IMG/VR virus record: IMGVR_UViG_3300047172_000080
Coordinates: 1 to 64,000 of that record
Reading direction: 5' to 3' (one strand)
Source of the DNA: a virus
Length of the DNA: 64,000 nt
Of this stretch, positions 1 through 64,000 are shown in pieces (position 1 is the first letter of the stretch; the number at the start of each line of letters is the position of its first letter). The notes beneath the pieces were generated by a model, which saw only the letters and a program-made list of their open reading frames with translations, did not search any database and was not told where the DNA came from. The translations under genes were made by a program, and so were the position numbers.

Positions 1-154
1 CTAATTCACTAATATTGATACATTGTTCAAATTTATCAGATACTAAAAATATAGGTTGTTCTTTTACTGATGAATCATATCGAATAACAGGAGTTCCTTT
101 ATCTACTAAACACACTTGAATTCTAGGGCCTTGTGATTTTTTAATTTTCGCCAT
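1..154 (-). CDS. hypothetical protein, runs off window edge
   Basis: ATG at 154 overlapping the helicase end; frame MAKIKKSQGPRIQVCLVDKG... is open to position 1 (manual translation). Confidence 0.6.
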   Translation of the reverse strand, partial: MAKIKKSQGPRIQVCLVDKGTPVIRYDSSVKEQPIFLVSDKFEQCINISEL

Positions 155-1598
155 ATTTCTCCCATTCTATTTCATCAATTCGATCAATTATCTTTACTGG
201 CCAACCTTGACTCTCGTATATCTCTTTTCTTTTCTTACTCATATTCTCAAGTGTCTCGTCCTGTTGGTCCCATATGTCCACAAGTACGAAATGCGTTTTA
301 GGCTCTACACCTAATTGCTCTCTTACATCATCTTTAAGAATACGATTACCACGAAATGCTTCCTGTAACATTTCAATTTTACTACTTCCACCCGCAGCTT
401 GGACAACTACTCTGCAGTTCTGTGAATTAAACCCTGCTTTTAATGCATTAGTCGCACAAAGATATTGAAATTCATTATTTACAAAACCATCAATAATCTT
501 ATCTTGTTCTTTCGGCTTTAATGCAAATTCTTTAATACCTGCTTTGTTTGATTCACGGTGTACCCACTTTGTACCTTCTGGTAAATAAGGCATAAGAGGT
601 ATCAAATGATTCTTGATCTCATTAACAAATATCAACGTTTGCCATTTGTTAGGTACGGCTTTACAAATCTTACCTATTAACTCATTTCGAGTAGCGTTCT
701 TTCTGATGCCATATTTAAGCTTTCTATCGATATCCCCCGACATAGGTAGACTAGTTGGCATTCTGAGCATGTAAACTATTCCAGGCACTACAGCACCCAT
801 ATCTAAACCTTCCTCGTAATCAATATCTACCAAAGGTTCACCAAAGATACCTTTGAGTACTTTCTCAGATTTAGAAAATAATCCTTCATCTGTAGCTGTA
901 TAACCAAATATTCTATATGGTTTAATCTGCCCAAAGATTTGTTGAATCTTATCCCCTGTAGAACCTTGCAATTCATCAACTAGTAATAACTGGCATTTTT
1001 CTAAGGCACAATTTTGTAATGACGCAAAAGTAGTAATAGTGATATCAGGACTTAAATCATGCATTCCACCACCCATCATACCTATATGTTTATCGGGAAA
1101 TAATTCCTTAAAATCTTTAAAGGTCTTTCGGGTAACTTCCTTATAAGGAATTGCTAGAATAGTATTTAAACTATTCCAAGCAGCATAAGTCATAGCTTGT
1201 ACAAAGGTTTTTCCAAATGCCCCAATGGCTTTGAAAGTACCACTTTCTTTTTCACCTGCTGTTAAGAACTTAATAATAGGGTCTACTTGATAATCTCTTA
1301 ATCCTACTCGTTGTACCGCTTCCCAATCAATAGGAGGCATTACAGTTCTTCTGTCGTCTATTGTACAAACATCTAAATTCTTTTCAATTAATGTTATAAT
1401 CTTCTTAAAAAACCCTTGAAGAGTATATATTCCTCCCGAACCATCTAAACTATACAATAATAGTTTCTGAAAATCATCTACTTTTTTAAAATTCTTAAGA
1501 ACAAATCCTCTTTTAGTATATTGGAGGTAGTTTGTAATATAAGGAGGAGCAGGGCTAATCCATAACCCCGCATCCCCTCTAATAACGTTAATTTTCAT
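141..1598 (-). CDS. superfamily 2 DNA helicase (UvsW-like)
   Basis: Q motif LRDYQ, Walker A GAFGKT, Walker B LLLVDELQ, motif III TAT, motif VI-like QEAFRGNR. Confidence 0.85.
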   Translation of the reverse strand: MKINVIRGDAGLWISPAPPYITNYLQYTKRGFVLKNFKKVDDFQKLLLYSLDGSGGIYTLQGFFKKIITLIEKNLDVCTIDDRRTVMPPIDWEAVQRVGLRDYQVDPIIKFLTAGEKESGTFKAIGAFGKTFVQAMTYAAWNSLNTILAIPYKEVTRKTFKDFKELFPDKHIGMMGGGMHDLSPDITITTFASLQNCALEKCQLLLVDELQGSTGDKIQQIFGQIKPYRIFGYTATDEGLFSKSEKVLKGIFGEPLVDIDYEEGLDMGAVVPGIVYMLRMPTSLPMSGDIDRKLKYGIRKNATRNELIGKICKAVPNKWQTLIFVNEIKNHLIPLMPYLPEGTKWVHRESNKAGIKEFALKPKEQDKIIDGFVNNEFQYLCATNALKAGFNSQNCRVVVQAAGGSSKIEMLQEAFRGNRILKDDVREQLGVEPKTHFVLVDIWDQQDETLENMSKKRKEIYESQGWPVKIIDRIDEIEWEKYGEN

Positions 1599-1798
1599 TA
1601 TAGCTTATCAGCTGTAATCTGTTTTTCTATACTGGAAATTAAATCACTAGCTCTATTGGCATAATGAGACCAATCTGTAGATTCATATTGTGATTTAATA
1701 TTTTGAGTCATACTATTTATCTTCCTATATTCAGATTCAGCTAATTTCAAGGCATCTAATAATGTCGCTAAGTCTTCATAAGTCAAATCAAGATTCAT
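1598..1798 (-). CDS. hypothetical protein
   Basis: 66-aa ORF coupled to the helicase (TAATG overlap). Confidence 0.65.
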   Translation of the reverse strand: MNLDLTYEDLATLLDALKLAESEYRKINSMTQNIKSQYESTDWSHYANRASDLISSIEKQITADKL

Positions 1799-1955
1799 TA
1801 GTTTCTATTTTTGTTTTATTAAGAATTTCTTTTAGCTTATTACTATAATTACCAAAAAATTCTAAAGACTCCATACCGCCTGGATCTTTAATATACCAAT
1901 ATAAGGCTTTATTATATAAAGCTTTTTCTTGTTCAGTTAAATCGTTAAAAGCCAT
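1788..1955 (-). CDS. hypothetical protein (55 aa, not in ORF track)
   Basis: manual translation MAFNDLTEQEKALYNKALYWYIKDPGG...; fills the gap and overlaps both neighbours. Confidence 0.55.
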   Translation of the reverse strand: MAFNDLTEQEKALYNKALYWYIKDPGGMESLEFFGNYSNKLKEILNKTKIETNES

Positions 1956-2166
1956 AATCTAAATTTGTATTACTTTCCAAGATTTGTTGACATCTCATGT
2001 CTTCAATTATCTCTTCAGCTAGCTGTTCTATACCTAGACTTTTGAGTTTATTAAAATGATAAGATTTACCATTCAAATCAATATCTACTAAATGAGAAAT
2101 AGAATAGTAAGGAGATCGTTTAATCCACATTACCAAATCTTCCTTACATTCAGATAGCGACTTCAT
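1945..2166 (-). CDS. hypothetical protein
   Basis: ORF in packed operon. Confidence 0.55.
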   Translation of the reverse strand: MKSLSECKEDLVMWIKRSPYYSISHLVDIDLNGKSYHFNKLKSLGIEQLAEEIIEDMRCQQILESNTNLDYGF

Positions 2167-2401
2167 AATCGGATTCTGTAATAGTATTTATAATTTTTTC
2201 AGCGACACCTTTTGGAGTTACATCTTTAAAAATTGCTCCAATACTGTTCATAATCTTTCCTGCTAACTCATTAGGAGATAATCGAGTCATATCTCCCTTT
2301 CTAAGATTTATCACTGCTCCTCTAAACCCACTCTTCGCTTTATTTGCCTTATACCAAATTTCTAGTTGTTCTATATTATTCATATTTATCTTTCTTTTCA
2401 T
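2150..2401 (-). CDS. hypothetical protein
   Basis: ORF in packed operon; true start may be the ATG at 2383. Confidence 0.5.
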   Translation of the reverse strand: MKRKINMNNIEQLEIWYKANKAKSGFRGAVINLRKGDMTRLSPNELAGKIMNSIGAIFKDVTPKGVAEKIINTITESDYEVAI

Positions 2402-2554
2402 TAAACACGATCAGTAAATCGATAACAGATTCAAAAATAGAAGACCATTTAATAATGTGTTTCTTAGGTACTTCTGTGGAATCCGTCGCTTCCTTGGCTA
2501 TATGATCTACTTTGGTTTTTGCCTTTTTTAATTTTAACGCTTGGTTTTTGTTCA

Positions 2555-4627
2555 CTACGATACACCTAAATCAATTACATTATCTACATATTCCGCTAAC
2601 CTCTCATCATGATCAACTATAAGAATTTGTTTTATTTGCTCTTTAGGAAAATTCCTAATCATTTCAAAATACACTTCCTTACTATTCTTATGAAAACCTG
2701 TTGATCCTTCATCTATTATAATCATTCCAAAATTCTGTGCAAAAAGTTGAAGAAGAGCCAACCTTAAACACAGACCTATCATTTGTTCCTGCCCACCACT
2801 GACTTTAGGTAATAGATAACCCTTTGAATCAGTGACATCTATACCAAAAGAATCATTAATCGTAACCATATAAGGTAGATTAAATTTATTCAAATTATCC
2901 AACAAGTAATCAGTGACTACTGCTGTATATCTTTGAATAACTTTTCTACTAAATTGGTTAATATGAAAAGCATCATAAAGAGCTAACAAGATTTTTTCAA
3001 AACTATCTCTTTTATCATTCTTTGCTTTATTAACACTAGTGTTTTCAAAACGTTGAGTAAGATTATTAATCTCTCCTTTCACCGCATAGACTTTATTATT
3101 AATCAGCTGCTTTTCTTCTAGCTTTAATTTAAAGCTGACTTGTGCATTTTCCAATGCTTGCAACCAAGCAGGTAAATTAACCGTATCTCCAAATTGATGC
3201 TTTAAGTTATCAATCATTTGATCAATTGAAGTTAACTTTTGTTTTTTATTAACTTCCTTAGATTTATGATCTGTTAAATTACTGGTTAAAGAATTAAGTT
3301 TAGCTTCAACTTCTCGAAGCATACTTTGCTCTTCTTCACTATATACTAAATCTTCTAATCCTATTAATTGATTTTCAATTAAAGATCTATCATTATGTAA
3401 CTTAGTAAACTTATCTTTAGTTACTTTTAATGGTTCTATCTTATTAGCAAAAACTATTTGTTCAGCTAAAACTTTATTATATCTGTCCGTCTTGGTTTCT
3501 AATTCTGTTTTGATACCATTCATTAAAAATACAATATCTTCTATTGTATGATTACAAGTAGGGCAATTACACTTACCTTCAAATTTTGAATACTTAGAAT
3601 ATCTTGTTTTTAATTCAGTAATTTCGTTACTTAACTGATAAGCTTCGCCCTGTAACCCTTTATAAACTTCCTCTACTGCGGCTAATCTGGTAAGGGTAAT
3701 TTCAATATCTATAGTAGCTAATTCAGCAACTATATTAGCTAATTTGTCTTGTAAACTGGTACGTTGTTCAATTTTAGTTTTAATTCTATCATTTTCTAAA
3801 ATTTGATTACAGATATCCGAGATTGAAAAAGGTTGATTTTTAATCTCTTCTTCAATTTTTTCTATTTCTGTTTTAAGTACTTGATACTCATTTTCTACAG
3901 TCTTACGTTCAATTTGATATTCAGCTATTTTTTGATTATTAATGATAGCTTGCTTTATCTCGTTAATTTGAATCGTAGCTGCTTCATATTTATCAATCGT
4001 AACATCGTTATAAACTTCTAATTCTGTACTTAGGTTAAGAAAATCAATTGTCTTAAGACGATGCTCTTCTTGTAAATGGACTAAATCCTCTACAGGATAA
4101 GGAGGAGGCAATTTTTTGATATAATCCACCCATATAATATTTCTAAGTTTCTCTGTGTCAGGTACTAAAAATATTTTTTGGAACGCACTTGTTCTAGTAG
4201 CTACATCACCAGTAAATAATAAAGGAATCTGCCCTTGCTTAGCTATAATAACATTTTCGAATATTTCAGGATTAATTTGAAGTAAGTCCTTCCACATTTC
4301 AAGAACATCAGCTGCTTTCTTTTTTTTACCTTGCTCTCCATAGTTCAAAATAACCTTACTACTGTCTAAATGACGTTCTATGGTGCCTTGGACACCATTA
4401 AGCTCAAACGTAGCCTCTACATATCCTGTAGCCTCACCAAGGGTTATTACTTGTTCTTTATTCTTGGCGTCTACCTTACCAGTAAAGGCAAATTGGATAG
4501 CTTCCACAATAGAACTCTTGCCTACCCCATTAGCAGGACCAATAATAGCTGTTACGCCACTATTAAAATCAAAATCCCTGTGCTTGTGTATTCTGAAGTT
4601 TCTAAGCTTAAGCTTAAGTAATTGCAT
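2555..4627 (-). CDS. SbcC/Rad50/gp46-like SMC ATPase
   Basis: LRNFRIH, Walker A GPANGVGKSS, Q-loop AKQGQ, long coiled coil with CPTC zinc hook, signature VSGGQ, Walker B IIIDEG, H-loop VDH. Confidence 0.93.
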   Translation of the reverse strand: MQLLKLKLRNFRIHKHRDFDFNSGVTAIIGPANGVGKSSIVEAIQFAFTGKVDAKNKEQVITLGEATGYVEATFELNGVQGTIERHLDSSKVILNYGEQGKKKKAADVLEMWKDLLQINPEIFENVIIAKQGQIPLLFTGDVATRTSAFQKIFLVPDTEKLRNIIWVDYIKKLPPPYPVEDLVHLQEEHRLKTIDFLNLSTELEVYNDVTIDKYEAATIQINEIKQAIINNQKIAEYQIERKTVENEYQVLKTEIEKIEEEIKNQPFSISDICNQILENDRIKTKIEQRTSLQDKLANIVAELATIDIEITLTRLAAVEEVYKGLQGEAYQLSNEITELKTRYSKYSKFEGKCNCPTCNHTIEDIVFLMNGIKTELETKTDRYNKVLAEQIVFANKIEPLKVTKDKFTKLHNDRSLIENQLIGLEDLVYSEEEQSMLREVEAKLNSLTSNLTDHKSKEVNKKQKLTSIDQMIDNLKHQFGDTVNLPAWLQALENAQVSFKLKLEEKQLINNKVYAVKGEINNLTQRFENTSVNKAKNDKRDSFEKILLALYDAFHINQFSRKVIQRYTAVVTDYLLDNLNKFNLPYMVTINDSFGIDVTDSKGYLLPKVSGGQEQMIGLCLRLALLQLFAQNFGMIIIDEGSTGFHKNSKEVYFEMIRNFPKEQIKQILIVDHDERLAEYVDNVIDLGVS

Positions 4628-4632
4628 TAAAT

Positions 4633-4812
4633 TTATTTAATCGTTTTTCCTACTGAGGGTAATTTATGGATTTCATCTGTTACTAGATTACGTAACGTAG
4701 CTTCAATACGATCAAGAAACTCAGGACTTACCCTACTAAAGGTATGTGCTTTATTTTCTTCTGCAACTGATAATGCTAATCCCTTAACTGCTTTGCGATT
4801 TAAAAGGCTCAT
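4633..4812 (-). CDS. putative histone-fold protein (59 aa, not in ORF track)
   Basis: manual translation MSLLNRKAVKGLALSVAEENKAHTFSRVSPEFLDRIEATLRNLVTDEIHKLPSVGKTIK: short helix, RVS loop, long amphipathic helix, GKTIK end; A/G-rich leader. Confidence 0.65.
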   Translation of the reverse strand: MSLLNRKAVKGLALSVAEENKAHTFSRVSPEFLDRIEATLRNLVTDEIHKLPSVGKTIK

Positions 4813-4863
4813 AATTGTCTTCTTTCTTTGTTTTTTATAAAATAATTAAATACGTGGTACTTC

Positions 4864-5265
4864 TTACTCAACGACATAGAAATCTTTCCACGTCTTTCCA
4901 CCATCATGTGATCTTAGAACTTCAGCATTATTACCAAGTAAGCCTTCTACTGTTGTGTAGTTAACACTTCCTATTCCAAAGTTAATTCCATTTTTTTTAG
5001 AAATAGAAATTACAATAGAAATATCAGCATCCCTCCATCTTAGGAGTAAAGGTAAACCCTCTTTGATAAGTTCTTCCCAAGTAATCAATCTCTTAACAGG
5101 TTCTGGTTTAATTCTGTATTCTTGATGGTTAGATAGTGTATTAAAATTCAATATAGTAAGGTTAAAACTACTATCGCGCCACTGACTACCATGTAATACT
5201 TGTAATGTTTTACCTTCAGATACTTGTTTAAAAAGTTCTGCCCATTCTGCTAAACTATGTTTCAT
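4864..5265 (-). CDS. hypothetical protein
   Basis: 133-aa ORF with EGKTLQ...W...EYRIKPEP phage-type motif. Confidence 0.65.
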   Translation of the reverse strand: MKHSLAEWAELFKQVSEGKTLQVLHGSQWRDSSFNLTILNFNTLSNHQEYRIKPEPVKRLITWEELIKEGLPLLLRWRDADISIVISISKKNGINFGIGSVNYTTVEGLLGNNAEVLRSHDGGKTWKDFYVVE

Positions 5266-6371
5266 GTTATATATGCTTTCTTTAAGTTATTTAAGATGTC
5301 TTTCGTATTGTTGTTAATTAAACTTTCTAATAATTCAATTCCTGTATCTCTAATTTCTTCTGTAAATGCCCCATTTTCTTTCAATACTAATTCCAATACT
5401 TCTGTTTGATTAGCTTCATTGGATATTTCTGACCTAATACTTATATTAGAATTTAATGTTTTATCTGTTGGGAGAATTGTCGTTCTTACAATAGCAAGGT
5501 CATATAAGAAACTAAAATCCAACAAGTTCTTATATAAGTGCTTATGATATCGTATTATATAAACAGGTTTTCTACCTTTCTTTTTAAAGCTATTCTTTAA
5601 AGCTTCTATCTCATTTTCTTTATTAAATAAAGGTAACGATTCTTCTGTAAGGCTAAATTCAAAGAAATCTCTTATTAATTCATAAGGCAATAATTCAACA
5701 TTTTCTCCATTATAATAAACATAATGTTTTTCTCGTATCTCATCTAAGGCTGTAACTCCTGTAGAGCCACAATAACCAAAGAATATATCACGAGGTTTAA
5801 TAATCTTATGAATACCAGAATGAATATCCCCAAAAACACAAGCCTTTAAATTAGGACATAACTTTATAACTTCATCCCAATCTACCGTAACTGTTTTCTT
5901 TTCTTCGCAAAAACCAAATAAACTTGGAATTTGAGTATGTAGAAAGATTGCTTCTACTGTATCTTTTTTATTAAAAATTTCAGCTAGAAACTGCTCTTTT
6001 ACAAAATCAGGATTATCATTATAAGCTATTCCTATAAACGTAGGTTCAATATTAATTTCTTTAAAATTAGCTATCTGCTCCCATGTAATATTATTAATTG
6101 CTTTACTGTGATCTCCACAGATAGCTAATGGAGTAATACCATTCTCGGATAATTTATCGTTTTGATTCTTAACAAAATCAATAGTTTCCTGATTTGGTTT
6201 ATTAGTCTCGAATAAATCACCTACGGAAATAAAATATTTAACCTTCAATTCAATAGCTTTATCAACAGCATTTGAATAATAATCAAATAAATCCTGTCTT
6301 AGTTCTGGTAAATTAAATAAAGCATCTTCTAAATGAGAATCACTGATTGCTAGAAATGTGTTATTTGACAT
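5262..6371 (-). CDS. SbcD/Mre11/gp47-like metallophosphoesterase nuclease
   Basis: motifs SDSH, VGDLFE, GDH, LHT, GDIH; near the SbcC-like gene. Confidence 0.88.
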   Translation of the reverse strand: MSNNTFLAISDSHLEDALFNLPELRQDLFDYYSNAVDKAIELKVKYFISVGDLFETNKPNQETIDFVKNQNDKLSENGITPLAICGDHSKAINNITWEQIANFKEINIEPTFIGIAYNDNPDFVKEQFLAEIFNKKDTVEAIFLHTQIPSLFGFCEEKKTVTVDWDEVIKLCPNLKACVFGDIHSGIHKIIKPRDIFFGYCGSTGVTALDEIREKHYVYYNGENVELLPYELIRDFFEFSLTEESLPLFNKENEIEALKNSFKKKGRKPVYIIRYHKHLYKNLLDFSFLYDLAIVRTTILPTDKTLNSNISIRSEISNEANQTEVLELVLKENGAFTEEIRDTGIELLESLINNNTKDILNNLKKAYIT

Positions 6372-6664
6372 TTAGTTCTATCTGTAATAAGTCTATTAAT
6401 CTCTTCCTTTTCAAGGTTTAGGACTTCTTCTCTACTATCCGCATAAAACGTCTTACCGTTTTCAAAAATAGTAGCTACCCATTGTTGCTTTTCATTATCG
6501 AACTCCACTGAAGAAGCTCTTTCAACAGTGGATGTTCCAAGCTTAAGTCTTAGTTTATCCAAGACATCACAATGAAGACCTTTTACTTTACCTTGAGGAC
6601 TGATATAGAACTTATTAGATTTCCTGATGAAGGTCTTGTTCTCTGTCATCTTCGTAAGCCTCAT
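6350..6664 (-). CDS. conserved hypothetical protein of the Ycf46/DUF1257/DUF2997 module
   Basis: ISPQG...LG...ERASSVEFD...W...F.SREE.L..E pattern recalled from this neighbourhood. Confidence 0.55.
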   Translation of the reverse strand: MRLTKMTENKTFIRKSNKFYISPQGKVKGLHCDVLDKLRLKLGTSTVERASSVEFDNEKQQWVATIFENGKTFYADSREEVLNLEKEEINRLITDRTKCQITHF

Positions 6665-6866
6665 TATAACGGCGTGAACTTTCGTTAGCTTGTCCTAATT
6701 TCTTTTCTATTTTGCGAGTAACTTCATCGCAAATAGAACCATATGATGTACCACCATCAATAGTGATTCCACCGCGAGTATTAATTAAAATTTTGTAACT
6801 TGCTCTCGCCATATTATTCCTTGTTTTTAGGGAGAATTGCGTATGCTGTTTGTGCTCCAAATACAT
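6615..6866 (-). CDS. DUF2997-like protein
   Basis: G.ITID...YGSICDEVTRKIEKKLG pattern; likely start at ATG 6812. Confidence 0.6.
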   Translation of the reverse strand: MYLEHKQHTQFSLKTRNNMARASYKILINTRGGITIDGGTSYGSICDEVTRKIEKKLGQANESSRRYNEAYEDDREQDLHQEI

Positions 6867-7008
6867 CTATCCAAGGTGTTTCTGTACCTTGATGAGTTGC
6901 ATTTCTAATATTTTCCTTAACAGGTACACGCATTACTGTTGCACCGTATTCATCGTTTACATAAATAACATTATTTATGATATCGATATGGTCTACTTTT
7001 ATAATCAT
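6814..7008 (-). CDS. hypothetical protein
   Basis: ORF in packed operon. Confidence 0.55.
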   Translation of the reverse strand: MIIKVDHIDIINNVIYVNDEYGATVMRVPVKENIRNATHQGTETPWIDVFGAQTAYAILPKNKE

Positions 7009-7229
7009 ATATAAGTATAACTAAAATCTTTATTGCTTAATGAAGATGAATCAAATTCTATTTTTGCCTCATGACCTTTAAGTGCCTGAGTATCATAAAT
7101 ATAAACTAATGTAGCTGTACCTACTAAACCTTTTATTTTTATATCCTTAACTCTTAACTCAGTCACTGGTGGGTCGTCTAAGTTATAAAAATAGTTATAT
7201 AGCCATTCCGAGATAGCTTTCTCATCCAT
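7005..7229 (-). CDS. hypothetical protein
   Basis: ORF in packed operon. Confidence 0.55.
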   Translation of the reverse strand: MDEKAISEWLYNYFYNLDDPPVTELRVKDIKIKGLVGTATLVYIYDTQALKGHEAKIEFDSSSLSNKDFSYTYI

Positions 7230-7250
7230 AAAATTAAACGATTTTAGAAT

Positions 7251-7640
7251 TTAACCTTGAGCGTATACTTCAAGTTCTATTGAACCATCTTCTAGAACAT
7301 TAGTATCATACTCTTCATCTTCTTCTTCTAGATGCTCATCAACAATATTTTTACTATATTGTTGTTTGAGCAGACCTAATTCAGCACCTAATTGTTGGGC
7401 AATAGAGGGATCATAAAAATCACCAAAGATTTTATATTGATCACCAATATGTTTGATACCTAGATCAAATTTTCCATTAGGATTAAACGCTACGTGGTCA
7501 TATTCTACATCACGTAATTCGTCATAGGTATAAGTACGAATCTTACCTGAAGATTTAAAAATCCATCCGAAAGATTCAAATGCTTTCTTTAATAGATCTA
7601 CATTATAAAACTGACTAACAATTTCAACTGTGTGGCTCAT
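7251..7640 (-). CDS. DUF1257 (Ycf35-like) protein
   Basis: MSH start, L.KA...G, DLG, L.QQY, C-terminal EDGSIEL. Confidence 0.75.
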   Translation of the reverse strand: MSHTVEIVSQFYNVDLLKKAFESFGWIFKSSGKIRTYTYDELRDVEYDHVAFNPNGKFDLGIKHIGDQYKIFGDFYDPSIAQQLGAELGLLKQQYSKNIVDEHLEEEDEEYDTNVLEDGSIELEVYAQG

Positions 7641-7644
7641 TTTT

Positions 7645-7935
7645 TTAATTGGTTATTTTAATTTTTGTCTGATCTTTTGCGGTTATGATTTCAATATAAT
7701 CAATATCTGGATAATAGCTAGTGAAATAATTTTGAACAATGTCCAATATATCACTCTTAGGATATTCTTTAAACTCTTCTTTTCCAAATATTTTCATCTT
7801 AACTGTATTATTTACAATACTGACAAAATCTCCTGGAATAACCTCGCATAGAGGCACTTCCATAAGAAGATTGCTCATATTATCATAAATCATCAACATG
7901 TCAAACGTGCTAGGGTATTCGATATCAACACTCAT
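7645..7935 (-). CDS. hypothetical protein
   Basis: ORF in packed operon. Confidence 0.55.
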   Translation of the reverse strand: MSVDIEYPSTFDMLMIYDNMSNLLMEVPLCEVIPGDFVSIVNNTVKMKIFGKEEFKEYPKSDILDIVQNYFTSYYPDIDYIEIITAKDQTKIKITN

Positions 7936-8201
7936 TATGATTTAAATGTTATTGTCCAACTCTCATCAACAATTCCAATAAATTTACATTTTTTTAAATA
8001 AGTAGTATTTACATCGTCTAAAATAGCCATAGTATTGTCCTCGATATAAATAGCTTTATTTATGTCTAAAACTATTAACCTATCTGAGATAATTTCTTTT
8101 TCTATAGGTCTATAAATTCCTACTTTTTTGAGAGCTTCTTTATAAGTTATACTTGGTACGTCTGTTTTACAGTTTTCATTAATTACTTCAATAGTTAACA
8201 T
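7935..8201 (-). CDS. hypothetical protein (probable paralog of next gene)
   Basis: shares GIY/GVY, RLIVLD/RLIILD, KF and DE..TIT with 8195..8488. Confidence 0.6.
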   Translation of the reverse strand: MLTIEVINENCKTDVPSITYKEALKKVGIYRPIEKEIISDRLIVLDINKAIYIEDNTMAILDDVNTTYLKKCKFIGIVDESWTITFKS

Positions 8202-8488
8202 GGTTTCTCCATAAGTGTTATAGTTAACCTTTCATCAGCCTCTCTAAATTTCCAACTTTCCCAAATATTTTTATTTGATTTAATTAATTCACTATCAGCA
8301 CCTTCTATTATAAGATGTAATAAAGTACCAATTTTGTCCAAAATAATTAATCTTTGATTTTTATAACTTAGAAAATCTCCATTATAACTAATTAAATAAA
8401 CACCTGCTCCACGTTTAGGTTTAGTAATGTCGTCAATAGTAAGATTAGCCTCATTTTTACATGCTAATATCTTTGCAGTTACAATCAT
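8195..8488 (-). CDS. hypothetical protein (probable paralog of previous gene)
   Basis: shares GVY, RLIILD, KF and DERLTIT with 7935..8201. Confidence 0.6.
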   Translation of the reverse strand: MIVTAKILACKNEANLTIDDITKPKRGAGVYLISYNGDFLSYKNQRLIILDKIGTLLHLIIEGADSELIKSNKNIWESWKFREADERLTITLMEKPC

Positions 8489-9474
8489 ATTTCAAGGTTC
8501 CTTAAATACTCCCCAGTTAATACAGATACATCAGATGTATTCTTTGCTACTTCCATCGCATTAGTAAGATAAGTTTTAAGTATATTTCTATCTTCTTCAC
8601 TTTCCTTAAAATCACGATTTTCTTTAAGCATTTCACTAACTAAAGTTAATTGATTAGCCATTGCTTGATCATCAAATACATTTAATTTTTCAAAATTCTT
8701 GATTTCTCTAAGTAAGGTATTCTTATTTGTTTCTGAAACAACTTCACCTTTATTAATTTTATTGATGATTACTTTACAAACATCGTTAATTCCATTTCTA
8801 AGATCACCAATTGAATCTTGAACGAATGAAGTTACTTCACTAATTTGCTTATTAACCTGGTCTTGATAACGTTGTTGTTGTACTTTAACAATTTCGTTAA
8901 CTTGTTCTTCTTCAGAAATCAATGCTTGGATGCTTATTTTTTCGAACTGATCGGGCATTGATATTCTGAATTGGGTGTAATCAAAACTAAACTTTTGTCT
9001 AACAGAAGATAAAGAAGGATAGAATGGTTCTAATACTTTTCTATAATCTTCATGATCAGTAAGAAACTCTTCTTTATAATCTTCATACTTTTCACAGAAA
9101 TCTTCAAAAAGAGTATAAAACTCATTTTTATAAGTTTCCATTTGATCCACTACCTCATCGAGGATATTCAATCCTACAAAGTAACATTGCGAAACAGGAA
9201 AATGACGACTCATTCTCTTTAGATAGTTTCTAGCCCTTTGCTCAATTTGAGAAAATTTATTAAAAATTTCTGGTTTAATAAGATTCTTTTTACCTAGTCT
9301 AACAAAGTCTGGAACAGTCTCTATTTCCAAATCCTCCTTATCCAACTGGGCTGTCATGCCCCATTTAGAGACATGGCAATGCATGAGAACTCCTTTTGAA
9401 AAGAGTTTATCATAATATTTTTGAAGAACTGAAGGAGACTGTTCTTCAGGTACTGTTTCTATTATTTCTGTCAT
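8485..9474 (-). CDS. DUF3150-like coiled-coil protein
   Basis: GVL...VS.W, LGKK.LI, IE.RAR..L, FYPS...VRQKF.F pattern; neighbour of the Ycf46-like ATPase. Confidence 0.65.
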   Translation of the reverse strand: MTEIIETVPEEQSPSVLQKYYDKLFSKGVLMHCHVSKWGMTAQLDKEDLEIETVPDFVRLGKKNLIKPEIFNKFSQIEQRARNYLKRMSRHFPVSQCYFVGLNILDEVVDQMETYKNEFYTLFEDFCEKYEDYKEEFLTDHEDYRKVLEPFYPSLSSVRQKFSFDYTQFRISMPDQFEKISIQALISEEEQVNEIVKVQQQRYQDQVNKQISEVTSFVQDSIGDLRNGINDVCKVIINKINKGEVVSETNKNTLLREIKNFEKLNVFDDQAMANQLTLVSEMLKENRDFKESEEDRNILKTYLTNAMEVAKNTSDVSVLTGEYLRNLEI

Positions 9475-9480
9475 AATTTT

Positions 9481-9696
9481 TTAATCATCAAAATGCTTAC
9501 TAGCCCATACACAAATCACAGATATAGTTATTACGCTTAAAAAAATAAAACCAAATATAATTAATATCCAAGGTCCAACATTAGTACTTATCCAAGCTTG
9601 TTCTACTGCAGGGTTATAAATTATTTGTGATAAACACCAACTCCAACTAAGAAGTAAAAATGTCCAACAAAATACTCTACTTGAATTCCATATCAT
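9481..9696 (-). CDS. small membrane protein (2 TM)
   Basis: two hydrophobic stretches. Confidence 0.55.
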   Translation of the reverse strand: MIWNSSRVFCWTFLLLSWSWCLSQIIYNPAVEQAWISTNVGPWILIIFGFIFLSVITISVICVWASKHFDD

Positions 9697-9697
9697 A

Positions 9698-9979
9698 TTA
9701 TTCTAATTGTTCTCCTACTTTACATAAGATTTCAATAGCTTCGTAAATTTGTTCTAATTCTTTTTCTGAACAATCGAAACCCGTTCTTTCTTTTAGAATT
9801 TCACCATGCATAAAAATATTGTTAAGCATAATAGAAAATTTTTCTAATCCTACTTCTAATATAATTGTTCTAACTATACTTTCTCCTAATTCTTGACTTG
9901 TATGTATTTGCATATTAATTATCCAATCAGTAATACTAACGCTCCATCTGTATCTATTGCTACGTCTTCTACATGCCAT
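9698..9979 (-). CDS. hypothetical protein
   Basis: ORF; likely start at internal MQIHTS. Confidence 0.5.
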   Translation of the reverse strand: MACRRRSNRYRWSVSITDWIINMQIHTSQELGESIVRTIILEVGLEKFSIMLNNIFMHGEILKERTGFDCSEKELEQIYEAIEILCKVGEQLE

Positions 9980-10125
9980 CGAGCATGTTTCTTATTTAAA
10001 GGCTCCCCTTTTTTATAATTTCTATTTTCTTGTACAGCGATTTCATAAGAACGTTCTTTAGAAGGAAGATCCAATACGTGATTAACTAATTCTTTATAGT
10101 TCATCTTTAACAAATAAGTTACCAA
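9919..10125 (-). CDS. hypothetical protein
   Basis: ORF; likely start at internal MNYKEL. Confidence 0.5.
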   Translation of the reverse strand: MVTYLLKMNYKELVNHVLDLPSKERSYEIAVQENRNYKKGEPLNKKHARWHVEDVAIDTDGALVLLIG

Positions 10126-10189
10126 CTATAACAATAACAAGTGAAATTAAACCTATTCCAATAAATAACCAAAAGTCATTCCAATTCAT
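10094..10189 (-). CDS. 31-aa single-TM peptide (not in ORF track)
   Basis: manual translation MNWNDFWLFIGIGLISLVIVIVGNLFVKDEL directly after the ATPase stop. Confidence 0.45.
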   Translation of the reverse strand: MNWNDFWLFIGIGLISLVIVIVGNLFVKDEL

Positions 10190-10193
10190 AATT

Positions 10194-10916
10194 TTATTCA
10201 ATACTTAGTTCTCTCATTAGATTATCTGTGTCATTTTCATCACCGCCATATACTTTACTGGCGGGTTGTAACTTACCTTTAATATTATTTCTCAAATCTC
10301 TAAGTTGATCCTCATGGATCTTAGCATACGGAGTTGTTTTTCTTAATATTCTAACAATGTCTTTATCTGTAAATTCACGCATCTTATCATCAAACGCATA
10401 TAACATGGCTTCCTGAACAGCTACGTCAATTTCCGCTCCAGTAAGTAACTCACTTTTAATAGCTAGTTCTTCTAACTTAAACTTTTCAGGATCTCTATTA
10501 TACTTGGCAATAATAACCTTAAAGATATCCATTCGCTCACGTTTAGTAGGAAGGTCTACAAAGAATTTTTCATCGAATCTTCCAGAACGAATTAACTCAG
10601 GAGGCAACAACATAAAGTTATTGCAAGTTGCGACCATGAAGCTAGTAGAAGTTTTTTCAGATAACCAATTTAACAATGTACCAAACAACCTAGATGAAGT
10701 ACCACTATCTCCTGATCCAGATACTGCGCCAGCATTAAAACTCTTTTCAAATTCGTCCAGAAGAATGACGGATTTTCCAATAGCATCTACCGTAGCCAAA
10801 ACTGCACGCATGTTGCTTTCAGACTCTCCAACACGACTTCCAAACAATTTACCTACATCCAATTTCCATAGTGGACTATTAAAAGCATTGGCAATAGCTT
10901 TACTAACTAACGTTTT
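10194..10916 (-). CDS. Ycf46-like AAA ATPase, exon 2
   Basis: begins KTLVSKAIANAFNSPLWKLDVG (completes Walker A GIPGTG/KT); Walker B ILLDEFEK; SRH LPPELIRSGRFDE. Confidence 0.9.
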   Translation of the reverse strand, partial: KTLVSKAIANAFNSPLWKLDVGKLFGSRVGESESNMRAVLATVDAIGKSVILLDEFEKSFNAGAVSGSGDSGTSSRLFGTLLNWLSEKTSTSFMVATCNNFMLLPPELIRSGRFDEKFFVDLPTKRERMDIFKVIIAKYNRDPEKFKLEELAIKSELLTGAEIDVAVQEAMLYAFDDKMREFTDKDIVRILRKTTPYAKIHEDQLRDLRNNIKGKLQPASKVYGGDENDTDNLMRELSIE

Positions 10917-11236
10917 CAGTTTGTTATCGTATAGGCTTTTTATCCTATACTTCTATACCTTGTTTTTTGGTATAGCTCAGCATATCTTTTCACCTTAAAT
11001 AAATGAAGGTGTCGTGGCCTCTTGGAGGAATTATATTTTTTCATCCTCTATGCGTTGCCCCTGTCTATATAGAATAATCTATAATAACTTCAGGTCTGAT
11101 TCTCATTTCAGAGTTCCAGTTTTTTTTTCCACGATTTTACTCTTATTTGTTTCCAAATAAGGTGGCAAAATATTTAGTTTATAACAATCTAAATACCTGC
11201 TTACTTTTCTATCTAAAATAAAGTAAACAGTATATT
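10917..11236 (-). ncRNA. group I self-splicing intron (IA-like, 320 nt, no ORF)
   Basis: exon 1 ends in U (11237), intron ends in G (10917); removal restores GIPGTG|KT in frame; P7 GCAUA(11053-11049)/UAUGC(10984-10980) within AAGAUAUGCUG; P3 UCGUGG/CCACGA; IGS UUUUGCCA; P2 GAAA tetraloop; P8 and P9 hairpins. Confidence 0.92.
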
Positions 11237-12115
11237 ACCAGTTCCTGGGATTCCTGCCAACAATACAGCTTTTGGTGCTTTTAATCCATACTTCTTGGCT
11301 TCAGGAGAAAATACTTTTCTACGATTAAGAATCCATTCTTTAACATTTTCCAAAGCACCTACATTATCAAATGAGATATCTGCTTCAATATATTCCAACA
11401 AACTGTTCTTTTTAATTTGCTGAATCTTTTCTTCAAAGACGATATCTAGATAAGCCTTATCAAACGAACCTTTAGTCGTAATACTTGCTAATGAAAAAGC
11501 TGCATCAATTTCAGAAGCAGTCATGCCTTTAGCTGCTTCAGTTACATTAGTAATAAATTCTTCAGTAACTACTACATTTTCCCTACCTTTACTTTTTACA
11601 GCTTGATTGGTAGCTCTTATATTGTCTTGTAAGGTATTTTTAATCGCTTGTTCATCTGGAAGAAAATATTCTACAACTTGAACTTCTTTTTCTAATTCTA
11701 TAGGAATTGTAAAATTAGGCGAAATGAATACTATCATATTGGCATTCAGCCTAAGTACGTTAGCTAAATTTCTAATCTGCCTAATATAATCCTTAGCTTT
11801 TACACGAGATTCCAGTTCCATATGGAAATCTCTAAGTACATAGACACATTTCTTTTCTTTTCTCTCCGTTACTCCTTTTTCAATCCATTTAAGAAGTATG
11901 GTAGCATCATCTGAATCTTTAGGAGCATTAAACTTATCGTCATCTCTAGCCAAGATACCTGCAACTGAGTCCCAAAAGTAAAACTTACCAAAATTTTCTC
12001 TAGTTTTTAATGCTTCATATAGGTCATTTGTAACACGTTTCTCTTCGTGTGTATTAATTACAATTAGGGGATACGCCGCTTTAGCGTAATTCAACATCTT
12101 TTCTGCAAAATTCAT
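11237..12115 (-). CDS. Ycf46-like AAA ATPase, exon 1 (spliced protein 533 aa)
   Basis: AAYPLI.I.THEE.R, VYVLRDFH, IPIELEKE, FDNVGAL...K.W, AVLLAGIPGTG. Confidence 0.9.
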
Positions 12116-12450
12116 TTTAATTTTTCCCCATCAAAGGTTTTATCTTGTAGATTAAAACAACCCATTAATGCTTTATAAATAATATAACGTCTATTCCAAC
12201 CTTTGTTTTGCATTTGTTTAGCAATAAAGTTATTTTCCAAAGTACCTACATGCTCATCCAAGTAATCAATAATCTCATCAATCATATGCCTAGAAGATTT
12301 AGTTTTTTTATAATTAGGTTCTTGAATAGTAGAAACTGGTTCTACTGTTACAACTTTTACTTCTTTAACCTTTTTCGGCTTAACGGCTTCCTCAACAATG
12401 GGGTTCAACCGAGGGCGACCGCGTTTCTTTTTTTCAATTTCTTTAGTCAT
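12112..12450 (-). CDS. hypothetical protein with AT-hook-like motif
   Basis: KKKRGRPR near N-terminus. Confidence 0.6.
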   Translation of the reverse strand: MTKEIEKKKRGRPRLNPIVEEAVKPKKVKEVKVVTVEPVSTIQEPNYKKTKSSRHMIDEIIDYLDEHVGTLENNFIAKQMQNKGWNRRYIIYKALMGCFNLQDKTFDGEKLK

Positions 12451-12806
12451 ATTAAATCTAATGCTTTCTTTTCTTCATTTGTTAATTTATTCAAAGCTTG
12501 TTTTTTTATTTCATCTATTTGACGCCTTTCTTCAGCTAACCCTATTTGATAATTAACTTCATCTTGTATATTTATCCACTGTGTTTCTTCAGGATCGTTT
12601 ACATCAAGTAAATAAGTATTTACTTCTGTGTAGAGGGATAACATAATGTGATTAGATAGATTATGCGTGAAATCAAAATATATATCTGCATAACCTTTAT
12701 AAGGGGATACTCTTGCTAATAAATCAAGAATATCTAAGGGTAAATTCGTTTTAAAATCTTTATATGGGTTTAATTTTTGTTCTGTTTGGAGTTTTTTTGT
12801 TATCAT
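12447..12806 (-). CDS. hypothetical protein
   Basis: C-terminal KKQALNKLTNEEKKALDL motif common in small phage proteins. Confidence 0.65.
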   Translation of the reverse strand: MITKKLQTEQKLNPYKDFKTNLPLDILDLLARVSPYKGYADIYFDFTHNLSNHIMLSLYTEVNTYLLDVNDPEETQWINIQDEVNYQIGLAEERRQIDEIKKQALNKLTNEEKKALDLI

Positions 12807-12991
12807 ACTAGTTCTAACTCCTTTACATATTCTCCAACTTCTTCTTTTAAATCAGGATAATACACTGTACAGATATCATCTGATACCTTAGTAACTGTAC
12901 CTTTTAAGCCTAATCTTTTATTTTCGAAGAGAAGATGTTGACTGTTAATTACCTTGTCTTGTGGGTGGAGCTTGAGTTGGTGTTTCTTCAT
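12803..12991 (-). CDS. hypothetical protein (SH3/KOW-like)
   Basis: DKV...GTVTKV...VYYP...ELELV pattern. Confidence 0.5.
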   Translation of the reverse strand: MKKHQLKLHPQDKVINSQHLLFENKRLGLKGTVTKVSDDICTVYYPDLKEEVGEYVKELELV

Positions 12992-13119
12992 CTAACGTTA
13001 ATTTTGGTGCGGTTAATACTTTAAGTGCTATCGCTGTTCCCTTTTGATACCTTGTGTAAGGTACAGTTTTTTTAATTTTGCCATCTTTACTTTGATAAAA
13101 TTCTGTAGTTTTACTCATA
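12945..13119 (-). CDS. small basic hypothetical protein
   Basis: ORF-track frame; ATG at 13119 (MSKTTEFYQ) is a more plausible start than 13166. Confidence 0.4.
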
Positions 13120-13165
13120 TTTATAGTCTTTCTTATTAAGAGGTTATAGGTTAGTATATCGAACA

Positions 13166-14881
13166 ATGCACGTAGTAGAAACGATTAAATCGTTATTTGC
13201 CAAGAAGACACCTAGAACTAATTTCTTAGCTAGGCAATTAATGTTTAATAATATGCCTATGTCCTATATCGTGGAAAACTATCTCCACGACAATGAAAGA
13301 AAACCTCAGAAGTTAGATAACTTTCCAATGATTAGGTATATCTACGATAATTTTCCAGATAAATTACTTCTCAAATGTAGCCGTAAAACTTTAAAATCTA
13401 CCATCTTAAGTAATACCCAAACAGTCAATATGATCAAATGGAATGATTACCATCAGATGTATGTAGCCAATTTGGAACGTTCAGCTAAAAACTTTTCATC
13501 AGATTACTTTGTTCCTAGATTTAATAGCCCTAAAATTAAAGAAATTCTGAGTTCAAAAATATGGGAAAAAGATGATGTGTTTAAAAAGGTACTGGCAGAT
13601 ACTTTAAGTTCTACATTATTTACTTATTGTTCAGAAGATGCAAGTCGTACTCGTGGACCAAGTACCCACGAAAACTTCATCGATGAAATTCAAGAAATTG
13701 AATATAGCCAGTTACCAATTATTAACGAAACGATGTCAATTTTGGGGTTATACCGCCAGCGTTATGCAGGCACTCCATTAGGCACAAGTAATTCCATTGA
13801 AAAATTATGGACTACTACAAATCAATGTGAATGGATGACTAAATGTACAGCTTGTAATCATTGGAATTATTTAGATGTAGCAAATGATCCATTAAAGATG
13901 ATTTTAGAACATGGTTATAGTTGTTCTAAATGTAGTAAAGTTATTGATACTAGTATTGGTGAGTGGGTAGCAGCTAATCCTAATGAAAAATATTTCTTTG
14001 GTTTTCATTTAGCTCAACCAATGTTACCTCACTACAATAGAGATCCTGAAAGTAAAGCATGGCAAGAAATTCTTACAAAATTAAAAACATATGATGAGGT
14101 TAGAATTTTTAATGAGGTATTAGGTTTAAGTTTTGATTCTGAAGCTGTTACTCCTATTACTGAACCGGAATTACGTGCAGCTTGTGTATTAGGCCCTATG
14201 TATGATTCTAGTAATGGTTTAAAGATTTATAATGATCATAGACTCCAATACAGAATGAACTCCTTAGGGGCAGACTGGGGAGTAAATGGGCAGACATCCA
14301 GAACAGTGGGTGTATTAGGTGGGATAAGAGGTGATGGGGTATTGGAAATTTATTGGATGAAGAATTTTCGTGATTTTAAATATAGCAGTCATATTGAAGA
14401 AATGGCTGTTAAAGCCAATGCTGTAAATGCCAAATGTGGTTGTGATTCTGGTCCTGACCCTGATAGAGGAATTAGATTAGCTGAGTTAACCATGCGTAAT
14501 GGTAATTTAAATTGTAACTTAATTCGTTATGAACATGGTAAGGTTATTCAACGATACGACTGGACTCCAGGATCGGACTGGAGATCTGCGCGTTGGGTAT
14601 TACATAGATCAGATACTATTGGTTTAATGTTTAAATTAATTAAACAAAAAAGAATACTTTTTCCTAGATGGGAAGACTGTTCTGTATTCTTACAAGATCT
14701 ATTAAATGAGCATATCGAAATAAGAGAAGGACTAATTCGACAAGAACAATTTTATAGAAGAAAAGATCTGGAACTACCTGATGACTTCGTACATGCAATC
14801 AACTATTGTGCCATGACAGCATTAGCGGATATCGGAGATGGTAATTTAACAGGTGTAAGACCTTCTTCTTCAGCAGAATAA
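13166..14881 (+). CDS. terminase large subunit (GpA-like)
   Basis: Walker A-like KCSRKTLKST, RTRGPS, Walker B FIDE, motif III AGTP, two CxxC, nuclease GADWG and PDDFVHA. Confidence 0.85.
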   Translation: MHVVETIKSLFAKKTPRTNFLARQLMFNNMPMSYIVENYLHDNERKPQKLDNFPMIRYIYDNFPDKLLLKCSRKTLKSTILSNTQTVNMIKWNDYHQMYVANLERSAKNFSSDYFVPRFNSPKIKEILSSKIWEKDDVFKKVLADTLSSTLFTYCSEDASRTRGPSTHENFIDEIQEIEYSQLPIINETMSILGLYRQRYAGTPLGTSNSIEKLWTTTNQCEWMTKCTACNHWNYLDVANDPLKMILEHGYSCSKCSKVIDTSIGEWVAANPNEKYFFGFHLAQPMLPHYNRDPESKAWQEILTKLKTYDEVRIFNEVLGLSFDSEAVTPITEPELRAACVLGPMYDSSNGLKIYNDHRLQYRMNSLGADWGVNGQTSRTVGVLGGIRGDGVLEIYWMKNFRDFKYSSHIEEMAVKANAVNAKCGCDSGPDPDRGIRLAELTMRNGNLNCNLIRYEHGKVIQRYDWTPGSDWRSARWVLHRSDTIGLMFKLIKQKRILFPRWEDCSVFLQDLLNEHIEIREGLIRQEQFYRRKDLELPDDFVHAINYCAMTALADIGDGNLTGVRPSSSAE

Positions 14882-15147
14882 CAAATATCCGTAGGATCTT
14901 TCTTAGCTTGTATTTGATCAATAAGTCTCTGTCTACGAATAGGTGCTTCAATTTTTTCTTTAGCACGAGCCTCTGCTAATTTTCTTTTAGCTTCATCGAT
15001 ATATGAAGTATCTCCATTTGCATAAGTTATAAAAGCTCTACTAGCGTTTTCAGACATTCCTTCCATTACAAGAGTATCATCTGTAATAGGATGCTGCACA
15101 TTAAGACCAGCCTCATCCCAAAGTTGACTAAATTTTTCAAATGTCAT
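14803..15147 (-). CDS. hypothetical protein
   Basis: ATGA-coupled to the MazG-like gene; overlaps the terminase 3' end in antisense by 79 bp. Confidence 0.5.
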   Translation of the reverse strand: MTFEKFSQLWDEAGLNVQHPITDDTLVMEGMSENASRAFITYANGDTSYIDEAKRKLAEARAKEKIEAPIRRQRLIDQIQAKKDPTDICYSAEEEGLTPVKLPSPISANAVMAQ

Positions 15148-15470
15148 AATTTTATAGGGCTATTTACTCTATCACTAACTTCATTAAACTTAGCTCTGAC
15201 ACACTCACCTAAATCCAAGTTTAAAGCATTAGCAATATGATCCACGTAAGTAACGATATCTGCTAGTTCTTTGCCTATTTCGTTAATATCTATCTTATCC
15301 CCTCGTCTGAGTTTTTTAATGAGGTTACAGGCTTCTCCTACTTCACCAGCAGTGGCACAACCCCAATCTGTAAGTGTCCAATCGCTACATTTATGAAAGT
15401 GTTTTTCACAACGTTCTACATTGGCTATTCTTAATTCTGCAAAATTCAACGGTTTAACAACGTTAAGCAT
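15144..15470 (-). CDS. MazG-like nucleotide pyrophosphohydrolase
   Basis: AGEVGEACNLIKK...KELADIVTY...KFNEVS. Confidence 0.85.
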   Translation of the reverse strand: MLNVVKPLNFAELRIANVERCEKHFHKCSDWTLTDWGCATAGEVGEACNLIKKLRRGDKIDINEIGKELADIVTYVDHIANALNLDLGECVRAKFNEVSDRVNSPIKL

Positions 15471-15678
15471 ATTTTATATTAACTCCTGTTATAATTACAT
15501 GTGTACCAAAAGTTATCATTGGATCAAATGTAGCTTCTTCATTTCTATTTAAACTAACTCCACTAGTGTTGCTTATCTTAAGATAAAGTTCTCCGGTTTT
15601 ATCTTCTTTAAAAAAAGCAAACATAGGAACGTCTTCAAATGCTATTATTTTTGAACCATCTTCTATAATTACTTTCAT
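15463..15678 (-). CDS. hypothetical protein
   Basis: ORF in packed operon. Confidence 0.55.
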   Translation of the reverse strand: MKVIIEDGSKIIAFEDVPMFAFFKEDKTGELYLKISNTSGVSLNRNEEATFDPMITFGTHVIITGVNIKYA

Positions 15679-15679
15679 A

Positions 15680-16207
15680 TTATTCTATAATGACATCTAC
15701 GATTGCGGGGTTATTATTAATATAATACATAGCTTCTCGTTCTGTTCTAAAAAACAAATCAATAACAGGTAATCGGCCATGACTAGCTTTTCGTGATATT
15801 ACATCTGATCCTGTATCCACAGCTACGACGCTATGCCCATCAGGAAGGCTTATATGGCTTCCATATGGTATTAGATTAGGATCTACAGCAGCACTAATTC
15901 CACTTTGTAAAGCAACCCCAGTTGAACTTTCCAAATGCCTAGAGTAGTAATCACTACCACCAGCACCACTTGCCCAGTAAGTTGTAAGTCTTACTTTAAT
16001 GGCTTTAGGTTCTTTTTCTTTTGTTATTTCACTAGAAACATCTTTTTTACTTTTAAGTAAAAAATGGGTATTTGGTGAAAATGTGTGATTACTAGTTATT
16101 ACGTGGCATTTTGTATTATATACAGAAAAGCCAATGCTTTTAGCTTCTGTATTGAATATACATAATACAAATAATATAACTATCGTTATGAATGACTTCA
16201 TTCCCAT
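15680..16207 (-). CDS. secreted 3D-domain (lytic transglycosylase-like) protein
   Basis: signal peptide; TTY, AAVDPNLIPYGS, AVDTG, IDLF (three Asp). Confidence 0.85.
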   Translation of the reverse strand: MGMKSFITIVILFVLCIFNTEAKSIGFSVYNTKCHVITSNHTFSPNTHFLLKSKKDVSSEITKEKEPKAIKVRLTTYWASGAGGSDYYSRHLESSTGVALQSGISAAVDPNLIPYGSHISLPDGHSVVAVDTGSDVISRKASHGRLPVIDLFFRTEREAMYYINNNPAIVDVIIE

Positions 16208-16222
16208 ACTGCCCCTTTCTGT

Positions 16223-16771
16223 TTAGGTTTCTATTTTTTCGACATAACTTATCGCTTTATTAATGTGATAGTCGAAAAGCTCTTTAAGCGCGGTATTCTT
16301 ATCCTTATCATCTGATTTATTACCATTTGGCATAATGACATCAGGAAATAATTCAGGAGGACTAGACATACCAAAGTCATGGAAAATTTTACCTAAGTAA
16401 ACGTTAATATCTCCATTAAATTTTATTGTATCATGTCTTATCAGATAAGATTCCGCTAAAGATTTAACAGCTTCTTCAGGAGTTAATATAGATACAATAA
16501 AAGGATCGACTGCAACATTAGATAGTAAATGAGAACAAGTCTCAAAAACATTCCAATTAGTTTCAAATAAATCAGATGTTAGAATTTCAATAGCTGCATT
16601 TAACTTATCTAATTGCATATCATTCAAGGACATACTGTAAGTTTTATCAATCTCACTTCTAATAACTTCAGGGTCCCATTCCAATGCTTCTGCACCAAAT
16701 ACAGATATAAAAACTATAAGCAAAGCTATAGCTGGTGCTTCTAAATCTTTATATACTTCGTTAATAAACAT
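16223..16771 (-). CDS. conserved phage protein (possible virion/head protein)
   Basis: 182-aa ORF; FG.EALEWDPE motif; no function assignable. Confidence 0.6.
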   Translation of the reverse strand: MFINEVYKDLEAPAIALLIVFISVFGAEALEWDPEVIRSEIDKTYSMSLNDMQLDKLNAAIEILTSDLFETNWNVFETCSHLLSNVAVDPFIVSILTPEEAVKSLAESYLIRHDTIKFNGDINVYLGKIFHDFGMSSPPELFPDVIMPNGNKSDDKDKNTALKELFDYHINKAISYVEKIET

Positions 16772-16918
16772 AATACAATTTTAGCCTATAACTTGAATGA
16801 AAGTCTAGTTAAACAGCCTCTAAGTCTTTTTCAAAAAATACAGAAATAACTGTCTGTATAAATCTTAGAACAGCAATCGACACTTTTACCCAATATAAAA
16901 AAACGCTCATCTTACTCC

Positions 16919-17338
16919 TTATTTCTTGTTGTACTCTTCAAACTCTCCACTGCTAGTAGTATAGAACATTTTTTTAAAACCAACCTGTTCTAACAACGAC
17001 TGACACCCTTTACAGGGATAACTATTATTTATTTTCTGATTTCTATCTATTCTAATATTTACAAATGTGATATCTGTACAATCATCTTTACCATACTTAA
17101 TACAACCTTGTAGTTCAGAATGGGACCCTACAGTATGACCTATATGTTCATTTTGTCTATTAGAATAATTGTATTTTAAATTTTTAGCATTAGTCTTTGA
17201 ATCATTGATTCCTATACTCAATATTTTACTTTTTTTAATTAAAAAAGTTACATGATGATTTCTAATATCATCTCTATTTCTTGGTGCTAATGCTCTGGCT
17301 ATTTCTATTAATCTGTTAAATTTCGAGGAGCCTATCAT
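16919..17338 (-). CDS. cytidine/deoxycytidylate deaminase-like protein
   Basis: HSE and PCKGC zinc motifs, SIGIN. Confidence 0.8.
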   Translation of the reverse strand: MIGSSKFNRLIEIARALAPRNRDDIRNHHVTFLIKKSKILSIGINDSKTNAKNLKYNYSNRQNEHIGHTVGSHSELQGCIKYGKDDCTDITFVNIRIDRNQKINNSYPCKGCQSLLEQVGFKKMFYTTSSGEFEEYNKK

Positions 17339-17374
17339 TGTTTAAAAATATTTCTGAAGAAAATTTTCTATTTC

Positions 17375-17440
17375 TAATGTTACAATTAAGGTTGATCGAG
17401 TGTATATTAACCCTGTTGATCAACCTTAATTGTAACATTA
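17375..17440. repeat. perfect 23-bp inverted repeat with 20-nt spacer
   Basis: TAATGTTACAATTAAGGTTGATC (17375-17397) / GATCAACCTTAATTGTAACATTA (17418-17440). Confidence 0.95.
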
Positions 17441-17553
17441 TCTATCATAGAATCTGAATTAATGTGTATATTTTCTATAAAAGGAGCAGACTCATCAACA
17501 CCTGCATCTTTAATTAATGAACACCATAATTCCATTGTTTCTGAAACAGTCAT
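17407..17553 (-). CDS. hypothetical protein (48 aa, possibly truncated)
   Basis: ATGA-coupled to the upstream gene; stops inside the inverted-repeat spacer. Confidence 0.4.
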   Translation of the reverse strand: MTVSETMELWCSLIKDAGVDESAPFIENIHINSDSMIDNVTIKVDQQG

Positions 17554-18110
17554 ATTTCTAAACTCCTGTCATTTTTAATAAAGGCGTCTCTTTGAGTAGT
17601 ATCTACCTTAACTTTTTCTTTAACTCTACGTTCTACTGTAGAAACAACTGTTCTTTCGGAGCCTGGAATTGCTAAATCTACACCAACCCTATATCCTACC
17701 GTACCATCTGGATTAACAGACATAAGATTACCATTCGAATCAATAAGGGCATTTCCTCTTTGGCTTACTAAAACAGTATTATTAGGAGGTGAATTTGTTG
17801 TTACTCTAAATACCGTTGTCATATTACTTATACTATTATCCAAATCTCTAGCCATCTCATTAACAAACATATCTCTAATTGTAGATCTAACATCAATATT
17901 TTGAGTCAGTGTAGCTGCTGTTAATCGTTCATCATTAATAGCTATTTTTTCTTGATTTGAAAATTGAGTATCTGCATAAGCTATTAAATCAGGAAACAAC
18001 GAGCCTATTGTAGGGTTAATTAAGAATTCCCTTAAGACAGCCTTAGGGACATGCATTAACTTAATACCTTTAAACTTACCTAAAGGACATTTATCATTAC
18101 CTCTTAACAT
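17550..18110 (-). CDS. hypothetical protein with DUF3820-like N-terminus
   Basis: CPLGKFKGIKLMHVP..L. Confidence 0.55.
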   Translation of the reverse strand: MLRGNDKCPLGKFKGIKLMHVPKAVLREFLINPTIGSLFPDLIAYADTQFSNQEKIAINDERLTAATLTQNIDVRSTIRDMFVNEMARDLDNSISNMTTVFRVTTNSPPNNTVLVSQRGNALIDSNGNLMSVNPDGTVGYRVGVDLAIPGSERTVVSTVERRVKEKVKVDTTQRDAFIKNDRSLEI

Positions 18111-18145
18111 AGGAGAACCATACCTCCTTCTAGAGGATTTTCAAA

Positions 18146-19174
18146 CTAAATATGATTTATACCTGATAGTTCAAAAAATAAAGGTAAGTCAGAATTAGGC
18201 ATAGTAGGAAGCACATCCCTTAATTCATTCGAATCTTGAGGATCTATATCTGCACCAAATGCCTGCTTATAAATATCGGTAGAAACTTTTTGAAGATCTT
18301 GCATCTTATAATAGTTTTCGCCTAGCTTAACTACATCTAAAACTTCTGCTACTTTCTCTACACTCATACTAAAAATCTGGTCTACAGGATCACCTAGAAC
18401 AGAATATTTATTATAATTATCATAGCAACCAGCCATTTTTTCCATATCATGACAAGCTGAAGCTATCTTCATAAAGTCATTGATATCATCAAGGCCATCT
18501 ACTTGCTCAGAAAGGGCCACGTAAGCGGTTTTAAACTCGGGATTAGGGTTATGCTTACTTCTACGAATAAGCTCTGTCTTAACGTGTTCTGGATGAGCAT
18601 AAAACATACCTGCATACTTACAGACTAGATCAGGTAGTTCATCCACACCTAAATCAGTAGCATGTTTAACAAAGTTTTCGCAAATTTCTTGACGCCACTG
18701 AAAAGGAATCTTACGGTAATTTTGAATATATTGTTCAGAAGCGAGTTTTAAATCCGAGGCAGTTTTAAACGGAAAAAGTTGCATCCCATCTCTTTCAAAT
18801 ACAACTTTTTCTGTATAATCCGCTGCTTCTTTTTTAAGTAATGATTCTTTATAGTTTTTTAAATCTTCAGTAATTTCAAATAACTCAGCAGCTTTTTGTA
18901 AACGATTTTCGACTTCTGCAGTATAAGTTTTATTGTATCTTTCTTCTAATGCTGCTTTTTTGTTAATAAAGTGTACATAACTTAGATAAGTACTTTCCTT
19001 TGTATTCTTTGGAAAAGCCTTATTATAGACATCGGCAAAAGCTTCCTTAGGTAAACCACTTAAATCTTTAAGTTCTGCTTCTTGAATATAATCGGGAACA
19101 TGTTCAGCCTTTTTTAAAAATCTATGGAGTTCTCTAAAGGAATAATCTGAAGTCTGATCAAAAGAAATTTTCAT
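18146..19174 (-). CDS. putative internal head/virion protein, K-x-A rich
   Basis: 342 aa with 15 K-x-A tripeptides. Confidence 0.55.
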   Translation of the reverse strand: MKISFDQTSDYSFRELHRFLKKAEHVPDYIQEAELKDLSGLPKEAFADVYNKAFPKNTKESTYLSYVHFINKKAALEERYNKTYTAEVENRLQKAAELFEITEDLKNYKESLLKKEAADYTEKVVFERDGMQLFPFKTASDLKLASEQYIQNYRKIPFQWRQEICENFVKHATDLGVDELPDLVCKYAGMFYAHPEHVKTELIRRSKHNPNPEFKTAYVALSEQVDGLDDINDFMKIASACHDMEKMAGCYDNYNKYSVLGDPVDQIFSMSVEKVAEVLDVVKLGENYYKMQDLQKVSTDIYKQAFGADIDPQDSNELRDVLPTMPNSDLPLFFELSGINHI

Positions 19175-19211
19175 TTGTATTTATTAATGCCTGAAGTACA
19201 TTTACTACTCC

Positions 19212-20510
19212 ATGTCTACCAATTTATCGAATTTTAACAGTAAAGTCAATCTAGCAAAAGTGGTTAAACAGTTTCCTGAATACAATGACTGGTTACTTCA
19301 AGAAGTTAAACCTTATGGTGAATTTGTAAGTAACGCTGATTTTAGTTCGGTTTGTAATATCTTTGATATTTGGATAGATAAAGATAAAAATCAATTATTA
19401 TCATCAGAAATCGTGTTTGAGGATATTACAACTAAATATCCACATTTATTAAAAGATCCTGTTATTTTTAACAATTATAAGCAAAAAACTATTGGTGAAG
19501 CTGAGCGAATGGAAAAGCTTTGGAGAAGTGTAGTTGAACATAGCCAAACTGAATTAAACTCAAAACTGTACCCTATTAATGAAAGTGGAGGTAAAATCAG
19601 TTTAGGTAAGTACTTTACTTACAGTGGTTATCCTGGAGTAGTAGAAAATAAATTCGGGCATATATCTGAAAATACTAGAAACCTATTTAATACCATGCAG
19701 AAATCATGGTTAAAGCTTCATGGTTTTAGTAAACCTATTATTGTACCTTACTATTATACTCCTAAACATATTTCTTATATTGAAGTATTTGATGCCTTGG
19801 ATGAATCAACGTGGGAAAATAGACGAATACTATATAGAAATGAGTATGCAGGATTTGCTGGTACAAGAGGGCATATTTTACCGGACTTTAAAGCCTTAAT
19901 GAATAGGCAAGGATGTTTATGGAATTACACTTTAGACTACTGGAATAAGACAGTTGTAACCATAGATGAAGATTGTCCTATTTGGGTACTTTTACATATT
20001 TATAAAACAGCAAAGCTTACAAAGTTTGCAATTGATCCGCTGGATATAATTAAAGATAAAAATCTAGGTAGTTTAGTAGAACCTTATTTAAAAGATCTAT
20101 CGAAAGAACAAGTTAGAGTTTTACAAGAGAAACTTGAATATACCGATTTATTAGATAAATGGAAAAACATTAAAAGTACCAGTTACGCAGTAGGTGACAT
20201 TACGTACTTTAAACGCCCAGAAGGTTACTTCTATATTTATAAAGGCAAAGAATTTCAACTGACTAATTTTAGTATTACTTTAGTTGATCGAATAAAAAAA
20301 GATGATAAGCCTTTTTATATATTAGATATAATTCAAGGCGATAAAACAATTACATTTGAAATTCCTCAAACTAAATTTAATTCCAGGTTAGGACTTATTA
20401 ATCATTTAAGAGAATTATTTTATGATTGTGATTTAGAGCCTCCAAAAATTTATCAACCTAGTGGAGAGCATAAATTAATGAACTTCATCTTTGATTATTT
20501 TGATAGCTAA
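19212..20510 (+). CDS. hypothetical protein (possibly replication-associated)
   Basis: 432-aa ORF; C-terminal GYFY...QLTNFSI resembles primase/helicase-associated domains only weakly. Confidence 0.6.
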   Translation: MSTNLSNFNSKVNLAKVVKQFPEYNDWLLQEVKPYGEFVSNADFSSVCNIFDIWIDKDKNQLLSSEIVFEDITTKYPHLLKDPVIFNNYKQKTIGEAERMEKLWRSVVEHSQTELNSKLYPINESGGKISLGKYFTYSGYPGVVENKFGHISENTRNLFNTMQKSWLKLHGFSKPIIVPYYYTPKHISYIEVFDALDESTWENRRILYRNEYAGFAGTRGHILPDFKALMNRQGCLWNYTLDYWNKTVVTIDEDCPIWVLLHIYKTAKLTKFAIDPLDIIKDKNLGSLVEPYLKDLSKEQVRVLQEKLEYTDLLDKWKNIKSTSYAVGDITYFKRPEGYFYIYKGKEFQLTNFSITLVDRIKKDDKPFYILDIIQGDKTITFEIPQTKFNSRLGLINHLRELFYDCDLEPPKIYQPSGEHKLMNFIFDYFDS

Positions 20511-20565
20511 ACGAAAGAGGAGTTGGGGCTACTGCTCCTTGCAATAAAATTAATACCTAAGGAAG

Positions 20566-20590
20566 TGGATAGGAGTGACCCTCCTATCCA
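20566..20590 (-). terminator. hairpin, probable terminator
   Basis: 10-bp stem TGGATAGGAG/CTCCTATCCA just after the stop at 20599, between convergent genes. Confidence 0.5.
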
Positions 20591-20598
20591 AGAAACCC

Positions 20599-20784
20599 TT
20601 ACTTCCCCTTCCGTGCTTCCAACTCTAAAGATCTTCTTCTTGCCGAATTATGCCAAAATCTTCTTGTTTCTGGTGAAGCATGTTCTTAACCTTCACCTTC
20701 TTTAAGTAATGCTATAATTTGTTCATTACTTTCCGCTGCTAAGATCCTCTGACGTAGGCCAATCTTCGTTGGTGTTGTCTTCAT
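20599..20784 (-). pseudogene. small ORF with one in-frame TAA
   Basis: MKTTPTKIGLRQRILAAESNEQIIALLKEGEG*EHASPETRRFWHNSARRRSLELEARKGK*; internal TAA at 20686-20688. Confidence 0.5.
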
Positions 20785-20885
20785 ATGGATTTAGGGGTTT
20801 ACACTTTCTTGTTATATGGGGTTACTATCACTTTTAACTGTCTGTCTTCTTTATGTGTGTGAGAGGGCAGATTAGTTAAATTGTC

Positions 20886-22398
20886 AAAAAAAAAGCGTTT
20901 TTTATCCAGTATATAGGTTTGATATCCCCCCTACATACTGGACTTTCTCTTGTGAGAGACATGTAGAAAGAGTACACTTCACAAAGTCGTGTAACTTATA
21001 CTTCCTACCATGACTAATCGATGTGCATTAGCCATTTTCAGAGGGAACGTGCGTCATCACCGCATAACCTCTTATTGTTTGAATCTCCGTAGATTCCGCT
21101 CTATGCCTATTACGCTATTTATACTCGCATAGACGAGTTGGAAGAGTAGGTGCTTGCTACTATTGTTGTGATTTTCACAAACACCTACTCACTCCCGCAA
21201 TCAACTAACTGGCAAATAAAACCGAGAAAAAAATAAATGTTATTGGTTACATTGGTTTCAAACTACCTCCTGGAGTCAGGATGTTATGTTAAGCATCCTT
21301 AAATGGGGAAAAATGCAACGTGCTGTATCTTGGGGATACAACACGCTTAGTAGTATAGACCTGCATTGTCAGTCGTTTAGACGGCCAACCGCACGATCTT
21401 GGAACTTCTTCCATTTCTAGAAATTATTATTTATTCGCCCTTGCATGTGAGGAGAGTTTACTTAACTTCTCACATGCAAGGGTTTTCAGGGTTTCCAATT
21501 TCCCTAGCTTATTTTCTACTGCCCATAGAGATAACAAGCAAATTCATATGGGCGCTTCACGACTACTTGGTACTTTAATATTCAACCGTGAATATTGAAT
21601 ATAAAGGTTTTTGATGTGGAGATCTCTAACTCCAGGAAAAATCAACGCATTAGGAGAGCATCGAGTTTCTGTAAACTCTGTACTCAAAACTGAATTACTT
21701 TTTCAAGGTAGTCCTTCCTATTAGGACAATATATATATATATATAATTACTTACTGCTTGAAAAGCTAGACAATTCCCCCGCTAATTCAGTATTTATGTG
21801 GCTCTATAAGATTTACTTTAATTCAGTAAAGCAGCCGCTTATAGCATAAACATGTTTTTAGGTTCATGTCGTAAGTGAAGAGAATTTACCCCTCCTATCA
21901 GGCAATGATAAAGTTCTAAATGCTGCTGGTCCAGGTAACCCTTGGATTACTGCCGTAATTGCCAAACTCGTGTCCTACCACGGCGATGCGTCTAGATCAG
22001 CTATAATACACCATCAAGAAAACAGAAGTTCTCCATCTATTGATATACTATATTTGCCATGCCGATCAAAATTATAGATTGAAGTCCACTTGTTCACACA
22101 ACGCATCGCCTAAGCTCAAGCTATAGAAAAGCTCTTTTCGTAACTATTACTAGAATACGATTCGCCCAACAGCATTCATGGCATCGGTTCAACAAGTGGA
22201 CTTCAATCTACATAATTTATATAAGGGAAATCTTTTCTGACATCTACTTGATGTATGTTTGAATGTGGTTGTGTGAAAATCTCTCAATTTGTGGAGCACA
22301 TTCAGCTTTAAAAGAACGAGTATTTGACCCTACATCTAGGTACATTTTAGCACAAGTAGATGCCAGAAAAGTGAAACAGAAACTAACAGCTTCCATTA
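20886..22398 (-). ncRNA. candidate large (~1.5 kb) structured non-coding RNA of unknown class
   Basis: no convincing ORF; many stems up to 20 bp; long-range complementarities; at least 7 stems with G-U wobbles on the minus strand; phage promoter at 22405-22445; hairpin plus U-run near 20886-20942. Confidence 0.7.
21729..21745. repeat. (AT)8 microsatellite
   Basis: ATATATATATATATATA. Confidence 0.9.
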
Positions 22399-22404
22399 CT
22401 TATT

Positions 22405-22445
22405 ATTATACCAAATATATACTGTTTATTCGGGGAGGGGAGGGG
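22405..22445 (-). promoter_or_regulatory. phage promoter CCCC-N~24-TGGTATAAT, copy 1
   Basis: minus strand CCCCTCCCCTCCCC...TGGTATAATAA; motif occurs 5 times in the window. Confidence 0.75.
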
Positions 22446-23153
22446 TTAATACCCATTATACCCCCCATAAGCACAATTATCTTGTCCATTATTGCCTTGG
22501 ACAGTATTAAAGGGGCGGGGGTATGAATTAGGAACATTACTGCGCTTATTAGCTGCCCCTGTTTCAATAGAATCGGGATTAGGACTAAAAGCAGCGTATT
22601 CAATATTAAAATATGACTTACCGAGAATTGAAGTTCTAGGTTTAATGCTAATAGCTTGATTTACCAAGCCTACAGCCCACACATCTAACTCATAAGTACC
22701 TTCTAACAAGGTTCCTGTTACTGAATTAGGAATAAAAATGACATAATGGTTACAATCTTTAGAATCTGTGTAGATACCGTTGTTTAATATACCTGCCCAA
22801 GTATAGGTGATAAGATATTGAGAAGCTTTAACAATTACATTCAATGTGTACTTGGTTAAATCTATAGGCTTTCCATCTAAATATAGAAATGCGTCATAAA
22901 TAACATCTTCTCCCTGATACCATACAGCAGAAGCATGATCTGAGCCAATAAAGTTAGAGCCTGGAATTCCTAAAGTATTTAAATCAGATTGTGGAATATT
23001 AGGATTATTAACTCTAGGAATAAGTTTAGAAGTTATTGGTATACAATTATCAAGTGGAATAGAACCTGAAGTAGGAGGGCAAGGATTACTACCTAGTTCA
23101 AAAGTAGTAGGTTGTGCAATGTCTACTTCATAGTAAGGGGGAGTTACAGGCAT
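22446..23153 (-). CDS. putative virion structural protein
   Basis: YQGED...DGKPIDLT...GTY.LDV resembles BppU-like beta-sandwich; at the end of the tail module. Confidence 0.55.
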   Translation of the reverse strand: MPVTPPYYEVDIAQPTTFELGSNPCPPTSGSIPLDNCIPITSKLIPRVNNPNIPQSDLNTLGIPGSNFIGSDHASAVWYQGEDVIYDAFLYLDGKPIDLTKYTLNVIVKASQYLITYTWAGILNNGIYTDSKDCNHYVIFIPNSVTGTLLEGTYELDVWAVGLVNQAISIKPRTSILGKSYFNIEYAAFSPNPDSIETGAANKRSNVPNSYPRPFNTVQGNNGQDNCAYGGYNGY

Positions 23154-23467
23154 GTTTGTTCTAATTTTTTTGTATTTATATTTTTTCTATAATAACACAA
23201 TTTATCAATTCCAAGTATACTTTTCATTTTAAGAAAATCTTCAGGGGTTAAGCTGTTTAAAGCATTTTCCATTTGAGGGCGTAATTGAGCATAAGGGTTA
23301 ACCTTATTTCCACCACATGTTTTGCACCCACCTTTAGAAGGAGTTGTTACTTGTTTAGATAGAACGTTTAATGAATTAAAGGCAGGTATGGTTAATAAGG
23401 CAGGCTTACTATTAAGTAGATGTGAAATTTGACTTGCAGATGTTATAACCAGAGTTTGCATACTCAA
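23144..23467 (-). CDS. hypothetical protein with GCKTCGG motif
   Basis: ORF; likely start ATG 23461. Confidence 0.6.
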   Translation of the reverse strand: MSMQTLVITSASQISHLLNSKPALLTIPAFNSLNVLSKQVTTPSKGGCKTCGGNKVNPYAQLRPQMENALNSLTPEDFLKMKSILGIDKLCYYRKNINTKKLEQTCL

Positions 23468-23513
23468 AATATAACACCTAAATAGTAAAAAACAAAATCC
23501 TTATTTTGTTTCC

Positions 23514-23545
23514 AATAGGGCTATGGATAGAACCATAGCCCTATT
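23514..23545 (-). terminator. terminator hairpin
   Basis: 13-bp stem AATAGGGCTATGG/CCATAGCCCTATT downstream of the 23562..24047 gene. Confidence 0.65.
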
Positions 23546-23561
23546 TATTTAATGCCTACCT

Positions 23562-24047
23562 TTAGGCACCAGCCGTAGCTTCAACCGGAGGCTGTTCCTG
23601 GCGGTTGGGGCGATTCATCGGAACACGGAGTTCCTTGCCCAACGGAGCGTGCGGGGTTTCGTTGGTTTTACTGGGAATCACCGAATCCTCGTGGACCTGC
23701 TGAATTTGTCCACGGAGTTCCTGATTCTTTTCAGCCAACTCTTCCGCCGCAGAGGCGATCTTCCCGGCTTCCCGTTTGATCACTTCTTCCGAACGCTGAA
23801 TTTGAACCTCAGGTTGGACCGTCATGGACGGCTTCCTGAAGTTGCTCAGCACGGCGGCGAACTTCTGTTTCATGGTGAACATGGCCTGTTTCGCGGTATG
23901 AACCACGACAGCCCCATAGTATTGGAACCCAAGGGTTCCCGCGACACCGATTCCAACACATCCTGCCGCCGCAAGACAAGCAACCGGCTTGCTCATGACG
24001 ACATTGCGATTGGTTCCGATCTCAACGTTGATTGTAGGAGTGTCCAT
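23562..24047 (-). CDS. GC-rich membrane-anchored coiled-coil protein
   Basis: hydrophobic CLAAAGCVGIGVAGTLG segment then coiled coil; GC far above flanks. Confidence 0.7.
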   Translation of the reverse strand: MDTPTINVEIGTNRNVVMSKPVACLAAAGCVGIGVAGTLGFQYYGAVVVHTAKQAMFTMKQKFAAVLSNFRKPSMTVQPEVQIQRSEEVIKREAGKIASAAEELAEKNQELRGQIQQVHEDSVIPSKTNETPHAPLGKELRVPMNRPNRQEQPPVEATAGA

Positions 24048-24122
24048 AGTTTTCTTTCTTTTCTTTCTGGTTTATTTGTTAGTTATAACAAGCCCACATT
24101 TTAAGTGAACTTTCGTTAAATT

Positions 24123-24170
24123 ATTATACCAGTTATAACCCTTAATTTTGTACGGGGGTAGGGGAGGGGG
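24123..24170 (-). promoter_or_regulatory. phage promoter, copy 2
   Basis: CCCCCTCCCCTACCCCC...TGGTATAATAA. Confidence 0.75.
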
Positions 24171-24172
24171 CT

Positions 24173-24197
24173 AAAAAAGAGGAATGGAACCTCTTTT
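24173..24197 (-). terminator. terminator hairpin
   Basis: AAAAGAGG/CCTCTTTT stem with U-run, after the 24201..24497 gene. Confidence 0.6.
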
Positions 24198-24200
24198 AAA

Positions 24201-24497
24201 CTATCCTCCTTCGTTTTGCAGCCCTTTATTATACTGTGCCAATTTCTGAGCATAGTAATTATAAGCTATACCTTCACATTGAATACGAATCTCCGAACAA
24301 GGAGTTTCAACATGGTGTTGTGTGTAACATAAAGGGCATTTTGGAGGCTTAGGACAATACCTCTCGATAGCCTCCTGTAGCATATTAATAGCTCCTGCTA
24401 CTTCATCAGGAAGAGGGCCGTCTTTCCAACTATCTGACCCTGTTACTAATGTAGCATCATAAAGCTTATCAATATACTCACCTTTAGTATTATTCAT
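24201..24497 (-). CDS. hypothetical protein (CPLC...H...C)
   Basis: ORF with its own promoter and terminator. Confidence 0.6.
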   Translation of the reverse strand: MNNTKGEYIDKLYDATLVTGSDSWKDGPLPDEVAGAINMLQEAIERYCPKPPKCPLCYTQHHVETPCSEIRIQCEGIAYNYYAQKLAQYNKGLQNEGG

Positions 24498-24542
24498 TAA
24501 TAACCTTTTTTAAAGCAATACGTAATTGTATTACCTTTAATT

Positions 24543-24583
24543 ATTATACCAATTTATAGGTATATTTAACCCAAGGGGAGGGG
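24543..24583 (-). promoter_or_regulatory. phage promoter, copy 3
   Basis: CCCCTCCCC...TGGTATAATAA. Confidence 0.75.
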
Positions 24584-24585
24584 TG

Positions 24586-25458
24586 TTAGTTGGGAGCTAG
24601 TTGAAGGGTATGGCAGAGATCACTACTCTGCAGAGTCAAACCTATAAACAACGAATGGGTGTTAGCTGGTTCTGTTCCATTAATACCATCATAGAAGTTT
24701 TCAGGAAGTCCTGTCGTAACATTACTAATAGCTGTTCCAAAAATTAAGTTAATATTCAATCCAGGAGCAATATTAAAATTACCATTGCTATCAGGAGGCA
24801 CTCCATTAATAAACGAGATAATATCAGGACAATCGCATAAAGCAGGATTTATAAAATTATCCTCACAAGTTAATGGAATACCAAAACTATCTCCTGCTTG
24901 AAAATTAATAAGATTGTTAATTGTATCAAAACTAATATCAAAGTTATAACCTTCAAAAAAAGTAATAGCTCCTGTAAGGTTAATAGTAGATTGAGAAACT
25001 AGGGGTAATAATGCTGAATAACTATAAAGACCACCACTTTCGTAACTTGGAGTAATAGCTAATTCATTAACTCCAATCCAATCATTATAAAATTCAAATA
25101 CTAAAGAAGGTTCAACTATAAGGTTAGCAAAAGTATTAATCGCCGCAGGAATTGCGGAGATTAGGTCGGTATTCACCGCAAGAGCACTATGGTTAGCTCC
25201 TTTAATATACTGAATACCTGTTAAAGAGGTACTGAAGGTAAAACTGACACTATTGGTAAAATTAAAAATTATTGTACCACTAACTGAATTATCAATTGAT
25301 AACAGTTTATAACTTCCTGAATAAGCTGAATTATTAACAATTAATAAATCCAAAATAAGTCCATTATCCAAAACATAAGATGTGTTAGCTGTTTTAGGAC
25401 AATTTAAAATAAAAGGGTAAGCCCTTAAAGCATTTTCATTAAGCCATTCAAGAGTCAT
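24586..25458 (-). CDS. tail/baseplate structural protein (paralog family)
   Basis: N-terminal EWLNENALRAYPF; INGVPPDSNGN motif. Confidence 0.65.
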   Translation of the reverse strand: MTLEWLNENALRAYPFILNCPKTANTSYVLDNGLILDLLIVNNSAYSGSYKLLSIDNSVSGTIIFNFTNSVSFTFSTSLTGIQYIKGANHSALAVNTDLISAIPAAINTFANLIVEPSLVFEFYNDWIGVNELAITPSYESGGLYSYSALLPLVSQSTINLTGAITFFEGYNFDISFDTINNLINFQAGDSFGIPLTCEDNFINPALCDCPDIISFINGVPPDSNGNFNIAPGLNINLIFGTAISNVTTGLPENFYDGINGTEPANTHSLFIGLTLQSSDLCHTLQLAPN

Positions 25459-25459
25459 A

Positions 25460-26164
25460 TTAGAAATTATTAGTGTTCACGATTTTTGTAAGATTAGACC
25501 CAGGTTGAGAACCTACGAGTGAAACATTTAATGATCCTATTCCATCCCCATTGATTTGAATAACTTGATCACTTGATATAAAGATATTGTTATTAGTAGG
25601 AGAAATGAGATTCAATAATTTCAAGGCTGGAGAAAGTAAAGGGTAAGGCAACTTAAAATTACCTACAGCATTAAAAGTTAAACCGTTTGAACCTATTGTA
25701 TTATAAAATATAGTATTATCCGAAGAAGGTGTAGTTAAAACAACATTTCCAAATAAACCAGCTAAAGAAAATACTCCTGAATTTAAGCTTATTGATTTTA
25801 CTGTTGTGGCTACGAATGAAAGATTAAATTGTAACACTTGACCAACAAAGGTATTCCACAAGGTATTTACACCGTCTTGAAAAGTTAATTTTCCAATATA
25901 TCTTGTACCTACCATTAATCGTAAAAAGTTAGTACCTGCCACATAATCACTTTGTAAGAATATGAAATTAGTAGTACCTGTATCATAGGTAATATTTAAA
26001 GTTAAGAAATCAGTAGATACTTCTATATAATTTAGAACAGGTATGAAATTATCAAACTGTTGAAAATTAGCATCTACAATAATATTGTTGTAAGGTGCAT
26101 CCTCTGTAAAAGGATAAGCACTTACAGCGTTCTGATTTTCCCAATCTAAATCAAAGATACTCAT
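25460..26164 (-). CDS. tail/baseplate structural protein (paralog family)
   Basis: N-terminal DWENQNAVSAYPF. Confidence 0.65.
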   Translation of the reverse strand: MSIFDLDWENQNAVSAYPFTEDAPYNNIIVDANFQQFDNFIPVLNYIEVSTDFLTLNITYDTGTTNFIFLQSDYVAGTNFLRLMVGTRYIGKLTFQDGVNTLWNTFVGQVLQFNLSFVATTVKSISLNSGVFSLAGLFGNVVLTTPSSDNTIFYNTIGSNGLTFNAVGNFKLPYPLLSPALKLLNLISPTNNNIFISSDQVIQINGDGIGSLNVSLVGSQPGSNLTKIVNTNNF

Positions 26165-27462
26165 TAAAATGTTTGTGTATAAAATACAACCAATTGTAAA
26201 CTAGCTGGAGTTCCTGTAACACCTGAAATTGCTAATTGAATATTACTTGTATTTGTAAATGCATTAGCTCCTGTCGCTAATGCAACTAAACTATTAGCAG
26301 TATAGATATTACCTCCTGACGTAAATGATCCTGTGTTGGCTACAACTAAACTTGTTAAGCCTGTAACATTTACAGAATCTATTTTTACAGTGAATGTAGC
26401 TGATCCTGTATCGATCAAAGCATAAATTTTACTAATTACCCCATTTATACCTGCTGGATTAATAATTGTATAAGAACCTGTAGTTGGGGAGGCTTGTGTA
26501 AGTGTAAAAATAGTTACATAAGGCCATGATAAATATTCAGGATTTGTCTCAAATAAGAAATTAACTACTGGAGTTTGAGATTTTGAATAATATTCCTCTT
26601 CCCCAATAAAATCCGAATTTCTATTTACTAAGTAATTTGGATCAACAGGAGCTAACGAAGTTTGATTGAGGGTACAAAACGAACTTAAATCCAAATCTAT
26701 GGTAGTAGCATTAATGGAGCTATTTACTGAATCGCCATAAAAAATAACAGGATCTATACCAAACAAATAAATATTTGCATCATCGGCGTAATCATCAATT
26801 GGGTAAGGTACTACTTCTTTATTAATGGTTAAAATTTCAGGAGTCGGACAATTTCTAAACTGTGAATTTAAGTCGGCTATACTCAGAATGTCAGAATTAT
26901 CTATAACAGCTAACTCACAACTGTTACCTACATTTGTTTCAATTAAATTTGTAAGTGCCCCAAAATTGATATTACCTGTTAAAGTTTGTTCTCTGTAATT
27001 TAAATTTTTAACTCCTGGAGGATTAAATACTACATAAGTTGAAATTTCTAAACCTGATTGATTAGGCAGACTAAAATCTAATATTCCATTTGTAGATAAA
27101 ATTACATCTGCTTGCCCCGATATTAAAAAACCTGAAGAGTAACCATCTACGTTTGTTAAATTAAGAACTTGAAAATCAGAGGTAATAACAGCACTAAAAA
27201 ATCCAATCGGTATAGTTAAATTAAACGAGGAATGTTTATGTAAAACAGCTACACTAACTGTTAAGATATTATTACTAAGAGAAACCTGAGAAATGAAAGG
27301 TTGGTAATCTAACACGTTGCTAAAAGCTGGAATAGATAAAGAAATAGCCGCTATTACGTAATTATTAAGTAGTAATCCATTATTACTTAACTTTGTAGCT
27401 CCTTGTTGAATAGGATAACTTCTTTCAATATTCTTATTAAGAAAATCTAAATCATTAATCAT
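26164..27462 (-). CDS. tail/baseplate structural protein (paralog family)
   Basis: N-terminal DFLNKNIERSYPI. Confidence 0.65.
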   Translation of the reverse strand: MINDLDFLNKNIERSYPIQQGATKLSNNGLLLNNYVIAAISLSIPAFSNVLDYQPFISQVSLSNNILTVSVAVLHKHSSFNLTIPIGFFSAVITSDFQVLNLTNVDGYSSGFLISGQADVILSTNGILDFSLPNQSGLEISTYVVFNPPGVKNLNYREQTLTGNINFGALTNLIETNVGNSCELAVIDNSDILSIADLNSQFRNCPTPEILTINKEVVPYPIDDYADDANIYLFGIDPVIFYGDSVNSSINATTIDLDLSSFCTLNQTSLAPVDPNYLVNRNSDFIGEEEYYSKSQTPVVNFLFETNPEYLSWPYVTIFTLTQASPTTGSYTIINPAGINGVISKIYALIDTGSATFTVKIDSVNVTGLTSLVVANTGSFTSGGNIYTANSLVALATGANAFTNTSNIQLAISGVTGTPASLQLVVFYTQTF

Positions 27463-27464
27463 GG

Positions 27465-30164
27465 CTAATAAAGAGTTATAGTAAGTGGATAAGAAGGACT
27501 TGTTCCTGTTCCATTAGTAGCAGTAAGATTAACACTTGTCGATCCTGGCGAACCACTTGGAGTACCAGATATAACGGCACCCGAAAGAGATAATCCTGTA
27601 GGTAATGATCCACTGACGGCATAACTGGTGGGGGAATTTGAAGCTGTGATAGTGTAAGAGAAAGAAACACCAATATTTCCTACAGCTGTTGAAGCACTGG
27701 TAACAACAGGTGGAGAGTTACTTATATAGATAGTAAGAGTTAGCGTACCTGTGCCTGTTCCATTCGTAGCTCCAACTACAACAGTATATGGAGAACCTGA
27801 ATATGCTGTAGGAATACCTCTAATTAAGCCAGTACTAGTATTTAAAGATACACCAGGAGGAAAACTACCAGATACTAAAGAAAAAGAAGTTGGTGTAAGA
27901 GTAGCGGTAATTTGATATGCAAAAGCGTTTCCTAATGAACCTGAAGCAGTAGAAGCACTGGTAACAACAGGAGCATTTAAAGATACTGTTATATTGAATA
28001 AACCATGACCACTAGAGGCTGTGCTTGTACCAGCTATATTACTAGCTGTAGAACTCACTGTAAATGTACCTGTTTCGTTAGTCGTTCCATAAATAATACC
28101 ACGAGCAGAATCAAAATCCAAAGCAGTAGGATAGCCACTAGCTGTATAAGATGTAGGAAAACCTGTTGATACTAATTGATAAAAGAAAGGAAGTCCATAA
28201 TCAGCAGTTTGATTAGTTGTAGTTAATACAGGTATGGCTACAACTTGTAAATAAAGTGTAAATGGAGTGGAGATTCCTTCAGAATTAGAAACTAGCATTT
28301 CAATGCTATAAGTTCTATCCATTGTATCAGTTGACGTACCTAAGATATTATTTATCATGGAACCAATTGTAGAATTAGTAGTAGCCCACAATGGTAAAGT
28401 GGAAGATACAAAAGTGACAGTGGTAGGAGAACCTGTTCCTGTAACTTTATAAGTAAAAGCACTTCCAGCTGCAATTGTAAGAGAATCAGAAGAAGTAATA
28501 GTAGGAGGGCAATTAGCACTTGTTAGGCTAATAGTTTCGTCAATTAAGCTAATTGAGGGATTGTCTGTATCATCTCCTATTGCTACCACTTCTAATGTAT
28601 AACCGGCCCCACATGGAGCGAAATACGTATTTTCATAAGTAGCATACGTTTTACAAGTTAATGTACCTGAGTTAACCCCAAAAGTAATATTGTTATCATA
28701 TCTTATTTTTTCTGTGCCTGGAATTACAGTCAACCCACTAGAAGGAGTTAATGTTATTGCATAAGTAACTGTAAGTGTACTAGGATTTTCTATAACACAA
28801 ACAATAGATAAAAACGTACCATAATTTCCGAACTCATCCTGTCCTTCTGAAGTAGAGTAGATTAATTCTCCATTTGGTATATTAATTGTAGGAGCGATAT
28901 TTGTGTTATAATCAATGATAGCTTCATTCAATTCTTCAAATACACCCCAATCGCTAACTGTAAAATTTGAACCTGTTAAAGATATTGAAGGAAGGGAAGA
29001 AAGAGTTATCGTAGTAGAATTTGTAACTGCAATAATTTGAAAAGAATAGGTTAACAAAGTAGAAGCATCTGTAAAAGTAATAGTCTTACCTTCATGAAAA
29101 TACTTAATAAATCCTGCCGCAGAAGGATAAACCTCAGAGCCTGAATAAGTGGAAGTAAAACTAGTAGCGGTAAATGTAGTAGTACTTGTAGATAAATTAC
29201 CTACACCTGTAGTCTGGTAATTAGAATCCGCATATAAAAATAATTCCTGTAATCCATTAAATACACGATTTAAATATTTTGCAAAAGCATTCAAATTTTC
29301 AACAGGACATTTAGGAGTACAATTATTAGTAATTAAAAAACTATGACCAATTTGTAAAGCATCAAAAGTATCAGGAGTTTGATAAGGGATAGAAAATGGA
29401 TCATAATTACTTAATTCGGAACCATATATTATTAAATCACTTGCATTCAATAAAGACATTGAATAACAAGGACTTGGCACTAAATATAGATTTCCATACT
29501 GATTAGGAGATATACCGTTGATAGTATATACAAATTCCGTTGGAAATAAGTCCGTACAAGGATCAAATAACCCTGTTCCTAATCTCGCTCCTACGTCTAT
29601 AACCAGATTGTTATCATCATTATTTCCTATAGTATTAGCATCAAAACGCATAGCTACATTAGGATTACCATCATTATAAACTTCTACATATTCATCAGGA
29701 TAATTATTAGAGAAAATTAAATTTACAACTCTAGGCATTGGTTGAATAACCGCAGAATTTACCAATGCTGATTCATTATAAGCATAATCTTGATTAAACG
29801 AACTTGTTAATAAAGGTAAAAAACCAGGACCGAACACCATCTTTACACTGGAAACATCGGTAGATGTTGATAAGTATGGAGGATTTCCTGGAACTGTGTT
29901 GTCTACTATATCTGAAATAAAGAAAGCTACACTAAGAGCTGTACCCAAAGAAGGTGTAGAAAATAAAAACTGAGCTGTTCCAGCTATAGTATCGACGGTA
30001 ATATTAGATATAAAAACATCCTGAATCAAAGGATGGTAGGAATAAAAAATAATATCTCCAAACCAATTAGGTTGAATAGGTAAAGTAACGTTATCAACAT
30101 TACTTTCTTTAAATGGATAACGGTTAAGTAGATTATTATTGTAGTAATCTAGAAAATTAGGCAT
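27465..30164 (-). CDS. tail fibre/adhesin with putative Ig (He_PIG-like) repeats
   Basis: N-terminal DYYNNNLLNRYPF; ~4 C-terminal P.ITS....G..F.Y.ITA...PTS....LP.GLS....G.ISGTP repeats. Confidence 0.75.
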   Translation of the reverse strand: MPNFLDYYNNNLLNRYPFKESNVDNVTLPIQPNWFGDIIFYSYHPLIQDVFISNITVDTIAGTAQFLFSTPSLGTALSVAFFISDIVDNTVPGNPPYLSTSTDVSSVKMVFGPGFLPLLTSSFNQDYAYNESALVNSAVIQPMPRVVNLIFSNNYPDEYVEVYNDGNPNVAMRFDANTIGNNDDNNLVIDVGARLGTGLFDPCTDLFPTEFVYTINGISPNQYGNLYLVPSPCYSMSLLNASDLIIYGSELSNYDPFSIPYQTPDTFDALQIGHSFLITNNCTPKCPVENLNAFAKYLNRVFNGLQELFLYADSNYQTTGVGNLSTSTTTFTATSFTSTYSGSEVYPSAAGFIKYFHEGKTITFTDASTLLTYSFQIIAVTNSTTITLSSLPSISLTGSNFTVSDWGVFEELNEAIIDYNTNIAPTINIPNGELIYSTSEGQDEFGNYGTFLSIVCVIENPSTLTVTYAITLTPSSGLTVIPGTEKIRYDNNITFGVNSGTLTCKTYATYENTYFAPCGAGYTLEVVAIGDDTDNPSISLIDETISLTSANCPPTITSSDSLTIAAGSAFTYKVTGTGSPTTVTFVSSTLPLWATTNSTIGSMINNILGTSTDTMDRTYSIEMLVSNSEGISTPFTLYLQVVAIPVLTTTNQTADYGLPFFYQLVSTGFPTSYTASGYPTALDFDSARGIIYGTTNETGTFTVSSTASNIAGTSTASSGHGLFNITVSLNAPVVTSASTASGSLGNAFAYQITATLTPTSFSLVSGSFPPGVSLNTSTGLIRGIPTAYSGSPYTVVVGATNGTGTGTLTLTIYISNSPPVVTSASTAVGNIGVSFSYTITASNSPTSYAVSGSLPTGLSLSGAVISGTPSGSPGSTSVNLTATNGTGTSPSYPLTITLY

Positions 30165-30183
30165 CTGACACCTACTTTACCTG

Positions 30184-31080
30184 TTAAGTTGGACAGGCAC
30201 AACTACTATTAGCAATATTAGTAAATGCTGTAAGTTCTGTATTTAATTGATTTAAAAATGTCTTCAAATCATTACAACTTAGTTCTAACTGATTTACCCT
30301 TTGAGTTAACGAAGATAAGTCATCACAACCTGAACAAGGAGTACAGCAGCTATCTTCTAACTGTAATGTATATTGTGTATCTGTATTAATATTACTACAA
30401 CCTAAACCAATAAATGAAATATTACCCGTTAATGGATCGGGTTGCACACCGTTAATAGATTGAACAGGTACTAATGTAGTACATGAACTATTTAATCCTA
30501 ACCCATCTCCTGCATCCAGGATTAATAAATTATTAACTGAATCATAACTATATCGAAGATTATTTCTAGCTACAACATTTACACTTCCTGTAAGTGTCTG
30601 TGTATTACCCTTTGAATCAAGAAATGTAATTTGGTCTACACCTGTTGTTGATACATTTATAACTCTAGGTAGAAATTCAGTAGCATTAATTGAAAATAAA
30701 AATATACCTGATGTTAACGTTTGAATTGTATTTAATGAACCTATAGTGATTCTACCTGTCGAGCTTTGGTAATCTCCAGGAACAGTTTGAAGTAAGTAAT
30801 CACTATAATTGGAAAAATTTGTAACAGGGATAGTAAATGATCCTACTATTAGGTTATTACTATCAGAAATAGTAATTTCAAAATAAGAAATAGTACTCTC
30901 TATTTGAGAAATATAACAACTGATAGAAGGATCGGATGAAATACTTAATTGAATATCTACAATGAAATCATTGGGAATAGTAAATACCCCACTATTATCA
31001 ATTAGAGTTAAATCATCTCTAATTGGGTAATTTCTAAGAGAGTTTAAATTCTCCCATTGTAATGAATCAATGAATGGCAT
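30184..31080 (-). CDS. tail/baseplate structural protein (paralog family)
   Basis: QWENLNSLRNYPI; SINGVQPD; CCTPCSGC followed by coiled coil. Confidence 0.65.
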   Translation of the reverse strand: MPFIDSLQWENLNSLRNYPIRDDLTLIDNSGVFTIPNDFIVDIQLSISSDPSISCYISQIESTISYFEITISDSNNLIVGSFTIPVTNFSNYSDYLLQTVPGDYQSSTGRITIGSLNTIQTLTSGIFLFSINATEFLPRVINVSTTGVDQITFLDSKGNTQTLTGSVNVVARNNLRYSYDSVNNLLILDAGDGLGLNSSCTTLVPVQSINGVQPDPLTGNISFIGLGCSNINTDTQYTLQLEDSCCTPCSGCDDLSSLTQRVNQLELSCNDLKTFLNQLNTELTAFTNIANSSCACPT

Positions 31081-31090
31081 AACAAAAAGC

Positions 31091-33055
31091 CTAAATTAAC
31101 GACCAATAAATATCTAATATGCCAATATCATAATTATAAGGATTTGTAGGAGCAGTACTTTGTAATAGTTTAAAATTAATAATTGTATCTGGTCCTATAC
31201 TTGCCCCAGGAATTACTAGTAATGTTGGCTGAACTGCTAAAGGACTCAAAGCTGTATAATTTGCAGGAAAGGTAATAATTGCAGGTGCTAAAGTTGTAGT
31301 AGTAAATGTGGTTGAATTACTTATAGGTGGTCCTCCAGCAGTGCTAATAGCATATTGAAAAGAGAAACCGACATTCAAAGGTGTGCTCGTTGTATTAGTA
31401 AATCCAAAAACGTGAAGAACTAACTTTAATGACATATTTACGGGAAAAAGTTTAGGTAGTAAGATTTTACCAATTATTCCTGCTGGAGAAGGACTAGAAT
31501 ATTTTAAACGTATATAAGAATTTAGACCTAAAAATTCCAACGTAGAATTTACAGGGTCCAAGGAATCTAACGCTCCTACACTTCCTTGACCATTTTGTGT
31601 AATAACATAATTTCCATTAGTATCGTTTGTTAACGACAAACCTGAATTAGTTGGAGTTGTTAATGTAGAAACTATAGGGGCAGTTGTTAAAGTTAATTTA
31701 CCAGTCGCTTGACTAAAAGTAAGATTGACTATAGCGGTAGGATTAGCTGTACTGTCAACAGGAGTATCAAAATTAGTTGTAGTCTGTACAACAATATTTC
31801 CAGTACTGGCTGGTAATGAGAGATTATCCGCGTTAAGAAACTTAATCATATTAACTGTCCCATCATCATAGGCAGTTAAGCTAGAAACAATAACATCCTT
31901 TAAATTAGGATTAAACTTTGTAATCAATAATTGTATAATAGGGCGCTCTATATCAGAACTAACCACTGTAGGCCACATTGCAGGTGTCCATGAGCCACTT
32001 GCCAAATCTTCAGCCCAAGGCTGCGTAGGAGCGGTATTGGAATACCACCATAATCCATACTGATCAATTGAATAAATACCATTCTTTCCATTAACATCAG
32101 TTGAATTAACTTGAATCTGACTTACACCATTTGTAGTTAAAATAGATTGAGCTGCTGGATCAGGAGGTAATAAATTTAGTAATAAAGTAGCTTGCTGCTT
32201 TTCAAAAGTTGATAAACTACCCGCTCCAGAGTTATCTGCGTTATCGGTAGTAAATACGTTAGGAATGTTATAAAAAAATGTAGCTCCTGAGGGAATAGTA
32301 TATGATGTTGGTAAAACAGAAACAGGGACCCACCCTAATCTAGTTAAATCTGGAGATGTAATAGTCCATACACCACCTGTATTAACAGGTGTACCAGCTG
32401 GACGGTCTAAAACCTGAAGTTGAACTGAATAAAACAAAGCTGAAAACTGATCAACTTGAGGATTAAGAATAATTGTACTATCATCTATAGCGTAACCTAT
32501 ATAAACACTTAAACCAGAAGGAGTACCAGTCAATAAACCAGGAGTCTTAGAACTTAAAAATAAAGGACCAGGACTGAAAGTTTCTCTAACTCCTGTGCTG
32601 GAAATATCTAGTAAACCGTTAACTGGATCATCTAATGGAGAAGTTAAACTTAATAAACCTTCCATATACACATCAGCTGAAGTATTTGAAATATTTTGAG
32701 TAATCCCAAAACCGTAAGAAGATATATTAGGGCTATAAAAAGCAGTAGATAAAGAATTACCAAATTCGGAAAGTGCTCTCTTTATTCCTTTTTCACCTGT
32801 AATTAAATTGTTGTAATAATATACACACCATTGAGTTCCAGGAGTCATTACACCAGCTGTAATTTCAGAGGAACTTAAAGGAAGACCAGGAGCTACTAAA
32901 ACAGACTTATTTTGCAACTCTTGCAAAGTATTGTACAAATACTGATCATTCTGAGAAAGTTGGTCAAATACTGGATTAACAGACTGTGCTGAGACATCTT
33001 CTCCATTATTAAGAACAGTAACCTGAGATATCCAAGGAACGTTAGCATTGCTCAT
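31091..33055 (-). CDS. baseplate/tail structural protein
   Basis: N-terminal NGEDVSA..VN.V..QL..ND.YL fibre-attachment-like motif; position. Confidence 0.6.
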   Translation of the reverse strand: MSNANVPWISQVTVLNNGEDVSAQSVNPVFDQLSQNDQYLYNTLQELQNKSVLVAPGLPLSSSEITAGVMTPGTQWCVYYYNNLITGEKGIKRALSEFGNSLSTAFYSPNISSYGFGITQNISNTSADVYMEGLLSLTSPLDDPVNGLLDISSTGVRETFSPGPLFLSSKTPGLLTGTPSGLSVYIGYAIDDSTIILNPQVDQFSALFYSVQLQVLDRPAGTPVNTGGVWTITSPDLTRLGWVPVSVLPTSYTIPSGATFFYNIPNVFTTDNADNSGAGSLSTFEKQQATLLLNLLPPDPAAQSILTTNGVSQIQVNSTDVNGKNGIYSIDQYGLWWYSNTAPTQPWAEDLASGSWTPAMWPTVVSSDIERPIIQLLITKFNPNLKDVIVSSLTAYDDGTVNMIKFLNADNLSLPASTGNIVVQTTTNFDTPVDSTANPTAIVNLTFSQATGKLTLTTAPIVSTLTTPTNSGLSLTNDTNGNYVITQNGQGSVGALDSLDPVNSTLEFLGLNSYIRLKYSSPSPAGIIGKILLPKLFPVNMSLKLVLHVFGFTNTTSTPLNVGFSFQYAISTAGGPPISNSTTFTTTTLAPAIITFPANYTALSPLAVQPTLLVIPGASIGPDTIINFKLLQSTAPTNPYNYDIGILDIYWSLI

Positions 33056-33058
33056 ATA

Positions 33059-33658
33059 TTAAGATAAAAATTGGATGCCCCATGTGAAGGTCAGGGCGTA
33101 ATTATTATTCCAAGTAACAGGATTAAAGTTTACGCGACTAAACACTAAGTCTGTTGAGGCATTGGTAGGATTAGGTTGTGCTACTAATGCAATTTCGTAA
33201 ATATTAGAAACTCCATTAGTAAAAGCTGCTCCTCCGAACGCAGTAGCTGATGAAATCTGTGTAGTATAGAAAGATGTATTATCTATATAACCAGCTCCAC
33301 TAGGAGAATAAGAAGGAGCAAAGCTTAAAGCTTGCCTCAAATAACCAAAAGGCGGAGTAAAAGAACTAAATGGTACAGAGTAATTAACATCTATGACAGG
33401 AGGGGTAAAGCTAGAAGTATTATTATAACCTATATAGAAACCAGAAATATTATACCCAGGTTTTCCTGATAAGGCATAACTCAACGCCTGTGCTCCCATA
33501 TTCAGCACTAAATTTCTTTTATCGACCAAGAGTTCAGTAACACCAGTTTCTTTATGAGTTCTAAAGATCTTAACAAACCCTTGAATCATGTCGTTTAAAT
33601 TACCTTTAATAAGACCATCAATAGCAAAATTATGATTATGGAGATAAGGTTCGTTCAT
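33059..33658 (-). CDS. baseplate protein
   Basis: DKRNLV...G...L, IYEIALV, LVFSR, TFTWGIQF pattern of baseplate periphery proteins. Confidence 0.65.
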   Translation of the reverse strand: MNEPYLHNHNFAIDGLIKGNLNDMIQGFVKIFRTHKETGVTELLVDKRNLVLNMGAQALSYALSGKPGYNISGFYIGYNNTSSFTPPVIDVNYSVPFSSFTPPFGYLRQALSFAPSYSPSGAGYIDNTSFYTTQISSATAFGGAAFTNGVSNIYEIALVAQPNPTNASTDLVFSRVNFNPVTWNNNYALTFTWGIQFLS

Positions 33659-33659
33659 G

Positions 33660-35468
33660 TTAAGGGCTAAAGTCTATTAATTTAATATGTGGGACTGTTT
33701 GAGACGTTGCTCCAGAGTTGGGTATAGTTGTAAACAACTTACCTGCAACGCATTTAGCACCGCCTGTATATACTGTACCATTCAGCCCTATTTTTACAAG
33801 ATTATAAGAATTTGTTAAGGGTCCAAAACTATTTAGTGGACTATGACCAATGGAAAACAATCTCTTTAAAGCGTTTGTATAAGAATAAGGAGAATCAGGA
33901 GAAATATAACCATTAGAATCAGAACCATCACAATTCAAACCTGTACCTACTCCAGCTATAGATAAACAGTTATTTAAATTATCATATATTTCGGTATTAA
34001 CACTTACGTTAATAACCATCATAAAATAAACATGTTTTGGAAGATAACCTTTTATATCATCAAACAAATTAAAAAATGTAGAAGTCTGATCAGGAGACGC
34101 AAAGTTTAAAACAAAACAAGCAGAGTTATTTTTTAAAAAATTATGAAATATAAAATCTAAAGGATTAAGAGGATAGGCTACTAAATTAGAAGCAGGATTA
34201 GAACTACTAGTCAAACCTAGAGCTTTAATAATAGCTGCTTTGTTAACTGGTTCATTAATATAATTTTCAAAAGTTAAAACATCAGCAGGAGAACCTTCTA
34301 CAGGAAAATTTAAAACACCAGCAGGGTTAAGTGTAATTAACTGTAAAGAGTTAGGAAAAAACAACTGGCTCTGATAATTACCCAAAAACAAATAAGAACT
34401 AAAAGGTACTAAGGCATTATTAGAAAAAGCAGTTTTCCACCAATCTTTCTGAGAAACAGTATCATAATAAGTAAGTAAACTTACAAATGTATCCCCTGCA
34501 TAAAAAATCGCTCCAGGAATAACTGATGGGTTGATAACAGAATCTAAATCAAACAAATAACTATTTTTATCTGTCACGACAACGTTGTTATATTCATTAA
34601 CAGCTACATATTGTACAACTTCTTGAGGTTCAATAACAGGAACTACACCTCCTATATATGCCATGAGACTTTTTAAAGCTAGTATGTTACAACCTCCTAC
34701 AGCAATGTTAAAAAACCTTTTAAGGATATCTTTATAATTTTCAGACGAGGGTAAGTTGATATTAAATATTTGTCCGAAATTTTTATACAAATTTTGAATA
34801 TCAATCTTAACATTATACACCCATAAAAATAATAGTTGATCTTGTTGGGTTACCCCATTTTCATCAACATATGTAACAGGAACTCCTGTATCACCAATAA
34901 TATCGATAATTGTATTTTTAGGATTATCAAATGGATTCTTGTTAAAATACAAAACATTGTCATTCAAAGTAACATCTACACCAGCTATATAAAATACTGA
35001 AGGGTTGAATACTTGGTTTGTAACTAATGAAAATGAACCTATTGTAAAATTAGGAGTAATGGAATAAACAAACTGAGATGTCGATTTAGGAAATCCAAAC
35101 TGAAACACTTGATTAGCGTATAAAGGATCAGTAGTTGGTTGAGGACCAAAGACTGCTCCATTTTGTTCAAAAATAAAAGGGCTTTTGTTTAATAAAGATT
35201 TTTGAATAGTAAGAGGTTGCCAAATCTGTTTATGATAAACAGGGATATCTTTTACACCATAGCAATAAACAGCTTCAGTTAAGTCCTGATAAGCTTGAAG
35301 TAATTCTTCTGCTCTACCGATAGTAAGTCCTTTAATAGTGCCTTGTTCAGAAAATATCTGATTCCAAAAACTACCTAAACTCTGCTGTAAGAAATTAGGG
35401 TTAGTAGGCTCTCCTGTAAAAGGATAAGACGTACTAGGACTAGTAGGAAAATCTAAATTGAGAGCCAT
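33660..35468 (-). CDS. baseplate wedge protein
   Basis: follows the baseplate J-like gene; LGSFW and LPKHV motifs. Confidence 0.6.
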   Translation of the reverse strand: MALNLDFPTSPSTSYPFTGEPTNPNFLQQSLGSFWNQIFSEQGTIKGLTIGRAEELLQAYQDLTEAVYCYGVKDIPVYHKQIWQPLTIQKSLLNKSPFIFEQNGAVFGPQPTTDPLYANQVFQFGFPKSTSQFVYSITPNFTIGSFSLVTNQVFNPSVFYIAGVDVTLNDNVLYFNKNPFDNPKNTIIDIIGDTGVPVTYVDENGVTQQDQLLFLWVYNVKIDIQNLYKNFGQIFNINLPSSENYKDILKRFFNIAVGGCNILALKSLMAYIGGVVPVIEPQEVVQYVAVNEYNNVVVTDKNSYLFDLDSVINPSVIPGAIFYAGDTFVSLLTYYDTVSQKDWWKTAFSNNALVPFSSYLFLGNYQSQLFFPNSLQLITLNPAGVLNFPVEGSPADVLTFENYINEPVNKAAIIKALGLTSSSNPASNLVAYPLNPLDFIFHNFLKNNSACFVLNFASPDQTSTFFNLFDDIKGYLPKHVYFMMVINVSVNTEIYDNLNNCLSIAGVGTGLNCDGSDSNGYISPDSPYSYTNALKRLFSIGHSPLNSFGPLTNSYNLVKIGLNGTVYTGGAKCVAGKLFTTIPNSGATSQTVPHIKLIDFSP

Positions 35469-37090
35469 TAGAGTAGATTAATAACAATGTTATTTGAAGG
35501 TGTAACATTTCCAGTACTAGAATTAAAGTAGTCTATAAAGAAATTAGTAGTGTTAGGTGTAATACCTGCACTTAATATAGAAGGTATAATTAATTCATTT
35601 TCACTTGTAATTATATTAGTACTACCATCTAATCCATAAATATTACCAGTCATATTAATTGGAAATTGTACATAACCAATAGGATACTTATAGCAAAGAT
35701 TAGTAATAGCCGAAGCAGTTAGAGCTTGTCCAAAATCTAATGTATTAATGTAGTTAAAAATATCTTGTTGTAAATTAGGTATACCAACTGATGCAACTGT
35801 ATCGGTTATATTTTTTCGAACAATATTTATATTCAGATTAACAAAACAAGGAACAACTGCCTTGATTAAATAATCCGCAGCAGGAAATCTAGTACCATCA
35901 TTTAAAAATACTTGCTGAATGGGTAAGATATTAGGTTGATAAAAGAAGGTAAAATCAAAATCTAAATTTGCACCAATGGCTAAAGACGGATTTTCAGTAT
36001 ATTGAAAAGTTACTGTAGCAACTTGATAAGCTGAGAAACGTGCATCACTAACTGTTCCGATTTGACTGTTACGTGTAGTGTTAATTTGACTATACCCAAA
36101 TTCGACACTATTAATAATTAATGTTCCTACGGTATTAATTACATTATTTACAGGTGTAGGAAGAATTCCTTTAATATAATAAAATCCTGGACAATCAGAA
36201 GTAAGAAGATTAACCTGCCATACTCCTGCAGCTATCTTAGTTCCTGCTTTAGTAACTGTAAGAGTAGAAGGACCTACGCTCGTTCTTACATATACATCGG
36301 CCATTCCAGCTGTAGAAAAACCAAATACATTTTCCTTACAACGAACCATTTCTGCGTCATTTGCCCCAATAACATGAACAGCTTGAAAACCTGGAAAATT
36401 ATTAGATAAATAATTATCAATTGAATTCTGTGATGTTAGATTATTATTAGTTAGAGCGACTTGAAATCTAGGAATTAACGCTTGATCTGTTTCTTCAGGT
36501 AAACCAGAAGAAAAATTTCCATATGCGGCTAATGAGACAACGTTAGGATTTGTAAAATTACTCCCTAACGTAAATTGAGTCTGATCAGAAACTTGATATT
36601 GGGAACCTACAGTAGAAGCTTGAATAGGTAAAATTATATAGTAGTTATTACCTTGTGTGTAAATAGGAAGATAATTATTAGTCGTACTTGAGTTTACAGA
36701 AAATGTGTAGTCTTGAGTTGTATTATAAATTAAACCTAAGGTGGATTGTACAAATTGAGCACTCTTAGGAACTTTAATATTTTGATTATTAGATAAAATA
36801 ATTTTTAAATTACCGGCAGCAATTGTACCCGCTATACGAGTGGTATTATAATTTGAAGCTACCTCATCAATAGCTGGTGTAATTGTAGGAGTAGGAGAAG
36901 CTAAAGCTGTTTGGACTGAATTAGTCTGTTCATAAGTTTGAATATCATTATAAATAGAATTATCTAAGGTAGCAGATAATTTAATTACAAGTTCAGATAA
37001 TGCAGAACCTGGACTAAGATCCGCTGTAGGATTAACCCCTTGTATAAAAGTAGTTAATCTAGATATAGTATCAGTAATTGTTTCAGCCAT
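35468..37090 (-). CDS. baseplate J / gp6-like wedge protein
   Basis: DLSPGS...EL, GLPEETDQAL..R, G.ADVYV. Confidence 0.8.
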   Translation of the reverse strand: MAETITDTISRLTTFIQGVNPTADLSPGSALSELVIKLSATLDNSIYNDIQTYEQTNSVQTALASPTPTITPAIDEVASNYNTTRIAGTIAAGNLKIILSNNQNIKVPKSAQFVQSTLGLIYNTTQDYTFSVNSSTTNNYLPIYTQGNNYYIILPIQASTVGSQYQVSDQTQFTLGSNFTNPNVVSLAAYGNFSSGLPEETDQALIPRFQVALTNNNLTSQNSIDNYLSNNFPGFQAVHVIGANDAEMVRCKENVFGFSTAGMADVYVRTSVGPSTLTVTKAGTKIAAGVWQVNLLTSDCPGFYYIKGILPTPVNNVINTVGTLIINSVEFGYSQINTTRNSQIGTVSDARFSAYQVATVTFQYTENPSLAIGANLDFDFTFFYQPNILPIQQVFLNDGTRFPAADYLIKAVVPCFVNLNINIVRKNITDTVASVGIPNLQQDIFNYINTLDFGQALTASAITNLCYKYPIGYVQFPINMTGNIYGLDGSTNIITSENELIIPSILSAGITPNTTNFFIDYFNSSTGNVTPSNNIVINLL

Positions 37091-37092
37091 AA

Positions 37093-37572
37093 TTAGTTAA
37101 GAGGTACAGGTAAAATAAAAACAACACTATCTCCTGCTATAGACGTAATAGCAATTGATAAGTTTAGAGTAGAGCCAGTTACAGAAAAAGAACTCATAGT
37201 AGCTGATTTTAACTGTTCATCAGCAGGAATAGAAGGATTATTACTTTGATAGCCTCGAAAAACCGCTAAAACATCTAAATTAGCAAAATTAAATAAATGG
37301 AGAACATTTAATCTGGTTAAATTAGATCTATTTTGCAAATCTAATAAAAACTCAGTACCAAAATCAGAAGTATTAATTTGCGACCCTACTTTTGTCAGAA
37401 ACATAATAGCATACTTCTGAACTAACTTATTAATACCTGCAATATATTGAGAAGGATTACCAAATTCAACAGTTACAGGTATTTGAGTATTAGGAATATA
37501 AGCTGCTACCTTTAAGATATTTATATCTATAAGACGTTCACTATAATCTGTACTAAAACTTGTAATAGCCAT
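37093..37572 (-). CDS. gp25-like baseplate wedge/sheath initiator
   Basis: GINKLVQK...FLT..GS....FGT.F; DEQL; precedes the J-like gene. Confidence 0.7.
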   Translation of the reverse strand: MAITSFSTDYSERLIDINILKVAAYIPNTQIPVTVEFGNPSQYIAGINKLVQKYAIMFLTKVGSQINTSDFGTEFLLDLQNRSNLTRLNVLHLFNFANLDVLAVFRGYQSNNPSIPADEQLKSATMSSFSVTGSTLNLSIAITSIAGDSVVFILPVPLN

Positions 37573-37994
37573 TATGTATTCTGTGTAGATACCACTTGAT
37601 CAAGATAAGTAAAAGCACTGTAACTTTGCTGAACAGCTAACATATTTCGATAAGCTTTTTGACTTAAATCATCCCTATAATATTGTAATCTAGTTTTATG
37701 TCTAGCTACGAAGCATTTTTGAAAAGAATAAAGCGTAGAAAGTTGAATTTTTAAAGTATGTATACCTTGCTTCTGATCTGCATTTTGAACCTGAAGTCTT
37801 TGACTAATTTGATCATTAATACTTGAGCGATCTGTAACTGTTCTTAGATTAGCTAAAGTTAAATCTTTAGTATAACCTATTTGGTTAGCAACCCATTTCC
37901 TACCTGTACTATCTCCATTTAAACGGTCTACAGGAATGCCTAAAATAAACCATTTAATTAAGCTATTCAAATAATCTGTTATATTTTTAAACAT
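37572..37994 (-). CDS. hypothetical protein
   Basis: ORF in tail operon. Confidence 0.6.
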   Translation of the reverse strand: MFKNITDYLNSLIKWFILGIPVDRLNGDSTGRKWVANQIGYTKDLTLANLRTVTDRSSINDQISQRLQVQNADQKQGIHTLKIQLSTLYSFQKCFVARHKTRLQYYRDDLSQKAYRNMLAVQQSYSAFTYLDQVVSTQNT

Positions 37995-37995
37995 A

Positions 37996-38631
37996 TTAGT
38001 TTTTCCACCCTTCTTGTATCTTATCAGTAATAAATTTAATTCTCGAACTTAAAGTAGATTGAGAAATCCCTAATTGTTTTGCTAATTTATCATTATCTAA
38101 GACAGTCTTACCTCCAAAACCTGTTCGATGCTCTAGAATTAGTTTATCTCTAGGGGATAAATCGTGATGTACAAAATGCACCCATTCATCATTCTCTCCT
38201 TCTATAAACACAGGAGTATCCATCATATTTGCAACATTCACTGTTTGTTTACGATTTTCCAATACTGTATTAACCTGATGCACACCTAATTTTGTATAAT
38301 CAGCTATTTCATCTAAAGTAGCTTCCCTACCTAATTCAGCTTCTAATATTTTTTCAGCTTTATTAATCTTATTAAGCATAAACTGCTGATTTTCAGGAAG
38401 TCGTACAGATTGCCCATATTGGGTAGGTAATCTTGATAATTTCTTTAAAGAATTAGTTAAATGCGTAGAAAACTTACCAATAGAGGGGTCGTAAGATTTA
38501 GCAGCTTCATTAGCTATCTTAAAAGCTTCTATTTTTACAGCAGATAATGGAAGATTAGTAGCATGTTTTCTAGCTTCATGAAGAATCAGCTTCTTATGTT
38601 CATCTAATAATTTTTGTTGGTCCTTAGTCAT
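37996..38631 (-). CDS. phage-encoded sigma70-family sigma factor
   Basis: YDPS.GKFSTH (region 2), VRLP, ELGREATLDEIA (region 3), LSPRDKLIL...LAKQLGISQ (region 4 HTH). Confidence 0.88.
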   Translation of the reverse strand: MTKDQQKLLDEHKKLILHEARKHATNLPLSAVKIEAFKIANEAAKSYDPSIGKFSTHLTNSLKKLSRLPTQYGQSVRLPENQQFMLNKINKAEKILEAELGREATLDEIADYTKLGVHQVNTVLENRKQTVNVANMMDTPVFIEGENDEWVHFVHHDLSPRDKLILEHRTGFGGKTVLDNDKLAKQLGISQSTLSSRIKFITDKIQEGWKN

Positions 38632-38632
38632 A

Positions 38633-40267
38633 TTACGTTATATCTTGTATAAATTGATTTTGCACACCTAAAGCATCTCCATAAGAATACTGATAAATAG
38701 GATCTTGATCCACACTATCAATCTTTAAGCCTGATCTACCACAATTAAAAGATATTGTAGTAGTAGCTGTTCCACTATTAGGGGGGCTAAGTGATATTCT
38801 ATGTGTAACTCGTTGAACCATGAAAGCTATCCAATTACTTGGATATTTAGTATACATCTTTCCTACTGTACCAGGACACCAGCTATTACTAAAAGAAGAT
38901 AATATAGTACCACCACGATCTCCATATCTTGCTTGGTAATACTTTATTTGAGCATAGGTATCTCCCATTTGCTTTACTTTTCCATTGTAAGCATCATTAG
39001 CAGCTTCAGCTATTTGTTCTTCAGTAAGTGTAGCTCTTCCAACAGGCGTTGACATAGATTCTACTTTTTTACCAGGAGCTACGTTGGTTGGTTTTTTTAC
39101 TTGGTTATCTATACTATTAGGAGCAGCTCCAGGCAAATAAATTGATGCACAAGCCGTTTCAAATAACAAAGGACTAACTTCTACGACAAGAAGCGCAACG
39201 CCAGGACTTTTAGAGTGCGCATTTTTTTTAGGATAAGCACCTTGATAACAAGAGTTAGTTGCAAAAGAGCCAAGCATAGGAACTTTTTGAGTTACTAAAG
39301 CAACATATCCTACATCTTTGTAACCACTTTCATTATAAGAGTAGTCATTATAATCAGCAGGATAAACTAAATTAGGAGTTGAGCTATGTTGTCCAGTTCC
39401 AGGTTTAGGAACATCCATAGTTAAAAAACCATTATCTGGAACTACGAATATTTGAGAATTTCCTACAATTAATAAACAACCTAAATCACCATAAAAATCT
39501 ACCATGTTCTCCCATAATACTCGTGGACCGTGAGTAAAACTTTCAACTACTCCACCACCTGTTCCATAACTACCACAATCAGTTAATGCTTTTAATTGTG
39601 AAAGTGCATCTATGTTTAAATTTTCAATTAATGACTGACATGCGGTTAACTTAGCTTGTCTTCCTTCATTTTCTAAAACATCTATTAAGGTAGAAAAATC
39701 CGAATTTTCATCTGGAGATGGTACTAAGTTACTTAAGGCATCACCACTTATTTGATAATTTAAAGTTGCAATTACTAAAGCTTTATATAATTCAGCAATA
39801 GATTGTCCTTTAAAAGGAATACCATTTAAATAATTTTGTAATGAAGAAGTATCATCTGCAGCTATACCATTAAATCCAATAGTATTAACCATGTGAAAAG
39901 GGTCCATACCATAAGGACTTAAACCAGGAAGTGTAGTATCTGCTTCTAATAATAATTGAGCATTTCCTTTAAAAACAGCTGCGTAACTAATGTGACCCAT
40001 AGATTGACTAATTGAAATACCGTCAAATAACCCTTCAAATTTTATTTCATTTGTAAAACCTGTTATTTTATCATTTACTGAAAAAGAAATAGTACAAACA
40101 TTTTGTCTTTTATACTTATCTGGATTTTGAAGTAGAGCTAATGAAGTTGAATCGGCTGCATCAATTTCAACCAAACATTCAGGTATGGCATTTACGCCAT
40201 AAGATATTGTTATACCTATAGGTTTTAAATCTATACCAGATACTGAAGCTGTAACGTCAGAAGCCAT
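38633..40267 (-). CDS. baseplate hub protein (gp27/late-control-D-like)
   Basis: I.ISYGVNAIP, FEG, CPG...F.V..VTH.I; position near the tape measure. Confidence 0.55.
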   Translation of the reverse strand: MASDVTASVSGIDLKPIGITISYGVNAIPECLVEIDAADSTSLALLQNPDKYKRQNVCTISFSVNDKITGFTNEIKFEGLFDGISISQSMGHISYAAVFKGNAQLLLEADTTLPGLSPYGMDPFHMVNTIGFNGIAADDTSSLQNYLNGIPFKGQSIAELYKALVIATLNYQISGDALSNLVPSPDENSDFSTLIDVLENEGRQAKLTACQSLIENLNIDALSQLKALTDCGSYGTGGGVVESFTHGPRVLWENMVDFYGDLGCLLIVGNSQIFVVPDNGFLTMDVPKPGTGQHSSTPNLVYPADYNDYSYNESGYKDVGYVALVTQKVPMLGSFATNSCYQGAYPKKNAHSKSPGVALLVVEVSPLLFETACASIYLPGAAPNSIDNQVKKPTNVAPGKKVESMSTPVGRATLTEEQIAEAANDAYNGKVKQMGDTYAQIKYYQARYGDRGGTILSSFSNSWCPGTVGKMYTKYPSNWIAFMVQRVTHRISLSPPNSGTATTTISFNCGRSGLKIDSVDQDPIYQYSYGDALGVQNQFIQDIT

Positions 40268-40268
40268 A

Positions 40269-41090
40269 TTAGTTTAATAAATTATTAAGCTGTAAAATAT
40301 AACAATTCAAAAGTCCTGCAAAACGATACACAGGATTATAATGCATTGTCCACAAGTTATACGAAGAAGGATCATTAATAGTAGTGTTATAATTCAACAT
40401 ACCATTAACAATAGGTAGATTAGTTAATAGATTGTTAAACAATAAACTGAAATCAAAATTAAATGGAGCTTGGGCTATAAACTCCCAATTTAAACCAGAG
40501 GCATCACTTAGATCAATTAAGTTTCCACCAATACTAAAAGATAAGCCTGTATTAGCTATAGGTATTACATCTGTAGTAATATTGGCTAAATTTGAGGATG
40601 CTTTAATTATAAAATTGGAAGTTAAATTAGGGGAACTTCCTGTTTCATTATAATAAACATTATTAGATTTAGAATAAATAGATAGATAAATACCTGTCAC
40701 TTGAGATACAACTATATCATCATAATTTTTAGAAATATTAGATGAGGCATTATATTGCCCAAACAAAAAAATAGGGTAATTTGCATTAGAAGTAAGGGGA
40801 TTAGATAATTGTTGTACTATAAAATAATCAGAAATAGTATCTAAATCATAAGTAAGACGATTATCTAAACTATATACAAAATGTTGCTGGTCAGCAGCAC
40901 GTAATATTTGAAGGTAAGTAAAAGCTAAAAATTCAGCATAGAACCTAGATATTCCTGCTGGAAAAAGTAAGTTATAAAATGCCACAAGTGGGGGAGGTAA
41001 TACTAAAGAAGTAAATTTTGGGGCTATATACTCATTAGTATTTCCAACATCTGTTAAATTTAAAAGTAATGTACGGTAATGATTAATCAT
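40269..41090 (-). CDS. tail structural protein
   Basis: MINHYRTLLLN; in tail operon. Confidence 0.55.
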   Translation of the reverse strand: MINHYRTLLLNLTDVGNTNEYIAPKFTSLVLPPPLVAFYNLLFPAGISRFYAEFLAFTYLQILRAADQQHFVYSLDNRLTYDLDTISDYFIVQQLSNPLTSNANYPIFLFGQYNASSNISKNYDDIVVSQVTGIYLSIYSKSNNVYYNETGSSPNLTSNFIIKASSNLANITTDVIPIANTGLSFSIGGNLIDLSDASGLNWEFIAQAPFNFDFSLLFNNLLTNLPIVNGMLNYNTTINDPSSYNLWTMHYNPVYRFAGLLNCYILQLNNLLN

Positions 41091-41093
41091 AAC

Positions 41094-41537
41094 TTATTGA
41101 GAATCTGAAATGATATTAAGTGTAATCGAGAACGATGCCATTGTATCAGGTTCTCCTACTACCTCTACAGAACTATTAACAACTACCGCCGTAGCTGCAT
41201 AAGATCCAAATGATACTTTTACACTTTGCCCTCTAACCGAACCAAATGCTGAATATAAAGCGTCAACTCCAGGAAGATTACAATTACAATCAGAAAAAAT
41301 CATACCATTTACAACGACATTTCCTAATCCTTTTCCAAAATGGAAATAATCAATAATATCATCAAAGGTAAGAAAATACTGAATAATTTCTGAAGTCTGT
41401 ACAGCTAAGCTTGTGTACATTATATAGTTATCATCAGTTACTACATTATCCAAAAAGTCTATTTGTAAAATAGAGCCATCACTTCGGGTAGTGTTAAAAA
41501 CATCTTGTCCATTAAATGTGTAAAAATAAGCAGCCAT
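41094..41537 (-). CDS. tail tube initiator-like protein
   Basis: QYF.TFDD...FHFG..LG...VNG; follows the tape measure. Confidence 0.55.
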   Translation of the reverse strand: MAAYFYTFNGQDVFNTTRSDGSILQIDFLDNVVTDDNYIMYTSLAVQTSEIIQYFLTFDDIIDYFHFGKGLGNVVVNGMIFSDCNCNLPGVDALYSAFGSVRGQSVKVSFGSYAATAVVVNSSVEVVGEPDTMASFSITLNIISDSQ

Positions 41538-41538
41538 A

Positions 41539-44442
41539 TTATTTTACCTGTCCAATAGTAGTAGCTAATGCACCAAGGCTATCAGCGATAGCATTTTTAC
41601 CTTTACCTGTAATAGTATCTAAAATACTTTGCAGTATATCCGTAGGAGATTTTTCTTCATCCTGTTTAGTGGTTCCATCTGCTTGTAATCTATTATTAGC
41701 CGCATCATTAATTTTCTGAGTAACATCATTTAAAGATGACAACTTGGTAACTTCATCATCACTATATAATTGATTACCTTTACTATCTTTAGCACTAGCT
41801 ACTAAGGTACTTAGACTACCAGCTCCAGCTGCTGCTTTAGACAATTGATCTACTCCTCCATATTGTTTTATTAACCCCTTAATAGTTTGGTCATTAGTTA
41901 AGTCTGGAGAAGTCTTTAACATATTATCAAACTCACCCTCAAATGTTTTCTTCCATTGAGTATTAACAGCTTTTACTCTAGGAGCATCAACAGCAGAAGT
42001 AATGGATTTAGCTCCAAAATCCCCAAGCTCCCCTGAATTACCCGCGTCAATAACATCTTGATTAATAAGATCAGGATTATTCTGGAAAAATGCCTTAGCA
42101 TCTTTAGACATTGTAGATTTAGGATTAGTTAATTCCTTATTTAAGGCATCTACAGAATTAATACTACTTCCATTTAAAGCATTATAAGCTTCTTCAATTT
42201 GACTCTTAGAGGCTTTTAATTTAAGACCTGAATCTACAAATGCAGTTGATATATCTTGACCTGTAACACCTCTAGCTCCTTTACTTTTATAGTTTCTAGT
42301 CAATGTGTCAAAAGCATCTAAAGCTTTACCAGTTAAATCCTGTTGTGATTTAGTAGAGTTAGGTTGGTAATACGAAGCCTTTAAACCTCCGAAAGCCGAT
42401 TCAATTGAATTATAATCCCCATCTTGAAGTGAATTATAATAATTTTGAAATAATCCTGAACGGTCGTGTGCTAAATCTTTAGACATAGCTGTATCATCTC
42501 TAATAGATCGATCACGAATAGAATTTAAAATATTATTACGAGCAGAAGCTCCAGGAATATCATTTAAAATTGAAGATTGAATGACGGGATTATTTGCAAA
42601 TTCATTAGTTAAACCATAAGCTCCTGCTTTATCTAAATATCCCTCAACATTAGCTATTGGATCAGCTCCTCCATGTAATAAAGCATTTTGTAATCCTGTA
42701 TATGAAAGCTTAGATCCTTTTAATTGAGATTTAAAAACTGCGGTAGGAATAAAATCTGAATACGCTTGAGCCTTAGCTGCTATCTCTGGATCATTTTTAT
42801 ATCTTCCACCTAATTCAGGACGATCCAAAACTGCTGTAATATTATCACGAGGAATTCCTAAAACATTACCTATACTATTTTGTAATCCAATAACTGAACC
42901 GTAAGAACCACCTACTCCCGTTCCTGCGCTTTTATAATAATCAGCAAATATTTTATCAAGTTGAGCAGTAGCTCCTCCACCTTGTTGTTTAGCTAACCCA
43001 TAAGCTACTGCGGCCATTGTATTAGGTACACTTTGAGCACTAGTTAGTGTAGCTGCGTTTAGCTGGTTATTTATACCTTGAGAACCTCCCATTGCTCTAG
43101 AAGCATCTGGACTTAACATCGAATTCAATGCTTGAGCTTTGATGCTATTATCTAGTACAAACTGCATTGTACTACTACCCATGTACGCTAATTCAGGATG
43201 TTGAGCAGCAATATCTTGCATACTCTTATTCATATCCACAAGTGTCTTTATATTTTGACCTGTTATTCTGGCTACAGCTGCAACATCCCTACCTAATTTT
43301 TCAATCTTATCAGCACTTACTTTACTAGTAAGATCTCCACCATTAGGACCTAATACACTATTAATGGCTCCTACAAGATCACTACCCATACCCATCGCAC
43401 CGGCAATAGGTCTAAAAGCATCCAAAGCACCTTCAGAATTTTTACCAAATCCTCGATAGGCACTAGATATATTTTGTCTTCCTAACAATTGTAAATTAGC
43501 GGCACTTAAAAAGTTACCAGACATTTCTTCTTCAGAAAATCCTCTGGATTGTTGATAATTCATTCCAGCTAAAATTTGAGTACCTACCTTGGGTAAATTA
43601 CCTGCTGCGGTTGAAAAGTACGCGCCGGGATCAGCTTTAATAAGTTTTTGAAATCCTTCTGCATTAAAAACACCACTACTATCAACAAAGTTATTTTTTG
43701 CTAATGCTTGTAAATTGGAAGGTAAATTATTTAAATAATCATTTGAAACCTTAACTTTGGCTGCTGTATCTGAAGCATCTCTAATTTTTTTAATTTCACT
43801 TTGTAGATTATTTTTTAAATCATTGTTAATCCAACTATTATTAATATTGTTCATATTAAAATGACTTGGATCAACACCATATACTTTTGCTAAATCTTGA
43901 TTTCTAGAAAAGAAACTTTGAGCAGAATCTTGAATGTGCTTTTGCTGTTCAAGTATATAATTCGAATCTACTGTTCTCTTATTATACAAGATGCCTTCCA
44001 TTTGTTTAGACATCTGTTGTATCTGTAAAGGTCCTATTTGGCCCCCAGTCATACCAAAAGCACCTAAAGTAGCGCCATTTAAACCTCCGTAAAGCTGAGA
44101 TTGGGCTAACATAGGGTTAGACCCAGTTAAAAGCTTTAAAGCTTGTGCTACAGGCCCTGTGGGGTCACCCAACATCAAACCCGCACCCTGCATAAAAGGA
44201 CTTCTAGGATTAAGTCCTAAATAAGATGAAAAAGCGTTATCAGAAAAAGCATTCTTTTGAACTTGCATGTATTGACGATCTCGTTCTCGTCTTAGATAAG
44301 CGTCATAAACAGATTGATCTGCATTAACTTTTAGACGCTGATTAAAGTTACCTAATACCTGCAACAGTCTACCAAACAAGTCATCATTGCTTGTATAACC
44401 CCTCAAACCTTGATTTTTGGTATAACTATCGACGCTACTCAT
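41539..44442 (-). CDS. tail tape measure protein
   Basis: 967 aa, Ala/Gly/Gln/Asn-rich helical; follows the chaperone pair. Confidence 0.7.
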   Translation of the reverse strand: MSSVDSYTKNQGLRGYTSNDDLFGRLLQVLGNFNQRLKVNADQSVYDAYLRRERDRQYMQVQKNAFSDNAFSSYLGLNPRSPFMQGAGLMLGDPTGPVAQALKLLTGSNPMLAQSQLYGGLNGATLGAFGMTGGQIGPLQIQQMSKQMEGILYNKRTVDSNYILEQQKHIQDSAQSFFSRNQDLAKVYGVDPSHFNMNNINNSWINNDLKNNLQSEIKKIRDASDTAAKVKVSNDYLNNLPSNLQALAKNNFVDSSGVFNAEGFQKLIKADPGAYFSTAAGNLPKVGTQILAGMNYQQSRGFSEEEMSGNFLSAANLQLLGRQNISSAYRGFGKNSEGALDAFRPIAGAMGMGSDLVGAINSVLGPNGGDLTSKVSADKIEKLGRDVAAVARITGQNIKTLVDMNKSMQDIAAQHPELAYMGSSTMQFVLDNSIKAQALNSMLSPDASRAMGGSQGINNQLNAATLTSAQSVPNTMAAVAYGLAKQQGGGATAQLDKIFADYYKSAGTGVGGSYGSVIGLQNSIGNVLGIPRDNITAVLDRPELGGRYKNDPEIAAKAQAYSDFIPTAVFKSQLKGSKLSYTGLQNALLHGGADPIANVEGYLDKAGAYGLTNEFANNPVIQSSILNDIPGASARNNILNSIRDRSIRDDTAMSKDLAHDRSGLFQNYYNSLQDGDYNSIESAFGGLKASYYQPNSTKSQQDLTGKALDAFDTLTRNYKSKGARGVTGQDISTAFVDSGLKLKASKSQIEEAYNALNGSSINSVDALNKELTNPKSTMSKDAKAFFQNNPDLINQDVIDAGNSGELGDFGAKSITSAVDAPRVKAVNTQWKKTFEGEFDNMLKTSPDLTNDQTIKGLIKQYGGVDQLSKAAAGAGSLSTLVASAKDSKGNQLYSDDEVTKLSSLNDVTQKINDAANNRLQADGTTKQDEEKSPTDILQSILDTITGKGKNAIADSLGALATTIGQVK

Positions 44443-44869
44443 TTTTTACTTTTTCTTCAATGGCTACAAAACTACTTTTCTTTTTATCTTTATTAAAAAC
44501 AGAAACTAAGGACTTAAGACCGGCAGAAACTTCTTTTAACTCTTTATCTGTTAACCCTTTCTTGGTATTTTTAACAGCTTTTACCTTATCTATATTATCA
44601 TCCTTAACTAAGGAAGGAAATTTAAACCTTTGATAATCCTTGTAAGAATTTTGAGCTAAGTTAAAACCATTTATCTTAAGCTGCATTAACCCTTCAGCCA
44701 TAGCAGCGTCTCGACCAGTCTTAACGGCACATATATCACTAAGCAGCTGTTGCTCTGCAAGATACATTATTACTTCTTCACGAGAAGTATTCCAAGACGA
44801 GCGTTTTTTAAAATCAAGCCAGCCGTTAGAGAACGCTGTCCAAAGTAACCTTATTCGGCGGCTTTCCAA
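44435..44869 (-). CDS. tail assembly chaperone, frameshift extension (T-like)
   Basis: only a TTG start, which lies at the slippery site; -1 frame relative to the upstream chaperone. Confidence 0.6.
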   Translation of the reverse strand: MESRRIRLLWTAFSNGWLDFKKRSSWNTSREEVIMYLAEQQLLSDICAVKTGRDAAMAEGLMQLKINGFNLAQNSYKDYQRFKFPSLVKDDNIDKVKAVKNTKKGLTDKELKEVSAGLKSLVSVFNKDKKKSSFVAIEEKVKNE

Positions 44870-45429
44870 AAATTTGGATCTATTACTGCTCGTTCAAGTT
44901 GAAACAACTTGTTTTCAAAAAGCATGAAGGATTTAATAAAAGCAGCTAATTTATAAGTACGCCAATTTTTAAATTTATCAGCCTTAGCTTTTACATAAGT
45001 ACAATAAGGTTTATCTTTATCAATTTGAAAAGTTGCTTTATCAATATCTTTAGTATCAAAAGGAAAGCCATCAATTGAATCTAACGATAAAGCTAATCTA
45101 TAAATCATGATAGTTAAAAGATAACTTTCTGTATTATTAGCGACTCCAGATATTTCATCTAGATTAATTTGTTTTAAAACATCATTATTTTGATCTACTG
45201 TGATAGAATTAAAAACAACTTTTATTTTTCCATCAAACAATAAAGATTCATCAGAAAAAACAGAGTCAGATATAAATGATTTAAAAAACTGCTCTTTATC
45301 TTTTTCTGTAATTTCTGCTTTTACATTATTACTGTCTAAAGAAATTCCTGTAGGATTCGCAAACTGTTCAGGTAATTGAATCTCAGGTTTTTCTTCTTCT
45401 TTAACTACTTCTTTTTTAGGTCTGCCCAT
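44851..45429 (-). CDS. tail assembly chaperone (G-like)
   Basis: upstream of the tape measure; ends ...DPNFWKAAE across heptamer A AAT TTT. Confidence 0.65.
   Translation of the reverse strand: MGRPKKEVVKEEEKPEIQLPEQFANPTGISLDSNNVKAEITEKDKEQFFKSFISDSVFSDESLLFDGKIKVVFNSITVDQNNDVLKQINLDEISGVANNTESYLLTIMIYRLALSLDSIDGFPFDTKDIDKATFQIDKDKPYCTYVKAKADKFKNWRTYKLAAFIKSFMLFENKLFQLERAVIDPNFWKAAE
44869..44875 (-). other. -1 ribosomal frameshift slippery heptamer A_AAU_UUU
   Basis: X XXY YYZ in the correct phase; -1 frame is open for 144 codons up to the tape measure. Confidence 0.7.
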
Positions 45430-45433
45430 ATGT

Positions 45434-47809
45434 TTATGTTATTTTGTATATTGGATAATTAGCTAAAGTATCTGTTGATAATAGTTTAGCTGTTGGTAAT
45501 CCGTCTGTTTTCTCTGCTAAATCTAAACCATCAGGAGTTTTTTGTAAATTAGTAAATCCAGAAGTATTGATATAAATTGAATCAAATAAATCCGATCCTG
45601 GATAAGGATATGAATCATTTACACTTTTCTCCGTCCAAGGAGTATATAACCCAGTACTTGCAAAAGCATCTTGTTGCTGAGCAATAGTTTGAGGAATAGG
45701 GTCCGTTGTACCTTTAATTTTACCGTAAGCAGCTGTAGATAAGAACTTAAACTTTAGTTTGGTAAAATCATCCTTAGTATTAAATGAATCTACGTCTTGT
45801 AAAACATTAGTAGAAATAAGAGTACTAGCTGGTGCAACTAATGATGGAATATCTAAAGCTCCTTTAATAGGATCTACATAAGGGTCATTAGGAATATAAG
45901 AAAATCCCATCCATTCTCCTTTCTGACCGAATGCTGTAGAACCTGCTCCACCTACAGCACAAAAACCAGAAGACGCTAGAATTGCTGAACCAACTGAATA
46001 TAATCCTAATAAAGTCTCAGCAGCTATTTCAATAGTGTTATTAGAACTTATTTGTATTAACGATCCTTGTTCTTGAAGAAGGTTATCAGATTTTAAAACC
46101 AAATTATTAGCTGCATATTGTAAAATATCTGTAGTGGCATAGTTATAAATACCTAAAGTTGATTTAAAGACAATACCTCCAACATTTTCAATGGCTCCAC
46201 TATTTCCTTTAGGAGTTCCTATAGAAGGAGTATTACCATTAGCTTGAAAAATAAGACCTGAATTATCAGAATAAAAATATTGAGCTAAGTCAGACTTAAA
46301 TCTGATTCCCCCGGTAGTAGAAGATAAATCTATATCATTATTCGAAGCAATCGATACAAATTGCCCAATTTTACCAATAAGATTTCTTAAAGGTTGTAGG
46401 ATTAAATCTTTAGCAGGTTGTATATAGATATTTCCGCCTTCAGAAACAATAGCTGAACCCCATGCATCTTTTAACAAAAATCCACCATTAGGCATTAAAT
46501 AAAAACCTGATAATCTAAGAGTATAAGCTGCTTGATTTTTAGCTGGTGTTTGAGGATCTACGTTACCGATATTATTAATAGGAGATTCTTTAGTGATATC
46601 TTCGTTAATAGCAAAATCTTTTTCATGTTGATTAATATTACTATAATTCAAAGTCTGCATTGTATACGCGACATAATCACGTAACTGCAAGAAATACATG
46701 AAAGGATTACCCTGCACAGTAAATGAATTATCAAATTCAAATTCTTTTTTTACAGGATAAGTAATATTTGAAGCATCGTCTCCCGTAGGATCTTCAGGAG
46801 TTCGAATACGTTGAGGAACTCTAATCCAATTTACTTTTTCAATAAACACATCTTTAATCGTTCTAAAATGTGTTCCACCATCTGTACCTAAATGAAAATT
46901 AAAAGCCCCTAAATCAGGAGTTTTTGGAAGTGTTCCATCTAAATCAGGTATATTAGTTTTATCAGGAATAGTTAAAAAAACGTTAATGAAATCACCTAAT
47001 CTACCAAGATAGCTTTTAAATCTTTCTATGGCTTTAACTCGTTCATTAGTTGTCTGGGTATAAAAATCTATAGAATCATCAGCTGTATTAATTCCTGGTT
47101 CTGTAAATGGTTTTACTGCTACATCCTGTGTACGAATAGGAAAACCGTAAGTTTCTTGAGGAATGTGCGTAGCTGCAAATTCAGCTAATAACGCTTTACC
47201 ATCATGGTATATATTATAATCCCCTAAAGCTGTCATATGTTGGAAATTATGGCTTATAATACGCACCAGATCGTCTAGGAGGTGACATTGCACCTGCGCC
47301 AGCTCTGACCCCTTAAGATGCGCCATATGCTGAAATAACGCCATCATAACGCCAAATTCATTAGCTACAACGTGATCTGCGTCGTTAACGTCAGTAGGAC
47401 GACGCATGTTTTGAAAAAGAGCTTTTCCTACATCTGTACCATATCCTTGTAGATTTCCAGAATCTACGATAGAATCACCTTGCCCTATATGACTTCGACC
47501 AGGGTAGTCTATATAACCTAAATCCGTATTAGGAGTAGCTCCAATTATGAAACATTGTGTAAACGTATTTTTATAGCACAAGACAGTCATTCCCGGTTGG
47601 GGAAGATAACAGGATTTAAAACCGAATAAATTAGCAAAACAAGAAGATAGTGGAATAGCTTGAAATCTTGTAGAAGATGTAGCTTCATTATTAATTGGGC
47701 ATACAACTACATTATAAGTTATAGGGTCTGAAGATTCTACAACAGCAGTAAATAATCCACTAAACTCTTTAGCTTTGTCGGATATCTTGGCGTTATCAAG
47801 CTTTGACAT
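45434..47809 (-). CDS. baseplate central spike/hub (gp5/VgrG-like)
   Basis: OB-fold-like LPQPG..VL...FIIG; beta-helix-like C-terminal half. Confidence 0.6.
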   Translation of the reverse strand: MSKLDNAKISDKAKEFSGLFTAVVESSDPITYNVVVCPINNEATSSTRFQAIPLSSCFANLFGFKSCYLPQPGMTVLCYKNTFTQCFIIGATPNTDLGYIDYPGRSHIGQGDSIVDSGNLQGYGTDVGKALFQNMRRPTDVNDADHVVANEFGVMMALFQHMAHLKGSELAQVQCHLLDDLVRIISHNFQHMTALGDYNIYHDGKALLAEFAATHIPQETYGFPIRTQDVAVKPFTEPGINTADDSIDFYTQTTNERVKAIERFKSYLGRLGDFINVFLTIPDKTNIPDLDGTLPKTPDLGAFNFHLGTDGGTHFRTIKDVFIEKVNWIRVPQRIRTPEDPTGDDASNITYPVKKEFEFDNSFTVQGNPFMYFLQLRDYVAYTMQTLNYSNINQHEKDFAINEDITKESPINNIGNVDPQTPAKNQAAYTLRLSGFYLMPNGGFLLKDAWGSAIVSEGGNIYIQPAKDLILQPLRNLIGKIGQFVSIASNNDIDLSSTTGGIRFKSDLAQYFYSDNSGLIFQANGNTPSIGTPKGNSGAIENVGGIVFKSTLGIYNYATTDILQYAANNLVLKSDNLLQEQGSLIQISSNNTIEIAAETLLGLYSVGSAILASSGFCAVGGAGSTAFGQKGEWMGFSYIPNDPYVDPIKGALDIPSLVAPASTLISTNVLQDVDSFNTKDDFTKLKFKFLSTAAYGKIKGTTDPIPQTIAQQQDAFASTGLYTPWTEKSVNDSYPYPGSDLFDSIYINTSGFTNLQKTPDGLDLAEKTDGLPTAKLLSTDTLANYPIYKIT

Positions 47810-47851
47810 TTAACCAATGTAATCCCTTTTCAGGAATTTACAATATTAGAT

Positions 47852-48283
47852 TTAAGCTAAGCTTAACTGTAAGAACTCGATAGTAACAGAATCGATAACT
47901 GTCTTACCTTCAGCTTCACCAGCTAGTGAATATTGCGAAACAACACAACCGGAAGCAAGAACAGAAATACCAGCTCCACCATCGCAAGAGCCAAAGGATA
48001 CTGTAATAGAACCTGGATTACAAACATTCCAACCTGGACGAGAGAAAAGAGTTGTTGCATCATCAGTAAGTAAACGAGCAATGTTAATAGAACCTGCAGG
48101 CTGACCAGCATAAATAACAGCTTTCTGATTACCTATTGTACGTCTACGAGTAATTGGCTGAGCTACACCTATAGAAATATTAGTAGCATCAGTAACAATT
48201 CCACCCCAATTTAATATACCATTGTCTGCGGTAATAGGGGCTTCGATTGATTGTTGATTTTGGCCGAAAACGTCTGTACTCAT
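47852..48283 (-). CDS. tail tube protein
   Basis: 143 aa downstream of the sheath; QPITRRRTIG, GCVV.QYS, V.IEF. Confidence 0.7.
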   Translation of the reverse strand: MSTDVFGQNQQSIEAPITADNGILNWGGIVTDATNISIGVAQPITRRRTIGNQKAVIYAGQPAGSINIARLLTDDATTLFSRPGWNVCNPGSITVSFGSCDGGAGISVLASGCVVSQYSLAGEAEGKTVIDSVTIEFLQLSLA

Positions 48284-48349
48284 GAAAGTGTTCCTTTATT
48301 GTTATTTAATACTACTAAAATCTTTATAGTTATAGAAGCTAATTCTAAT

Positions 48350-48550
48350 TTATTTTAATCCTAGTTGCCTAACTACCTCATCAAAATTCTTATCTTCTCC
48401 TCTAGTAAGACGTATATAGCCATTCCTACTAGGTAAAAATTTAAAAAGTACCGCAGGTTCTCCGTCTTCAGTATCAATCAACATAGACTGTGCATCTTTT
48501 GTTGAAAAAAGAACAGGATTTTTAAAATCTCCTCCTATTACAACGTGCAT
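48350..48550 (-). CDS. hypothetical protein
   Basis: ORF between sheath and tube. Confidence 0.5.
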   Translation of the reverse strand: MHVVIGGDFKNPVLFSTKDAQSMLIDTEDGEPAVLFKFLPSRNGYIRLTRGEDKNFDEVVRQLGLK

Positions 48551-48765
48551 AATTCGCTAGCTTGTTTATTAATGTTTATTAAATGACTAATAGTATCTAA
48601 ATCTTCAACATCATAATCCAATTCATCATCAGAATATTTTTCTAAAGTTTCTTGTATATAAGGCGTATGGCAAGCATATTTCCACAAGGATAATAGATCA
48701 AAATCACTTAATCCATTATCCGTTGCGGATTTAATAAAACCTGCAATAAAGGCATCCTTATTCAT
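48538..48765 (-). CDS. small K-x-A-rich putative virion protein
   Basis: AFIAGFIKSA; 4 K-x-A in 75 aa. Confidence 0.55.
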   Translation of the reverse strand: MNKDAFIAGFIKSATDNGLSDFDLLSLWKYACHTPYIQETLEKYSDDELDYDVEDLDTISHLININKQASELCTL

Positions 48766-48770
48766 TAACT

Positions 48771-51700
48771 TTATGCTGTTGTCGCAGATACTGTAACTGT
48801 CTGACCTACAACAAGATTAAGATTAATAATATTAAGAGGATAACCAACAACAAGCTGAACTACGATATTAACTTTATCAAGGAACGTAGCATCTTGGGCT
48901 ATAGATACAACCTGAGAACCAGGAAGTAATTGAGGACCAGCGGGAGTATCTTGATTAAGTGTTTGTAGAGTAATTAATAGCGCGTTGAGGGAATCCTTCA
49001 TCAAACGTAAGGTAAATGAATTAATGTTATATTTACCAACATAAGGCTGTAAATTAGCCTTCATTTGATAACTAACACTATCAACATTACGAGTAATTGA
49101 ATCTTCTGCAGAATTTAGATTTCCAGAAGCTTCCGCAGTTGTTAATTGCTGGCGAATATATGGAGTAGCCCCAATTGCAGTCTGAGTTAAAATAAATGCA
49201 CCATTCTCAGCTAAAGTATTAAGATTAGCATAATTGAAGTTTGTCAATGTTTCAGAAAGATCATCACATCCTAAAACTGTAGCGTTTGTTAATCCTTGAT
49301 TAGCAGGAACACCTGATGCTAATCCTGCAACTTGAGCAGCTATTAAATATCCAGGTGTAACAACGCCAGCAGACTTTGCGGTATCAGGAACAATAACTCT
49401 GACACGCCTATCATTATAAGCTCCAATTAAAGCACCTAAATTAGCTGCTTGTTCAGAAGAAGTATAATTACGTTGTAATTGGAATTTAGTACCTACTGAG
49501 ATAGGACCAGCAAGACCTACTGTAGTAACAAGTGAACTATTAGTTCTAACTTCTGCAACAGGAATTGAAGTGTAAGAAACAGTACCATTAGGATTAGAGA
49601 TAAAGTTAATAAATACATTATCTCCTGGTCTAACTCCGTCAGTTACAAATGAAGCACCAACAACACTGAATAATGAATAAGTAGTCGTAGGATTTTCTGG
49701 ATCAGCAGCTACAGTAGCTAACCAATTACTGTTATTAGGCTGTTCATTATAAAGAAGTTTAGATGAAACATTAGGAATAGATATCCAAGCGATTCTCCAA
49801 TTACCAACAGTTGAAGAACTTTGGGCATCTGCAAAAGCTACAACAGCTTCCTGAACAGTAGGATCAAAAGTCATTGGAACTAAACTATAACCTTGGCTTG
49901 CTCCACTTGTACCTGCAAGAATACCAAGTGCAGTATTAAATCCAGTAAGATCATTGCTAGCAACACTAATATAGCTTACTGAAGCACCTGCACTATTTAA
50001 TAATGCATAGTAGCACCCTTGAGCTATTGGGTTAGCAGGATCAATAGTACCGACAACAGCAGTAATCTGGCTAGAATCAGTAAATGTTCCTACTGAAGTT
50101 GAATTAGTTGGAACTAATGCACGATAAGTAACGAAAAGATTACCGGCAGTTATTGGTAACGCAACTGGAACTCCCCCAGCGACTAATAGAGGATCACTTG
50201 TTGTAATACCTGAATTAATTGTAATACCTGTAGTAGTTGGAGCATAATTTAAAGTACCATCAACGACAGAAGCAATAGGATTAACTAAATAACCTTGTTG
50301 AACTTCAGAAAGAACTACTGTAAATGTAGAAGCACTAGCAATACTAGCCGCAGGTAAGTTATCTGCAAAAACCAAACTCTTAACTGCCCCTAGTAAAGGA
50401 GCGTTAGCTGGAATATAGTATTTATCACCTAAGATAAATCCACCATTGTTAGATCCAGCTGCAAAAGCACCAGTAACTCCTAGTGTGCCAACTTGGAAAA
50501 CTGTAGAAGCAATAGGTTGAACATTAGGTGAATTATCTACATTTGATGATGTAACGCTAAGAATTGCTGCAGTGGAGGCATTAGAACCATTAGAAGCTAA
50601 TAATGGCCCACCACGAACAACAGTAAGAGTATAAACTATATTACTAGCACCAGTATATGTTCCAGCACCAGTAGGCTTAACTTGAGCAACTGTGGCACTA
50701 ACTGCTAGTGTCCAAGCATTACCAACAATAAATGTACCTGAGCCAGTTACTGTAAAGTTAACTACGTTGTTACCATTATTATCAATTGGCAATGTACCTG
50801 ACGAAATTGTTACACCAGTAACAGGAGTAAATGCTCCTGCAGCTGAACTAACTGTAAATACAGCGGCTCCTAATAATCCACCAGTTGTACAAGTGACTGT
50901 GTAGGTATCACTTAGAATTCTTTGAGTATTATATCCAACATAAGCCGTACCTGATTTAGCTACTATTGTAAGACTTCCAGGAGCTGATCCAGGACCTGAA
51001 TAAGTTGGACTACCAATAACTGAGGTGTTAATAGCTGCGTTAGCAGGATCATTATAAGTTCCACCAACTGTATAAGTTAACCCTGTAGCACCTGAAGCAA
51101 TTGAGCTACTTAAAGTAATCGAAGAAGGACTGTTATAAGCAACAATCTTGAAAGCACCTATTGTATTAATGGTAATAAAATTATTAACCATAGCTGCAGT
51201 AAATGGAGCCGTAACTGATGTAAATATGGGAGAACTAGATGTAGTTACACCATCGGTAGCAGTTGCTAAAACTGGGGCGACAACTGAAGCTAATCCACTG
51301 TTCTGTGCAACTGTATCTGCGACTAAACCTGTAACCTTAGTAGTTAATGTATTACCTAAGTTATCAGTAATAACGGCAACGTCTCCAACTTGAACATCTC
51401 TATTTGAAAGATACGAAGAACGGTTGAAACCATTTAAAGTTTGGGCAACAGTTCCTGAACCATTGGTAAATCTTAAACGATTAGGATAAGGACTACCACT
51501 AGGAGCAGTTACCAAAGCTGCTGCGGCATTTCCACTATTGCTGCTTAAACCAGTATTAGGAAGATATTGAGCTAAAACATTATCAATATTTAAAGCTACA
51601 AATGAGGTATCTACTGTAGTACCTACAGGCTGATTAGGATAAGCATAAGTAACATCAGTTTCGTATTGATATTCATTTCCTAAAGAAGGAGTTGTAGGAT

Positions 51701-51863
51701 TAACAACTGCGGTGCTAGCTTTTTCAGCTGCTACTAAATATCTAAATAAATCATATTGCGCTCCAATAACAAGAGCATTAAGAATTGGGGTACTGTCAGT
51801 AGGAGTCTGTAAAAAAGTCTGACTGACGTAAACATTTGGTGGTGTGTAAGAGGATAAAGCCAT
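48771..51863 (-). CDS. tail sheath protein
   Basis: YTPPNVYV.Q N-terminus; C-terminal NQGLTN, LA.NG..IL, EDSITRNVD, YPLN.I; large beta insertion. Confidence 0.88.
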   Translation of the reverse strand: MALSSYTPPNVYVSQTFLQTPTDSTPILNALVIGAQYDLFRYLVAAEKASTAVVNPTTPSLGNEYQYETDVTYAYPNQPVGTTVDTSFVALNIDNVLAQYLPNTGLSSNSGNAAAALVTAPSGSPYPNRLRFTNGSGTVAQTLNGFNRSSYLSNRDVQVGDVAVITDNLGNTLTTKVTGLVADTVAQNSGLASVVAPVLATATDGVTTSSSPIFTSVTAPFTAAMVNNFITINTIGAFKIVAYNSPSSITLSSSIASGATGLTYTVGGTYNDPANAAINTSVIGSPTYSGPGSAPGSLTIVAKSGTAYVGYNTQRILSDTYTVTCTTGGLLGAAVFTVSSAAGAFTPVTGVTISSGTLPIDNNGNNVVNFTVTGSGTFIVGNAWTLAVSATVAQVKPTGAGTYTGASNIVYTLTVVRGGPLLASNGSNASTAAILSVTSSNVDNSPNVQPIASTVFQVGTLGVTGAFAAGSNNGGFILGDKYYIPANAPLLGAVKSLVFADNLPAASIASASTFTVVLSEVQQGYLVNPIASVVDGTLNYAPTTTGITINSGITTSDPLLVAGGVPVALPITAGNLFVTYRALVPTNSTSVGTFTDSSQITAVVGTIDPANPIAQGCYYALLNSAGASVSYISVASNDLTGFNTALGILAGTSGASQGYSLVPMTFDPTVQEAVVAFADAQSSSTVGNWRIAWISIPNVSSKLLYNEQPNNSNWLATVAADPENPTTTYSLFSVVGASFVTDGVRPGDNVFINFISNPNGTVSYTSIPVAEVRTNSSLVTTVGLAGPISVGTKFQLQRNYTSSEQAANLGALIGAYNDRRVRVIVPDTAKSAGVVTPGYLIAAQVAGLASGVPANQGLTNATVLGCDDLSETLTNFNYANLNTLAENGAFILTQTAIGATPYIRQQLTTAEASGNLNSAEDSITRNVDSVSYQMKANLQPYVGKYNINSFTLRLMKDSLNALLITLQTLNQDTPAGPQLLPGSQVVSIAQDATFLDKVNIVVQLVVGYPLNIINLNLVVGQTVTVSATTA

Positions 51864-51932
51864 AATTTGTAATTTCCTAATCGATTCTCTTAATAATAAT
51901 GGGTTACTGTATAATTTGCAATGCCTTATTTA

Positions 51933-52625
51933 CTATTGATTTAATAAGGGAGAATAGTTTGTTAAATTGAGAAAAACTGTTTTACTAATCGTTTTAAGTT
52001 TTAAGTGATCGCCTATGATTAAAGTGTTCGAATCAAACGTGACATCTATGGGGATAATTACAATATAATAATCCTTACATTCTTTATATTCTTGAGGTTT
52101 AGTAATCGCAGCCATACGAAACCATCTAAACTTAAAATCGTTCTTTATTTGATGTTCGAATTGTAAAAGAGGTTTAGCTGTCCATTCAGCTATTTGTTCT
52201 GCAAGTCCTACAGGAGAAGCAATGCAGGCAATATTACATCTCATTGAAGAAATGTGTAATTTAGTTTCTTCACTGTTAATAGGATTAATCTTAGTACGTT
52301 GCCCTATTACGGGAGAAGTATAACTAGCATCGCCACGAGCTACAATTATGGATGGGCGCATGTTCAAAGGATTTGGAGCCCACTCTAATTCCATTCCTAT
52401 AAATACATTTGAATCATTTGCTGTTAGATTAATAGCATTAGCTTTATATCTTTGATTAAAACCATAACCAGAAAGAGCAGGATCATCGTTTAACCAGTGT
52501 GTAGTAACTATTTCTTTTATAATTCTTTGTACATTGTAAGGAGTTAAATAAAGAGTAGCCTTAGGAGTATCCAACGCCTCTCTTTCCATTGGAGACTGGT
52601 AAGGGAGAGGTAATTCAATAGGCAT
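51933..52625 (-). CDS. tail terminator/completion protein
   Basis: RPSIIVARG motif; upstream of the sheath. Confidence 0.6.
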   Translation of the reverse strand: MPIELPLPYQSPMEREALDTPKATLYLTPYNVQRIIKEIVTTHWLNDDPALSGYGFNQRYKANAINLTANDSNVFIGMELEWAPNPLNMRPSIIVARGDASYTSPVIGQRTKINPINSEETKLHISSMRCNIACIASPVGLAEQIAEWTAKPLLQFEHQIKNDFKFRWFRMAAITKPQEYKECKDYYIVIIPIDVTFDSNTLIIGDHLKLKTISKTVFLNLTNYSPLLNQ

Positions 52626-52626
52626 A

Positions 52627-52947
52627 TTAAAAACACTCCACTAATAAATTTTTTTCCTGCATTTGTTCATCAACCCATTCCATAATAGTTTGTCCCATTT
52701 CTATTTCATTAGCTCTAATATTACACCAACTTTTAAATCGTGGATCATTAGCTAACTTTGTAAATGCTTGTTCCTTATTTCTATGTTGTTCACGATGATC
52801 TTGGCAATATTTTGATACACCTGAAGATTCGTGTGTAATTCTACAAGCACTGGATGTTTTTTGTTTGTGCTGCCCACCATTTCCAGAGCCTCTCAAATAT
52901 TCAATTTTAAAATCTTTTTTTGTTAATTTAAAAATAGGTTTATTCAT
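52627..52947 (-). CDS. class I release factor / peptidyl-tRNA hydrolase domain protein
   Basis: RGSGNGGQH.QKTSSACRITH..SG...CQD.REQH.NK..A. Confidence 0.9.
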   Translation of the reverse strand: MNKPIFKLTKKDFKIEYLRGSGNGGQHKQKTSSACRITHESSGVSKYCQDHREQHRNKEQAFTKLANDPRFKSWCNIRANEIEMGQTIMEWVDEQMQEKNLLVECF

Positions 52948-53792
52948 TAAACTCCAGGTTGCTGATCCAATGGAAGCTGTGAAATTTGATAACTTGGAAC
53001 AGGAATTTGATAAACTGTATCGGAAGTTGGAAGCAGTTGCAAACTAAGTTTTTGAACTAGTTGGATAGATGTTCCTGGAAAATAAACTCCTTGAGGAGAA
53101 GGGTCATCTGCCACATTATATCGTTCTCCTGTTTGAGCATTGACAATAACGTCTCGTGAATCCACAAAAGGAAAACCTAGAGTTCTAACCATAACACTTA
53201 AACTTTCCTTAACACCTTGTCCATCAGGTGATTGTGTCTTTCCTCTAATTGATTGCTCTTTCCTAAATACCATAGGTACTGGAGCAAAATAACCACCAGT
53301 TATACCTACTCCATAACCTCCTATATTATCTGTAAGTACTGCACCAGAAATAGGGTCAACACTACTTAAGTCTATTTGACCATAAACTTTTCTTTTTAAT
53401 AGATAACCTTGCCATCCTGCAAATTTACTAGAGAGCAATGCTTCTTTACGAATAATATCAGAAGCCATTCTATATTTTCTTTTAGTAGTAGGAGTCGAAT
53501 CAAAAGAAAGTATTTCAGAATAATAAATGTTATTACTTCCTGTAGTTAATTTAACTCTGTAAAGTAAATCTCTAGACCAATTTTGTTTAATTCCTGTGTC
53601 ATCTATAGCAAAAAAAGAATCACCTGCATTAATAGTATAAATTATTTCTGAAAAATCAAAAGTAGATGAAGCTTCTACTTGAAAATTATAAGGAGGTATA
53701 TCAACAAAGCCTTGAGCTATTCGCCACTGTAATTGATGCCCAGTGGAAAAATTAAGTCTAACAGTAAAGTTACTAAATACAGGTGAAGGCAT
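52947..53792 (-). CDS. neck/head-closure protein
   Basis: N-terminal FN3-like part; LLKRK..G, G.GITGGYFAP, DVIV....ERY; position. Confidence 0.6.
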   Translation of the reverse strand: MPSPVFSNFTVRLNFSTGHQLQWRIAQGFVDIPPYNFQVEASSTFDFSEIIYTINAGDSFFAIDDTGIKQNWSRDLLYRVKLTTGSNNIYYSEILSFDSTPTTKRKYRMASDIIRKEALLSSKFAGWQGYLLKRKVYGQIDLSSVDPISGAVLTDNIGGYGVGITGGYFAPVPMVFRKEQSIRGKTQSPDGQGVKESLSVMVRTLGFPFVDSRDVIVNAQTGERYNVADDPSPQGVYFPGTSIQLVQKLSLQLLPTSDTVYQIPVPSYQISQLPLDQQPGV

Positions 53793-53793
53793 G

Positions 53794-54069
53794 TTATAAG
53801 TATCGCGCTATTTGATTAGCAAAGGCAACTGAAAAACCTCTAGCTTGATAATAAGATGAATGTTTATAAATATTATAAAATGGTTTAAATCGTTGGTCAG
53901 CTATTACTTTAGGTAACGCATTTATTATTGAAGAAGGATCTTTTTTTCCTGGAGCTATATACCCTCTTAAGATCTGTGCAATCTTCTTAAATCCTTTAAG
54001 CCTAAATAAAAAATCAGCTGCCTTGGTAGGGTTAGATAAATTTTTTAATACTTCTACAATACTAGTCAT
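53794..54069 (-). CDS. hypothetical protein
   Basis: ORF. Confidence 0.5.
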   Translation of the reverse strand: MTSIVEVLKNLSNPTKAADFLFRLKGFKKIAQILRGYIAPGKKDPSSIINALPKVIADQRFKPFYNIYKHSSYYQARGFSVAFANQIARYL

Positions 54070-54072
54070 AGG

Positions 54073-54519
54073 CTAAGGAAAAGCTATTCGACCCCAATCA
54101 GAACCTTTTCTACCATAACACTGAGATAAATTTTGATTAGTTTTAAGATTAGTAACCATATTTACATGTTCATCCCAAAGTTCTTTACCTAATGCTTTAA
54201 ATATTTCAGCTTTATCTTTATCATTAATTTGAACACCGTTTTCTGAATAAGTTAAATTATTTGAAGCTTCATTAATAGATGCTGAACTTAACAAGTAACC
54301 AGCTACTCCCCTAATTAATAAATATCTAGAAGGATAAGACTCAGCACTTACCCAAACATTACTAGGAGGATTTGTTATATTATAAAAATCGCAAACAGAT
54401 AAAATAGCTTCATTAATCATTTCATCTGACCAACGACAACCATCAACAAGTGAGTTAAATTGTGGTTTGTCCTGAAGGAATAGACGAATTTTATCATTGG
54501 TAACTATAGATTGAGCCAT
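54073..54519 (-). CDS. head-tail adaptor (neck) protein
   Basis: IRLFLQD.P..N.L....WSDE, N.TNPP, NNLTYSENG. Confidence 0.65.
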   Translation of the reverse strand: MAQSIVTNDKIRLFLQDKPQFNSLVDGCRWSDEMINEAILSVCDFYNITNPPSNVWVSAESYPSRYLLIRGVAGYLLSSASINEASNNLTYSENGVQINDKDKAEIFKALGKELWDEHVNMVTNLKTNQNLSQCYGRKGSDWGRIAFP

Positions 54520-54682
54520 ATCCTAATAGTACCAGTTATAACTATGTTTTACAACTAACCAATAATCTTTCTTAAATTCTGAATAATTATTCTAATAAAA
54601 CTTTTAACAGGTTTATTTTTAAACCTTTCTATAGGCCAACCAAATTTATCCTTTAAATACCAAGGGTAGTCTGTATTTTCCA

Positions 54683-54919
54683 TTAAAACCAACTTCCTCT
54701 TAATTGATAAATCAAATCCAGATAGTCATTATAATTTGGGGCATTTGCTAATTTTATTAAATAGTTTTCAGCCATATAATAAAATTCCTTATCTCGTCCA
54801 TTGGGTTTACCTGCTCCTTCCCATAAATAATAAGCTAGAATTTTAGTATCAGATTCTATTGGTCTTGATGACCCTGGCACAATATGGCAATAATTATTGT
54901 TTATCATTTGTTCCTCCAA
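54683..54919 (-). CDS. DUF2934-like protein
   Basis: LAYYLWEGAGKPNGRDKEFYYMAE. Confidence 0.75.
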   Translation of the reverse strand: MEEQMINNNYCHIVPGSSRPIESDTKILAYYLWEGAGKPNGRDKEFYYMAENYLIKLANAPNYNDYLDLIYQLRGSWF

Positions 54920-55337
54920 CTGGTCTATCTAATATGTCTTCAATTTTAATTTCTTCAAAGTCTACAAGCTCATCTAATATACTTAAATTTTTTAATTTAT
55001 CAACCCAATGTGCAGGTCCGGTAACAACAGGAGTAGCATAGTTACTTCTAACACTTATTCTAACAGCCTCCTGTTCTTTTCTAGATAAATCAAAATACTG
55101 ATTCCAAAAATTATCAAGCATTACAATACAATCTATATATTGCAATTTCAAATCCAATAACGTAGCTCCTAAATTATTTTCATTTTCTTTTAAAGAAAAA
55201 GTGACATCAGAAATTGCTCCCCATGTAGGTAACGCTAAAGCTGCTTGTTTAAGCTTAATTTTTTCCATATTAGCACCCATAACATCATTTACGATTCCCT
55301 TGTTCAACTGAGGAAATAAAATCTGCTGCTTTTTCAT
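54894..55337 (-). CDS. hypothetical protein
   Basis: ORF in packed operon. Confidence 0.55.
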   Translation of the reverse strand: MKKQQILFPQLNKGIVNDVMGANMEKIKLKQAALALPTWGAISDVTFSLKENENNLGATLLDLKLQYIDCIVMLDNFWNQYFDLSRKEQEAVRISVRSNYATPVVTGPAHWVDKLKNLSILDELVDFEEIKIEDILDRPVGGTNDKQ

Positions 55338-55575
55338 TTAATACCTCATCAGAAATTTTACTTTCTTCTCTAAGGTATTCAATCCATTCTGGTGTATAAA
55401 TAACTGCATATTCGCTATCTTGCTCTTTAACAATTTCTACAAATTCTTTAAACATCTTTTCCTGCTCATGAGCATAAGGAACAAATGTTTCAGTAGCATC
55501 TGCTCCAGAAAACATACTAGGAGTATGCCCACAAATGTCTGTGGTTTTATTAATCATTTCTTCATACTTTGTCAT
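55285..55575 (-). CDS. hypothetical protein
   Basis: ORF in packed operon. Confidence 0.55.
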   Translation of the reverse strand: MTKYEEMINKTTDICGHTPSMFSGADATETFVPYAHEQEKMFKEFVEIVKEQDSEYAVIYTPEWIEYLREESKISDEVLNEKAADFISSVEQGNRK

Positions 55576-55778
55576 ATTTTTTTACCTTTCATTATACCTG
55601 CTTTATAAGCTGCGTGTATTACATCGTCTATACCAAAAAATCCACCTAGTTCAGGATCATTTGGATAGATAGGACAAGCACAACCTCTAAAATAATAAGA
55701 AGTTTGTCCTCCCTCTTTTAAAGTTACTACACCAATTTGATTCAATTGTTCTGTAGTTAAAACTTTAAAGCCTAACAT
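55572..55778 (-). CDS. hypothetical protein
   Basis: ORF in packed operon. Confidence 0.55.
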   Translation of the reverse strand: MLGFKVLTTEQLNQIGVVTLKEGGQTSYYFRGCACPIYPNDPELGGFFGIDDVIHAAYKAGIMKGKKI

Positions 55779-55999
55779 GCTGGTCTATCCATCCAATCTG
55801 GAAAACAATGCTTACCTACGATATCTACCATAATATATTCTTCATCACATCTAGCCTTATCTTTAGGATTAGTATTTTCATACTTAATAGCATTACAATC
55901 TGGAAGTACTTCAACTTCTAATTGATTTCGTAAATTACCCGATAAATCATGTTGAGAAATAAGATACTTATTCTCTCCAATTTTTCTAAATGTATTCAT
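55772..55999 (-). CDS. hypothetical protein
   Basis: ORF in packed operon. Confidence 0.55.
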   Translation of the reverse strand: MNTFRKIGENKYLISQHDLSGNLRNQLEVEVLPDCNAIKYENTNPKDKARCDEEYIMVDIVGKHCFPDWMDRPAC

Positions 56000-56001
56000 A
56001 T

Positions 56002-57351
56002 TTATTTACTTTCCCAATAGTATTTAAGTGCAACTTGGGTACATAGTTCCTGAAATTGTGCTGGTGTATAACCATCGCCTTTTTCTACTAAATTGTCAAC
56101 CTCATGACTACAATCTTCTAATATTCTTTTAGCCATATTTAATCTAGATTGCTTTGTCATCTTTTTTAATTCAATGATCTTATCTAATCTCCCCGGTCTA
56201 CTACTCATTCCATTCTCTGCAAAATTACCCATTGCAGGGTCTATTTTAGTAATATCGTTAGTTGTAACTATTGTAAGTACCCCATCACTATTTGAAACAC
56301 CACTGATACAATTAAGCAAACAATCGAAAGTAATACCATCTTTCCCTTGAACATTATTTCTACCGTGAAATACGCCGTCTAAGTCTTCGAATAAGGCGAT
56401 TACAGGGGCATTACCCATCATGCTCTCCCATTCTCTATTTAGATCCTCATTAGTCATCGTGGCGAGATCATAGATATAAATAGGCATGTCTAATACTTGG
56501 CCTAACGCTCTAGTCATCGCCGTTTTTCCTGTTCCTGGAATTCCAAATAATAATATACCTAAGCGATAAGGTATAGACTTTTTTCTAAACCAATCTGCAG
56601 AGTTTTTCCACCTTTTAATTTCTTCTATATACTTATCTACTTCTGGAGGAAACTCTAGCGTTTCAAAAGGCTTATCAGCTATATCTTCTCCTATATCATC
56701 TTTATTCCATTTTAATATACGTGAACCAGATTCTAATAAAACATCTCTACCTGACGAAGATGTACGCGCTTTGGGAATGTCTATTCCCGGTTGAGTAACA
56801 TTTCCATTTCTTAATGATTGTCTAGTACCTACTACCTTTCGTACAAAGAATCTTTTATACTCTTTAACTTCCAATTTAGCAATATTTCTATCATTGTATA
56901 AATCAATAGCTTCTATTAATAATTCATCAAACTTAAATGTTCCTCTAAAAAAACTATAATTACCACGAATAAAAATAGTTTCTAATCCTGGATCTGAACC
57001 TCCGGTAGTAGGGCTATTATTATTAGAAGATTGAGCCCCGTTGTTGTTTACAAAGATAGGTGTCCAACCTCTCCAAAAAATAGTTAGCCCCTTTCCTATA
57101 ATTTCAAATCCTACTATTATAAATTTACTAATAGGACGTACATGAAAAAGTCTTCCTAAGTAAGCTCTATCTCCCACATGTCTCCTATTAAATTTTTCCC
57201 ATAACAATAGTTGCATAGAATAATTTAAATACCCTTCCAATTCTACACTAACAATAATATAAGAACGTAACCTATTGATAGCCCCTTGTATATAAGACCA
57301 ACCTGTAGCCAATACTGTACCGATTGCTGCGAATCCAAAATAATTCATCAA
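56002..57351 (-). CDS. BCS1-like membrane-anchored AAA ATPase
   Basis: N-terminal TM; W.....IPYRLGILLFGIPGTGKT, Walker B LFEDLD, ITFDCLLN..SGV, TTN...IDPA, RPGRLD. Confidence 0.85.
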   Translation of the reverse strand: MMNYFGFAAIGTVLATGWSYIQGAINRLRSYIIVSVELEGYLNYSMQLLLWEKFNRRHVGDRAYLGRLFHVRPISKFIIVGFEIIGKGLTIFWRGWTPIFVNNNGAQSSNNNSPTTGGSDPGLETIFIRGNYSFFRGTFKFDELLIEAIDLYNDRNIAKLEVKEYKRFFVRKVVGTRQSLRNGNVTQPGIDIPKARTSSSGRDVLLESGSRILKWNKDDIGEDIADKPFETLEFPPEVDKYIEEIKRWKNSADWFRKKSIPYRLGILLFGIPGTGKTAMTRALGQVLDMPIYIYDLATMTNEDLNREWESMMGNAPVIALFEDLDGVFHGRNNVQGKDGITFDCLLNCISGVSNSDGVLTIVTTNDITKIDPAMGNFAENGMSSRPGRLDKIIELKKMTKQSRLNMAKRILEDCSHEVDNLVEKGDGYTPAQFQELCTQVALKYYWESK

Positions 57352-57395
57352 AGAAGCTACTATGTTTAGTAACTATGTCAAATACCTAATAGCTA

Positions 57396-57418
57396 AAAAA
57401 AAAGGGATAGAACCTTTT
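57396..57418 (-). terminator. terminator hairpin
   Basis: AAAAGG-TTCTAT-CCCTTTTTTTTT on the minus strand after the 57423..57836 gene. Confidence 0.55.
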
Positions 57419-57422
57419 ATTT

Positions 57423-57836
57423 TTATACCAACGTGTTTCTGAAGATAAGCAGCTTATCGTGCAACAACTTATTCTCTGCTAATCGAACGTTATTAACACT
57501 AATTGATTCCTTTTTTAATTCTTCGGCTAATGAACTTGAAGAGCATAGTCTGATATTATCTCGTAAGTAATCATCGCTCGAATTTAAAGCAGATAACAAA
57601 ATCTCTACATCATTTAAACTCATTTCAAAAGGAAGAGATTTAGCATGATCGTGTTTCATATTCCACTCTTTAAGAACCTTATCATATACGTAAATCTTAC
57701 CTGACAAGGTAAGGATACATACATTATCTGCCTGATCCCAATAGGTAGCACCTATTTCTTCTCCTTTTACTTGATCAACAAAAGCATCGTGTTGTTCCAC
57801 ACCCAAAAGAATTGATTTTTTGTATTCGTGATTCAT
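57423..57836 (-). CDS. hypothetical protein
   Basis: ORF with its own promoter and terminator. Confidence 0.6.
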   Translation of the reverse strand: MNHEYKKSILLGVEQHDAFVDQVKGEEIGATYWDQADNVCILTLSGKIYVYDKVLKEWNMKHDHAKSLPFEMSLNDVEILLSALNSSDDYLRDNIRLCSSSSLAEELKKESISVNNVRLAENKLLHDKLLIFRNTLV

Positions 57837-57856
57837 AAGTTAATGTCCTTTAACTT

Positions 57857-57892
57857 ATTATACCAATTAATTACCCCATTTTAGGGGAGGGG
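57857..57892 (-). promoter_or_regulatory. phage promoter, copy 4
   Basis: CCCCTCCCC...TGGTATAATAA. Confidence 0.75.
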
Positions 57893-57947
57893 TTAATTTA
57901 ACCAATAATCACTACAACTAACACAGTAGATATAAGAATATGGTCTA

Positions 57948-59323
57948 TTAAAGTTCCCCGGCCTAAAGGCACGGGGATTTAGCCGAGTCCTTCACCAACG
58001 CCAAATCGCCATGCAGAACGCACGATTCAGAGTTAATATCGACAGACCCGTTGCTTGTGCGGGCTTTAAGGCTCCGCGTCCCCGCAGCGTTGCACGCTAT
58101 GGAGACAGACCGCGCCCGAATGTTTTTCGAGGCTTGAAGGTCGGCATCGTCTTTGTGGCCGCACTTCTGACAGCAGAAGCGCAAGCCTTTCCGGTTCGAT
58201 GCCGAGACATGGCCGCAGGCGCTACACCCACGGCTTGTGTTGCGAGGGCTAACCGCCTCCAATTCTATGCCGACAGCCGCAGCCTTATAGGCGATCTTGA
58301 ATCGCATATCGGCATATGGCCAGCGATGGACTTTGGAACGGAGGTCTTTCCCCTTACTCAGCGAACTGTCTCGGATATTGCTGAGTTCTTCTACAACGAT
58401 GCGCCTTGCTCCAACCTCAACCGCGTAGCTGACCAGTGCCTTACTTGCCGTGTGGAGCAAGTGCGCGGTTACGGCAGCCTCATGCCCGGACATCCTTCGC
58501 AGGAGCCTCCGGGCACTTCTGGTGCCAACCGACTGGACAGCGGCGCGGGTGCGCCGGATGCAAGAACGACGGTGATTCAACACCCCGCCGTGGAAGAAAA
58601 ATGGTTTGGCGTTCACCGAGTTCGTGGCGACCAACATCCGTTTGATGCCGAAATCGCAGCCAACGATACAACCTTCGGTCTTCGGCTCGGCGATCTCAAC
58701 TTCGTGAGCCAAGCAGAGGAACCACTGTTTGCCAATTCGCTTGATTTTGGAATCTTTCCATGCGCCTTCTGGCAGTTGACGAGAATCGCTGACAGTCAGG
58801 AGTTCACCCCAAAGTGTGATGCCTTTATTGGTGCGGTTGAAGTCCCGCTTCCACACCGTCGGGATGACGGCACGGGAAAACTTCGCAAGCCTCCAACGCT
58901 TGTTCGCCTTGGCGGTCTTGTAGGTAGCGCAGACGGTTTTGCAGAGGGAGCAGGCAAGTTGGGAAGGCAGTCCCATTTCTCGGAGATTGGCATAGTGGGC
59001 TTTTGCCAGCCGATTCGAGTTCAATTCCTCAGTCTTGAAGGCAATCGCCGAAAGCCAGTTTGCGGCTTTCAGCCAAACAGTAAGCAGGCCGTCAGCTTTT
59101 GTGCTGCCGGAAATCTTGAGCTTGACTGTGTGGATTGCTTTCACTACATTGAAGACTACTACCAAGAAAAAACAATGTCAACCGAATTGCGAAGGAATAA
59201 TCACAGCGTTTCCAGATTGCTCGTGCATCTGGTTTTCGTCGTGAACGAGACGCTCAAACTCTACGTCCAGTCACAACAAACCAAAGCCGCCCTAAAGGGC
59301 GGGGTTTCAACCCACAAATTTTG
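57948..59323 (-). mobile_element. IS200/IS605-family element (tnpB plus internally deleted divergent tnpA)
   Basis: GC-rich; subterminal hairpins at both ends (CCGCCCTTTAGGGCGG; CCCCGTGCCTTTAGGCCGGGG); inserted 3' of TTCAT with no target duplication; right end TTTAA. Confidence 0.9.
57963..59165 (-). CDS. tnpB: RNA-guided endonuclease TnpB
   Basis: RuvC I VGCDFG, RuvC II IVVEEL, TSRGCSACG/CQKCG zinc finger, RuvC III DADLQASKNI. Confidence 0.93.
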   Translation of the reverse strand: MVVVFNVVKAIHTVKLKISGSTKADGLLTVWLKAANWLSAIAFKTEELNSNRLAKAHYANLREMGLPSQLACSLCKTVCATYKTAKANKRWRLAKFSRAVIPTVWKRDFNRTNKGITLWGELLTVSDSRQLPEGAWKDSKIKRIGKQWFLCLAHEVEIAEPKTEGCIVGCDFGIKRMLVATNSVNAKPFFFHGGVLNHRRSCIRRTRAAVQSVGTRSARRLLRRMSGHEAAVTAHLLHTASKALVSYAVEVGARRIVVEELSNIRDSSLSKGKDLRSKVHRWPYADMRFKIAYKAAAVGIELEAVSPRNTSRGCSACGHVSASNRKGLRFCCQKCGHKDDADLQASKNIRARSVSIACNAAGTRSLKARTSNGSVDINSESCVLHGDLALVKDSAKSPCL

Positions 59324-59324
59324 A
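59175..59324 (+). pseudogene. tnpA: internally deleted Y1 transposase
   Basis: N-terminal RRNNHSVSRLLVHLVFVV fused directly to C-terminal ETLKLYVQSQ; HUH core absent; 49 aa. Confidence 0.8.
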
Positions 59325-59470
59325 TGAACAAGTCGTTTTCTTCAATCATGTTTTTACAAATTAAACATGGATAAGGAGGGTAAGGTAACTCAGGCTGTAA
59401 GGGAAATCCTTGTAGTTTACGATTCGCTATTATTACCCCTAGTCTGTCGGAAGCCTTCATAATTTTGATT

Positions 59471-60973
59471 TTAAGCTCTCCATACCCATCTCTTTTTACC
59501 ACAATCCCAAATCTTGTACAATCCTCTTTGATTAGCCCATTGCTCTTCTGTTAAATTAATTGGGCAATTTACTCTATTTTTTCTTTGAGATTGTTTAGAA
59601 ACTCTAATATGGTTTTTTAAATCAGCGTAATCATAATCTATATCCATTTCTTTCTCTAAAGTAAAACCTAATGACTTATATACGTGTCCTTGACTCCATC
59701 TATTATCACTCCAACTCCAAATTTCATTACATTTATACTGTTCTCGAAGAAATTTAAATAATCTAGAAGCTCCCCCTACTACTGTATAGTTAGATTTAAA
59801 ACATAATCTATCTAGCCAGATTTTAGTGTCTGTAATGTCAAAAGGATGCCTACCAAAGCTCATTACTCCTATTAACTCATTATTATAAAATAGACCGGCA
59901 AAATACTTACCAAGAGAATTTGCTCCTTGGATATGATATAACTCAATAAATTTATTAGCTTCCTGAACTTCAATTTCTCGTACTTCGCATTTACGAGCAT
60001 AAAGTCTATTTTCATTCTTATTTAAAACAGATCTTAAAAAACCTTTTACTTGGTCTTTTCTTTCTAACCATTCATCTTCAAAAATAGTAATTAATCTTAC
60101 TCCTTTAGCTTCACATCCTAGTCTTTTATTGTTGCGACTAGTCTTATTTTTATTGAATAAATTAGAATGCCATCTCAATCCATTATATTCTATACCTAAG
60201 TTTATGGATTCCTCATAAAAATCTATTTCATATCCTGATAATATTTTAAAATCAGAATTAAAATTAAAACCAAAAGAATTAAGCCAATCCTGAATAATCG
60301 CTTCTTCTTTCCCATATCCACTAACCCATGCCGAACCATATGTAGCGAATCTAGTTGTTATTTTCTGCTCACGGATTATAGCTGAATCTTTAATAATACT
60401 ATTTCTTTTTAAAATACCTTGTATATTTTCTCTAGAATAACCTATTTCATTTTTATGCTTACTAGCTATTTGGTCAGCTGTTAAATTAAGAACCAAATAT
60501 TCGTATCTAATAACCTCTATATTTGTTTTAGATTCTTTATAAAGAATAAGCTCATTGGGCCTTTTTATACCTAAACTAGAAGCATGTTGTTTAACATTCG
60601 TGTATTTTGTATTATAAATTTGCGTTAACTCTTCTTTAGACTTAGTTAGATAGTTGTTTTCAAATTCCTTATCATCTCCAAATTCTGTTAACTTTCGTCT
60701 ATCTACATCATATTTATCTAAAATTCTATACAACGATGTTTGAGATATATTATATTTTAAGAGTACATCTCTATAAGATAGATTTTTAAAATCTTCTACA
60801 ATTACTAACTCATTTACTTTCAACGCTTTTTTATTTAAACCTAATTTTGAAGCCTTTAATTTAATGCTATGCCAAAGTCTTCCAGGTAATAAATTACAAA
60901 TATCTTCTTTAGTTAATTTACAATAGCTATTAACTAATATTTCTACTTCTTCGTTTGACCAAGTTTTACACAT
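59471..60973 (-). CDS. Hef-like/PD-(D/E)XK homing-endonuclease-type protein
   Basis: EIDFY...LGIEYNGLRWHS, LITIFEDEW, LYARKC, V.GGASRL, IWDCGK; N-terminal Myb/HTH-like repeats. Confidence 0.78.
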   Translation of the reverse strand: MCKTWSNEEVEILVNSYCKLTKEDICNLLPGRLWHSIKLKASKLGLNKKALKVNELVIVEDFKNLSYRDVLLKYNISQTSLYRILDKYDVDRRKLTEFGDDKEFENNYLTKSKEELTQIYNTKYTNVKQHASSLGIKRPNELILYKESKTNIEVIRYEYLVLNLTADQIASKHKNEIGYSRENIQGILKRNSIIKDSAIIREQKITTRFATYGSAWVSGYGKEEAIIQDWLNSFGFNFNSDFKILSGYEIDFYEESINLGIEYNGLRWHSNLFNKNKTSRNNKRLGCEAKGVRLITIFEDEWLERKDQVKGFLRSVLNKNENRLYARKCEVREIEVQEANKFIELYHIQGANSLGKYFAGLFYNNELIGVMSFGRHPFDITDTKIWLDRLCFKSNYTVVGGASRLFKFLREQYKCNEIWSWSDNRWSQGHVYKSLGFTLEKEMDIDYDYADLKNHIRVSKQSQRKNRVNCPINLTEEQWANQRGLYKIWDCGKKRWVWRA

Positions 60974-61049
60974 AAATCAATTATACAAAACACATTTTAA
61001 ATTTTTTAGCGGGCACATATTCATAAGTTAAACCACCTATCTATACTCT

Positions 61050-61086
61050 ATTATACCAGTTTAACAACTAACTTTTTAATAGGGGG
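61050..61086 (-). promoter_or_regulatory. phage promoter, copy 5
   Basis: CCCCC...TGGTATAATA with the same spacing as the other copies. Confidence 0.65.
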
Positions 61087-61096
61087 CTAAATAAAC

Positions 61097-61125
61097 AAAA
61101 AACCCTGAGAAATTAATCTCAGGGT
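61097..61125 (-). terminator. intrinsic terminator after the major capsid gene
   Basis: ACCCTGAGA/TCTCAGGGT stem followed by U-run. Confidence 0.8.
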
Positions 61126-61154
61126 CTTAAGTACTTTAATTAGCTAATTATTTA

Positions 61155-62117
61155 TTAACCATTAAAATCCCACAAGCATGCACCTTTAACATTACCAATT
61201 GATATACCCAACTCAAGGTATTGAAAGAAAGACAACCACCATGCCTTATTTTCCATGTACGCCGTTAACGGCTGTAGTCTGAAGTACTTCCCAAGGAACT
61301 CTTCAGAACTGAAGGCGTATATTTGACCATCTGGAACAAGTTGGTTCTTGATAGTATAGATTGCTTTGACACCGTTAAGAGTCTTGCAAGGAACACCATT
61401 TTCGAACATTTGCTGAGATAGATCACCACCTGCTTCATCACGACCAAATTTGATGAAGTCCTGAGCAGTAGAGGTATTCATGAGCATAATACCCTTTGAA
61501 GAACCACCATCAGGCTGCATAGGACCGAAGGGAACTTTAAGTCTAGTGATAGACTTGAAGGCTTCAGCTAGGTTATCACGAGTAAGACCAGGGAACTGGA
61601 TATACTGAGGTAAACCTAAGCCATTAAGTGGGTTAGGGGTATTGAGCGCGCCAATAACCGCGTTAATCTTATTCATGAATCGTGAATCTACTTCAGTACC
61701 TAAGTCTTTAGTAGAAATTTCAAGAAGGATCTGGCGAATATCATAATCGTAAGTACGAAGTTTGCTGATATCTTTCTTGAAGTTAGGAGTCATGGTACGA
61801 GCGAAGAAGACAGGATAACGAGTACCTTTGAATACGAAACCATCAGGAGTGTTACCGTAAGGGACAGTTACTGCAGGAGCAACGTCTGGTTCACGATCAC
61901 ACCACTTAACGATAACTTCAGGGTCTTGAGCCTTGTCGAGTTCGTCATTGGCAATATCGATAGGAGTGATTACTTTTTCAGCAAAGCTGTCTTCACGTAA
62001 GATATTACGTGTATAAGCCATAGCCGAAGCTTCTGCTTCTTTAACATTACCATTTAATACCTGATCAATGAACTGATCATTGAAGGGTTTAATTTGTTCT
62101 TTAGAGAGTTTTTCCAT
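61155..62117 (-). CDS. major capsid protein
   Basis: 320 aa; REDSFAEKVITP, DREP...AVTVP, EVDSRFM; codon usage of a highly expressed gene; strong terminator; preceded by a decoration-like gene. Confidence 0.75.
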   Translation of the reverse strand: MEKLSKEQIKPFNDQFIDQVLNGNVKEAEASAMAYTRNILREDSFAEKVITPIDIANDELDKAQDPEVIVKWCDREPDVAPAVTVPYGNTPDGFVFKGTRYPVFFARTMTPNFKKDISKLRTYDYDIRQILLEISTKDLGTEVDSRFMNKINAVIGALNTPNPLNGLGLPQYIQFPGLTRDNLAEAFKSITRLKVPFGPMQPDGGSSKGIMLMNTSTAQDFIKFGRDEAGGDLSQQMFENGVPCKTLNGVKAIYTIKNQLVPDGQIYAFSSEEFLGKYFRLQPLTAYMENKAWWLSFFQYLELGISIGNVKGACLWDFNG

Positions 62118-62139
62118 ATATTTATATAATGTTAATAGT

Positions 62140-62670
62140 TTAAGCAGATCCTAGTTTAACTTGTAGAACTTGAATTGGTCCTTGGATAGCAACCGAAGTG
62201 CCTCCACCTACGATACTTCCAGATGAGCTAGTAGCAGTTGTGGCAACGCCTGGGAAAGCACGTACACCATAAACTCTACCAACAACAAGGTCAGTAGAAC
62301 CAGCGGCAACGAGTACACCAGATGAATTAACTGTTACTTTACTACCAACTGGGAAGTTAGCAGCTGTAATAGCAGATTGTCCACCAGATACCTGATCAGT
62401 TTCAATAACTGTATTGCCGTCTAAGCCGATAGCAGCTATTTTACCTGATTCGAGAACGTCGCCATCAGTATCGTTGTTAAGTGAGAAACCGAGTAAATCC
62501 TGATTGGAAGAAGCTACTGGGGTTGTGGTAGAAGATCCCAAGAGGATGTTGCTTGTAGTGGGGTCAAGACGAACAGCACTTCCTGCGAAGATAGTACCAG
62601 AGGTAGCTACCCCCCCACGGAAATCTGTCTGAGCAAGCGTATAAGCTTGGCCTTTCAAAAATGAAATCAT
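62140..62670 (-). CDS. capsid decoration/cement protein
   Basis: G/S/T-rich beta protein; SGK...IETDQ...VGSKVTV...G.L...VVGRV; immediately upstream of the MCP. Confidence 0.6.
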   Translation of the reverse strand: MISFLKGQAYTLAQTDFRGGVATSGTIFAGSAVRLDPTTSNILLGSSTTTPVASSNQDLLGFSLNNDTDGDVLESGKIAAIGLDGNTVIETDQVSGGQSAITAANFPVGSKVTVNSSGVLVAAGSTDLVVGRVYGVRAFPGVATTATSSSGSIVGGGTSVAIQGPIQVLQVKLGSA

Positions 62671-62812
62671 ATATTTTTCCTTAGTTTAGTTTGAGTATTT
62701 TAAATTGTTTCTTTTGCTACTCAGAGAAAACCCGATCAAGGTGTTTACCATCTGCTTCGCTGATTAAGATAAGTATTAATTTATCTATATGTTTATTATT
62801 ATAAATATTTAA

Positions 62813-64000
62813 CTAAACGTCAACATTATTTATTAAATTATTTTCTACCCAAGTATATACAGCTTCAGCTGCTTCTTCATTATTTTTATCATTAACTAAG
62901 TATTCATGATTAGGAAGTAGGTTAACATTAAAGTTTTTCATTGTAGAAATAGTATGTAATTTATGAAAACCAAAACTACCTTTGTATGATTCAGATTCTA
63001 CAGCAAATGTAGAAGCAAGTTCATAAGGAGCTATTTTAATTCCTTTATTAATTAATTCTTGTTTTCTGCTTCTATTAAAATCTGAATCATTTTCTCGTAA
63101 TAATATTTGGTCACTTGGATGACAAGCTTCCAATGTGGGGTCAAATTTTAAATCCTTCACAGCTTTAAAAAAATTCTTACTATAAAAACAAAAACCAAGA
63201 TTGCCTACTTGATTATTAGGCAACCAATTCCAAGGAGAACCAATTACATCATATTTAAAAAATTCATCAGTCCAAGCGTAAGGATTAACAATATACCCAT
63301 CAGGATGAATTTGAAGTATATGTTCAGTAAAATGCTCCAAATAATTTGAAAATTGAGTTAACCCCCAAATACACATATCTTGCCAATGCTCAAATTTAGG
63401 AATTTTTACAAATGTAAAATTATTCATACCTAAAGATGAAGGTGGTAATTCATTACTAAAATAAACAACTTTATCTACATCTACCCGATTATAAGAATGT
63501 TTAAGTGCCTGCAAGGTATCAGTATGATTAATAGTAGCTACAGCATATAATGTAGTATTAGGCAATTTAGGTTTAACAGGGCTATCCTCTAGTAAAGCCA
63601 ATTTTGTATAAAATCTAGGTATAGCGTCTTTTTCGAAACCGAGTTCATAAGAGTTATGAAGATTTATTGTTTCTTGATGATCGTGATAGTTATATCCTTC
63701 TTCTAACTTAATCATCTTGTTATAAATTTTAGATATAACCTGAACTTCATAATTCTCTTTTTGAAGATAATAGTTAAGCATTGTTTGTTCAGCTAAACAG
63801 ATATCTTCTTTCCTATGGCTCCATACTTTCTCAAACAATTGAAAATGCTCTGGTGAATACATATATAAGCCAGCATTCAAATATTTACTAGAATCGATGT
63901 CATGCATCCAAGACACATTTTGGACAAAATCTGTATCTGTTCTATCTAAACATGCAGTGAAGGTTTGTTTTCCGTTATTAAATATTTCTAAAGGATTCCA
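62813..64000 (-). CDS. glycosyltransferase (GT8-like C-terminal part plus DUF5672-like domain), 5' partial
   Basis: YLNAG...EQTMLN (GT8-like); DGYIVNP.AW.DEF..YD.IGSPW, VGN.GF, FGFH; frame is open to the window end. Confidence 0.75.
   Translation of the reverse strand, partial: WNPLEIFNNGKQTFTACLDRTDTDFVQNVSWMHDIDSSKYLNAGLYMYSPEHFQLFEKVWSHRKEDICLAEQTMLNYYLQKENYEVQVISKIYNKMIKLEEGYNYHDHQETINLHNSYELGFEKDAIPRFYTKLALLEDSPVKPKLPNTTLYAVATINHTDTLQALKHSYNRVDVDKVVYFSNELPPSSLGMNNFTFVKIPKFEHWQDMCIWGLTQFSNYLEHFTEHILQIHPDGYIVNPYAWTDEFFKYDVIGSPWNWLPNNQVGNLGFCFYSKNFFKAVKDLKFDPTLEACHPSDQILLRENDSDFNRSRKQELINKGIKIAPYELASTFAVESESYKGSFGFHKLHTISTMKNFNVNLLPNHEYLVNDKNNEEAAEAVYTWVENNLINNVDV

Follow-up and report, generated by a model that had tools for sequence, protein, structure and literature searches.

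Introduction

The td intron of phage T4 belongs to group IA2 and its self-splicing is well established. The td intron is annotated as a 'group 1A intron' in NC_000866, and carries a GIY-YIG gene (I-TevI) in P6. The closest described system to the locus analysed here is found in the crAss-like phage cr6_1 (NC_055894), in which an intron of the same family interrupts an ATPase gene (gp44/gp43/gp42) at the same point of the protein, GTG|KT (GTKGTG|KT in cr6_1). According to Yutin et al. 2021 (PMC7886860), ATP_43b is one of the core genes that bear introns in the Delta group of crAss-like phages; the cr6_1 ATPase is probably this gene. In jumbo gut phages, evidence of splicing has been obtained from metatranscriptomes, according to the literature.

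We analysed a stretch of 64,000 nucleotides of viral DNA (positions 1 to 64,000 of the 79-kb IMG/VR record IMGVR_UViG_3300047172_000080, referred to below as the window), in which an initial annotation had placed an ORF-less group I intron inside the Walker A motif of an AAA ATPase. When the window locus was compared with cr6_1, the core motifs were found to be common to both introns, and in both the core of the guide sequence (IGS), UGCC, adjoins a GAAA-looped P2. The two differ in the junction codons (GGU|AAG in cr6_1, GGU|AAA in the window) and in P7 (GCGUA/UACGC and GCAUA/UAUGC, respectively). The host ATPases are unrelated, that of cr6_1 having approximately 300 residues as against 533 in the window. 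Finally, the P1 loop of cr6_1 holds a two-motif LAGLIDADG gene, annotated as 'intron-encoded endonuclease', whereas in the window this loop contains 58 nt of hairpins.

An AAA+ ATPase gene is split within Walker A

The split gene lies on the minus strand of the window and was resolved into three parts:

11237 to 12115, minus strand: exon 1 of the AAA+ ATPase (ORF list; PHROG 8638; homologue alignment)
10917 to 11236, minus strand: predicted ORF-less group I intron, 320 nt (family covariation; model R1; blastn; fold z)
10197 to 10916, minus strand: exon 2 of the AAA+ ATPase (PF00004, AAA_lid_3; PHROG 8638; homologue alignment)

Exon 1 encodes 293 amino acids, comprising the N-terminal domain and the first six residues of Walker A; it ends ..AVLLAGIPGTG and its last base is a U (11237). 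Exon 2 encodes 240 amino acids and begins KTLVSKAIANAF, with the Lys-Thr of Walker A coming first, followed by the AAA core and the lid. Pfam recognised AAA (PF00004, 3e-20) and AAA_lid_3 in exon 2. On the PHROG 8638 profile, exon 1 was found to cover positions 21-317 and exon 2 positions 318-541, so that the two are contiguous at the junction. Mycobacteriophage AAA-ATPase genes that lack the intron gave two tblastn matches that meet with no base between them (59904 and 59903 in Krili). The protein collection contained SpoVK/Ycf46/Vps4-type homologues without an interruption, 495-555 aa long and up to ~50% identical. Five full-length homologues were aligned, and in each case exon 1 stopped at G[VI]PG[TC]G and exon 2 opened with K[TS]L, with a gap or overlap of 0. 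Once 11236-10917 is removed, the two ORFs join in frame, as the initial annotation had claimed, to give a 533-aa product that aligns without gaps to the uninterrupted homologues. Because the profile, the tblastn matches and the homologue alignment are all continuous across the junction, the gene, which encodes a predicted Ycf46/SpoVK/Vps4-type AAA+ ATPase, is cut between the Gly and the Lys of Walker A (GIPGTG|KT).

The predicted splice junction brings together the exon-1 end ...GGAACUGGU and the exon-2 start AAAACGUUAG.... Moving the junction by one base (GG|...|GAAA) would leave the protein unchanged; GGU|AAA is preferred because of the U.G rule. Searches of IMG/VR with peptide patterns found no intron-less or endonuclease-bearing allele of this ATPase in a sister phage. 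Likewise, a set of 5.8 billion proteins held no close relatives of the ATPase: the best full-length match was ~50% identical, and the only close match of nearly the same length was the product of the window itself.

In the same region (6350-12115), a DUF3150 gene (8485-9480; Pfam 8e-20) adjoins the interrupted ATPase. The pair fits a Ycf46-AAA/DUF3150 module with the ATPase as its motor.

Sequence and predicted structure of the intron

In what follows, intron position n corresponds to window position 11237 - n. The intron begins AAUAUA and finishes ..ACUG, the terminal G being 10917. Within 10917-11236 all reading frames are at most 53 aa from stop to stop and there is no homing-endonuclease gene, in agreement with its description as ORF-less. 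The following elements were delimited:

11171 to 11230, minus strand: P1-loop expansion of 58 nt with two hairpins (local fold)
11163 to 11170, minus strand: IGS UUUUGCCA (sequence; local fold; UGCC core of the family)
11143 to 11160, minus strand: P2 hairpin with a GAAA tetraloop (sequence and fold; GNRA loops in most relatives)
11060 to 11134, minus strand: 5' strand of P3 to P6a (RNAalifold, n=50, and pair counts)
10980 to 11053, minus strand: P7 to P7' segment (RNAalifold, n=50, and pair counts)
10917 to 10975, minus strand: P9, P9.1 and tail (RNAalifold and pair counts; 3' tails of the family)

We folded the last 6 nt of exon 1 together with intron positions 1-76 (z = -3.4). In this local fold, P1 was formed as UGGUAA/UUGCCA and enclosed two hairpins (intron 7-17/30-40 and 41-48/60-67), with U 11237 placed opposite the G at intron position 71. 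The GCCA of the IGS thus pairs with the UGGU of exon 1, leaving a U.G wobble at the 5' splice site, and the UUUU of the IGS (intron 67-70) is complementary to the AAAA of exon 2 (10916-10913), giving a candidate P10. Pairing of the IGS with both exons, which had been proposed from the start, is therefore borne out by the local fold for P1 and by sequence for P10. The expansion of P1 by two hairpins was also recovered. The resulting P1 loop is of unusual length for a copy that has no ORF; no homologue of the insert was present among the 117 loci compared, hence comparative support for the intron does not extend to this part.

Downstream of P2, the 5' strand of P3 (11134-11129) is followed by an A-rich J3/4, by P4 (11119-11116/11099-11096) and by P5 (11113-11111/11104-11102), with J4/5 and J5/4 forming an AA/AA pair of joiners; P6 and P6a occupy 11094-11060. 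P7 consists of GCAUA (11053-11049) and UAUGC (10984-10980), two internal positions of which depart from the usual GACUA/UAGUC. Between its strands lie P7.1 (11048-11044/11029-11025), a CCAAGAG joiner, the 3' strand of P3 (11017-11012), P8 (11010-11006/10996-10992) and J8/7 (GAAAAGA). The 3' portion is made up of P9 (10975-10969/10959-10953), P9.1 (10950-10944/10935-10929) and the tail GAUAACAAACUG, in which the terminal G 10917 comes last. When the whole insert was folded as a single sequence (z = -7.0), the minimum free energy structure contained P2, P3, P4, P5, P6/6a, P7.1, P8, P9 and P9.1.

Comparison with the T4 td intron

The window intron and T4 td share one helix order, in which an additional hairpin separates P7 from the 3' strand of P3. 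In both introns P9 and P9.1 form two hairpins that are followed by a short A-rich tail and a terminal G. Short shared elements could be identified by eye in J3/4-P4-J4/5, P4', J6/7-P7, the joiner before P3' and J8/7-P7'; we take these to be the classical P, Q, R and S elements. In J3/4-P4-J4/5, td has AAAC-GGGG-AA-CCUC and the window AAAC-UGG-AA-CUC; in P4', td has AAUCCCG and the window AAUCAG. Further correspondences are UAACGACUA in td with CAACGCAUA in the window, GUCAAGUG with UCCAAGAG and GAGAUAUAGUC with AAGAUAUGC. P7 of td is GACUAU/AUAGUC, as against GCAUA/UAUGC in the window, and the gene carried in P6 of td has no counterpart in the window intron.

MAFFT aligned the window intron to T4 td poorly, and the covariance model of the intron family (R1, see below) gave no match on T4 td or nrdB. 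The tie to proven introns therefore consists of the architecture and the short elements. On this basis the insert is best filed as a group I intron of apparently IA-like architecture, a class assignment judged by helix order and short motifs and not by scored homology to td.

A widespread intron family with covarying core helices

With blastn, the 3' half of the intron matched the gaps in split genes of other phages, with E values down to 3e-20, which speaks against a chance resemblance. The matched places, split genes or intergenic regions in crAss-like, Clostridium, Staphylococcus, Enterocloster and Bacillus phages, were 69-84% identical to it. A core motif was derived from the first four aligned copies, and it was found at more than 112 places in IMG/VR.

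For the analysis of covariation we aligned 50 distinct members, starting at P3 and running to the 3' end, all of them chosen for a perfect 6-bp P3. Unguided RNAalifold (n=50) recovered P3, P4, P5, P6/P6a, P7.1, P8, P9 and P9.1, with changes on both sides in 42 of the 46 pairs. P7 was then added as a pseudoknot: 94.7% of the cells could pair, compared with 32-42% when the partner strand was slid by 1-3 columns, and double changes were present in 43 of the 51 pairs. The covariation score was 0.774 (0.09-0.15 for the slid partners), and none of 500 shuffles reached the observed values. The third pair of P7 covaries perfectly, being G-C in 29 members and A-U in 21 (n=50), and the window has A-U at this place. 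The remaining four P7 pairs do not vary among the 50 members, though only their 5' strand is independent evidence, since the search pattern had fixed part of the P7 3' strand (and part of the P7.1 loop). The first two of them, G-C and C-G in 50/50, are as expected for the predicted guanosine-binding site, again with independence limited to the 5' strand. P7.1 showed double changes in 4 of its 5 pairs (n=50), and some relatives, the window not among them, have a second hairpin inside the P7.1 loop. The exon U, the terminal G, P3, the GCAUA/UAUGC P7, P8 and P9 listed by the initial annotation are thus all present, with covariation across the 50 members behind the helices.

Outside the aligned core, the guide core UGCC was found directly 5' of P2 in most of the family members examined, and P2 is nearly always GNRA-looped. 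Compensatory changes in P1 and P10 were seen in relatives: P1 is GUCGGU/GCCGAC in one case and GGAGGU/GCCUCC in another, and P10 may be AUUC/GAAU in place of the AAAA/UUUU of the window; P10 is weak in some relatives. At the 3' end, most relatives have N-U/C-G before the exon. In one related locus (L001, MT835539), the stretch 1600-1700 has no open frame past the expected 3' end ..GAUAACAAUACUG into the downstream ORF, which begins at 1640, right behind a TAG.

A trimmed covariance model of the family, R1 (201 positions), was built with the window copy in its seed and, with this copy in the seed, scored 151.9 bits on the window. R1 found no second copy of the intron there.

Rfam does not detect this family

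Rfam RF00028 (Intron_gpI) gave no match on the whole window at the gathering score and none on 10700-11450 at E <= 10; three related loci were also without an Rfam group I match. As a control, the same model (Rfam release 15) was run on the T4 td and nrdB introns (L118, T4 134000-147000), where it likewise found no match at E <= 1. Because RF00028 misses T4 td and nrdB too, its negative result says little here, and negative Rfam scans should not be used as grounds for dismissing phage group I introns. The covariance-model check put forward in the initial annotation was therefore formally negative, yet invalid as a refutation. The standard Rfam group I model thus overlooks an entire and very common family of phage introns in addition to the two T4 introns, and because it does so, split P-loop genes in phage metagenomes can be expected to be mis-called routinely.

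Endonuclease genes in the P1 loop of relatives

In cr6_1, the guide sequence is found downstream of the LAGLIDADG gene, and this ORF therefore sits in the P1 loop. The P1-loop expansion of the window intron occupies the same place. In cr6_1 (L002:561-1643), in L001, in L025 and in others, the 3' end of the LAGLIDADG gene overlaps the IGS, P2, P3-P6 and the start of P7, and the stop codon lies inside ..GCGUAACGCGUAG; protein code and ribozyme core therefore share ~150 nt. Relatives thus accommodate an ORF of ~0.9 kb in the P1 loop. A related contig (L116) has an ORF-less copy of 269 nt at the same site as in cr6_1.

The window intron probably descends from a relative that carried an endonuclease gene, and the 58-nt insert in its P1 loop may be the remnant left after the loss of this gene. 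Among introns whose relatives retain a P1-loop endonuclease gene, it provides a clean example of a copy with no ORF.

A trans-acting nuclease encoded by a free-standing gene at 59471 had been suggested as one means of mobility for the intron. This ORF (59471-60973, minus strand, 500 aa) has N-terminal helix-turn-helix repeats and a Mom/GNAT-like C-terminus in Pfam, and it matches PHROG 3339 'homing endonuclease' (5e-80) and PHROG 559 'HNH endonuclease'. The homing-endonuclease label comes from PHROG, Pfam recognising only the Mom/GNAT-like end, and nothing links the ORF to the intron 48 kb away.

Other elements were observed elsewhere in the window. A match to the Pistol self-cleaving ribozyme (RF02679) was obtained at 21063-21138 on the minus strand, with 39.6 bits against a gathering score of 34.5 and over the full length of the model. 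A TnpB-like gene (57963-59165, minus strand) has OrfB_IS605 and a Cas12f1-like TNB domain and lies in a GC island (58001-59000) of 57% G+C, in a genome of ~32% G+C. This stretch has the look of an IS200/IS605-type element that was acquired recently from a source of high G+C.

Proposed splicing and alternative explanations

Taken together, the insert is very probably a true group I intron, well formed and without an ORF; the ATPase would be made only after splicing. According to the predicted structure, the ATPase gene would be transcribed into one pre-mRNA, in which the intron would fold into its P3-P8 and P4-P6 domains. The guide UUUUGCCA would hold the UGGU end of exon 1 in P1 with the U.G wobble, and a free guanosine, bound in P7, would cleave after U 11237. 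The guide would also align exon 2 (AAAA, P10), and exon 1 would attack after the terminal G 10917. The ligated mRNA, reading GGA ACU GGU AAA ACG across the junction, would encode the 533-aa ATPase, its Walker A (GIPGTGKT) restored. From unspliced RNA, translation would meet a stop six codons into the intron and yield no more than a 299-aa fragment lacking the ATPase. The initial annotation had held that ATPase activity depends on removal of the insert; we agree that it must, because the cut falls inside Walker A and no start codon lies close to the 5' end of exon 2.

We considered whether the intron might have decayed and no longer splice, which would leave the ATPase as a pseudogene or reduce it to the 299-aa N-terminal fragment. 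Such decay might be read from the unusual 58-nt P1-loop insert, which is without relatives, and from a P10 of only 4 A-U pairs. However, the window copy keeps every invariant column of the 50-member alignment and its core helices are all intact. Both exons are open and conserved over their full length in comparison with homologues, and relatives tolerate the ~0.9-kb ORF in this very P1 loop. Decay is for these reasons unlikely.

It is considerably less likely still that the gene is naturally split, with two polypeptides that assemble and a spacer RNA that has some other role or none. Gene callers do report two ORFs, and the protein collection includes a product of 205 aa whose called start is a Met within exon 2. 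Against this, two chains separated between the Gly and the Lys of Walker A cannot rebuild the motif without ligation, and no start codon was found near the 5' end of exon 2 in the ORF list. The spacer, moreover, has the full covarying fold of a group I intron, with its splice sites exactly at a codon boundary.

An intervening element of another kind, which has nothing in its favour beyond the interruption itself, can be set aside almost entirely: 320 nt is too short for a group II intron and the insert is without group II domains, stops in every frame reject an intein, the insert is far longer than any gap known for translational bypass of the T4 gene 60 kind, the lack of a second copy in the 79-kb record speaks against a small transposon, and the structure matches a group I intron.

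Walker A as a recurrent insertion site

Approximately 20 of the 103 distinct family members were found directly before K[ST]. In addition to AAA and the crAss-like ATPases, the Pfam assignments of the hosts at this site were AAA_24, DnaB_C, TerL_ATPase and ResIII/DEAD helicases. The following loci have the intron directly before the Walker A Lys:

L044 and L018: AAA_24 gene
L055 and L109: DnaB-like gene
L112 and L113: SF2 helicase gene
L074, L095 and L097: TerL gene

Wherever the 5' splice site could be placed in these loci, the 5' exon ends at Walker A [AG]xxxxG, coded ...GGU, and the 3' exons all start with AAR. In comparison with the window, their host genes are non-orthologous and many of the copies contain endonuclease genes. 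The view that the window intron has an unusual host gene was thus overstated: a P-loop ATPase is not an unusual host for this family, as the same G|K site is used in the cr6_1 ATPase and in at least four other P-loop NTPase families.

Discussion

The window intron joins a phage intron family that is already known and very common; it leaves our knowledge of group I introns unchanged. For annotation of this genome, the ORFs at 10197-10916 and 11237-12115 should be merged as a single 533-aa AAA+ ATPase. The intron adds one more host gene for a family that is found repeatedly at the Gly-Lys of Walker A.

How the family came to occupy this site is a separate matter. We tentatively regard it as a realistic possibility that the lineage spread into the GGU|AAR of at least six non-orthologous P-loop NTPase families (Ycf46-type AAA+, crAss-like phage ATPase, AAA_24, DnaB-like, SF2 helicase and TerL), either by reverse splicing or by means of endonucleases with relaxed specificity. 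The guide core UGCC is near-fixed, and the intron lineage would therefore be able to follow only GGU. The P-loop is a generic landing site for inteins. Our literature searches found no paper that deals specifically with group I introns targeting the P-loop. That a single intron family, its guide core fixed, has repeatedly used the Gly-Lys of Walker A is the sole point here that may merit a dedicated study; if the proposed spread is true, the P-loop would serve one ribozyme family generically in the way that it serves inteins.

What the first reader, a model, noticed from the sequence alone, without database searches (positions are those of the whole stretch)
20886..22398. Candidate ~1.5 kb highly structured non-coding RNA of unknown class with its own phage promoter
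Seen: the only long gap in an otherwise wall-to-wall coding genome, somewhat more GC-rich than its flanks and tiled with stems. Examples: 22075-22094/22191-22210 (20 bp perfect), 22232-22250/22353-22371 (19 bp), 21438-21451/21469-21482 (14 bp), 21144-21156/21178-21190, 21319-21329/21335-21345, 21010-21018/21027-21035 and 20905-20917/20930-20942. In at least seven pairings the single imperfection is A-C on plus but G-U on minus, which indicates selection on RNA rather than DNA palindromes. The phage promoter motif (22405-22445) points into it with no gene to serve, and a hairpin plus U-run closes it near 20886. I see no tRNA, tmRNA, RNase P, intron or CRISPR hallmarks. Known: large bacterial/phage ncRNAs (GOLLD, ROOL, OLE, MISL) are generally under ~1 kb. 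Inference: a new and larger class, possibly a scaffold, cage, ribozyme or anti-defence decoy. Caveat: several stems in 21370-21920 favour the plus strand, so this may be more than one RNA.
Basis: partly seen in the sequence, partly recalled or inferred. Interest (0 to 1): 0.92.

Follow-up and report, generated by a model that had tools for sequence, protein, structure and literature searches.

The report
Phage non-coding RNA operon with pistol ribozyme
The gene-free 1.5 kb of this uncultured, roughly 200-kb phage looks like a real, heavily folded non-coding transcription unit that contains a known self-cutting "pistol" ribozyme; the 1.3 kb of RNA in front of the ribozyme matches no known RNA family, and no relative was found that could show whether its fold is conserved.

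Summary
Window 20706-22262 is by far the longest ORF-free stretch. It is richer in GC than the rest (38% against 33%), every listed stem exists, and the minus strand folds far better than shuffles.

Its predicted cut lies between G21068 and U21067.

The stretch sits in a hypervariable RNA-gene island. Related phages, between the same two flanking genes and often behind the same promoter type, carry a tmRNA, tRNAs, a group I intron, or a GOLLD RNA followed directly by a pistol.

The 1.26 kb upstream of the window's pistol is not GOLLD, ROOL or a tmRNA remnant. It has no sequence relative in anything I could fetch. It folds as a string of separate stem-closed domains (140, 140, 73, 370, 57 and 56 nt) and shows no confident global closure.

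My best reading (about 0.5) is a multi-module non-coding RNA operon processed by the pistol. A single new giant RNA is possible (about 0.2) but untested, because no homologue means no covariation test.

This scan has noted GOLLD-pistol arrays before on other DNA. Here the cargo is an orphan.

The parts
22432..22444 (-). C-rich upstream element (CCCCTCCCCTCCCC) of the repeated promoter motif
   Evidence: CCCTCCCC occurs 5 times in the window, always on the minus strand, against 0.27 expected. It pairs with the -10 box at four sites.
22403..22413 (-). Extended -10 promoter box TGGTATAATAA; predicted transcription start about 22398-22396
   Evidence: Four exact copies on the minus strand at 22403, 24121, 24541 and 57855. 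The same or a near-identical box (GGTATAAT/GGTATAGT core) heads a tmRNA in L002, an ncRNA in L003, GOLLD in L035 and the pistol RNAs in L067, L050 and L055. The start site is inferred from spacing.
22375..22397 (-). 5' hairpin (10 bp)
   Evidence: MFE and pair probability 0.91
22232..22371 (-). Module M1: 140 nt closed by a 19-bp stem with one G-U; the interior is poorly paired
   Evidence: z -6.1. It folds equally well on the plus strand.
22073..22212 (-). Module M2: 140 nt, 22-bp perfect closing stem, rod ending in a three-way junction
   Evidence: z -6.6. MFE -54.9 on minus against -41.0 on plus.
21995..22067 (-). Module M3: 73-nt long hairpin rich in G-U pairs
   Evidence: z -4.0. MFE -23.0 on minus against -4.6 on plus.
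21638..21994 (-). Weakly structured central segment, including a (UA)n tract at 21727-21756
   Evidence: z -1.7, with 8 of 100 shuffles folding as well; the palindromic TA tract is I4
21268..21637 (-). Module M5: 370-nt multi-branch domain closed by a 12-bp stem (21637-21626/21279-21268). It contains the 14-bp hairpin 21482-21438 and the terminator-like hairpin 21347-21317 followed by GCAUUUUU
   Evidence: z -7.8, centroid close to MFE; closing-stem probability 0.98; terminator-like call. It folds equally well on the plus strand.
21211..21267 (-). Module M6: 57-nt hairpin
   Evidence: M6-7 MFE -37.4 on minus against -24.1 on plus.
21140..21195 (-). Module M7: hairpin (4+14 bp) ending 2 nt before the pistol
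21063..21138 (-). Pistol self-cleaving ribozyme; predicted cut between G21068 and U21067. There is an 11-nt insert (AAACAAUAAGA) between P3 (21096-21081) and the scissile G-U
   Evidence: RF02679, 39.6 bits against a cut-off of 34.5, full model 1-68. The 6-bp pseudoknot UCUAUG/CAUAGA is intact and covaries across 38 pistols. The cut site is inferred from the model alignment.
20886..21067 (-). 3' cleavage product, about 180 nt: hairpins 21035-21010 and 21008-20963, then hairpin 20943-20904 plus A6-CGC-U9 (U-run 20894-20886)
   Evidence: z -3.9. That it acts as a terminator is inferred.

Best explanation
The stretch is a protein-free transcription unit on the minus strand, a non-coding RNA operon. 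It lies in the hypervariable RNA-gene island of a lineage of roughly 200-kb uncultured phages.

An extended -10 promoter (TGGTATAATAA behind a C-rich element) starts a primary transcript of about 1.5 kb near 22397. The transcript folds, probably as it is made, into a string of autonomous stem-closed domains: M1 140 nt, M2 140 nt, M3 73 nt, a loosely folded 357 nt, M5 370 nt, M6 57 nt and M7 56 nt.

The pistol ribozyme at 21138-21063 then cuts between G21068 and U21067. This releases a 5' RNA of about 1.33 kb ending in a 2',3'-cyclic phosphate, and a 3' RNA of about 180 nt that carries the terminal hairpin. The 19-22-bp perfect closing stems of M1 and M2 are long enough to be RNase III substrates and may release those modules.

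Shown here: the ORF-free state, the stems, excess folding, the pistol match, the repeated promoter motif, and the synteny with RNA genes in relatives.

Inferred: transcription itself, the ends, ribozyme activity, RNase III processing, and that the modules are separate functional RNAs.

The job of the cargo is unknown. By position it replaces the tmRNA, tRNA or GOLLD cargo of relatives, so an RNA that acts on host translation or on host takeover and defence is the most likely kind.
For: (1) No ORF of 60 aa or more in 1,557 nt, and no stop-codon reassignment opens a frame. No trace of the small proteins that relatives encode here (tblastn).

(2) Folding z = -6.1, -3.8 and -6.7 on the minus strand, against +1.2 to -2.4 for coding controls. 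Single modules give z = -6.1, -6.6, -4.0 and -7.8.

(3) Strand: the promoter motif, the pistol and the U-run are all on the minus strand. The whole-region MFE is 68 kcal/mol lower on the minus strand. M2, M3, M6-7 and the 3' piece are minus-specific.

(4) The Pistol match is above Rfam's cut-off, with an intact, covarying pseudoknot.

(5) Synteny: between homologues of the 235-aa and 432-aa genes, relatives carry a tmRNA (10 loci), tRNAs, a group I intron, or GOLLD followed after 9-11 nt by a pistol (G005, G012).

(6) The five records with the most similar pistols belong to the same clade. In the one case that could be mapped (L067), the pistol lies in the same island. In L067, L050 and L055 a C-rich element plus GGTATAAT promoter heads the RNA that precedes the pistol.

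(7) Modular reading: no long-range helix beyond 370 nt has a probability above 0.35. Stem-closed modules of 116-118 nt also occur in relatives (L036:2453-2570; L075, L080 and L050). One of them is present or absent between close relatives and has a covarying closing stem.
Against: There are no expression data for this DNA. No homologue of the 1.26-kb cargo was found, so none of its helices has covariation support.

M1 and M5 fold equally well on both strands, and three repeats in 21438-21608 wobble on the plus strand. DNA-level palindromes or a plus-strand RNA in the middle are therefore not excluded.

Hairpin 21347-21317 followed by GCAUUUUU looks like an internal terminator. If it is efficient, it would stop most transcripts before the pistol and before M5's closing strand.

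The pistol carries an unusual 11-nt insert next to its cleavage site, so its activity is not assured. The terminal U-run lies 9 nt from its hairpin.
Confidence: 0.5

Rival explanations
1. One giant functional RNA: the roughly 1.33 kb from the promoter to the pistol cut is a single new large structured RNA. It would be a functional analogue of GOLLD (for example a scaffold or cage) whose 3' end is made by the pistol.
For: It occupies the position that GOLLD holds in relatives G005 and G012, where a pistol follows GOLLD after 9-11 nt. There is one promoter motif and one terminal hairpin plus U-run for the whole stretch. M5 alone is a well-defined 370-nt multi-branch domain.
Against: It is not GOLLD. 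There is no RF02032 hit at E up to 10, and the signature motifs GUAAUCUCA, GUGGAUA and UCAAAAG are absent from the minus strand. There is no ROOL or other large-RNA hit either. No confident long-range closure was predicted, and the central 357 nt is barely structured. Long perfect hairpins dominate; I did not see the multi-junction ornate architecture by eye. No homologue means no covariation test.
Confidence: 0.2
2. Largely non-functional, fast-evolving spacer. The island turns over quickly, and most of the 1.26 kb is decaying or selfish hairpin-rich DNA (for example remnants of small palindromic insertions) that is merely transcribed along with a functional pistol.
For: No homologue in about 80 related or pistol-bearing loci, in 50,697 phage records or in IMG/VR. 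The island's content differs in almost every relative. M1 and M2 are both 140 nt with near-perfect terminal inverted repeats, which is MITE-like. M1 and M5 fold equally well on both strands.
Against: The phage genome is otherwise tightly packed; the next ORF-free stretch is 223 nt. GC is raised, as in RNA genes. The strongly strand-specific G-U-rich folds of M2, M3 and M6-7 are not expected of DNA palindromes. There are no other copies of the arms in the 79-kb record.
Confidence: 0.15
3. DNA-level element (replication origin or packaging site) rather than an RNA gene.
For: A (TA)n tract at 21727-21756 could serve as an unwinding element. There are many palindromes, some strand-symmetric. The stretch lies at a boundary of convergent transcription.
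Against: There are no iterons or direct repeats: the only one is 10 nt in two copies. The promoter, the pistol ribozyme and the U-run are all co-oriented. Relatives hold RNA genes at this site. The minus strand has a folding advantage of 68 kcal/mol.
Confidence: 0.07
4. The 5' end encodes a small leaderless protein: ORF 22396-22244, 50 codons, whose ATG sits at the predicted transcription start. M1 would then be partly mRNA.
For: The ATG lies 9 nt after the -10 box. M1's interior is mostly unpaired.
Against: No homologue in 5.8 billion proteins, and the source's gene caller did not call it either. Sixteen ORFs of 30-59 aa occur in the gap by chance. Relatives have RNAs, not proteins, directly behind this promoter.
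Confidence: 0.05

Closest known systems
Pistol self-cleaving ribozyme (Rfam RF02679; Weinberg et al. 2015, from my own knowledge; Harris et al. 2015, PMC4604425)
   Same: Window 21138-21063 (minus) matches the full model above the curated cut-off. It has the P1 hairpin, the AUAAAUA linker, the 6-bp pseudoknot, P2, P3 and a G-U at the cleavage position. It lies in a phage, as pistols often do (PMC4604425).
   Different: It has an 11-nt insert between P3 and the scissile G-U. Here the pistol is embedded near the 3' end of a 1.5-kb protein-free transcript. Activity was not tested.
GOLLD RNA (Rfam RF02032; Weinberg et al. 2009, from my own knowledge; cryo-EM 14-mer cage, Kretsch et al. 2025, PMC12286853)
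   Same: A large, structured, phage-borne RNA in an RNA-gene island. In two relatives (G005, G012) GOLLD sits at the corresponding place and is followed by the same kind of pistol.
   Different: The conserved GOLLD 3' domain is absent: there is no model hit and no signature motifs. The window's RNA is longer (1.26 kb against about 0.7-0.8 kb) and folds as serial hairpin domains, not as a two-domain ornate fold.
ROOL RNA (Rfam RF03087; Weinberg et al. 2017, PMC5737381)
   Same: A large phage or prophage RNA often found near tRNA genes.
   Different: No match at E up to 10.
Phage tmRNA/tRNA gene islands
   Same: Same genomic slot and, in L002, the same promoter box as the tmRNA of a related phage. 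Ten related loci carry a tmRNA in this slot, and L010 and L011 also carry tRNAs there.
   Different: No tRNA or tmRNA in the window. A profile built from the clade's tmRNAs finds no remnant.

Membership tests
Pistol ribozyme (RF02679) | Covariance-model score at or above the curated gathering score over the full model | tested here: met
   39.6 bits against 34.5, model positions 1-68 of 68, E 3.4e-5 in the 2.3-kb search
Pistol ribozyme (RF02679) | P1 hairpin whose loop forms a 6-bp pseudoknot with the P2-P3 internal loop | tested here: met
   Loop UCUAUG pairs with CAUAGA. The variable dinucleotide covaries across 38 phage pistols (AU/AU, GA/UC, GG/CC, GU/AC, AA/UU, CG/CG, plus wobbles).
Pistol ribozyme (RF02679) | Conserved A-rich linker (AUAAAUA) and the GAGCG segment | tested here: met
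   Both are present and identical to the consensus (alignment)
Pistol ribozyme (RF02679) | P3 helix directly followed by the scissile G-U and the 3' strand of P2 | tested here: inconclusive
   P3 (GAAUCU/AGAUUC), the G-U and P2 (GCGUA/UAUGC) are all present, but 11 extra nt separate P3 from the G-U
Pistol ribozyme (RF02679) | Mg2+-dependent self-cleavage | not testable with these tools
   Needs an in vitro transcript
GOLLD (RF02032) | Universally conserved 3' domain (Rfam model of 416 positions) | tested here: not met
   No hit at E up to 10 on 20400-22700. Relatives L036 and L035 score 141 and 150 bits with the same model.
GOLLD (RF02032) | Signature sequences of the 3' domain (terminal hairpin loop GUAAUCUCA, GUGGAUA, UCAAAAG) | tested here: not met
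   GUAAUCUCA is absent on both strands even with one mismatch. On the minus strand GUGGAUA and UCAAAAG have no exact copy, only scattered one-mismatch hits.
GOLLD (RF02032) | Phage or prophage location near tRNA or other RNA genes | tested here: met
   Same island as the tmRNA, tRNA and GOLLD genes of relatives
ROOL (RF03087) | Match to the family model | tested here: not met
   Not among the hits at E up to 10
tmRNA (RF00023) | tRNA-like domain (acceptor stem, T-arm, CCA end) and a tag reading frame | tested here: not met
   No hit from ARAGORN, from RF00023 on the whole record, or from nhmmer with a profile of 10 clade tmRNAs at E up to 100

The most novel reading that the evidence does not exclude
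The 1.26-1.33 kb between the promoter and the pistol cut is a single, previously undescribed giant phage RNA. It would be longer than GOLLD, would fill GOLLD's slot in this phage lineage, and would be matured at its 3' end by a pistol ribozyme. That would make it a second, unrelated solution to whatever GOLLD does.
Probability: 0.2. Interest if true: 0.85.

Novelty: new variant of a known kind. Interest (0 to 1): 0.55.

Why it matters
Large structured phage RNAs such as GOLLD and ROOL build RNA-only cages, and what they do is still unknown (PMC12286853). This locus adds three things.

First, in one lineage of roughly 200-kb phages, a single slot holds interchangeable RNA cargo, in several relatives behind the same promoter type: a tmRNA, tRNAs, a group I intron, GOLLD, or orphan RNAs. 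This ties GOLLD-type RNAs by genetic context to translation-related RNAs.

Second, pistol ribozymes recur at the edge of such cargo, which gives pistols a concrete biological role as processing sites of non-coding RNA operons.

Third, here the cargo is 1.26 kb of strongly folding RNA with no family. It is a candidate for new RNA classes, or at least a test case for how fast such islands turn over. The pistol cut site and the RNase III-sized stems can be tested directly in vitro without knowing the host.

Tried and rejected
Known RNA families
- GOLLD, ROOL, OLE and others: no Rfam family at E up to 10 apart from Pistol.
- tmRNA remnant: a 16-nt match to L002's tmRNA proved to be chance. A profile of 10 clade tmRNAs finds nothing.
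- tRNA-like pieces: ARAGORN finds none, and only junk at relaxed thresholds.
- Model R1, built from the relatives' 116-nt module: no copy in the window.

Coding explanations
- Recoded or broken genes: no frame opens, and there is no tblastn trace of the relatives' island proteins.

Search for homologues of the cargo
- Nothing beyond the pistol core and the promoter was found by blastn or nhmmer against 81 fetched loci, against INPHARED phages in 'distant' mode at E up to 10, against the rest of the record, or among the scan's own windows.
- M1 and M2 are not detectably related to each other.
- The metagenome scan gave only distant relatives.

Expression and variation
- No RNA holder is listed for this DNA; the only holders are two moss-metagenome DNA runs that may be its source.
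- Laying the runs showed only the source contigs and no variants.

Full report
**What is there**

The window is the first 64 kb of a 79-kb IMG/VR virus record that CheckV rates 39% complete, which implies a genome near 200 kb. The DNA is held by two moss-metagenome runs that may be its source. Genes run almost wall to wall on the minus strand.

Window 20706-22262 has no ORF of 60 aa or more. At 1,557 nt it is seven times longer than the next such stretch. Reassigning any one stop codon does not open a frame. GC is 38.0% against 33.4% for the window.

The minus strand folds far better than dinucleotide shuffles:

| Sequence | z-scores |
|---|---|
| Gap, minus strand, three 500-nt windows | -6.1, -3.8, -6.7 |
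| Same windows, plus strand | -2.7, -3.9, -2.9 |
| Six coding controls | +1.2 to -2.4 |

**Strand**

The whole-region MFE is -465 kcal/mol on the minus strand and -397 on the plus strand. Strand preference differs by module:

| Module | MFE, minus strand | MFE, plus strand |
|---|---|---|
| M2 | -54.9 | -41.0 |
| M3 | -23.0 | -4.6 |
| M6-7 | -37.4 | -24.1 |
| 3' piece | -54.6 | -42.7 |
| M1 | -41.6 | -41.0 |
| M5 | -122.0 | -119.2 |

M1 and M5 are therefore strand-neutral. Three near-perfect repeats inside 21438-21608 carry their wobble on the plus strand. The co-oriented promoter, ribozyme and U-run decide for the minus strand.

**Promoter and end**

The motif CCCTCCCC, about 20 nt, then TGGTATAATAA occurs four times in the window, always on the minus strand. 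The sites are at 22403-22444, 24121-24168, 24541-24582 and 57855-57891. Three of them precede small genes. The same or a near-identical box heads RNA genes in relatives:
- a tmRNA in L002;
- an unassigned structured RNA of about 300 nt in L003;
- GOLLD in L035;
- the RNA in front of the pistol in L067, L050 and L055.

The unit ends with hairpin 20943-20904 followed by A6-CGC-U9 (U-run 20894-20886). This is not a textbook terminator, and the scan did not call it one. The scan did flag hairpin 21347-21317 plus GCAUUUUU inside the unit.

Rfam finds a Pistol self-cleaving ribozyme at 21138-21063 on the minus strand: 39.6 bits against a cut-off of 34.5, over the full model.
- P1, the AUAAAUA linker, the GAGCG segment, P2 (GCGUA/UAUGC) and P3 (GAAUCU/AGAUUC) are all in place.
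- The 6-bp pseudoknot UCUAUG/CAUAGA is intact.
- Across 38 phage pistols the variable pseudoknot dinucleotide changes in a compensatory way.
- The model alignment puts the cut between G21068 and U21067.
- An 11-nt insert between P3 and the scissile G-U is unusual, so activity needs a bench test.

**Context**

The flanking 235-aa gene (22446-23153, minus) and the convergent 432-aa gene (19212-20510, plus) have homologues in more than 25 viral contigs of 70-204 kb. Between these two genes relatives carry:
- a tmRNA, in ten loci, 104-156 bits;
- tRNAs (L010, L011);
- a group I intron right after the tmRNA (L006-L008);
- small ORFs;
- in G005 and G012, GOLLD (141 and 150 bits) followed after 9-11 nt by a pistol.

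The five records whose pistols are most like the window's all encode the 432-aa homologue, so they belong to the same clade. In L067, the one case that could be mapped, the pistol lies in the same island. In L067, L050 and L055 it lies about 200-330 nt behind a C-rich element plus GGTATAAT promoter.

The layout promoter, RNA cargo, pistol, more RNA is therefore conserved, while the cargo varies. Among 31 other pistol-bearing viral records, 4 have GOLLD, and in one of these (G027) the pistol lies 5' of GOLLD. The literature I could search does not link pistol with GOLLD. This scan's earlier notes do, on other DNA.

**The cargo here**

The 1.26 kb upstream of the pistol has no identifiable family:
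- It is not GOLLD. There is no hit at E up to 10, and the signature motifs are absent.
- It is not ROOL or any other Rfam family.
- It is not a decayed tmRNA or tRNA.
- It is not a decayed gene.
- It has no sequence relative in 81 fetched loci, in INPHARED, in the rest of the record or in the scan's own index.

Its predicted fold is a chain of closed domains:

| Element | Coordinates (minus strand) | Size and closure | z-score (call) |
|---|---|---|---|
| 5' hairpin | 22397-22375 | 10 bp | n/a |
| M1 | 22371-22232 | 140 nt, 19-bp stem | -6.1 (77) |
| M2 | 22212-22073 | 140 nt, 22-bp stem | -6.6 (77) |
| M3 | 22067-21995 | 73 nt | -4.0 (77) |
| Loose segment with a (UA)n tract | 21994-21638 | 357 nt | -1.7 (87) |
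| M5 | 21637-21268 | 370 nt, 12-bp closing stem | -7.8 (86) |
| M6 and M7 | 21267-21140 | 57 and 56 nt | n/a |
| Pistol | 21138-21063 | 76 nt | n/a |
| 3' piece | 21067-20886 | about 180 nt | -3.9 (88) |

No helix spanning more than 370 nt has a pairing probability above 0.35.

Similar stem-closed modules occur in relatives. L036:2453-2570 is 118 nt with a 17-bp stem. A 116-nt three-way-junction module lies just upstream of the pistol in L075, L080 and L050 but is absent from L067 and L055. Its closing stem shows compensatory changes. The window has no copy of that module.

**Reading**

Most likely (about 0.5), this is a non-coding RNA operon. One promoter drives a 1.5-kb precursor made of independent folded modules. 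The pistol separates a 1.33-kb 5' part from a 0.18-kb 3' part. The 19-22-bp perfect stems are plausible RNase III sites.

It lacks a global fold and has no comparative support.

A fast-evolving, largely non-functional spacer (0.15), a DNA-level element (0.07) and a leaderless 50-codon ORF at the 5' end (0.05; no homologue) are weaker alternatives.

**Limits**

There are no expression data: no RNA holder is listed.

Noticed in passing
L075:720-835 (-), L080:5059-5174 (-), L050:2019-2134 (+): A 116-nt stem-closed three-way-junction RNA module lies just upstream of the pistol in three clade relatives and is absent at the same place in L067 and L055. The 14-bp closing stem shows compensatory changes, and the loop CAAAGGUCCAC is conserved. 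It was found in none of the 53 other loci searched, nor in the window.
   Followed up: partly
window 23510-24168 (minus): A moron-like unit: the promoter motif at 24121-24168, a 161-aa ORF at 23562-24047 with GC 55% in a 33% GC genome, then a clean terminator hairpin at 23545-23510. The protein looks like a transmembrane helix plus coiled coil and has no Pfam or PHROG match, which suggests recent acquisition from a GC-richer source.
   Followed up: partly
window 22403-22444, 24121-24168, 24541-24582, 57855-57891 (minus): A composite promoter motif (CCCTCCCC, about 20 nt, TGGTATAATAA) is repeated four times. It heads small self-contained units: the ncRNA and ORFs of 161, 98 and 137 aa. The same or a near-identical -10 box heads RNA genes in relatives.
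   Followed up: partly
L006:6162-6371, L007:6162-6371, L008:1146-1355: A group I intron (68.7 bits) begins 17 nt after the tmRNA 3' end and is followed by a 184-190-aa ORF on the opposite strand, possibly a homing endonuclease. The gene that hosts the intron was not identified.
   Followed up: no
L003:5730-6040: The closest relative (45% identity in the 235-aa protein) has, behind the same promoter, a structured RNA of about 300 nt (z -5.0) ending in a clean terminator. It matches no Rfam family and is not similar to the window's RNA.
   Followed up: partly
window 22244-22396 (minus): A 50-codon ORF has its ATG at the predicted transcription start, so it may be leaderless. It has no homologue in 5.8 billion proteins.
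   Followed up: yes
G027 (L048) 94-475 and 845-912 (minus); G005 78588-79069; G012 17289-17773: Pistols flank GOLLD on either side in different phages: 5' of GOLLD in G027, and 3' of it (9-11 nt away) in G005 and G012. Of the 38 pistol-bearing viral records looked at (36 from the pattern scan plus the two relatives), six carry GOLLD.
   Followed up: partly
window 20686-20784 (minus) and 20523-20705 (plus): The 376 nt between the U-run and the convergent 432-aa gene hold only a 32-codon ORF and a 60-codon ORF, plus a strong hairpin at 20560-20620 that may act as a bidirectional terminator. Not examined further.
   Followed up: no

Follow-up and report, generated by a model that had tools for sequence, protein, structure and literature searches.

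The closest described systems to the locus examined here are the giant RNAs GOLLD and ROOL, the multiply pseudoknotted tmRNA (RF00023), and the phage cassettes that carry a Pistol ribozyme (RF02679). GOLLD (RF02032) is a giant RNA of phages and prophages that forms a 14-mer cage (PMC12286853). Both GOLLD and ROOL assemble by kissing loops, which enclose a disordered linker (PMC12286853).

The window, which is the whole 64,000-nt stretch that was analysed, comes from a viral contig of 79 kb with an estimated completeness of 39%. Like GOLLD, the RNA of the window is large, ORF-free, and highly structured, lies in a phage RNA-gene island, and contains large unstructured internal stretches; the GOLLD of a syntenic relative, L119, sits at the same position between promoter and Pistol. 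Unlike the L119 RNA, which scores 141 bits, the window RNA has no match to the conserved 3' domain of GOLLD (E up to 10). It shares with tmRNA the genomic slot that tmRNA occupies in approximately 20 syntenic relatives and the same kind of promoter, whereas a tRNA-like domain or tag frame is absent, as judged by Rfam, ARAGORN, and a profile of the relatives' tmRNAs. The resemblance to phage Pistol cassettes consists of an identical Pistol core of approximately 40 nt and a hairpin+GUURCAUUU element. However, the cassettes of five relatives contain approximately 100-350 nt of RNA before the Pistol, whereas the window has approximately 1 kb of unrelated structured RNA, including a module that was proposed to be a pairing hub. 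As in the H-type pseudoknots and kissing loops of ROOL and GOLLD, hairpin-loop segments of 7-11 nt in the window are complementary to unpaired segments of neighbouring elements, but the ROOL and GOLLD pairings are backed by covariation and structures, whereas those of the window rest on one sequence, with P ~0.01.

The minus-strand RNA and its Pistol ribozyme

The RNA lies in a gap between convergent genes (20511-22445) that contains no ORF of at least 100 aa. Each of the six frames has at least seven copies of every stop codon, and with a single stop type read through, no more than 151 codons stay open; on this basis, a hidden coding region under reassigned stops was rejected. Decayed copies of the small ORFs of the relatives were also considered and rejected, as tblastn gave no signal. 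A 50-codon ATG ORF on the minus strand (22244-22396) begins 1-3 nt past the predicted transcription start and spans both arms of M1, the first hairpin module described below. It would be leaderless, with no ribosome-binding site, and is probably not coding.

The stretch is headed by a phage promoter motif with an extended -10, CCCC-N-TGGTATAAT, at 22405-22440 on the minus strand. Five minus-strand copies with an identical 36-nt span, CCCC-N23-TGGTATAAT, are located at 22405-22440, 24123-24158, 24543-24578, 57857-57892, and 61050-61085, and the motif is found seven times in total, compared with 1.45 expected matches. In the relatives L036 and L014, it likewise stands at the head of the RNA slot. 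The C-run of the promoter doubles, in relatives, as the 3' arm of a G/C hairpin followed by a T-run, an arrangement that places a terminator right against the following promoter. From the position of the motif, the RNA is expected to start at approximately 22397-22399. We take the minus-strand, promoter-driven, structured RNA to be real, with a predicted length of approximately 1 kb or 1.26 kb, depending on its end.

Two elements precede the ribozyme on the minus strand. The first is a 17-bp hairpin followed by an AAUAAU-rich stretch (21438-21482), which, from an alignment with the promoters of the relatives, may represent the end of a first RNA unit together with a weak internal start. The second, a 13-bp hairpin plus GUUGCAUUU (21308-21347), is common to five relatives. 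The hairpin+GUURCAUUU element (alignment A4) is present in the window and in L036, L046, L072, L086, and L092, where it lies approximately 20-250 nt upstream of the Pistol (approximately 190 nt in the window); its stem has three different sequences in the six phages, all of which still pair, and it may be a terminator, a processing site, or a structural element.

The Pistol self-cleaving ribozyme itself (RF02679) is located at 21063-21138 on the minus strand, with a score of 39.6 bits compared with the gathering score of 34.5 and with the full model (positions 1-68) matched. The core shared over approximately 40 nt is identical to those of the same five syntenic relatives, and the predicted scissile G-U is at 21068/21067. 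The Pistol probably cuts the transcript at 21068/21067 and parts the large RNA from a 180-nt 3' RNA. Unlike the Pistols of the relatives, that of the window carries an unusual insertion of 11-12 nt between P3 and the GGU, ahead of the cleavage site, and most of the 66 other phage Pistols compared have no such insertion; the ribozyme may be inactive.

Downstream of the Pistol, the RNA of approximately 180 nt (20886-21062, minus strand) has at its 3' end a 13-bp hairpin (20905-20942) followed by a T9 run (20886-20894), which together form a putative terminator. The approximately 375 nt past the T9 run (20511-20885) are ORF-poor and contain a 9-bp hairpin, GGATAGGAG/CTCCTATCC, at approximately 20566-20590. 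On the other side of the RNA, a 161-aa gene (23562-24047) has a G+C content of approximately 55% compared with approximately 32% for the phage and may be a recent acquisition. An Rfam scan of the whole window at gathering level reported no intron, including at 10917-11236, for which an ORF-less group I intron had been proposed.

Modules of the RNA and complementarities of the M2 interior

In the predicted fold, a small 5' hairpin is followed in the 5' to 3' direction by the hairpins M1, M2, and M3 and then by larger domains. The minus strand of 21900-22398 folds with -151.5 kcal/mol (z -5.0) compared with -116.6 kcal/mol (z -2.05) for the plus strand, and the minus strand of 21310-21900 has a z of -4.4. 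Because no homologue was found, the helices upstream of 21350 are predicted from a single sequence.

M1 (22232-22371, minus strand) is a 140-nt hairpin with a closing stem of 19+2 bp and a 102-nt interior, and M2 (22073-22212, minus strand) is a 140-nt hairpin with a closing stem of 22 bp. The preliminary description had reported the M2 stem as 20 bp, and 22075-22094 and 22191-22210 indeed pair at 20 of 20 positions; on the minus strand, the stem grows to 22 bp by a U-A and a G.U pair. M3 (21995-22067, minus strand; z -3.97) is a 73-nt hairpin that contains five G.U pairs and therefore forms on the minus strand only. G.U wobbles, which would be A.C on the plus strand, are found in M1 (one in the closing stem), M2, M3, and one of the distal pairings discussed below. 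The next predicted domain starts at 21919-21991 (minus strand).

Although M1 and M2 have the same length, they are not alike in sequence. No repeat family joins them, a covariance model of M2 gives no match to M1, and the idea that they are paralogues was rejected. The two modules as a whole are far more stable than their shuffles (z -6.08 for M1 and -6.61 for M2), whereas their interiors are not (z -0.42 for M1 and +0.24 for M2, for which 117 of 200 shuffles fold as well). The 96-nt interior of M2 (22095-22190), which the preliminary description had called a hub loop, is thus an open interior without a fold of its own.

The four distant complements that had been assigned to consecutive segments of this interior are all present. 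In pairing a, CACACAAC at 22095-22102 is the exact reverse complement of 22268-22275; in pairing b, ACGCATCGCC at 22101-22110 is that of 21982-21991; and in pairing d, CATGGCA at 22177-22183 is that of 22055-22061. Pairing c consists of 11 bp between CCAACAGCATT at 22166-22176 and 21919-21929, in which a single A.C on the plus strand becomes a G.U on the minus strand. Partner site a lies in a 13-nt one-sided internal loop of M1, in agreement with its earlier placement in a loop, and partner site d in an 8-nt one-sided internal loop of M3. Sites b and c belong to the start of the next domain and are partly taken up by weak alternative helices. The competing GCCGUG/UACGGC hairpin that had been claimed for site b does appear in the fold, and site b may either join this hairpin or pair with 21644-21650. 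The probabilities of being unpaired in the nested fold are 0.95, 0.59, 0.60, and 0.65 for partner sites a, b, c, and d, respectively, and 0.17-0.47 for the loop segments themselves.

Topologically, each of the four pairings crosses the 22-bp stem. Among the pairings themselves, b and c are nested, d crosses the two of them, and a crosses the other three; the loop segments 22095-22102 and 22101-22110 have 2 nt in common. The duplex energies of the four pairings are -9.7, -18.1, -15.6, and -9.5 kcal/mol, and the weak local fold of the loop that the distal pairings would replace has approximately -21 to -25 kcal/mol. A nested alternative in which b and c are forced reaches -147.8 kcal/mol compared with -158.4 kcal/mol for the free fold, a cost of 10.6 kcal/mol. 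By these model energies, distal pairing is affordable, and the lack of an own fold in the interior (z +0.24) leaves room for it.

The preliminary description had judged four such matches unlikely by chance. Shuffled sequences rarely match the observed set (P ~0.005-0.05), so that this control, which had been named as a possible refutation, does not refute the hub reading; the loop exceeds chance only modestly. In dinucleotide shuffles of the loop and its flanks, the six observed segments of at least 7 nt compare with 1.9 expected (P 0.008), the summed length has a P of 0.004, and a 10-mer match is seen in 3% of the shuffles (P 0.03). When the true flanks are held fixed, the shuffled control gives P 0.007 by stacking energy and 0.047 by count. 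These values are to be read with the facts that shuffles understate the chance level in real AT-rich sequence and that the loop segments were selected post hoc. When all 96-nt windows of the real 64-kb sequence are taken as the control, 11% contain at least six such segments, 6% have an equal summed length, and 1.1% equal the summed stacking energy of the loop; among GC-matched windows, 7-8% reach the count and 1.2-1.6% reach the energy. The loop thus ranks at approximately the 99th percentile of the real-sequence controls by energy and the 90th by count, and the excess has a P of ~0.005-0.08 across all controls used.

The matches are also not independent because the motif GAUGC/GCAUC recurs: of its four copies, one is in the M1 stem, two are in the loop, and one is at 21982-21991. 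The interior of the neighbouring module, M1, exhibits no enrichment of distal matches (P 0.6-0.8). A search for guide-like targets of the loop, which had been suggested as a check, found none in the window, where a single AT-rich 13-mer is near the chance level. Overall, the loop is moderately unusual, and the energy-weighted enrichment (P ~0.01) is not nothing.

Explanations for the complementarities

The four complementarities are most likely a mixture of chance and the recurring GAUGC/GCAUC motif. Candidate tertiary contacts that would pack M1-M4 together are at most the 10-bp match between 22101-22110 and 21982-21991 and the contacts to the internal loops 22268-22275 and 22055-22061. On balance, we lean towards an account in which the proposed hub is the open M2 interior of an orphan phage RNA and the pairings reflect mostly chance and motif recurrence. 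The minus strand of a large, uncultured phage would give rise to a non-coding RNA that starts at approximately 22398 at the phage promoter and runs approximately 1 kb to the strong hairpin at 21438-21482 or approximately 1.26 kb to the Pistol, whose cut would separate the large RNA from the 180-nt 3' RNA. The 96-nt open interior would belong to the second of two equal-sized 140-nt modules at the 5' end of this RNA. The RNA-gene slot of the lineage would be filled here by an orphan large RNA in place of tmRNA or GOLLD. Of this account, the sequence itself shows that the RNA is non-coding, its strand, the promoter motif, the Pistol, the synteny, and the modular architecture, whereas the ends of the transcript, the cleavage, and any tertiary pairing are inferences.

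The strongest rival, which we nevertheless consider unlikely, is a real intramolecular hub, in which the open M2 interior pairs simultaneously with loops in M1 and in M3 and with both sites in the domain that follows, and pseudoknot or kissing contacts make the 5' 480 nt globular. Such a hub is consistent with the enrichment (P 0.004-0.008 against shuffles and ~0.01 by energy among real windows), with the M2 interior lacking a fold of its own, and with the position of partners a and d in one-sided internal loops that are largely unpaired (P 0.95 and 0.65). Duplexes of -9.5 to -18.1 kcal/mol would replace a local fold of approximately -21 to -25 kcal/mol, and one of the pairings requires a G.U that is present only on the RNA strand. 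However, every one of the pairings has to cross the 22-bp stem, d has to cross b and c, and the loop segments of a and b share 2 nt. By count, 7-11% of real windows equal the loop, the repeated motif inflates this count, and nothing comparable is found in the M1 interior. A wider form of the proposal, in which a new class of giant phage RNA, first represented here, replaces GOLLD or tmRNA in a conserved RNA slot and the M2 interior acts as a genuine hub of pairing, within one molecule or between several, that organises a compact or multimeric particle, appears distinctly improbable. The hub pairings are a single-sequence hypothesis and would be of importance only if probing or homologues confirm them.

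We give little credence to the explanation that the stretch is a row of separately processed small RNAs, with the stems of 19-22 bp acting as RNase III-type processing stems that free units of approximately 100-140 nt, and with the cross-complementarities being incidental. M1 and M2 are both exactly 140 nt long, have perfect stems of approximately two turns and unstructured interiors, and relatives carry module-like leaders, all of which would suit such processing; on the other hand, a single promoter motif heads the stretch, and M1 and M2 are dissimilar in sequence.

It is very unlikely that the same segments instead join separate RNA molecules into a multimer in the manner of the kissing loops of the GOLLD and ROOL cages. 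The comparison is suggested by L119, which has a GOLLD at the same promoter-to-Pistol position, by the joining of GOLLD and ROOL via kissing loops around a disordered linker (PMC12286853), and by the open interiors of 96 and 102 nt, which resemble such linkers. However, the window RNA matches neither GOLLD, ROOL, nor any other Rfam family at E up to 10, sequence alone cannot tell pairing in trans from pairing in cis, and the statistical weakness is the same as that of the intramolecular hub.

Highly improbable is a conformational switch, in which a nested alternative built on b and c would be incompatible with the 22-bp stem. The forced fold with b and c (-147.8 kcal/mol compared with -158.4 kcal/mol for the free fold) and the three alternative partners of site b speak for such a switch, but the fold with the stem closed is more stable by 10.6 kcal/mol, the 22-bp stem, which is transcribed ahead of b and c, should form first, and there is neither a ligand nor a regulated gene downstream.

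The least probable explanation, that the two adjacent perfect inverted repeats (19-22 bp with spacers of 96-102 bp) act as DNA, as a miniature mobile element, a protein-binding site, or a replication origin, is countered by the strand-asymmetric folding with many G.U-dependent helices, the promoter upstream and ribozyme downstream on the same strand, and the lack of a second copy in the 79-kb record, 871 kb of loci, or ten relative genomes.

The RNA-gene slot in related phages

Searches by DNA and protein found no cultured relatives among the GenBank phages. The 235-aa protein encoded upstream of the RNA has homologues (30-38% identity) at 7 metagenome loci and 23 viral loci that share the gene order of the window, and the closest protein relative, P0002 (49% identity), is on a contig of 3,996 nt. 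The genomes of the relatives are 165-204 kb in size, and one is complete.

In nearly all syntenic loci, the slot is occupied by the tmRNA, in some relatives with tRNAs behind it or with a tRNA-Met that a group I intron interrupts. The five relatives with the shared Pistol core combine the promoter type of the window with a short RNA and the Pistol, and a tmRNA follows the Pistol in L036 and L072, the two of the five loci whose examined DNA reaches that far. In L119 (IMGVR_UViG_3300043803_002473; locus 6048-8241), a GOLLD at 6741-7145 (141.2 bits, E 1.6e-38, just under the Rfam gathering score) is followed by a Pistol at 7155-7222, which starts 9 nt past the GOLLD end. Beyond this Pistol, L119 has approximately 1 kb of further ORF-free, hairpin-rich sequence with no Rfam match and no tmRNA. 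A search for the pattern of a GOLLD end plus a Pistol returned only the contig of L119 itself.

The slot thus contains tmRNA, tRNAs, a group I intron, GOLLD, or Pistol in different relatives, which indicates that it is an exchangeable RNA-gene site. These comparisons suggest that large phages hold a dedicated, promoter-driven slot for big structured RNAs, the content of which is swapped in this lineage among tmRNA, GOLLD, and orphan RNAs, with the Pistol often a fixed neighbour. The Pistol would thereby gain a concrete and likely job, the cutting of RNA operons, and the RNA of approximately 1 kb, which is of no known family, is an added candidate for in vitro work.

Known identities for the window RNA were rejected as follows. 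A tmRNA in disguise was considered, but ARAGORN found none, RF00023 has no match at E up to 10 anywhere in the 79-kb record, nhmmer with the tmRNAs of the relatives gave only E 5.8 on an unrelated stretch, and relaxed ARAGORN settings produced only overlapping noise. The conserved 3' domain of GOLLD (RF02032, gathering score 150 bits) is unmatched at E up to 10 both in 20400-22700 and in the whole 79-kb record, and at the same threshold ROOL and the other Rfam families are without a match to the window RNA.

Searches for homologues gave a similar picture. The covariance model of M2 found only itself over 871 kb of syntenic and Pistol-bearing loci. In 66 Pistol loci and 30 syntenic loci searched with nhmmer, similarity was confined to the Pistol core and a single hairpin. 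Ten whole genomes of relatives searched by BLAST had nothing beyond short chance matches, and the window RNA and L119 have no sequence similarity. Neither the 971-nt RNA nor the loop module has a homologue in GenBank phages; loop probes of 16, 18, and 20 nt gave chance matches without extended similarity in viral and genome collections; and the 140-bp units have no second copy in the 79-kb record.

The slots of the relatives hold further RNA features. At L014:5150-5420, and likewise in L009 and L107, a tRNA with the anticodon CAU directly follows the phage tmRNA; a group I intron (RF00028, 68.7 bits) interrupts the anticodon loop of this tRNA, which ARAGORN missed. The T-loop of the L036 tmRNA (GGGGTTCGATT; L036:2990-3160) appears interrupted, with the expected 3' acceptor strand absent next to it, and may contain an intron, while the tmRNA is still full-length by Rfam (73 bits). 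The abiF RNA motif, of which the window has none, is present with 37-47 bits a few kb beyond the RNA slot at L004:8476-8513, L097:9157-9193, and L072:11366-11401.
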